IMG/VR virus record: IMGVR_UViG_3300031519_000149
Location: 1 to 29,707 of that record
Length of the DNA: 29,707 bases
Source: a virus
Taxonomy: Duplodnaviria; Caudoviricetes
Reading direction: 5' to 3' (one strand)
The translations under genes and the position numbers were made by a program. Below, piece by piece: positions 1-29,707 of the stretch (within the stretch, counting starts at the first letter, position 1; each line of letters begins with the position of its first letter). A model generated the notes under the pieces. It was not told the DNA's origin. It searched no databases and was given only the letters and a program-made list of their open reading frames with translations.

Positions 1-484
1 CCATGTCAACCCAGTAGAGTTTAAAGTTCTCTGGATCTCTTACAAAGATTTGATCTCCGTATTTCACTACGTTTCTAAACATTTTAAACATACGAGTATC
101 AAACTCGTTAAGTTTACACCATTGTTGTAACTGTTTAGTTAATAGTTCTGTTTCATGCGGAGTTGGTTCATCTTTAAATGATAAAGAGAAAGGTGTTTTA
201 TTGTGATCGTTGCGTTGAGTACTAAACTCTGCTATAATGTCTAAACATGCGTTAATCTCAGCATCGACATCCATCATCTCGTATTGATTGTATCGTTCTA
301 TTCTGTTTGGATGTCCTGTGTAAACTTCAGGGAGTCTACTCATATAGTTTTTATAACCGAAATCAGTGTTTGAATAGCCGGCGTCTGATGCGCCGCCTCC
401 GTTCCAACTGCCAGAGTTGCTATTGCCACCAGATATAGGGCTTGACACTCCGCTTCGATTTAAAAATTTCTTGGTATATGACAT
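1..484 (-). CDS. gp20: Portal protein, T4 gp20-like (5' part; runs off the left window edge)
   Basis: Not in the ORF track because there is no stop in the window. Manual translation from the ATG at 484: MSYTKKFLNRSGVSSPISGG...RLPEVYTGHPNRIERYNQYEMMDVDAEINACLDIIAEFSTQ...FDTRMFKMFRNVVKYGDQIF. The Y..M....EI..ALD.I..E and F..FR....G motifs are typical of T4-type portal N-termini. A late promoter lies upstream. Confidence 0.85.
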   Translation of the reverse strand, partial: MSYTKKFLNRSGVSSPISGGNSNSGSWNGGGASDAGYSNTDFGYKNYMSRLPEVYTGHPNRIERYNQYEMMDVDAEINACLDIIAEFSTQRNDHNKTPFSLSFKDEPTPHETELLTKQLQQWCKLNEFDTRMFKMFRNVVKYGDQIFVRDPENFKLYWVDM

Positions 485-510
485 ATGATTTAGGTTTCTC
501 TTATACTAAG

Positions 511-518
511 TATTTAGT
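511..518 (-). promoter_or_regulatory. Putative late promoter ACTAAATA for the portal gene
   Basis: ACTAAATA on the minus strand, 26 nt upstream of the portal ATG and overlapping the upstream stop codon. It resembles the T4 late consensus TATAAATA, and a gp55 homolog is in the window. Confidence 0.65.
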
Positions 519-3500
519 TAAACTGAAGAGTATTGAACTATTTTTTCAGTTAATGAGTTCTGTTCTTCCATTCGACTATCTAATCTTCCTAGCATCATTC
601 CAAGGTCTGCCAAGAGTTTTAAGTTCTCGTCTGATTTAGCATCAGGTTTGTCCAAATCACCTGCTAGTTGAGGAGATCCTTGAGAAGTCTCTTCTGGTTT
701 TGGCACTTCTTTAGGAGCAATATCGACTGTTGGAGATGACATATCATCTAAATCAAAATCCCATGCGCCTGATGTATCGAGCGCCGCCGGGCTCGTTAAT
801 TCTTCTAGTTGTGCCATCTGGTCAGACGAAGACTCTCCAGGTGCTGGAGATTTCAGACCTGCGGCTTCAAAAGCCTTATTCATTATTTCTCTAGTTTCGT
901 TAACTGTATCTTGGGTCAACATCACCTCGCCTTTGATGTCATCGTTTGCTTTGTCGCCACCTTGCATTTTGTCGATGGTGTTCATCAGAGATTTTATATA
1001 GTCTAAGTCTAACGCAGTCTCTTTCCTTGAAGTAACATCTGCTGGTCCTTCAACTAACTCTGGGCCTAATTCTCCTACTAAGCCAATTTCACCTGTGGCT
1101 AATGTTCCGCCTGAATCAAGTGTTTTGACCTCTGTTGTATCACTATCAGACTCTTTTGGGTTGACAACGCCGTCGTTGGCTACAACGATAGTATCGTTGA
1201 GAGCTTTTACGGCTTTTACTAACTCTTCGTTTGCAGATACAACTCCATTCTCACTCTCCACCATTTCACTAAGCATTTTAGTTAGATGGTCTTCGTCTTC
1301 ATTGCTAAGGTCGTTATCTTGTAACATTGCTCGAAGGTGATCTTGTGTTAATGTTCCTTCATCTTTCATTACACCAACAGCGTTGATATCAACTTCACTG
1401 TTTCCTATTATATCTTTATCATAGATTCCTTGTTGTATTAAGTAATCTAAACTTTCATCGTTAAGTTTTTCCTGTGCGTCAGATTCTGTGTTTTTAGAGC
1501 CTCCAACCTGTTCACCAACTGATCCTAGCGCCATTGCGCCTAGGCCGGCTCCAATTATTCCGCCTATGGCAGTTCCTACAAAAGGAATAATTGAACCTAA
1601 TGCCGCCCCTGCTAGAGCACCGGTTACTGCTCCGGTAGCACCGCCGACGGCTCTGCCTGTACCTTCCCCTTTACTGACCTTATTCCTCCTATCTTGTTCT
1701 TTTTCATCTATAAGCCCAGCCTCCAAAGAGGTTTGTGTTCGCTCTTTTTCATCGCGGTGATGAGCATACCCTTCATACGCTGAACCTGCAACTGCGAGGG
1801 CTCCAGAACCTTTGACGATTTTAGATGAGTATTGAGCAAGTGGACCTGCCACAGTCGGCATGAATTTAGCTACTTTGGGGGCAAAATTTGCTTTGCTGAG
1901 GGTGGTGAGTTTTGTTACTTGAGTTCCTAGCCCTTTAAGCAGGCCTCCACCACCAAGCAATGCTAAGTTTTTGGCAGCCATTAAGGCGGCTGCCCCCATA
2001 ACGCCTAAGGATACTCCGATGCCACCGATAGCGATTGGACCCAAACTATCTAGCAGACCATCAGCGGTTGTACTGACTGCTCTGACAAGGTTTTGAAGCA
2101 TGCCTGCGGCATCACCGGCTCCATCTGCTTCTTCCTCCATAGTGTCGGTCACATCCTTAAACGATTCTTCAAGGAGAGCGGCGGCACCTTTTATATCTCC
2201 TTCTGACAGCATTCTTTGGAAAACTCCCATACTTTCTGTAGTAAGACCCATGCCTTCACCAAACTGTTCAGCATTTTCTCCCATAAATTTAAGAGAGTCA
2301 GTATACTTTTCTAAGTTTTCGCCTTGGGCTTCAGCAATCTCTTGGAGTATACCAAACGTTGCACTAAGAGCGTCTTTTGGGTCGGTGTTTTTAAATATTG
2401 CTTGTAGATCGCCAGCACTGATTCCCAATTGAAGCAATTTTGTGGTGGTTTCATCATACGCACCTGTTATCATGGCTGTATTCACCATTGTGCCCATTTC
2501 AGCACCCATTGTTGCGGCAATAGTCTTAGTTATTAATGTCCTTGAGGTCAACTCATTTTTTAGTTTTGTAGCTTCGGCTCTTTTTGCCTCGGCTTGCATT
2601 TCTAAGTTATGCTTCTCTTGGCTTGTTAGGGTGGCTACTTGTGATTGTGCTGTAAGTGCTTTAGCTTCTCTTTCAAGGACACCAATCTTACGTTGCTCAT
2701 TCCTATCGAACATCACATTTCTGTATTCAGCTTGTTGCTGTTCCATATCTTTCATCTGTGCTTCTGCTGATTTACCTGTCAGTTCAGAAATGGCTGTTAA
2801 AGTCTTAAGATAGTTTAATGATTCTTTTTGTAATGTTCCTTCAGTTTTGCCTCGAGCCGCTACGTTAATACCGCCTATTCTTTGTAATTCCATGTATTGC
2901 GTTTGAACTTCGTTAACTTCTGCCATTGTATAGCCAAGTCTACGGAAGCTAGCCAGTTGCTTATCTGATAAGTCAATATATCTGAGGAACTTTTCAGTAC
3001 CATCAGACATGCCTTTACCAAAGTTTGCTATAGCTGGTCCTTGCCCAGCTATTATTCCGCTAAGTTCAGCTAATTTTCCAGAAGTATATCCTGCTTCTCT
3101 AGCAAGATCAGTCATCGAGTCTGATGTGTTAGTTGTAGAGTCGCCTAAATCAATAGTCATCGACCCCATTTTACGCATCTGATCACTAAAATCAAGTTGT
3201 TCTTGGAATTGTGTTATATAAGCGCCAGTTACTGCCCCGAATGCTTTGATTGCTCCGCTTACTGCTTCTCCTAAAAGACCAAAGTTAGAAGCAAGACTTG
3301 CCGCGGCATCAGTCGCACTTTGAATCGTAGAAGTGTAATCTGTAAAACGAGGTGTAGTACTATTAACTGCTTGGCCTAGACTTGTAAAAGCCATTTGGGC
3401 TTCATTCCATGCGGCTTGTTCGTTTGCTAGTCGTTTTTTCTTGTCTCGTTCAGCTTTTGCTTCTGAACTTTCTATATCATCAAGTATATTACCAGCTTTT

Positions 3501-3652
3501 TTTGCTGATCTACTAAGTTCATCAAATGAATTACTAGTATTTTGTTGACTTTTTGCGACAGATGTGGCTAAATCCTTAAGAGCATCAGTTAACGGAGGTA
3601 AGGCCGCTATCAGGCTGTTTATCTGTTCTTCGTTATATTCTTGGTCTGCCAT
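518..3652 (-). CDS. Tape measure-like protein (1044 aa)
   Basis: Long Ala/Gly/Glu-rich helical protein with a hydrophobic segment (IAIGGIGVSLGVMGAAALMAA), a glycine zipper (GGATGAVTGALAGAALGSIIPFVGTAIGGIIGAGLG) and the tape-measure-associated motif GG..G..GLVGELGPEL. It is divergent from a gp26-like gene. Confidence 0.65.
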   Translation of the reverse strand: MADQEYNEEQINSLIAALPPLTDALKDLATSVAKSQQNTSNSFDELSRSAKKAGNILDDIESSEAKAERDKKKRLANEQAAWNEAQMAFTSLGQAVNSTTPRFTDYTSTIQSATDAAASLASNFGLLGEAVSGAIKAFGAVTGAYITQFQEQLDFSDQMRKMGSMTIDLGDSTTNTSDSMTDLAREAGYTSGKLAELSGIIAGQGPAIANFGKGMSDGTEKFLRYIDLSDKQLASFRRLGYTMAEVNEVQTQYMELQRIGGINVAARGKTEGTLQKESLNYLKTLTAISELTGKSAEAQMKDMEQQQAEYRNVMFDRNEQRKIGVLEREAKALTAQSQVATLTSQEKHNLEMQAEAKRAEATKLKNELTSRTLITKTIAATMGAEMGTMVNTAMITGAYDETTTKLLQLGISAGDLQAIFKNTDPKDALSATFGILQEIAEAQGENLEKYTDSLKFMGENAEQFGEGMGLTTESMGVFQRMLSEGDIKGAAALLEESFKDVTDTMEEEADGAGDAAGMLQNLVRAVSTTADGLLDSLGPIAIGGIGVSLGVMGAAALMAAKNLALLGGGGLLKGLGTQVTKLTTLSKANFAPKVAKFMPTVAGPLAQYSSKIVKGSGALAVAGSAYEGYAHHRDEKERTQTSLEAGLIDEKEQDRRNKVSKGEGTGRAVGGATGAVTGALAGAALGSIIPFVGTAIGGIIGAGLGAMALGSVGEQVGGSKNTESDAQEKLNDESLDYLIQQGIYDKDIIGNSEVDINAVGVMKDEGTLTQDHLRAMLQDNDLSNEDEDHLTKMLSEMVESENGVVSANEELVKAVKALNDTIVVANDGVVNPKESDSDTTEVKTLDSGGTLATGEIGLVGELGPELVEGPADVTSRKETALDLDYIKSLMNTIDKMQGGDKANDDIKGEVMLTQDTVNETREIMNKAFEAAGLKSPAPGESSSDQMAQLEELTSPAALDTSGAWDFDLDDMSSPTVDIAPKEVPKPEETSQGSPQLAGDLDKPDAKSDENLKLLADLGMMLGRLDSRMEEQNSLTEKIVQYSSV

Positions 3653-3692
3653 ACATAATGTCCTAAGTTTTTATATACGCACTTATTCGGTA

Positions 3693-3722
3693 ACTAAATA
3701 TATATGCGTAATACTATTTAGT
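3693..3722. promoter_or_regulatory. Face-to-face pair of late promoters (ACTAAATA on + at 3693-3700; ACTAAATA on - at 3715-3722)
   Basis: Perfect inverted octamers 14 bp apart in the divergent gap between the tape measure-like and gp26-like genes. Confidence 0.65.
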
Positions 3723-3758
3723 GTTCGTAAAACGCCCAAAAACATATGAGGAAAAGGC

Positions 3759-4604
3759 ATGACAACAAATCAAAATAATCCACTGCGACAATACTTTCGT
3801 AGACCATCTGTGTTCATTTCACTGCCATCTGATGGCAAAGGATACGCACCTGAAGATATCGAATTCGAAGATGAGAACAATAGAGAACTACCAGTTTATC
3901 CAATGACTGCTATTGATGAAATTACCACGAAAACTCCAGACGCACTGTTTAATGGTTCGGCAACTGTAGAAATTATTAAGAGTTGTATTCCTGCTATAAA
4001 GAATCCATGGAAAGTTTTAAGTTGTGATATAGATGCTATATTAATCGGTATTAAAGCCGCTGGCGGGGAAGATTCGTTGACAGTAGAGTCAAAATGTCCT
4101 AAAGAAGATTGCGACACAACAGAAGATTATGCTATCAATTTACAAAATCTATTACGATCTATTAAATCTGGAGATTATGAAACGCCTTATAAAGTAGGAG
4201 AGTTAGAGGTTTATTTTAAACCCATTGATTACAAAGTAATGAACGAGATTAGTTTGGAGCAATTCAACATTCAAGCAAAATACAGCAGACTTGCTGAAAT
4301 GGAAAATAACGCAGAACGCATTAAAGCAAACCAAGAGGCATTAAGAGACATTACTGAAATAACTATGGATGTGCTAACTGCGGCGATTGACAAGATTGGT
4401 TCCCCAGACGGTGATGTAGAAGAAAAAGAACATATAGTTGATTTCTTAAAAAATTGTGACACAAAAACATATGAAGGAATTAGAGACTATAACGCAGACC
4501 TTAGAGCAGTAAGCACAATTAGATCACTAGATATGAAATGTGCTACATGTGAACATGAATACAAACAGCAATTCACACTGAACGCAACTGATTTTTTCGC
4601 CTAA
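3759..4604 (+). CDS. gp26: Baseplate hub / tail assembly protein, T4 gp26-like (281 aa)
   Basis: N-terminal NPLRQYFRRP..I.LPS.G, PMTAIDEI, DIDAILI.IK, two Cys pairs (CPKEDC, CATC) and a C-terminal DFF are characteristic of gp26-family proteins. SD GAGGA is upstream. Confidence 0.75.
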   Translation: MTTNQNNPLRQYFRRPSVFISLPSDGKGYAPEDIEFEDENNRELPVYPMTAIDEITTKTPDALFNGSATVEIIKSCIPAIKNPWKVLSCDIDAILIGIKAAGGEDSLTVESKCPKEDCDTTEDYAINLQNLLRSIKSGDYETPYKVGELEVYFKPIDYKVMNEISLEQFNIQAKYSRLAEMENNAERIKANQEALRDITEITMDVLTAAIDKIGSPDGDVEEKEHIVDFLKNCDTKTYEGIRDYNADLRAVSTIRSLDMKCATCEHEYKQQFTLNATDFFA

Positions 4605-4828
4605 GGCTTTTATCACTGGACCCTGACGGGGTAAGAGACCTAATAGAATCGTATAAAAAATATACACAGGGAATTAAAGAACAAGCACTTACATTCTCTT
4701 GGTACATGAGAGGTGGAGCCACCTATGAAGATGTACTTAACATGTCTTCACAAGAAAGAATGAGTATAAAAAACTTAATAGAAAAGAATTTGGAAACTAC
4801 AAAAGAAACTCAATTACCATTTTTCTAA
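4592..4828 (+). CDS. gp51-like baseplate assembly domain, probably expressed by a -1 frameshift from the gp26-like gene (or as a 40-aa ORF from the ATG at 4706)
   Basis: Open -1 frame FFRLRLLSLDPDGVRDLIESYKK...LTFSWYMRGGATYEDVLNMSSQERMSIKNLIEKNLETTKETQLPFF*. The W.M.G..Y.D..NM...ER motif resembles gp51. The frame is bounded upstream by a TGA at 4589-4591 and has no ATG/GTG/TTG in its first 38 codons. Confidence 0.6.
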   Translation, partial: FFRLRLLSLDPDGVRDLIESYKKYTQGIKEQALTFSWYMRGGATYEDVLNMSSQERMSIKNLIEKNLETTKETQLPFF

Positions 4829-4868
4829 ACAACACTATTAATCAATATTATTATATTGGTATCTTTAA

Positions 4869-4975
4869 AAGTTCTCTACGAGAACTTAATTACTCATTCA
4901 CTTCGTTCATTCGTAATTTTATTTCTAATAAGATTATAAAAGGATTAATTAATTCTTAATTAATTATATAAGTGC
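4869..4975. other. AT-rich block with hairpins/palindromes (possible origin or terminator region)
   Basis: AAGTTCTC-TAC-GAGAACTT (4869-4887); AATTAC/GTAATT (4888-4918) enclosing TCATTCACTTCGTTCATTC; ATTAATTAA-TTC-TTAATTAAT (4944-4964). Only 8 of 60 bases are G+C in 4921-4980. Confidence 0.4.
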
Positions 4976-4986
4976 TTATTACTTTT

Positions 4987-5335
4987 TGAGAGCCATGGTA
5001 GTGCCGGACAAGCACTACCAATGGTTCCAGGTTCTCATTGCTCCCGTCGATCCATGTTGATTATCCCCGACCTACTACGTTACTATAGTTGATCGCTACC
5101 GGTTGCCCTGTAAAGTTTGCTGGGTTGTAGTTGAGCCTATTACATTAATAAACATAATATCTCGGCAACGCATGTTCTATATCATCAAATCAAATAGATA
5201 TAGACTCATTGAGGGTTCGCTATCCATGACGATTGCCCTCTCGGTATTGTTGTGTATAACACACTACTCCAAATCTGTAGCCCATCACTACAATGGGTTC
5301 CTCGAGGAGAGCCGAGCGTAAGTCACGGCTATGCT
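4987..5335. ncRNA. Candidate structured non-coding RNA (~350 nt), family unknown
   Basis: No credible ORF. About 44% GC by hand count (160/360 in 4981-5340) next to a very AT-rich flank, with at least nine inverted-repeat helices (listed in findings). Orientation is unresolved. Confidence 0.5.
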
Positions 5336-5356
5336 TATGTAAGTTCTTTTTTCTAA

Positions 5357-5926
5357 TTACTTAGAAAGAAGTGTTTCTTGTATTGACTTGGTGTCTGTTA
5401 GTTTTGAGTTGGTCTCTGAAGTGCCTGAATATGCTTTGAATATATCTTTGTTAAACTTAAAGAAATGATCATGCTCTATGATAATCCAATCAGCATGTTT
5501 TGCTGATGTATAGTACATAAATTGATCACTCACCCAAGTGTATTTGCTCGGCAAGCAAATGAATTTTCCTTTACGATTAAACTTCATAAACAGAACATTC
5601 AGATCATCTTCATCTGCTACGTCCATTAATTGATCTAACCATGAATCAAGTTGCTTACATGAACCTGCAAGGACTTGATGAAAAGGAAAGTCTGCGTAAA
5701 ACTTACATTCTACATTAAGTTTAACAAAACTTTCTCCAGGAACAATATCCCCTTTAAAACTTCTGATCTGTCCTTCATGTAAAATTTGTGTACGAGATTG
5801 ATTTTTACCACCTACGTAAGCGCCTGATCCAGGTGCTCGAATAAAACTTTCTTTATAAAGATCGCTTAGATAATTTGCGATTTCTCGCTCGTATCCTGAC
5901 CCTTTGTTTTTAGACATTGATGGCAT
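5357..5926 (-). CDS. PD-(D/E)XK nuclease, Hjc-type Holliday junction resolvase-like (T5 D14-like); likely start at MPSMSKNKG
   Basis: SKNKGSGYEREIA, R.PGSGA, GDIV and VECK match the Hjc/D14 pattern. The ORF track start at 5986 overlaps the upstream gene, whereas the ATG at 5926 follows a promoter-like GATAACTA. Confidence 0.75.
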   Translation of the reverse strand: MPSMSKNKGSGYEREIANYLSDLYKESFIRAPGSGAYVGGKNQSRTQILHEGQIRSFKGDIVPGESFVKLNVECKFYADFPFHQVLAGSCKQLDSWLDQLMDVADEDDLNVLFMKFNRKGKFICLPSKYTWVSDQFMYYTSAKHADWIIIEHDHFFKFNKDIFKAYSGTSETNSKLTDTKSIQETLLSK

Positions 5927-5931
5927 ATTAG

Positions 5932-5939
5932 TAGTTATC
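5932..5939 (-). promoter_or_regulatory. Possible late promoter variant GATAACTA, 5 nt before the ATG (leaderless)
   Basis: One mismatch to the GATAAATA seen elsewhere in the window; same 5-nt spacing to the ATG as at gp25. Confidence 0.45.
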
Positions 5940-5942
5940 TCT

Positions 5943-6959
5943 TTACCACTCAGTGGCATAATTTTTATCGACCCTATTGTGGGCACATTTGTTCTGGCAC
6001 TCGTAAGAGCCGTGTATAAACTCAGACACCCAAAAAGAATCTCTTACTACTTTGGGTAATTGTTTCTCGTGTAGATTATATTTCTTACCTACATCACGCC
6101 ATTTGTCATTGTGGCCGTATCTTGTCGCTACCCAACAGCAAGGATAAAATTCTCCTCTAGCATTGATGTAACTACCTTTGTTGCCTATGTGACAGAGCGG
6201 TCTTTCATTGCCTACTAGATTAGACTCTTCAAACAATCTAATGTTTGTTCTCATCCAAGGTTCTAATATCTCTTTATCTGTTAACTTAAACACTTCTCTT
6301 TCAAATCTATGACTAGATGATAACAGTTTATCACTTGGTTGTAAAGCATCGTCTTTCCCATAAGAGTCTTCGTATATCTTTCCAAACTTAGTACTCTTGG
6401 TTAATTGAAACGCATCAAAACCTAACTCTTTTGCATAGGCTTTCATATCTTCTATCTTATCTTCGTTAAACTTAAATCCTATAGCGTCCCATACTGTGTA
6501 GCATTTAGACTTGTCGTTGATTGTAGTGACGCCTGTGATGATACTAGACCAATTAGAGTTAATTCTATACTCATTGTTGCTTTTGTGATCCCATCCATCA
6601 ATACTAAAGTGTATTTGATCTTGTTCATCTAGCAGTTCTGCCAGTCTTGTCCACCAAACTTCGTTTTTGTATGATCCATTAGTAACAATAACGATTGCTA
6701 TCTCTGGCTTGATCGATTTAAAGTATTCAATGACTTCAATAAAATCATGGGCATAGATAGGATCGCCATCATCACCACAAAATGTTAATTTCTCTATGTT
6801 CTTTTTAACAAATGCTTTTGGAAAGTTAGACTTAAAGAAGTCTAACTTAAGTTCAGTACTGACTAAAGTGTCAGGAACTTCTTGTCTAGGACAACGAGGG
6901 CACTTAAGAGTACACTTACTGCTGATCTCAATGTGCCAGTGCCAAAGTGCTAGGCTCAC
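5943..6959 (-). CDS. Radical SAM protein with C-terminal SPASM/twitch-like domain (338 aa)
   Basis: CxxxCxxC motif CTLKCPRC, GDDGDP (GGEP-equivalent), VTNGS and FSIDG; C-terminal PLC...YINARGEFYPCC...CQNKC. The GTG start overlaps the gp46 TGA (GTGA). Confidence 0.9.
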   Translation of the reverse strand: MSLALWHWHIEISSKCTLKCPRCPRQEVPDTLVSTELKLDFFKSNFPKAFVKKNIEKLTFCGDDGDPIYAHDFIEVIEYFKSIKPEIAIVIVTNGSYKNEVWWTRLAELLDEQDQIHFSIDGWDHKSNNEYRINSNWSSIITGVTTINDKSKCYTVWDAIGFKFNEDKIEDMKAYAKELGFDAFQLTKSTKFGKIYEDSYGKDDALQPSDKLLSSSHRFEREVFKLTDKEILEPWMRTNIRLFEESNLVGNERPLCHIGNKGSYINARGEFYPCCWVATRYGHNDKWRDVGKKYNLHEKQLPKVVRDSFWVSEFIHGSYECQNKCAHNRVDKNYATEW

Positions 6960-8722
6960 ATGTTCTCCATTTCTCTTGTAGTGCTATATGTAGTGAATCC
7001 GTTCTCTTTAACAACTTGTAAGACACTAGCAACTCTTCCTGCTAGTTCTTCTCTGTGTGAAACTAACCAAATTGATTTGTTACGACTACGAGCCATGTCT
7101 TTAAGAATAGCCATAGCATTCTCTACGCCAATTGTATCTAATCCTGAGTCTATTAACTCATCAATAAACAATGTATTGATAGGGAAGTATAAGTTTTCCC
7201 ATACATCTCTAAATGCGAATGATAACCCTAAGATCAATCTATTGCGTTCTCCCCTACTTAGATTATCAAAGTCTAGTTCTCTACCCAATTCTGTAATTTC
7301 TACAGTTAAATCATTTTGGAACACAACTTGATGCGGTAATCCCATTTTGTCTAAGTATGATGTTAACCTTGAATTTAAATACGATAAGTTTTGATCAATG
7401 ATTTTTTTACGTACAAATGAGTCTTTGCTTGTTAATAAGTCAAGCAAGAACTTCTGATGATCGCCTATGCGTGATAATTCATTAACTCTATTGAAGTCAA
7501 ACTCTTGCAATGCGTTCTTCTCCATATCAATGATTTGATCAGTGTATGGATTCTCTTCTTGCTCTTTACGATTAACTTGTCCGCTTAAGTCTTTGATTTT
7601 ATTCTTATGTTCAATTGCTTCTGCTTCAGATGAATAGAACGTATTAGGTTTATCTCCTACTTCTCCGATTTTATCTTTTTCTTTCTCTAATTCTACATAG
7701 ACTTCAGCCAATTCTCCTATATGAACATTGGCTTCCTCAAGTGATTCTTTCTTACTATCAAAGACTTGTGTATGAGCATCGTCATGGAAGTCTTGTCCAC
7801 AAGTGTGACATTTGTTCGTTTCTAGTATGCTTAATTCTTTTTCTATCTTAGCGATAGACTTGGCTTCTCTGTCGATATCAGATTGAGTCCTTACAAGTAT
7901 TTTGTCGATATCTTTGTGTTCTTTCAGTCGTTGATTGTATACAACTAACTGTTTGTGTCCAAGTAATTCGGCATCAATATCGAGTTTTTTTAATCTCTCA
8001 ATGTTATCTTTTAACTTAGTAATGTCTTCATTTGTCTTGGCATCCCACAGTCTTGCTCTACTCTTAAGACTGTTTATTTGCTCTTCTATCCGCTTATTAG
8101 CCTCTTCGATTGCTTGGACTTTAAGTTGTTCGTGTTGTATGTCTTCTTTGTTTTGTTTGATTATAACTTTTATCTTTTCTGCTTTCTCTGATAGTAAAGT
8201 TATACCAAGCAATTGCTCAATTATGTCACGTTGTTGACTTTGTGACATGCTTAAGAACGGCTGACTGTAAGTATTCAATGCTATAACGTTTCTAAACATT
8301 GTAGATGACATGCCAATAATCTTTTCAATAAGCAGTTGTGTCTCTTTGTTCTCGCCCTGCGCCTCATTGTCTTCTTCGTTTACACCATCAACAAAGAATC
8401 GTAATAGATTTGGTTTACGACCACGTTCAATACGATACTCAACGCCATTGGCTTCAAAGTCGAGTGTAACTAAACAGCCTTTGCTATTTGTTCTATTAAT
8501 TAAATTGTTTGCTTTGATGTTATTGAGAGCAGTACCATATAACGCATAACTAACTGCTTGAATAAGTGTAGTCTTGCCTGTACCATTTCTAGCACCATCG
8601 CCACCTAAGTCTAAGTTGTCTCCTAAAATAAGAGTAAGTTCTTGGTTATCTAAATTGACTGCTTGTGTGACAGAGCCTACACTTAGAAAGTTTCTTAACG
8701 TTACATTTTTTAATTTTATCAT
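6956..8722 (-). CDS. gp46: Recombination endonuclease ATPase subunit, T4 gp46 / SbcC / Rad50-like (588 aa)
   Basis: Walker A RNGTGKTT, coiled coils with zinc hook CHTC, signature LSRGE, Walker B FIDE/D-loop and H-loop VSH. Confidence 0.95.
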   Translation of the reverse strand: MIKLKNVTLRNFLSVGSVTQAVNLDNQELTLILGDNLDLGGDGARNGTGKTTLIQAVSYALYGTALNNIKANNLINRTNSKGCLVTLDFEANGVEYRIERGRKPNLLRFFVDGVNEEDNEAQGENKETQLLIEKIIGMSSTMFRNVIALNTYSQPFLSMSQSQQRDIIEQLLGITLLSEKAEKIKVIIKQNKEDIQHEQLKVQAIEEANKRIEEQINSLKSRARLWDAKTNEDITKLKDNIERLKKLDIDAELLGHKQLVVYNQRLKEHKDIDKILVRTQSDIDREAKSIAKIEKELSILETNKCHTCGQDFHDDAHTQVFDSKKESLEEANVHIGELAEVYVELEKEKDKIGEVGDKPNTFYSSEAEAIEHKNKIKDLSGQVNRKEQEENPYTDQIIDMEKNALQEFDFNRVNELSRIGDHQKFLLDLLTSKDSFVRKKIIDQNLSYLNSRLTSYLDKMGLPHQVVFQNDLTVEITELGRELDFDNLSRGERNRLILGLSFAFRDVWENLYFPINTLFIDELIDSGLDTIGVENAMAILKDMARSRNKSIWLVSHREELAGRVASVLQVVKENGFTTYSTTREMENM

Positions 8723-9735
8723 AAGGATTGATAAATCTCCAATAATACACCTTTATCATAGAACTCAGATTCAATGTTTTTAATTTGTTCAATAATAATT
8801 GAATCAACGCTTTCAAATGATATCTCTCCAGGTGCTAAGTCATTTTCATGTTCAGTAGTTTTAACTGGAATTAGCGACATTTCTCTTAATTCATGTTGCG
8901 GAATTAATTGTTCTCTGATATAATTAGATTCCTCATATGAGATATCGATGTCCAAATGTACTCTAACATGAGCATTCTTAATCAATAGCCCTTCTGGGTT
9001 CTCTAATACTTCACTTAGTTTGTAAACTCTGTATACAGGTTGATCAGGCCAAGAATGAAAGACAGGTTCTTCGTCCCATTCTAACACCATCATGCCTCTA
9101 GCATCATCACCAGCATCTGCATAATTATGAGGGAAAGCATTACCCATATACCAAACATTCTTTCTTGCTTGACGTTTGTGAAAATGTCCTGAGAATACTT
9201 TGTCAAAGTGTTCTAAATGATCTGTATTCGCACCGCCGTGATCTGGCATTTCTATCATAGCATTCATGTAGAAGTGTGGTAACTCTAAATGAGCAAACAA
9301 ATACTTGCCCTTCTTCTTTCTAAGTAGTTTATGATCGTCACCACATAGCCAAGGAGCAATAACGCAATTGCCTTCTTCAAGGAATTCATCAACGATGACT
9401 ACATTATTGAGATGTTTTGCCCACTCAACTGAGTGAATATCTCGTTTGTCTCTGTAATAGAGGTCGTGATTGCCTGTAATAAAATAAACTTTTTCAAACG
9501 CATTGTTAAGTTTCTCTAACGCATTGAGACCGAACTGTAAAGTATGCATATTAATACTTGCTCTGTGATGATTCCAATCACCCAAGAATAAACAGGTCTC
9601 ACATCCTTCTGCTTTAGATTTTTCGATGAACCAATCCACAAAATCACTACAATCTTGGTTATGCTGTATACTATTACTCTTTAACCCGAAATGTATGTCT
9701 GTGAATACAGCCGCTTTTTTAAAAAGATTACTCAT
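8719..9735 (-). CDS. gp47: Recombination endonuclease nuclease subunit, T4 gp47 / SbcD / Mre11-like (338 aa)
   Basis: Metallophosphoesterase motifs DIHFG, GDWNH, GNHD and GHFH; ATGA overlap with gp46. Confidence 0.95.
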   Translation of the reverse strand: MSNLFKKAAVFTDIHFGLKSNSIQHNQDCSDFVDWFIEKSKAEGCETCLFLGDWNHHRASINMHTLQFGLNALEKLNNAFEKVYFITGNHDLYYRDKRDIHSVEWAKHLNNVVIVDEFLEEGNCVIAPWLCGDDHKLLRKKKGKYLFAHLELPHFYMNAMIEMPDHGGANTDHLEHFDKVFSGHFHKRQARKNVWYMGNAFPHNYADAGDDARGMMVLEWDEEPVFHSWPDQPVYRVYKLSEVLENPEGLLIKNAHVRVHLDIDISYEESNYIREQLIPQHELREMSLIPVKTTEHENDLAPGEISFESVDSIIIEQIKNIESEFYDKGVLLEIYQSL

Positions 9736-9762
9736 AATTAGTTTTCCCAGTATTCATCATCT

Positions 9763-9791
9763 ATTATACACACTAAAGGTAGGCAAAGCAA
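9763..9791 (-). promoter_or_regulatory. Sigma70-type promoter for the gp47-gp46 operon
   Basis: TTGCTT-N17-TATAAT on the minus strand in the intergenic gap. Confidence 0.7.
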
Positions 9792-9831
9792 GACGTTTGG
9801 ACGCCTTGTTTGCCCAATATCATTACTGATA

Positions 9832-10764
9832 TTATTCAGTGTATGTTTCTACTGGTTTTTCTGCGCCTAACCCTGTGTAGTCCTTCATCTGACGAGAGAA
9901 AGATGGGTTTAGTCCGTTCATTTCGAGGATATCATCTCTGATATTTTGATTACGTTTCTCAGTGTTAAGAACTCTACAGAAACTATTAGTGATTGCCGCA
10001 GTATAATATGCGAAAGGATTGGCTGACTTTGCTTCATTGAATCGTAAGCCGACATATGTCAACTGTAAGATAGCAGAGTTACGCATCTCATCATTGTAAG
10101 TGTAACCACGCCAGTTGTATTTCATAGCATACTTTTCACATAGCATAATGTACATACGTGCTAGTTTGTCAGTCAATGCTCCATTAGTAGCAGTGAAAGA
10201 ACCAGTCTTCATGCCACCTTTCCAATGAGATTTACCAACTAAAGTTAAAGTCATGGTGTTAGCATCTAAAAGATAATGTTGAAATGGGGGAAAGTTTACT
10301 TTAGAATGAACCATGTCATCAACAACTGCTTTTGTTTTTTTGTCTTCTAAATCAGCAAATGAATCTTCAGATGAATCCTCATCGAAATCAATAATGTCTA
10401 CTGCTTTCTTTTTCTTAACAACTTTGCGAGGTTGTTTTTGAGTTAACGGAATATGATCCCAAGTCATTACCCTAAACATTAACCCATCTGTTTCAATTGT
10501 ACTTGGGTCAAGTTTATTTTTGCCTGTCAACCCTTGCTCTGCTGATAGTCTTAAAGACTTTAATAACTTTGCTTCTTCGATTTGTTCTGGTTGTACACAC
10601 CATGCTAAACTTTTTTCTAAGCCAGATTCAAACATGTCAGCGATTAAATCATACTGATGATGTTGTTTTTTTGTATATGAACAATACGAAGTTTTGCTTT
10701 TATGGATTTCTTTTAAAATATCCTTGTTATTTAAATAATTGACTGTTTTTCTTGGTGCTGGCAT
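9832..10764 (-). CDS. gp55: Late transcription sigma factor, T4 gp55-like (310 aa)
   Basis: N-terminal YLNNKDIL, core NWRGYTYNDEM...F.E.KS.NPFAYYT....NSF.R....EK, and gene order 55-47-46 as in T4-like phages. Confidence 0.85.
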   Translation of the reverse strand: MPAPRKTVNYLNNKDILKEIHKSKTSYCSYTKKQHHQYDLIADMFESGLEKSLAWCVQPEQIEEAKLLKSLRLSAEQGLTGKNKLDPSTIETDGLMFRVMTWDHIPLTQKQPRKVVKKKKAVDIIDFDEDSSEDSFADLEDKKTKAVVDDMVHSKVNFPPFQHYLLDANTMTLTLVGKSHWKGGMKTGSFTATNGALTDKLARMYIMLCEKYAMKYNWRGYTYNDEMRNSAILQLTYVGLRFNEAKSANPFAYYTAAITNSFCRVLNTEKRNQNIRDDILEMNGLNPSFSRQMKDYTGLGAEKPVETYTE

Positions 10765-10811
10765 TAATTTTCCTTTTATGTTGTGGTATTTCTATAGGTC
10801 TATGTGTACTC

Positions 10812-10840
10812 ATTGTATAGTAAGTTGCGTCTAATTACAA
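10812..10840 (-). promoter_or_regulatory. Sigma70-type promoter for the gp55-like gene
   Basis: TTGTAA-N17-TACAAT on the minus strand; SD AAGGA before the ATG. Confidence 0.6.
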
Positions 10841-10874
10841 CTAATACGGGTAAATTTCCGGGGGTTTTTGTAAA

Positions 10875-10906
10875 GATAAATATATCATGTGAGAATACTA
10901 TTTATA
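10875..10906. promoter_or_regulatory. Face-to-face pair of late promoters (GATAAATA on + at 10875-10882; TATAAATA on - at 10899-10906)
   Basis: Divergent gap between gp55 and the baseplate operon. The minus-strand copy is the exact T4 late consensus. Confidence 0.65.
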
Positions 10907-10944
10907 CAAATAGGTATATCCATTTAATTTAGGAATAATGTAAT

Positions 10945-11724
10945 ATGTTGATAACTACAAATGAAGGTGCAAAAGGCGCCCAAGAAGCAGAATCTGCATC
11001 CATAAACGGAGATTGGCGTGTCCGTTTGTCGTTGGCACCAGAAGCTAAATATCTGTACAATGCTACACCTCCAGGAATCCTTGCTCCGTTAAAAGACACA
11101 GACGGTGTTGTATTCCCATATACTCCTACAATAAACATTAGTTACAATGCTAATTATGACGGCACTTTACCAACACATTCAAATTATAGAATAAATCAGT
11201 ATACGAGTAGTGAGGTAGGTGATATTACTGTAACTGCTGAATTTACAGCACAGGATACACTAGAGGCAAACTATGTGTTAGCATGTATTCATTTTTTTAA
11301 ATCAATGACTAAAATGTTTTATGGACAAGATGAGAATCCAAAAAATGGAACTCCACCCCCTTTAGGTTTTTTTCATGGGCTAGGAACATTTCAACTTAAC
11401 AATCACCCTATAGGCATTACTAATTTTTCATATGCGTTGCCTAAAGACGTAGACTATATTCGAGCAACAAATTCTGATGCTCAAACAGATTCAACAGTTA
11501 CACTTATCGGCGGACAAATATCACCTGGTGGTACTAAACCACCTCCTAACTTCCCAGTAACTCAGGACACAGGCATTACTTATATTCCGACAAAAATGAC
11601 AATGACAATTACATGTGTTCCGATCATTAGTAGAAATACTATTAGTAATAAATTTAGTCTCAAGGATTACGCATCTGGTAAACTTGTACGTGGCAATCAA
11701 CAAAACTTTCCAGGTATGTGGTAA
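10945..11724 (+). CDS. Baseplate/tail tube initiator-like virion protein (259 aa)
   Basis: First gene of the baseplate operon, directly before a gp53-like gene. GVVFPYTP, ITVTAEFT, PPP...F.G.G and a terminal P....TIT strand resemble tube-fold initiator proteins of contractile tails. Confidence 0.5.
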   Translation: MLITTNEGAKGAQEAESASINGDWRVRLSLAPEAKYLYNATPPGILAPLKDTDGVVFPYTPTINISYNANYDGTLPTHSNYRINQYTSSEVGDITVTAEFTAQDTLEANYVLACIHFFKSMTKMFYGQDENPKNGTPPPLGFFHGLGTFQLNNHPIGITNFSYALPKDVDYIRATNSDAQTDSTVTLIGGQISPGGTKPPPNFPVTQDTGITYIPTKMTMTITCVPIISRNTISNKFSLKDYASGKLVRGNQQNFPGMW

Positions 11725-12047
11725 TGGCTAGCACTAATAACAACATATATCCAAAAACAAGCCCTTACTACAATTCACAAATTGTAAATAACAACTTTTT
11801 AGATGTATTGCAATTTAACACGCCGATTCCACCAATATCATCTGATGCTGACTTCACCGTTACAGCACAGTATGAGTTTAGACCAGATTTACTAGCACAG
11901 CACTTATACAACGATCCTAGATTATGGTGGGTATTTGCCGCCAGAAATCCTGACACATTAGGACCAGATCCATACTTTAACTTAGTGTCAGGTATCACAA
12001 TTAAAATACCAACACAAAGCACTATTACATCTTCATTGGGTATATAA
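11724..12047 (+). CDS. gp53: Baseplate wedge subunit, T4 gp53 / LysM-like
   Basis: RPDLLAQHLYNDPRLWWVFAARN...G..IKIP motif. Likely ATG at 11724 (TAATG overlap); a second TAATG overlap joins it to the next gene. Confidence 0.8.
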   Translation: MASTNNNIYPKTSPYYNSQIVNNNFLDVLQFNTPIPPISSDADFTVTAQYEFRPDLLAQHLYNDPRLWWVFAARNPDTLGPDPYFNLVSGITIKIPTQSTITSSLGI

Positions 12048-14134
12048 TGGCAGAAGAAACAGGCAGACGTTTAGATAATCCATTAGGGGTGTTAAGTTCT
12101 TATACATACCAAATCTCTCTTTATATGGTAAGTCCTACAGCCTATGATGCATTTACATCAACTGGTAGAACAAAGATTGAAGCACTACAAAATATAGAAG
12201 GCTCTATTGAGGGTGCCGGCACTGCATTTTTAATAGCACAATCAGGCGGTATTAATAACGAAACACAATCAAGGGCAAACGGTTTTACTAAAGATGTTTA
12301 TATTGATAATCTTTTAATAGAACACAAAGTCGGAGCCCCAGCAACACAATCAGCAACAAGTACATATAATGTAACGTTTGATATTACAGAGCCGTATTCA
12401 TTTTCATTTACTAACAATTTAAGAAGAGCAAGTAATGCGATCATCGAAGCAGAACCAGATAAATTTGCTAGTGGTAGTCCTGATCAAGGTTCTAGGCAAT
12501 TTTTTATATTAGGTATAAAATTTTTAGGTTATGACGAAAATGGAAATATAGCATCTGGCAAAGAAGTAACAATGGAAGATGGTCAGCCTATTGATGCCGC
12601 GGCAACTGGTGATTTTATGTTTGAAACTTTTTATGATATTATGATCACAGGAATAAGATTTTCTATAGACGGACCAGCAACGCAATATAAAATTCAAGCC
12701 AAAAATCCTTCAGCAGGAAAAGCAACTAGTACAAAGGTTGGAAGATTAAAAGGGCCCTATACAGTCGCTAGTAGCACCCTCCAAGAAATGTATGATGGTG
12801 AAAACGGTTTGTTTACGCAATTAAATAAATTTGAACAATCTTTAACTGAAGGAGGAGATAAGGCATCACAAGAGTACGCAAACAAGTATGTAATTGAATT
12901 TATTGGTGATGACGCAGATTCTTTAAGCAAAGCAAGTATGTTAAGTGAAGCCGATTTAAACAAAAGTACTTGGGCCCAACTAAAACCAAATGCTCAAAGT
13001 CCCGCGACTGATCAAAAAGATGCAAAATCAAACCCTAATAATAGTGAAAGACAATTTATCTTTAAAAAAGGTGAACCTATTATATCAACATTTGATATGT
13101 TGATCAAAACTAGTTCATATATGAAAAATGCTTTACAAGTGATATATCAAAATAAAGTTGGTCCTAATTTAGAGTCAGGTAAACCAGAACAAACAGAAGG
13201 ATCTAGTCAACAACGCATTGCTTGGTATCATGTAACTCCTGTTATTTCTGATCTTAAATGGGACGGTCTAAAAAATGACTGGGCATATACAATGACATAT
13301 CGAGTAGAAACACATCAAACTCCGATAGTAAATGTCGGAGGTACTAATCCAGGAACAGACTATTATGGTCCTCATAAAAGATATGAATATTGGTGGACTG
13401 GTCAAAACAAAGAAATTTTAGATTATAAACAAAACCTTGATTATTTATATTATAATGAAACTATAGGCAATGTAAGTAAAAATGATAACTCTGCGGATAA
13501 ATCAGTAAGCGTGTCAACTAATGTACAAGATACAGAACAATCTAAAGACGGATCTTTCGGATCATCTCAATCGATAGAGAACTCATTTATAACTAGTCTT
13601 TATTCACCAGATTCATATGCTAAAGCAAAAATTACACTGTTCGGAGATCCAGATTACCTCGTGACAGATTTTCGAGGCGGACCAAATGAGCCGTATCAAC
13701 GATTTTATGGTGATGATGGATTTAGACTTAACGCAAATGGTGGACAAGTGTTTATAGAGATTGACTTTAAAGAAGCCCTAGACTACAATGATGGTGGTCA
13801 AAGCCAAATATATTTAGACCAATACAATATTACTACATCAAACACTGGTGTACTAGATATCAATGAAAGTATTTTATTTTTTAAATATCCAGACTGGATA
13901 GCAAATCAGATTAAAGGAGTTGCTTATACAATCGTTGATATTAAATCAAAATTTTTAGGAGGAAAATTCACTCAAATACTAGATTGCAACCTAACATCTT
14001 TTCCTACTAATCCACCAGGCGCACCTCCAACAAACGGAGCCGCTGGCGCCGCCTTTGTTGGTCCTAGGCAAGAAGAAGATGGCGGTGAGGGAAGAGAATT
14101 GCCGCTACCTCTACCTATTATAGGAGTATTTTAG
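12047..14134 (+). CDS. Baseplate hub-like protein (gp27 / late control D-like position, 695 aa)
   Basis: Lies between gp53 and the gp5-like spike. C-terminal KITLFGDP and G.Y.I..I.SKF.GGKFTQ.L motifs are typical of hub proteins. Confidence 0.55.
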   Translation: MAEETGRRLDNPLGVLSSYTYQISLYMVSPTAYDAFTSTGRTKIEALQNIEGSIEGAGTAFLIAQSGGINNETQSRANGFTKDVYIDNLLIEHKVGAPATQSATSTYNVTFDITEPYSFSFTNNLRRASNAIIEAEPDKFASGSPDQGSRQFFILGIKFLGYDENGNIASGKEVTMEDGQPIDAAATGDFMFETFYDIMITGIRFSIDGPATQYKIQAKNPSAGKATSTKVGRLKGPYTVASSTLQEMYDGENGLFTQLNKFEQSLTEGGDKASQEYANKYVIEFIGDDADSLSKASMLSEADLNKSTWAQLKPNAQSPATDQKDAKSNPNNSERQFIFKKGEPIISTFDMLIKTSSYMKNALQVIYQNKVGPNLESGKPEQTEGSSQQRIAWYHVTPVISDLKWDGLKNDWAYTMTYRVETHQTPIVNVGGTNPGTDYYGPHKRYEYWWTGQNKEILDYKQNLDYLYYNETIGNVSKNDNSADKSVSVSTNVQDTEQSKDGSFGSSQSIENSFITSLYSPDSYAKAKITLFGDPDYLVTDFRGGPNEPYQRFYGDDGFRLNANGGQVFIEIDFKEALDYNDGGQSQIYLDQYNITTSNTGVLDINESILFFKYPDWIANQIKGVAYTIVDIKSKFLGGKFTQILDCNLTSFPTNPPGAPPTNGAAGAAFVGPRQEEDGGEGRELPLPLPIIGVF

Positions 14135-14137
14135 AAT

Positions 14138-16198
14138 ATGCCAAGAGACGTAGATAAAATAAAAGGAAAACTAAAAAGAGATCCTGGTCCGTACCCTATA
14201 CTTTGTATAGTATACGGCACTGCTGATCCTCAGCGAATGGGACAAATACAAGTTTACCCTTCAGAAAGTTTAGATACTTCTACAACTGAACCAGCAACTT
14301 ACACAGTTAAAAAATTGTTTAGTTCTTTTGGTGAGACACGTGGAAACGGACCAAAAACTGGCTGGGGAGATTACACTACTAATCCAAGTTCATATGGTCA
14401 ATGGAATTCTCCGCCAGATGTAGGCTCACAAGTTATCTGTATCTTTGTTAATGGTGATCCTAATCAAGGTTACTACATTGGTTCAGTAGTAAATACAACT
14501 AATCCTAATCTTGGTCCAGTGCCAGCTATAGGTGGAACTGAGAATGTTACACTCAATGCTGGAGAAGGCGCATCATATGGCGGTGCAACAAGACTTCCTG
14601 TTACTAACATAAACACAAACAACGCAGAATTAGCACATACTGTTGACTTTTTGTCTGCGGCTAAACCAGTACATAGTTATGTTGCTTCTATCATGCAACA
14701 GCAAGGCATTCTAAGAGACAAATATAGAGGCCCAATTTCAAGTAGTGCAACAAGAGAAGCATCAAGTAGAGTAGGTTGGGGTGTAAGTACTCCCGGCAGA
14801 CCAATCTATCAAGGTGGTTACACAGATGAAACTCTTGCATCTGAACTCGATGCTGATCCACAAGATTATAACGTTATAGCAAGACGAGGTGGACATTCAC
14901 TTGTTATGGATGATGGAGATATTATTGGACGTGATCAATTAATTAGATTGCGTACAGCATTAGGGCATCAGATTCTAATGAGCGATGACGGACAGATGTT
15001 ATCTATCTTACACTCAAACGGACAATCATACATTGAATTAGGTAAAGAAGGTACAGTTGATATCTTTGCTACTAACTCAGTTAATGTACGTACACAAGGT
15101 GATCTTAACTTACATGCAGACAACGATTTAAATCTTCATGCTGGTAGAAATGTTAATATCAACGCAAGTGAAAACCTGTCAGTCAACTCAGATAAAAAAT
15201 ACTCACAAAGAGTTGGCGAAGAGTATGCCTTATATTCTCTTAAAGATATGACATTTAAATCAGATGCCGCTATCGGATTAGGGGCGGCTGGACAAATAGG
15301 CTTAACAGCCGCCGCAGAAATATGTCAAACTGGATTAGAGATACAGTTAAATGGTACTGCCGCATCGCTAAAAGCAGATAAAGTTGAACCAATAGAAATA
15401 ACTCAACACCCAGATACCTTATTTGATAAAACTGTTGGTTGGGCCGCGGCTTTAGCCAAACTAAGCAGTATTACAAGTAGAGCACCAGCCCATATGCCTT
15501 GGATGAGTGCTAATCAAGGAGTTGATGTAATAGTTGAGTCAGGAGCAGATGAAGCACTGCCACCACCACCGTCAGCAGGAGTATCAGCAGTTAACGCATT
15601 AGCGGCAACAACTGATCAACCTGGAGTCACTGGAGCAACATCAGCATCAGTGCCAGAAGTTGGAGCAATTAGTGGGTCACTTGATAAAAACGCAACAACA
15701 TCAATGCTCGGTGGAATTGCTACTTCAGCGGCAGGTTCAGTTAACGAGGCAGTTGCTACAGGAACTCAAATTGTAACTGACGCGGCAGGCGGACTAAGTG
15801 CGTCAATTGGTAGTTTCGGTCAAACAGCATCACAGTTAGCATCTGGCGGAGTTCTTAAGCCAGGAGCAGACACGATGGTTAATACATTAGTAAGTTCAGG
15901 CAAAAGCATTAAAGATTCAATGCCGGCATCAGTGTTTACTGGGAAAAATGGTACAAATAGTTTAACGTCATTAATTCAGAATCCTTCAACTCAAGCAAAA
16001 TCCGTAGTAACAAATTTACAAAAAGGACAAACAGCATTAACAACGATTGGTGTAATATCAGGTAAAGAAACATCTACTGCGATTGCAGGTGTAGTAGCAG
16101 GGACAGGTACATCATCAGTAGGTGGTGGTAGTCTTAGTTCTACAGTTACTTCAACAACAAACACGTTAAACTCATTAACAGGAGGTGGAGGTGGCTAA
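14138..16198 (+). CDS. gp5: Baseplate central spike, gp5/VgrG-like, without a recognisable lysozyme domain (686 aa)
   Basis: OB-fold motifs DPQRMGQIQV and PPDVGSQVICIFVNGDPNQGYYIG; GHSLVMDD, RLRTALGHQILMSD, and beta-helix repeats (GDLNLHADNDLNLHAGRNVNINA). The C-terminus is Ala/Gly/Ser/Thr-rich and ends GGGGG. Confidence 0.85.
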   Translation: MPRDVDKIKGKLKRDPGPYPILCIVYGTADPQRMGQIQVYPSESLDTSTTEPATYTVKKLFSSFGETRGNGPKTGWGDYTTNPSSYGQWNSPPDVGSQVICIFVNGDPNQGYYIGSVVNTTNPNLGPVPAIGGTENVTLNAGEGASYGGATRLPVTNINTNNAELAHTVDFLSAAKPVHSYVASIMQQQGILRDKYRGPISSSATREASSRVGWGVSTPGRPIYQGGYTDETLASELDADPQDYNVIARRGGHSLVMDDGDIIGRDQLIRLRTALGHQILMSDDGQMLSILHSNGQSYIELGKEGTVDIFATNSVNVRTQGDLNLHADNDLNLHAGRNVNINASENLSVNSDKKYSQRVGEEYALYSLKDMTFKSDAAIGLGAAGQIGLTAAAEICQTGLEIQLNGTAASLKADKVEPIEITQHPDTLFDKTVGWAAALAKLSSITSRAPAHMPWMSANQGVDVIVESGADEALPPPPSAGVSAVNALAATTDQPGVTGATSASVPEVGAISGSLDKNATTSMLGGIATSAAGSVNEAVATGTQIVTDAAGGLSASIGSFGQTASQLASGGVLKPGADTMVNTLVSSGKSIKDSMPASVFTGKNGTNSLTSLIQNPSTQAKSVVTNLQKGQTALTTIGVISGKETSTAIAGVVAGTGTSSVGGGSLSSTVTSTTNTLNSLTGGGGG

Positions 16199-18185
16199 TC
16201 CAATTACAACTGCTTCAAAAGATACCTTAAATTCTATAGGGCAAGGAGCAAAATCAGCATTAGCGAGTACGTTGTCAGGCGGAACTGGTGGAATTACTAA
16301 AGCACTAGACACATTAGGTAAAGTAGAAATGCCTAGTCTTCCTGGTTTGCCTGATATTAATCTTGCTGGTAAGTTTGATGCTGATCTTGGTGCGGCGGCA
16401 TCATCTTTTAGATCAATTACAGCAACATTTAAACCTCTCGAAGTTGGAGTGCCACAAGATTTAGGAGCAATAGCAGAAAAAATTGCAGGAGATGTGACAG
16501 CCGCGGCTGAAGGCGTAACTGGTGGAGACTTGGCATCGTTGAGTGTGAATACTGGATTGGCAGAAAACGCCATTGCCGGTGCCAAAGATAAAGTTGCAAG
16601 TTTAGCTGGTTCAGCTACCAGTTTAGCAAACACTGGAAAATTAGCAACTGCGGCAAAAATTGTATCTAAAGGTGCTTCAGCAACAACTGCGGCAGTAGCG
16701 GCATCTGGTGTAAGCAATCTACCAGGCGGACAAAAAATTGCTGGTAGCGTAGTTGATAATGCAAAAGGTGTTTCAAACGCAGTGGCTGATGGGTTATCAT
16801 CAGTAACAGATCAAGTTGGTGGAATAGCGGCGGCGGCATTTTCTGGCAAAGACCCGAGTGCAGGAATTAAAGATTTGTTAGGAGACGCAGGTTCAAAACT
16901 TGGCGGACTATCAAGTAAGTTGTCAGGAGCATTAAGTCCTGGAGCGGCGGCGGCATTAGTAAGCGCCTTAGCATCACTAACATCAGGTGGTGGGGCAGTA
17001 CTTAAACTGCCTACAGTAGCATTAAACACATTTGGGACAAGAGAAAGTTTGTCGGGTTTAGTAGATAATGTATTAGGAAATCCACTAATACCTAGACCAA
17101 ATTTATTAGGCATTATACCTGATGATGCTCTTAGTGCTTTTAAATCTTTAAAATCTTTAAAAGCCAGTTTAGCAGAAAAAACTAAAACAGTCGCATCTGA
17201 AGAAAAGAAAATAGCAGGGAAACAAGCGAAATATGCAGAACTCTTATCTACGTTGCCAGCAGGTTCTCCAGAAATTGAAAAAGCAAAACAAGAATATGAA
17301 TCAGCAGTGAATTCACCAGCATATAAAAATGCTATCTTAGAAGCCAAAGCAGTCACAGAAGCGATTGGTAAAGGCATAGAGCCTGCTGTACAAGTAGCAA
17401 CACCGAGTAATCAATTCAGCAAACTAGAAGAACTTATAACAACAACAGCAGAAAATGAAGCATCAAACGCACTAAACAATGAAAGTAATTCTAATGCGGC
17501 GCCAGAATTAACACAACTAGTAGACCTAACAGATACATTTAATCCAATATTTGATGACGGTTTAAATACTTACTCAGTTGTAACAGACGAAGAAGTTGTA
17601 ATACCAGGCGGTGAAGCAGTAGTAGATAATACAGTAGACGGTGTTGTAGGTCCACCTACTGTACCACCTAATATTCCAGGTGGTGGGGGTGGCACAGGCG
17701 GCGGTTGTGTATTGCTAGATAGTTATATACCTTTAGTAGAATCTGAGATATTTAATGGCAGAGAAATTAAACAGGCTTATCAGTTAAGAGAAGGATATGC
17801 TATATCGTTAAACACAGCAGATGAAGAACTCAATACATACATTGGTTCAGTAGTATTCAATGTAGTAGATTTACAGCCATGTGTTCGCATTGAAACAGCA
17901 CAAGGCATCTCATTAAACTGTTCTACAACTGCTCCAATCTTTACTAAAGATTCAGAATTTATTGACGCACCGGACTTGATGAACAAGCAAATTCTATGTA
18001 TGAAAGATAACAAAGAGTTTTGGGACGAAGTTGTTTCAATTGAGAGTATAGGTGAGAAGTTCGTTGCTGTTATTAATGCTGGAGATACAGCATTCTGGGC
18101 AGGTGAGCAAGATGGATCTTATGTACTGCATCATAATGCCAACAAGTTCACAACTGATCTCTCTATTACTTGGAAGAAGAAATAA
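16185..18185 (+). CDS. Ala/Gly-rich putative virion protein with C-terminal Hint domain (likely start GTG at 16191)
   Basis: Overlaps the gp5 stop; AGGAGG at 16180-16185 suits the GTG at 16191. Low-complexity helical body, a coiled coil, then GGGGGTGGG|CVLLDS...VLHHN. Confidence 0.75.
   Translation: MEVANPITTASKDTLNSIGQGAKSALASTLSGGTGGITKALDTLGKVEMPSLPGLPDINLAGKFDADLGAAASSFRSITATFKPLEVGVPQDLGAIAEKIAGDVTAAAEGVTGGDLASLSVNTGLAENAIAGAKDKVASLAGSATSLANTGKLATAAKIVSKGASATTAAVAASGVSNLPGGQKIAGSVVDNAKGVSNAVADGLSSVTDQVGGIAAAAFSGKDPSAGIKDLLGDAGSKLGGLSSKLSGALSPGAAAALVSALASLTSGGGAVLKLPTVALNTFGTRESLSGLVDNVLGNPLIPRPNLLGIIPDDALSAFKSLKSLKASLAEKTKTVASEEKKIAGKQAKYAELLSTLPAGSPEIEKAKQEYESAVNSPAYKNAILEAKAVTEAIGKGIEPAVQVATPSNQFSKLEELITTTAENEASNALNNESNSNAAPELTQLVDLTDTFNPIFDDGLNTYSVVTDEEVVIPGGEAVVDNTVDGVVGPPTVPPNIPGGGGGTGGGCVLLDSYIPLVESEIFNGREIKQAYQLREGYAISLNTADEELNTYIGSVVFNVVDLQPCVRIETAQGISLNCSTTAPIFTKDSEFIDAPDLMNKQILCMKDNKEFWDEVVSIESIGEKFVAVINAGDTAFWAGEQDGSYVLHHNANKFTTDLSITWKKK
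17706..18137 (+). other. Hint (intein-like/BIL) domain, 144 aa, no homing endonuclease
   Basis: Starts with Cys (CVLLDSYI), has block B-like VRIETAQGISLNCSTTAPI and block F-like VVSIESIGEKFVAVI, and ends in HN followed by Ala. Confidence 0.8.
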
Positions 18186-18192
18186 CATAGGA

Positions 18193-18200
18193 TATAAATA
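18193..18200 (+). promoter_or_regulatory. Late promoter TATAAATA, 5 nt upstream of the gp25 ATG
   Basis: Exact T4 late consensus in the 20-bp intergenic gap. Confidence 0.75.
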
Positions 18201-18205
18201 GAAGT

Positions 18206-18661
18206 ATGGCAACATTTATAGGATTTTCAACAATAGGCGCAGATAAACCGAGAACGGTGAATCCTTTGCCTGTAAGTGCGACTGGTGTAAACAATGGTAT
18301 TACAGATCCTACAGTTTTTGGTAAAAAATTTAAACTCATAGATGAACAATTAGTCATACAAGATTTTGTCAACGCTTTAAACATCCGTAAAGGGGAAAAA
18401 GTTGGACAACCTGATTACGGCACTACTCTCTGGGACTTTGTGTTTGAACCAAATACTGCTGATGTTTCACAAGCATTACAAAATGAAATAAGACGAGTCT
18501 CAAGTTTAGATAGTAGAATTAACATTAACACAATAAGATCATATCAGAGAGAAGAAGGTATCTTAGTTGAAGTTCAATTATCTATTAATCCTTTTAATAA
18601 TCCTGGGGATATAGCAATCGTTTTTAACCCAGACACGAACGCCGCAACACTCTCTTTTTAA
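18206..18661 (+). CDS. gp25: Baseplate wedge / sheath initiator, T4 gp25 (GPW)-like (151 aa)
   Basis: N.L.IRKGEKVGQPDYGTTLWDFVFEP...EIRRV...D.RI motif; directly precedes the gp6-like gene. Confidence 0.9.
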   Translation: MATFIGFSTIGADKPRTVNPLPVSATGVNNGITDPTVFGKKFKLIDEQLVIQDFVNALNIRKGEKVGQPDYGTTLWDFVFEPNTADVSQALQNEIRRVSSLDSRININTIRSYQREEGILVEVQLSINPFNNPGDIAIVFNPDTNAATLSF

Positions 18662-18681
18662 TAAAAAACCCTGGTTTTCCA

Positions 18682-18693
18682 TAAAGATAAATA
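18682..18693 (+). promoter_or_regulatory. Late promoter TAAAGATAAATA for gp6 and the giant gene
   Basis: 12-bp exact match to 10871-10882; followed by SD AGGA and the ATG at 18713. Confidence 0.65.
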
Positions 18694-18712
18694 CTCTTAA
18701 CAGGAAACAACT

Positions 18713-21700
18713 ATGGCAACAAGTTCACGTCAATCGAGTCTATTTGGGGTAAATGATTGGAAAGCAATCTATCAAACCTTCTCACAGGCCGATTTTAGAA
18801 GTTACGATTACGAAACACTAAGAAAGAGTTTCATCGATTACCTTCGTCTATATTACCCTGAAAATTTTAATGACTATGTAGAAAGTTCAGAGTTTATTGC
18901 TCTACTTGATGTCATGTCGTTCATGGGTCAAGGACTTGCGTTCAGAAACGATCTAAACGCCCGTGAGAACTTTATAGATACTGCTGAACGTAGAGACTCA
19001 GTTGTTAAACTTGCTAACTTAGTAGGCTATACACCTAAAAGAAACAATTGTGCTTCTGGATATATGAAAGTGCAAACAATCAGAACAACTGAAAACATTA
19101 CAGATGCAAACGGTGTTAACTTAAGTAATATACCAGTCACTTGGAATGATCCAGGCAATGTTAATTGGTTAGAGCAAATGAACACAATTATCAATGCTAC
19201 TCTCATCGATACACAGCGAATTGGTAATCCAGGAAACACGACTGATATTCTTGGGGTCAACACAAGTGAATACGCAATTAATTTACCAGCAAACACTTTG
19301 CCAATTGTGCCCTTCGTATCTCAAGTAGATGGCACTTCAATGAACTTTGAATTAGTAAGTGCTACCGCACTTGATAAAACATACGTATATGAAATTCCAC
19401 CAGCACCGACTGGTCGAATGAACATGTTATATAGAAATGATAGATTAGGGTTTGGTTCACCAAACACTGGGTTCATGTTTTACTTTAAACAAGGTACTTT
19501 ACAAAATTCTACTACTACGTTTCAACAACAAATAGCAAACGAAACATATGATATTGGTATCAACGGTGTCAACAACACTGATACATGGTTGTATCAAGTC
19601 AACGCAGACAGCACATTAACATCTTGGGAAGAAGTAGAGAATGTCTACGCAGACGCATATTTACAAACAGAATCTAGTAGCAAAAAAATCTTCTCTGTAA
19701 CATCACGTGCTAACGATCAAGTCACTTATGTCTTTGGAGACGGAGTGTTTTCAGAAATTCCTGTAGGTAGTTTCAGAGCCTATGTGCGTGGTAGTAACGG
19801 CTTAACTTACACAATAGAACCTTCAGAAATGAACGGTGTGTCTGTAACTATAACTTATCTAAGTAGAACAGGCAAAACTGAAACTCTTAGTATTCAATTA
19901 GGATTGCCTTTAACAGTTTCTAACGCACAAGCAAGAGAACCAATTGCACAAATTAAACAAAGAGCACCAACAAGATACTATACACAAAATCGTATGGTTA
20001 ACGGAGAAGACTACACAAACTTCCCATACACACTTTATAGTTCAATCATTAAAAGTTCTGCGATTAACAGAAGTTCAATTGGTGTTTCTAAAAACTTAGA
20101 CTTACTTGACCCAACTGGTAAGTACTCAAGTACAAACTCTTTCGGAGATGACGGAGCATTGTACCAAAATTCTGCTGACGGCTTTTTAACATTACAAGTA
20201 AACAATACATCAGACATTATTCAATTCTTTACAGATGATTTAGCATCAGTACTTGCTTTAAATCGTGCTAATCAATATTATATTCAAAATTATACACGTT
20301 ATGCGTATCCAGGAACAAGTAGTGGTAGTACTTTATATTGGAAAACAAGTTCAGTAGATTCATCAAGTGAATCTGGTTATTTTTATACATTGTCTGGTAC
20401 TGTAGAAACACCAGAACCATTGGGCATCTTTACAACAACGAACGCAAAATACGCAACAACAGGTGCTATTGTAAAATTAACAGCTCCAGCCGGATTTTAT
20501 TTTGATAGTAATAATCGTCTTATAGAAGGTATACCAAGTGCGAGTGAAAAGAATTACATTTGGTCAACAATATTAAATGTTGTCGGAGATGGTAACAACT
20601 CTGGGCAGGGTTCGTTTGCTAACGGTAAAGGACCAGTCACTCTTAATGGATTTGTCCCTGACACTGTAACTCTAACAGAGATTATTCCTGTCTTTGATAA
20701 TTCTTTGTCAACAGTTATAATACAAGAAGCAATTCTTAAAATTGAATTACAACAAGACTTTACTTTAATCTTTAATAATTCATTATTGATTAACCAAGAA
20801 CGTTGGTCAATTGGTGCGCCTACAGCAACTAATTACTTTGTCAAGTTTACTAGTTTAGGAAACAATCGTTATACAGTAACTTACAGATCACTTACATACT
20901 ATTTCGGTAGTGTTGCTGATACACGATTTACTTTTAGTAAGAATGAATTAGTATACGATCCGTTTACAGGTAAAATTATACAAGACTTTATTAATGTACT
21001 TGGCATCAACACACAATTCGGAAAAACTACTGCTTTAGGAGCAGACACAAAAGTTAATATATTAGGACAAACAGTTGAATCAGATGGTTATGTAAACGAC
21101 TTTCAAGTTGAAGTTGCGGCAACTGATGTTAATAACTCAACACTTATTTTAGATCCAGACTTCTTTAATGATGTAACTGGTTACGTAAATAATGGTGCGA
21201 ATATAGGATTGTACGTGTTCTTTAGAACTGTTACAGATCCTATTAACTTAACAAGACAATTAATTGTTCCAAGTACAGATGTGAATTACGTTTATGGAAC
21301 AAAAGCACAAATTGAAACTGTCAAATATGAATTTGCTGTAGGACAATTATTCTATGCATACTCAGAAAACAAATTTTATAAAACAATACAAGATCCAACT
21401 ATTACGACACCATTTTATATTGTGACATTACAAACAGATTATTCAGTCCAATCAGGTCGTCAAGGATTAGATTATCAGTATAGACACAATGCTAATAACA
21501 CAACACGTATTGATCCAGCAACTACAAACATTATTGATTTGTATATAGTAGCACAAGCATATTATACAGCATATAAGAATTGGATACAAGACACTACTGA
21601 TACTGTAACAAAACCAACACAACCAACATTGAATGAACTACAATCAGATTATCCATTAATAGATAATTACAAAATGTTGTCAGATAGTGTAATATTAAAC

Positions 21701-22078
21701 AGCGTTACATTTAAGCCGTTGTTCGGTGCTAAAGCAGATACTTCTTTACAAGCAACGATTAAGGCTGTAAAATCAACAACGACAAATGCTTCTGATAGTG
21801 AAGTAAGAAGTGCTGTATTATCAGCAATGGATACTTACTTTAACATTGATAACTGGAACTTTGGTGATACTTTCTTCTTTTCAGAATTGAGTGCGTACTT
21901 ACATGAAACAATTGGTGACTTAGTTAGTTCAGTTGTTCTTGTATCAAATAATCCAGAAAAGTTATTTGGTGATTTGTATGAAATTAAATGTAGGCCTTAT
22001 GAAATATTTGTAAACGCCGCCACAACAAATGATGTTGTTATCGTAGCCGCTTTAAGCCCGGCCACATTACAGTCTTAA
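18713..22078 (+). CDS. gp6: Baseplate wedge subunit, T4 gp6-like (1121 aa)
   Basis: DYETLRKSFIDYLR..YPE.FNDY.ESSE..ALLD, ENFIDTAERRDSVVKLA...GYTPKR, FGDGVFS.IP and APTRYYTQNRMVNGEDY are gp6/gpJ-family motifs. Confidence 0.9.
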   Translation: MATSSRQSSLFGVNDWKAIYQTFSQADFRSYDYETLRKSFIDYLRLYYPENFNDYVESSEFIALLDVMSFMGQGLAFRNDLNARENFIDTAERRDSVVKLANLVGYTPKRNNCASGYMKVQTIRTTENITDANGVNLSNIPVTWNDPGNVNWLEQMNTIINATLIDTQRIGNPGNTTDILGVNTSEYAINLPANTLPIVPFVSQVDGTSMNFELVSATALDKTYVYEIPPAPTGRMNMLYRNDRLGFGSPNTGFMFYFKQGTLQNSTTTFQQQIANETYDIGINGVNNTDTWLYQVNADSTLTSWEEVENVYADAYLQTESSSKKIFSVTSRANDQVTYVFGDGVFSEIPVGSFRAYVRGSNGLTYTIEPSEMNGVSVTITYLSRTGKTETLSIQLGLPLTVSNAQAREPIAQIKQRAPTRYYTQNRMVNGEDYTNFPYTLYSSIIKSSAINRSSIGVSKNLDLLDPTGKYSSTNSFGDDGALYQNSADGFLTLQVNNTSDIIQFFTDDLASVLALNRANQYYIQNYTRYAYPGTSSGSTLYWKTSSVDSSSESGYFYTLSGTVETPEPLGIFTTTNAKYATTGAIVKLTAPAGFYFDSNNRLIEGIPSASEKNYIWSTILNVVGDGNNSGQGSFANGKGPVTLNGFVPDTVTLTEIIPVFDNSLSTVIIQEAILKIELQQDFTLIFNNSLLINQERWSIGAPTATNYFVKFTSLGNNRYTVTYRSLTYYFGSVADTRFTFSKNELVYDPFTGKIIQDFINVLGINTQFGKTTALGADTKVNILGQTVESDGYVNDFQVEVAATDVNNSTLILDPDFFNDVTGYVNNGANIGLYVFFRTVTDPINLTRQLIVPSTDVNYVYGTKAQIETVKYEFAVGQLFYAYSENKFYKTIQDPTITTPFYIVTLQTDYSVQSGRQGLDYQYRHNANNTTRIDPATTNIIDLYIVAQAYYTAYKNWIQDTTDTVTKPTQPTLNELQSDYPLIDNYKMLSDSVILNSVTFKPLFGAKADTSLQATIKAVKSTTTNASDSEVRSAVLSAMDTYFNIDNWNFGDTFFFSELSAYLHETIGDLVSSVVLVSNNPEKLFGDLYEIKCRPYEIFVNAATTNDVVIVAALSPATLQS

Positions 22079-22092
22079 GGGACTATTAAACT

Positions 22093-25000
22093 ATGGCAAG
22101 AATAAGAACACTACAGTTTTTACCAGAGATATTTAAAACCTCAACCAATGCTCAATTCTTAGGAGCAACACTTGACCAGTTAGTTAATGATCCTGTAACA
22201 ACAAAGTTACAAGGATATGTAGGTAGTAAATTTGGTTACGGTGTTAACGCAAAAGACTACTATGTTACTGAACCAAACGCAACTCGTACTGATTATCAAT
22301 TAGCGCCTGGTGTTGCTTTTCTAAATGAAAATCAAGCATCAGCAAAAGACTTCTTAAGTTACCCTGAGTTAATCGATGCTCTTAAATTATCAGGCAGTGT
22401 TGTCAATGACAATGATCGCTTATTTAAGAGTGAGTTCTATTCATGGGACTCGTTTACAAATTTAGATAAACTTATAAACTTTAATCAATACTACTGGATA
22501 CCAGAAGGTCCTCCAGTCGTGGCAGTTTCATCAGCAATAGTATTTTCCGAAACTGATTATGTTATAACTGATACAGCAAATGCCTACAACATTCGTCCTC
22601 AGAGTTCAGCAACTGGTACACTTAATCCTACTCTTACATTGTTGCGTGGTGGAACATATCGTTTTGCTGTCAACCAAGAAACTCAGTTTTGGATTCAAGG
22701 TGTTCCAGGTATCACTGGATTAGACGGAGCACAAAACACAAGAAACATATTAGGTGTTAACAATAACGGAGCATCGCAGGGTTATGTTACGTTTACAGTG
22801 CCTCAACGAAACGCACAAGATCAATATCTTTTTCCAGGAAACAACACAGTAGATGTCGTAAGTACTAAACTTTTTTCCGAAATTAATGGACAAACATTAT
22901 CTACTATAGGTAACATAGACGGTGTCACATCACTTGAAAATCTTACTGTTATGTTCTATAATACTGAAGAGCCAAATGAAGTAGGCTTTGTACAATCGTT
23001 CTTTGATGAGAACGGAGCAAACTATGATGTGAATTTAACATCTACTAGTATCGTAGCACCAGTAACATTAGCAATTACTGAAACAACTGCAGACGCTATT
23101 ATTACATCTGGTTCAACAGCAGACTTGTTTCTTAATCAAACTGTAACATTTACACAACCAGATGGTACTCCATTATTAGGTGGATTAGATGTTGATATTA
23201 TATACTATATTAAGGAAATTGTCAATGCCACAACATTTAGAATTTCAGCACAGTTAAATGGTCCCGCTTTAACGTCATTGACTCCAGAAACTGGAACAAT
23301 GAATGCGAACATCAACGAAGGTCTTTTTGAAGAAGGTTTCTATACAAACGTTAGTGAAAACTTTTACACAATTACATATGTTGGAGATGTTACTAACCCA
23401 ACTATTCGTTTAATACCAGCAAATGTAATTCCAACTGAAGAAAAGATTACAACACAATTTGGTACTGACTATATAGGTTTAGATTTTTATCGTAATGAAT
23501 TTGGTGTTATTTTAGAAATTCCATACTTGTCAGCATTACTAGATACATTATACTACCAAGATGGAACAAACACAAACAAAGTAGGATCAATTAGATTAAT
23601 TGAAAGTAATTTAACAAACACTTTAAATGTAGACGAAGATGTCATAGGCAAGAAAACATTTAAATCAACAAATGGTGTTGAGTTTACTAATGGACTTAAA
23701 GTTGAGTTTCAAGGTGATATTGTCCCTAGTAGTTACTTGTCAGGAGAATACTATGTTGAAGGTGTAGGAGAAGCAATACAACTTATACCAACGACTGACT
23801 TAACAGTCCCAGAAGATTTTACTGGCACAGAGTTTATTCCTTATGACACATTAAATTATTCAATCGGTAACTTTGACGTTGAACTGTTTATACCTATTGA
23901 CGAAGACTACATTACTATTGCGAGAAACGCAATTAATAAAAACGCATGGTCACGATCTAATAGATGGTTTCATATTGATGTCATCCAAGCATCTGCTGAT
24001 TATAATGATAACCCAACTATCATTACTACATATGCTACAGGAAAAAACAAAGCAAAACGACCTATAATTGAGTTCTATCCAAATCTAAAACTATTTGATG
24101 CTGGTACAGAAGCAAAAGCTCCAGTTGACTTTGTAGATACTAGAACAACAAACGCATTTGCACAAGTTGCGAATCAACAAGCATACTATCCAGATATAGA
24201 ATCATACACAACATACAACGCAACGATAGCGGCAGCCACAGCGGCTACGACTACAACAATAACAACTGCGACAGCTAATATTACTAAGCCGTTCCAAGTT
24301 GGTCAGTCTGTTGCTGATTCAACAAATCTATTGCCAAGAAACACAACGATCACAGCAATTAATGTTACTGGTATCAATACTGTTTTAACTGTGGTATGGG
24401 ATACTGCTTCTACCTTTATAAGTACATCTGTAGCATCTATTGTCGGTAGTGATACAAATGTTAATAACTATCAATTGTTTTCTGGAGCAAGAGTTGTTTT
24501 TACAGCAGACACTGATTCGCAAGTTAAAAACAAGATTTATGTCGTTGGTTTCTCAACGATTACTCCTGGTTCAACACCTATAATTACATTGTCAGAAACA
24601 GTAGACTCACCAGTCTTAGTTGATAATCAAACTGTTGCTCTTCGTGGATATTATAATCAAGGTTCTACTTTCTGGTTCGATGGAACAGCATGGGAAGAAG
24701 GTCAACAAAAACTGACAGTCAATCAAGCACCGTTGTTTAATGTCTATGATAAGAATGCTGTATCATTTGGTGATGCTACAATCTATCAAGGTACATCTTT
24801 CTTAGGTGATAAACTTTTTGCTTACGGTAAAGGTACTGGAACAAACGACCCTGTATTAGGTTTCCCTGTTCGTTATTCTGATATTGTCAATCAAGGTGAT
24901 ATTAGTTTTGATGTTTCATTAAACATTGATACGTTTTCTTACGTAACAGGTACAACACCAGTTACTACAAAAGTAAACACAGGTTATGTGTACAATTATG

Positions 25001-28000
25001 ATACACGTATCACAAAAACACGTGAGTTAGGTTGGCAAACAGCACTTGCCCCCTCAGTTCAATATCAAATATTTGAACTAGAATATACTAAAGGGACCAC
25101 AGCCAAATTTACGTGTGATGTAGCAGTTATACCGGAAGACGCAACTGTCACTGCTAAATGGCCGAGTGTACAAGTTTATGTCAATAATGTTTATCAATTG
25201 CCTACTGAGTACACAGTCACATCAACTGATACGTCTACTATAGTAACATTGAATACTGCTCCAACAGCAGACACTCCTATACAGATTTTAGTATTAAGTA
25301 ATCAAACATCGGCTACTGCTTATTATAGCATACCTATTAATTTAAGCAATAACCCGTTTAATGAAAATTTACAAACAGCAGACATTGGTGACATTAGACA
25401 ACAATACCAAGATATTTTTATTAACAACCCATCTTCGACTGGTGTTGTTTTTGGTGCCAACAACTTACGAGACTTAGGCAATCTTGTACCTTATGGTACA
25501 AGCATTATTCAGAATTCTGCGGCACTTGTATTGCCAAGTATTTTCTTGCGTAAGTCTGAACACAATTTATTCAATGCGTTACAATTTAACTCACAGCAAT
25601 ACGTAAACTATAAACAATTAATTGTCAAAACTGTTAATGACATAAATTGGTCACAAAGATTTAGTCCAAGTTATATATTAGATACAGCACTTGATCAAAT
25701 AGTCGCCTCAAAATCTGAAGGAGCATCATTCTTTTGGAGTGACATGTTGCCCTCACAATCTCCTTATAAGACGAACACTTATACATTTGCGAATGCACTA
25801 CAAGAATCAATTTATCCGTTATCACAAACATATGATTTTACACAAGCAAACTATAATAGTGTTTTAGTTTATTTAACTAGAACAATATCAGGTGTTACAA
25901 CAACTACGCAGTTAATTAAAGACACTGATTATACAGTATCAACTACAGCTCCTTCATTAACAGTTACGAAGTCATTGATTCCAAATGATCAAATAACAAT
26001 TAAAGAATACAATCAGACATATGGTTCATTTGTTCCGAATACTCCAACTAAGTTGGGAATGTATCCTAAATATCAACCAGCAGTTGTTTTAGACCCTAAT
26101 TATCAAACTCCTGTTTACATGCTAAGAGGACATGATGGATCATATACATCTCTATACACATTAGACTATACTCCAGCAACAGGACTTACAGACTTTAGAG
26201 ATCAAGCATTACTAGAATTTGAAACTAGAATTTATAATAACATTAAGTTAAGTACAATTGTTCCTATTCAAGCATATGAAGTTGTGCCAGGATTCTTCAG
26301 AGAGTCTACTTACTCAACTGAAGACTACTTAAAAATTTATAGTCAAAACTTCTTAAACTGGGTTGGACAAAATAGAATTAATTACAAAACTCAAAATGGT
26401 TACACACAAGCAAATGAGTTTAGTTGGAACTATTGGCAATCAGCAAACAAGTTAACAGAAACTCCAATTTTACAAGGTTACTGGAGAGGAGTATATGAAT
26501 ACTTCTACGGTACTTCACAACCAAACATTGCTCCTTGGGAAATGCTTGGGTTCTCAGAAATGCCATTATGGTGGACAGCACAGTATGGCGCGGCACCTTA
26601 TACGAGTGAAAACAGTATTATGTGGAATGATATTGAAGCAGGTATCATTTACAACACGGGTGGAACAACTAGTGTTACTGTTAAAGAATTAAAACGTCCT
26701 GGCTTAAGTAAAATTCTTCCAGTTGATGATCATGGGGATTTAAAATCTCCAATGCAGACTCTTGTAGGCAACTATGATAACAATTTATTTAAACGTGATT
26801 GGAAAGTAGGAGATGACGCACCAGCAGAGTTCTCATACAGAAGAAGTTCTTCTTACCCATTTGACTTAATGCGAATCTTTGCTTTAACTAGACCAGCAGA
26901 CTTCTTTAACTTAGGCGCTGACTTAGACAATTACAAGTATAACACAGAATTCAAACAATATCTAGTAGATGACAGAAGTCATTTAGATATTAGTGCGATC
27001 AAAGTTTATGGTAGCGGGACAGCAAAAACAAGTTATATTAACTGGGTAGTTGATTACGAAAAACAACAAGGAATTGACGCAACTACTACAATAACATCAT
27101 TGTTTAATAATGTTGATGTTCGTTTAATTTACAGACTTGCTGGTTTTAGTGATAAGACATTATTAAAATTCTTTGTAGAGAAAGTAACACCTAACTCAAA
27201 TAATTCATCATTGTTAATTCCAGATGAAAGTTATCAAGTATTGCTACATGATAATCAACCTAATGATCAAATTAAGTTTTCAAGTGTTGTTATTCAACTT
27301 GTTAATAATGGTTGGAGAGTATTCGGTAACTCACAGAGTCAAGCATTTTTTACTATTGATCAGCCTATTACAGGCTCAGGTACAACAAAAGTAACAGTTG
27401 ACGATTACTCAGTAAACATCGCTAACAAGTACACTACTAAAGATTCAGAAGAGAAAGTTATACCTTACGGTACACAGTTTTATACATTACAACAACTATC
27501 ACAATTCTTAGCAAGTTATGGTAGCTACTTAGTCCGTAAAGGTATGGTTTTCGATAACATTGAAAATTCTGTTGAACTTAATTGGGAATTGATGATTAAA
27601 GAATACTTGTATTGGGCACAATACAATTGGGAAACAGGGTCTATTATAACTGTTAATCCAGCCGCACAACAATTAAAAATTGAAAAAGAAAGTGACATTG
27701 TTCAGCCGTTGACAATTGAGCAAGAAAACTTTTTGTTAAATCAAAACTTATATCAAATTGCGATTAAAGATTTAAACATTGAAAGACTTGACACTAAATT
27801 TCAAGTTAAAACATTAAACGCCGGTGATGCGATGGCATACGGGCAGTTTCAATTAAGTAATATAGAACATGGCGTTGTTTTTGACAACAACACCTTGTTT
27901 AATGATGTCATCTATAATCTAGTTACTGGCTTAAGACAGAATCGTATTTACTTACGAGGCACTAAGACTGCTGATTGGAACGGTACATTAATGGCATCTG

Positions 28001-29707
28001 GTTTTATTCTTAACCAAGACAACATTAAAGAATGGGCACCAACTTTTATATATCCAAAAGGATCTATAGTTAGATACAAATCTAAATATTGGTCAGCAAC
28101 AACAACAGTTCAGCCATCAACTATATTTGTAGATAATCTATGGACAATAACAGACTATGATCAAATACAAAAAGGTTTATTACCTAACTCTGCCACTCGT
28201 TCATATGAAAGCACATTATATTATAACAGCAACAAAGCAAATTTAGAAAATGATGCTGATCAATTGTCATTCTCGCTTATCGGCTTTAGACCGAGAGATT
28301 ATCTTGCGTCAATTAACTTGACTGATATTACACAAGTTAATGTTTATAAAAATTTAATTAAAACAAAAGGAACACCTAACTCAGTTTCTGCCTTCAAGGG
28401 AGCAACACTGCCATCAGGTGGTATAAACTATGATGTTTATGAAAACTGGGGAATTCTTGCAGGAGAGTTCGGTGGAACACTAAACAATAACTTTGTAGAC
28501 TTTAAGTTAGATCAATCAAAATTAACAGGTAATCCTTCAATTGTTTCATTAACAACAGGGGTGTTTACAGAAGGCTCACAGCAAGAAGTCTATCTTGCGA
28601 ATTTATTTAATTATGCTAGACCTATCGAATCACCTGATGTATTATCAGAACTAGCATATGAACCAGCATCGAAATTATATCCGACAGCAGGCTTTGTCAA
28701 CTACGATGATGTCAAAATGGCTGCCTATTATTATGCTAACCTACCAAGAGCAGTTGGTCCAAATGATGTCGAAGTTCCAATTACTGATTTTTATGTTAGA
28801 GACTATGTTTGGTTAGCAAACTTCAAAGAAAAGTGGAGAGTGTATTCTTGGAAACCAGTAGGCAGAGTTGTTGGTGTTACACCAAACACAAACGGCACGA
28901 CAACAATTACATTTGCTAACAGACATGGATTAAGTCTATTAGATCCATTGTCATTAATCAATGTAGCATCTAATGTTAATGGCTATTATGTTTGTACTGT
29001 CATCGATGATTTAAGATCAGTCACTATTAATTTGCCATTGAGTCAACCACCACAAACGTTAACTGGTAACGGTTTGGGCTTGACATTTATTGATCAACGT
29101 GTTACAAAACCTTCAGAGATTAATACACTAGATTTAAACGAAGCAGAGTTTGTTAAAAACACAGTATGGGTAGACGAAGCATCTGATGGTAATTGGGGAG
29201 TATATCGCAAGTCGCTTAATTATAACTCAACTGATATTTTAAATCGGGCTGATGGCGGAACATTTGGTAGTGCTGTAGCATATATCAAAGACACAAATAG
29301 TTATTGGTTAGGAGACTCACAAGTAGGTAGAGTCTATCGTTATATCTTTGATTCTGAAACTAATACAGTTGTACAAGACGAAGATCCTAGCGGCATATTA
29401 CCAGCTGGTGTAGCAAGACCAACGTTCGGTACAGCAATCGCATACTCAGAACGTTTGTTTGTCATTACAGAAACAACTGATGGTGGTGGCTTGCCATCTG
29501 GTAAAGTCTACATCTACACAGTAAATGATTCAATAGTAGATGATGATCCTTTATTGCTACAAACATTGACAGTTGGAGCAGGAGCAGGTACTTGCGTGAC
29601 TATCAGTGATGATCAGAATTGGATTTATGTTGGTGACCCACTAAACAATCAAGTAGAACGATTCAGTAGAGAACGTATACCTTTAACAGCAGGTTACTTT
29701 ACTGCGA
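22093..29707 (+). CDS. Giant baseplate/tail-fibre structural protein (>2,538 aa; runs off the right window edge)
   Basis: Absent from the ORF track, consistent with no stop before the window end. Begins MARIRTLQFLPEIFKTSTNAQFLGATLDQL and is in frame and open at spot checks (28021, 29221, 29641). It follows gp6 (the gp7 position) and has Thr/Val-rich beta modules and propeller-like repeats near the edge. Confidence 0.85.
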   Translation, partial: MARIRTLQFLPEIFKTSTNAQFLGATLDQLVNDPVTTKLQGYVGSKFGYGVNAKDYYVTEPNATRTDYQLAPGVAFLNENQASAKDFLSYPELIDALKLSGSVVNDNDRLFKSEFYSWDSFTNLDKLINFNQYYWIPEGPPVVAVSSAIVFSETDYVITDTANAYNIRPQSSATGTLNPTLTLLRGGTYRFAVNQETQFWIQGVPGITGLDGAQNTRNILGVNNNGASQGYVTFTVPQRNAQDQYLFPGNNTVDVVSTKLFSEINGQTLSTIGNIDGVTSLENLTVMFYNTEEPNEVGFVQSFFDENGANYDVNLTSTSIVAPVTLAITETTADAIITSGSTADLFLNQTVTFTQPDGTPLLGGLDVDIIYYIKEIVNATTFRISAQLNGPALTSLTPETGTMNANINEGLFEEGFYTNVSENFYTITYVGDVTNPTIRLIPANVIPTEEKITTQFGTDYIGLDFYRNEFGVILEIPYLSALLDTLYYQDGTNTNKVGSIRLIESNLTNTLNVDEDVIGKKTFKSTNGVEFTNGLKVEFQGDIVPSSYLSGEYYVEGVGEAIQLIPTTDLTVPEDFTGTEFIPYDTLNYSIGNFDVELFIPIDEDYITIARNAINKNAWSRSNRWFHIDVIQASADYNDNPTIITTYATGKNKAKRPIIEFYPNLKLFDAGTEAKAPVDFVDTRTTNAFAQVANQQAYYPDIESYTTYNATIAAATAATTTTITTATANITKPFQVGQSVADSTNLLPRNTTITAINVTGINTVLTVVWDTASTFISTSVASIVGSDTNVNNYQLFSGARVVFTADTDSQVKNKIYVVGFSTITPGSTPIITLSETVDSPVLVDNQTVALRGYYNQGSTFWFDGTAWEEGQQKLTVNQAPLFNVYDKNAVSFGDATIYQGTSFLGDKLFAYGKGTGTNDPVLGFPVRYSDIVNQGDISFDVSLNIDTFSYVTGTTPVTTKVNTGYVYNYDTRITKTRELGWQTALAPSVQYQIFELEYTKGTTAKFTCDVAVIPEDATVTAKWPSVQVYVNNVYQLPTEYTVTSTDTSTIVTLNTAPTADTPIQILVLSNQTSATAYYSIPINLSNNPFNENLQTADIGDIRQQYQDIFINNPSSTGVVFGANNLRDLGNLVPYGTSIIQNSAALVLPSIFLRKSEHNLFNALQFNSQQYVNYKQLIVKTVNDINWSQRFSPSYILDTALDQIVASKSEGASFFWSDMLPSQSPYKTNTYTFANALQESIYPLSQTYDFTQANYNSVLVYLTRTISGVTTTTQLIKDTDYTVSTTAPSLTVTKSLIPNDQITIKEYNQTYGSFVPNTPTKLGMYPKYQPAVVLDPNYQTPVYMLRGHDGSYTSLYTLDYTPATGLTDFRDQALLEFETRIYNNIKLSTIVPIQAYEVVPGFFRESTYSTEDYLKIYSQNFLNWVGQNRINYKTQNGYTQANEFSWNYWQSANKLTETPILQGYWRGVYEYFYGTSQPNIAPWEMLGFSEMPLWWTAQYGAAPYTSENSIMWNDIEAGIIYNTGGTTSVTVKELKRPGLSKILPVDDHGDLKSPMQTLVGNYDNNLFKRDWKVGDDAPAEFSYRRSSSYPFDLMRIFALTRPADFFNLGADLDNYKYNTEFKQYLVDDRSHLDISAIKVYGSGTAKTSYINWVVDYEKQQGIDATTTITSLFNNVDVRLIYRLAGFSDKTLLKFFVEKVTPNSNNSSLLIPDESYQVLLHDNQPNDQIKFSSVVIQLVNNGWRVFGNSQSQAFFTIDQPITGSGTTKVTVDDYSVNIANKYTTKDSEEKVIPYGTQFYTLQQLSQFLASYGSYLVRKGMVFDNIENSVELNWELMIKEYLYWAQYNWETGSIITVNPAAQQLKIEKESDIVQPLTIEQENFLLNQNLYQIAIKDLNIERLDTKFQVKTLNAGDAMAYGQFQLSNIEHGVVFDNNTLFNDVIYNLVTGLRQNRIYLRGTKTADWNGTLMASGFILNQDNIKEWAPTFIYPKGSIVRYKSKYWSATTTVQPSTIFVDNLWTITDYDQIQKGLLPNSATRSYESTLYYNSNKANLENDADQLSFSLIGFRPRDYLASINLTDITQVNVYKNLIKTKGTPNSVSAFKGATLPSGGINYDVYENWGILAGEFGGTLNNNFVDFKLDQSKLTGNPSIVSLTTGVFTEGSQQEVYLANLFNYARPIESPDVLSELAYEPASKLYPTAGFVNYDDVKMAAYYYANLPRAVGPNDVEVPITDFYVRDYVWLANFKEKWRVYSWKPVGRVVGVTPNTNGTTTITFANRHGLSLLDPLSLINVASNVNGYYVCTVIDDLRSVTINLPLSQPPQTLTGNGLGLTFIDQRVTKPSEINTLDLNEAEFVKNTVWVDEASDGNWGVYRKSLNYNSTDILNRADGGTFGSAVAYIKDTNSYWLGDSQVGRVYRYIFDSETNTVVQDEDPSGILPAGVARPTFGTAIAYSERLFVITETTDGGGLPSGKVYIYTVNDSIVDDDPLLLQTLTVGAGAGTCVTISDDQNWIYVGDPLNNQVERFSRERIPLTAGYFTA

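Follow-up and report, generated by a model that had tools for sequence, protein, structure and literature searches.

The gap between a baseplate hub gene and a Holliday-junction resolvase gene of a large T4-like phage holds a structured non-coding RNA gene of about 350 nt (positions 4985–5335, minus strand, ends approximate), for which conservation, covariation and a 346-nt metatranscriptome contig speak. Sequence comparison gives strong evolutionary evidence for its fold, that of a knotted and uncatalogued RNA, which hundreds of large aquatic phages have retained. New folds of large RNAs seldom come to light, and all checkable relatives have this one. We regard it as a real and strongly supported structured RNA, probably linked to a family that is tractable in the laboratory; its function is predicted.

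Genomic setting, conservation and novelty

The window, by which we mean the whole 29,707-nt (29.7-kb) stretch of DNA analysed here, is a fragment of a large T4-like phage as judged from its gene content by profile matches: portal, tape-measure-like, gp26-like hub, resolvase, radical SAM, gp46/47, late sigma factor and baseplate genes. By resolvase and gp26, the closest cultured relatives are the jumbo phages SCTP-2, Phosso, PA5oct, Atu_ph07, BF and RaK2. The element occupies the gap between convergent genes. Downstream of it are the gp26-like baseplate hub gene and a small ORF, presumably gp51-like (3759–4828, plus strand; phrog_150), and upstream is the RusA/Hjc-like PD-(D/E)XK resolvase gene (5357–5917, minus strand; phrog_244 E 1e-20, PF24608 E 1e-26). 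A TTTTTTC run is found at the end of the gp26-like gene (4592–4598, plus strand), the small ORF then following in another frame. The radical SAM gene (5943–6959, minus strand) is inserted between gp46 and the resolvase gene and is missing there in relatives L066 and L147.

This layout is conserved. A resolvase search in IMG/VR yielded 80 loci. In the 76 that include both flanks a gap is kept without exception, 407–532 nt long save for one of 1104 nt that has an inserted gene. Profile search detected the element in 79 of the 80 resolvase-found loci and in 119/119 loci selected by the terminal hairpin alone; we estimate that about 410 stored stretches match this hairpin. In loci picked by the RNA core alone (105 of 120 parsed), the resolvase gene is upstream in 60 of the 61 with enough upstream DNA, the exception having been a bacterial contig matched by chance, and the downstream genes are convergent in 64 of 66. 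The co-occurrence with the nuclease, a check proposed in the preliminary description, is tight within the aquatic clade, and is broken in the likely homologs considered below and in L146, a 12-kb fragment with no resolvase and with a gene in front of the element that we read from its sequence as GIY-YIG-type. Genes, homing-endonuclease-like or other, are inserted beside the cassette without disrupting it in L146 (1589–2032), L147 (2682–3179) and L066 (4029–4640). Both complete genomes scanned carry one aquatic copy each, and each of five long contigs has one strong blastn locus. A looser scan with a 5′ motif gave mostly chance matches and was abandoned; the element was present in 19/120 of its loci, all next to the usual genes.

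The earlier proposal of a novel phage RNA family is supported both by comparative covariation and by the lack of database matches. No family of Rfam 15 (including GOLLD, ROOL, ARRPOF, introns, ribozymes, RNase P and tmRNA) reached its gathering score anywhere in the window, the best local E-values over the element are at chance level (0.4 and 4.6), and a tRNA/tmRNA search detected none, just as none had been recognised on inspection. By blastn the element matches none of 50,697 records of cultured phages. In the literature, chiefly freely accessible papers, we found no description of the aquatic family or of the Rak2-type family introduced below. The candidates in the consulted part of Fremin et al. 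2023 (PMC10690425) are 29–151 nt long, and six motif strings are absent from six of its supplementary files; files 1, 2 and 4 lay outside this comparison and may hold fragments of the aquatic RNA. The main text of the COMPASS preprint (10.64898/2026.10.21.760802) holds nothing on phage, resolvase or baseplate. The element at 4985–5335 is non-coding, since a 72-codon plus-strand ORF (5103–5321) has no Pfam or PHROG match and, for 40 of 68 relatives, the difference in core length from the window is not divisible by three.

Fold, strand and transcription

The GC enrichment noticed earlier is confirmed (45% in the element vs 37% in the window). Folding energy is better than that of shuffled sequences only modestly (z −2.19 on the plus and −1.45 on the minus strand), and because of this weak single-sequence signal we turned to comparison with relatives. 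From 168 full-length copies, 72 were kept at <95% identity (mean 67%), and the alignment A1 contains 69 of these, three with long insertions having been dropped. A structure of 65 pairs, derived from the same sequences on which it is scored, is 98.0% paired on A1, and at 47 of its pairs both partners change; this level is reached in none of 500 shuffles, and slid controls drop to 32–44%. Under a tree-simulated null (40 alignments), 16 of 62,835 column pairs are significant at E ≤ 0.05. Fourteen of these are base pairs (in P2a, P3, P5, P6, P9 and PK1) and the other two are cross-terms of neighbouring pairs. The comparative evidence in relatives is therefore strong.

The helices named in the preliminary description were all recovered at their positions, one inner stem in a slightly different register. 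From the 5′ end of the RNA (minus strand throughout), P1 (5310–5330) is a variable hairpin that recurs in relatives with other letters, by eye, and is outside the counted structure. We discarded a plus-strand interpretation of the 5′ hairpin as domain-V-like, since it lacks conservation. P2 (5267–5309), a near-invariant CUCC/GGAG helix around the variable P2a, is 100% paired with two-sided change at two of four pairs. The variable hairpin P3 (5250–5263), which accepts long insertions, is 94.5% paired; all five of its pairs covary and one passes the tree null. The core is closed by the long-range helix P4 (5246–5242 with 5101–5097; 98.8% paired, two-sided change at three of five pairs). Inside it are P5 (5211–5240), a hairpin with an internal loop that is 100% paired and has two pairs passing the tree null, and P6 (5172–5209), with four such pairs. 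The P6 loop (5193–5189) pairs with 5061–5057 to form the pseudoknot PK1 (5057–5193), which had been missed at first reading. It is 97% paired, 5/5 pairs covary, and the pair 5193–5057 exceeds all 40 null alignments. P7 (5102–5169; GUUGCC/GGCAAC) surrounds the variable P8 and the invariant ACUACA and UUUACAG, and is common to the Rak2-type RNA. A second pseudoknot, PK2 (5065–5124), joins a C-run in the P7 loop (about 5124–5121) to a G-run after P9 (5068–5065). It is 96.8% paired and includes the seventh-ranked pair in covariation; on A1 neither PK2 nor P4 is significant under the tree null. The hairpin P9 (5068–5095) has five pairs that pass it. A previously proposed long-range pair, 5125–5131 with 5287–5293, is not conserved, its partner being present in 4 of 72 relatives.

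The RNA ends in the near-invariant hairpin P10 (4996–5020; UGGUAGUGC/GCACUACCA), which is 99.7% paired with almost no covariation and is found in 100 of 104 core-selected loci. Its 5′ strand is complementary to the invariant core ACUAC, and this alternative helix may represent a switch. In L163 the element is split (about 2820–2653, minus strand) by a repetitive insertion of about 150 nt in the P8 stem, and a structured stretch of about 230 nt is situated between resolvase gene and RNA; this locus shows which arms tolerate insertions.

Orientation, which had been left open, is settled as the minus strand. Read on this strand, the alignment has 126 G–U vs 15 A–C cells, and G–U exceeds A–C at 29 of the 65 pairs with the reverse at 3; the RNA strand is therefore minus. 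GNRA tetraloops occur in 60 of 395 short loops in the sense and in 11 of 372 in the antisense direction.

Fourteen metatranscriptome runs contain part of the stretch, and four of them were examined by contig mapping. RNA contigs with 0–4 differences cover the element in all four; one of 346 nt spans 4979–5317 with 4 differences, and a contig from a relative bridges resolvase gene and element. It is important to note that the runs were selected for containing the stretch and that the flanking genes are covered too. Contigs give neither strand, ends nor level, and depth cannot rank the element against genes. For these reasons the contigs are only a hint that the aquatic element is expressed.

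The cassette and its counterparts in cultured phages and islands

The RNA is part of a cassette with a fixed order: box, RNA, AT-rich tract, GNA hairpins. The box is an inverted repeat, GAC/GAG-N5-GTC/CTC, present in two copies in the 3′ end of the resolvase gene (5385–5416, minus strand). A GAC-N5-GTC (also GAG-N5-CTC) box 39–85 nt before P2 was found in 65/68 relatives vs 1/204 control windows. It falls in the last codons of the resolvase and persists twice in non-coding DNA in L146; pairing of the box with the UGACGG of the RNA shows no covariation by eye. Behind the RNA is a tract of 16% GC (4905–4985), by composition a candidate DNA unwinding element. The tract is followed by two GNA-triloop hairpins read from the sequence (4869–4918, minus strand), one at 4918–4888 with tandem G·A mismatches and one at 4887–4869. 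C-GNA-G loops and tandem G·A pairs are stable in DNA rather than in RNA. In contrast to these DNA-type tail hairpins, the RNA body has RNA-type loops (GNRA/UNCG) on the sense strand. Of 69 aquatic relatives, 60 have the GNA hairpins on the RNA strand and 5 have them on the opposite one. No sigma-70 or TGAAAC promoter was found within 200 nt of any of 72 aquatic copies.

In the cultured phages BF, XaC1, PHA46, 121Q, GAP32 and EJP2 an ORF-poor gap is present in the same slot, beside endonuclease VII or no resolvase; the endonuclease VII of Rak2-like phages is unrelated to the resolvase and divergently oriented. The sequence of this slot, which we call Rak2-type, recurs at 274 places in 62 phage records. 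Four to five spaced copies are typical of Rak2-like phages, with five co-oriented ones each in BF, PHA46 and XaC1, and RaK2 itself has two copies elsewhere and none in the slot. Each copy consists of a promoter, 450–550 nt of structured sequence, an AT tract and GNA hairpins. A TGAAAC- or TTGACA-type promoter precedes 42 of 55 copies, and according to the part of the phage CBB study at hand the TGAAACG class precedes many DNA-synthesis genes (PMC5259590). The hairpins are on the non-template strand in 49 of 55 vs 3 opposite. The lowest 40-nt GC downstream has a median of 0.20 in both aquatic and Rak2-type families, as a matter of composition only. In BF, 4/5 copies have no annotated nuclease neighbour, and 4/5 head co-directional gene runs, about 100–150 nt before the next gene. 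Copies are more evenly spaced than under random placement in BF (gaps 52–84 kb, P=0.005) and PHA46 (P=0.002), with P=0.07 in XaC1, these genomes being related and the values hence not independent. Nothing can be learned from co-orientation, since the minus strand carries just 34 of the 554 genes of CBB. GC skew is likewise uninformative as an origin test, since it follows gene direction: total skew flips about 5–10 kb from the element in genomes G002 and G003, and skew at fourfold sites tracks the gene strand in both and is near zero in BF. ORF-free gaps of 0.4–1.6 kb occur elsewhere in G002 (154–170 kb), G003 (3.8–5.5 kb) and BF (273–329 kb), some of which are probably tRNA clusters.

Among 58 non-redundant Rak2-type copies, 26 column pairs are significant under the tree null (E 0.05), and 25 of these are base pairs; PK2 passes in this set only. 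The core repeats the aquatic order: a hairpin with the PK1 loop, the P7 5′ strand CGUUG, the PK2 5′ strand in the P7 loop, ACAG, the P7 3′ strand NCAAC, immediately the P4 3′ strand, a hairpin, the PK2 3′ strand, 1–3 nt, the PK1 3′ strand and CUAYCA. The two pseudoknots and the order around P9 are shared, and covariation is independent in each family. A descriptor of the P7 junction (GUUGN/NCAAC after ACAG, P4 3′ strand next) matches 72/72 aquatic and 58/58 Rak2-type copies vs 0/130 reverse complements and 8/1300 shuffles, with the circularity that it was designed on both families and that the Rak2 set was chosen by a pattern containing these letters. Its pseudoknot part adds little specificity, as 7 of the 8 shuffle matches passed it too. 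The 5′ halves of the two RNAs differ. There is no nhmmer cross-match between the families at E 10, and a covariance model, which lacked P7, gave no match in the core (best E 0.06, outside it). Against Rfam the Rak2-type copies reach at best 35.5 bits where the cut-off is 99. On balance the similarity of the cores makes it probable that they share ancestry. Alignment columns 926 and 1018 of the Rak2-type set covary as C–C or U–U, which fits two 3′ strands competing for one partner, i.e. a 3′-end switch. The link to cultured coliphages (121Q, PBECO4, Sharanji on E. coli K-12) makes this otherwise metagenome-only RNA testable at the bench.

The Rak2-type pattern also matched 11 genome contigs, nine with a full element and two by chance. 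Eight are enterobacterial chromosomal islands (L471–L477 and L480), in seven of which the cassette directly adjoins an integrase/recombinase module. The islands often carry a CI/Ner pair, an LprI-type gene, a resolvase and variable anti-phage cargo, with DarT, Hachiman, Kiwa, GmrSD and nSTAND3 as defence genes. GNA hairpins are on the non-template strand in 5 of the 8 island copies vs 1 opposite. Among 28 island proteins scanned, which are part of each island's ORFs, there is no primase or replication-initiator family, and the island RepB belongs to the ParB-type partition family. The cassette has no match among 72,556 plasmids and partial matches in 2 of 5,426 E. coli genomes.

In PA5oct and Phosso the resolvase points away from the slot. 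Paralogues of the region in the PA5oct slot lie at 12.9 and 246.2 kb, so that three copies are present (NC_071039.1: 12.9, 75.8–77.1 and 246.1 kb). The 246.2-kb paralogue is ncRNA004 (NC_071039.1:246116–246734), annotated from RNA-seq with 0.08, 0.03 and 0.02% of phage reads in the part of that report consulted (PMC7318152); for the slot itself the available supplements list no counts. The slot annotation (L081, 1500–2900) includes four tiny 'CDSs' that are probably pieces of the structured cassette of PA5oct. The region has no sequence or core-descriptor match to the aquatic or the Rak2-type family; the layout is parallel, and we therefore treat PA5oct as an analogy. Sinorhizobium phage Phosso and a relative (L083 1974–2989 and L323) have a different structured ORF-free region of about 1 kb, in single copy, between an RNase HI gene and the resolvase gene, with GNA hairpins on both strands. 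The Phosso region matches neither family.

Possible function and comparison with known systems

The fold, the strand and the fixed order of the cassette stand on the comparisons above; beyond this anatomy, function is what we infer. Our leading suggestion, held tentatively and by analogy, is that the element is the primer RNA of an RNA-primed, T4/ColE1-like phage replication origin. The RNA would be transcribed with, or directly after, the gp55-gp47-gp46-resolvase operon, and the fold of its 5′ part would hold host RNA polymerase in position or make it stall. The 3′ end would stay hybridised in the AT-rich tract as an R-loop and prime leading-strand synthesis, while the displaced strand, with its DNA-type hairpins, would load helicase/primase. 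We prefer this reading because of the T4-like order of the cassette, the hairpins on the displaced strand, the dispersed copies in relatives and the uptake of the whole cassette by islands. Even spacing counts for an origin, since position should matter for a cis-acting element and not for a diffusible RNA. Against an origin, only one aquatic copy is present per complete genome scanned, no promoter can be recognised for it, and the compact fold would compete with hybrid formation. The promoter, spacing and island arguments depend on the Rak2-type homology.

A diffusible 'ornate' RNA of the GOLLD/ROOL kind, which would bind a protein complex of the host or the phage and act as a scaffold, a decoy or a counter-defence, is a possible, somewhat doubtful alternative. 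Extra copies would then mean dose, and islands would have taken the RNA as a decoy. The complex two-pseudoknot fold with invariant unpaired letters, the discrete-looking 346-nt contig and the island genes for DarT, Hachiman, Kiwa and GmrSD agree with such a role, which however explains neither the spacing of the copies nor why an AT tract and DNA-type hairpins on one particular strand accompany them; the paralogue of the positional counterpart in PA5oct is low in abundance. The spacing would suit long operons as well, and in BF four of the five copies stand ahead of genes that run in their direction. Both would fit a cis-acting element of transcription, either a processive antiterminator or a structure for processing mRNA ends, that allows polymerase to run through long operons. 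We consider this unlikely, as genes run convergently towards several island copies and towards the copy that occupies the same slot as in the window, and the hairpin tail is DNA-type in look. That tail would rather agree with the whole element folding as ssDNA, as a packaging, ejection or recombination signal for which RNA is irrelevant, and covariation alone cannot separate RNA from ssDNA, a point made in the accessible part of PMC5737381. This is improbable in view of the promoters that Rak2-type copies have of their own, of sense-strand GNRA/UNCG loops and of RNA contigs over the element in 4/4 examined runs, themselves selected for containing the stretch.

In favour of an RNA partner or guide of this nuclease, by analogy with HEARO/omega-RNA and in line with the partner suggested in the preliminary description, the resolvase is adjacent and co-directional in 60/61 loci and one RNA contig joins gene and element. 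Such a role now looks very unlikely, because the neighbour is swapped for endonuclease VII or absent in Rak2-type copies and replaced in L146. The protein is an ordinary one of 186 aa without additional domain in Pfam or PHROG, and the resolvase of PA5oct and Phosso faces away. The obligate adjacency to one RNA-binding nuclease family that would mark a partner of the HEARO/omega-RNA type is not found here, the Rak2-type part of this statement being by inferred homology. The invariant core and the nested pseudoknots resemble those of catalytic RNAs; a ribozyme or intron remnant is nevertheless hardly probable, given that Rfam yields no intron or ribozyme match, that no gene is interrupted and that the contigs examined contain no splice joint across the element. 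Taken together, the observation behind the preliminary description is confirmed, and its interpretation is supported for the novel RNA and poorly so for the nuclease partner; the structured replication element that it also proposed is, as a prediction, the reading that we prefer.

Returning to the RNA-primed origin, a wider and more speculative extension, which we find rather doubtful, is that a superfamily of double-pseudoknot primer RNAs serves as the origins of the T4-like jumbo-phage clade, with one copy in aquatic phages and four to five spaced copies in enterobacterial ones, and that defence islands stole the cassette and are amplified by the phage replisome. In the literature searched, chiefly freely accessible papers, no mapped replication origin was found for T4-like jumbo phages of 300–500 kb. 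If the element is a replication primer, it would explain how these phages begin DNA copying. If this is true, it would be a second folded primer RNA beside that of ColE1, structurally unrelated to it, and a route for defence islands to ride the replisome of a lytic phage.

Several known systems resemble the element in part. GOLLD and ROOL are large, multi-junction, pseudoknotted phage RNAs of unknown function. Unlike them, the element is smaller, gives no covariance-model match, is outside a tRNA cluster and has a fixed DNA-type tail. ARRPOF, GEBRO and PAGEV are described, in the consulted part of PMC5737381, as structured motifs of 223–349 nt in replication-tied regions, RNA vs ssDNA being undecided; they are plasmid-borne, and the aquatic element has no Rfam match to any family. 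PA5oct ncRNA004, to the extent that it is described in the consulted part of its source, has the same strand relative to gp26 and a promoter, AT tract and hairpin, and differs in having no detectable common sequence or core and three copies. In T4, according to the part of PMC3016281 used here, oriF and oriG consist of a middle promoter and an AT-rich unwinding element, the transcript forms an R-loop that primes the leading strand and requires no folded RNA, and no fewer than five origins operate; the same text also mentions that ColE1 is primed by RNA. As far as that account goes, minimal T4 origins are of about 100 bp with no conserved RNA fold, whereas the candidate origin here comprises a covarying pseudoknotted RNA of 350–550 nt and GNA hairpins. 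In common with T4 oriF(uvsY) and oriG(34), a transcript would run into an AT-rich tract in a T4-like phage, and the Rak2-type relatives alone add several dispersed sites and a middle-type promoter. ColE1 RNA II is a long folded untranslated primer RNA with a downstream primosome site. Unlike ColE1, the element is carried by a phage and not a plasmid, and no antisense RNA I was found. The likeness to RNA II lies in the layout, in that a long untranslated RNA folds and a hairpin signal comes after it on what would be the displaced strand, and not in any known similarity of sequence or fold.
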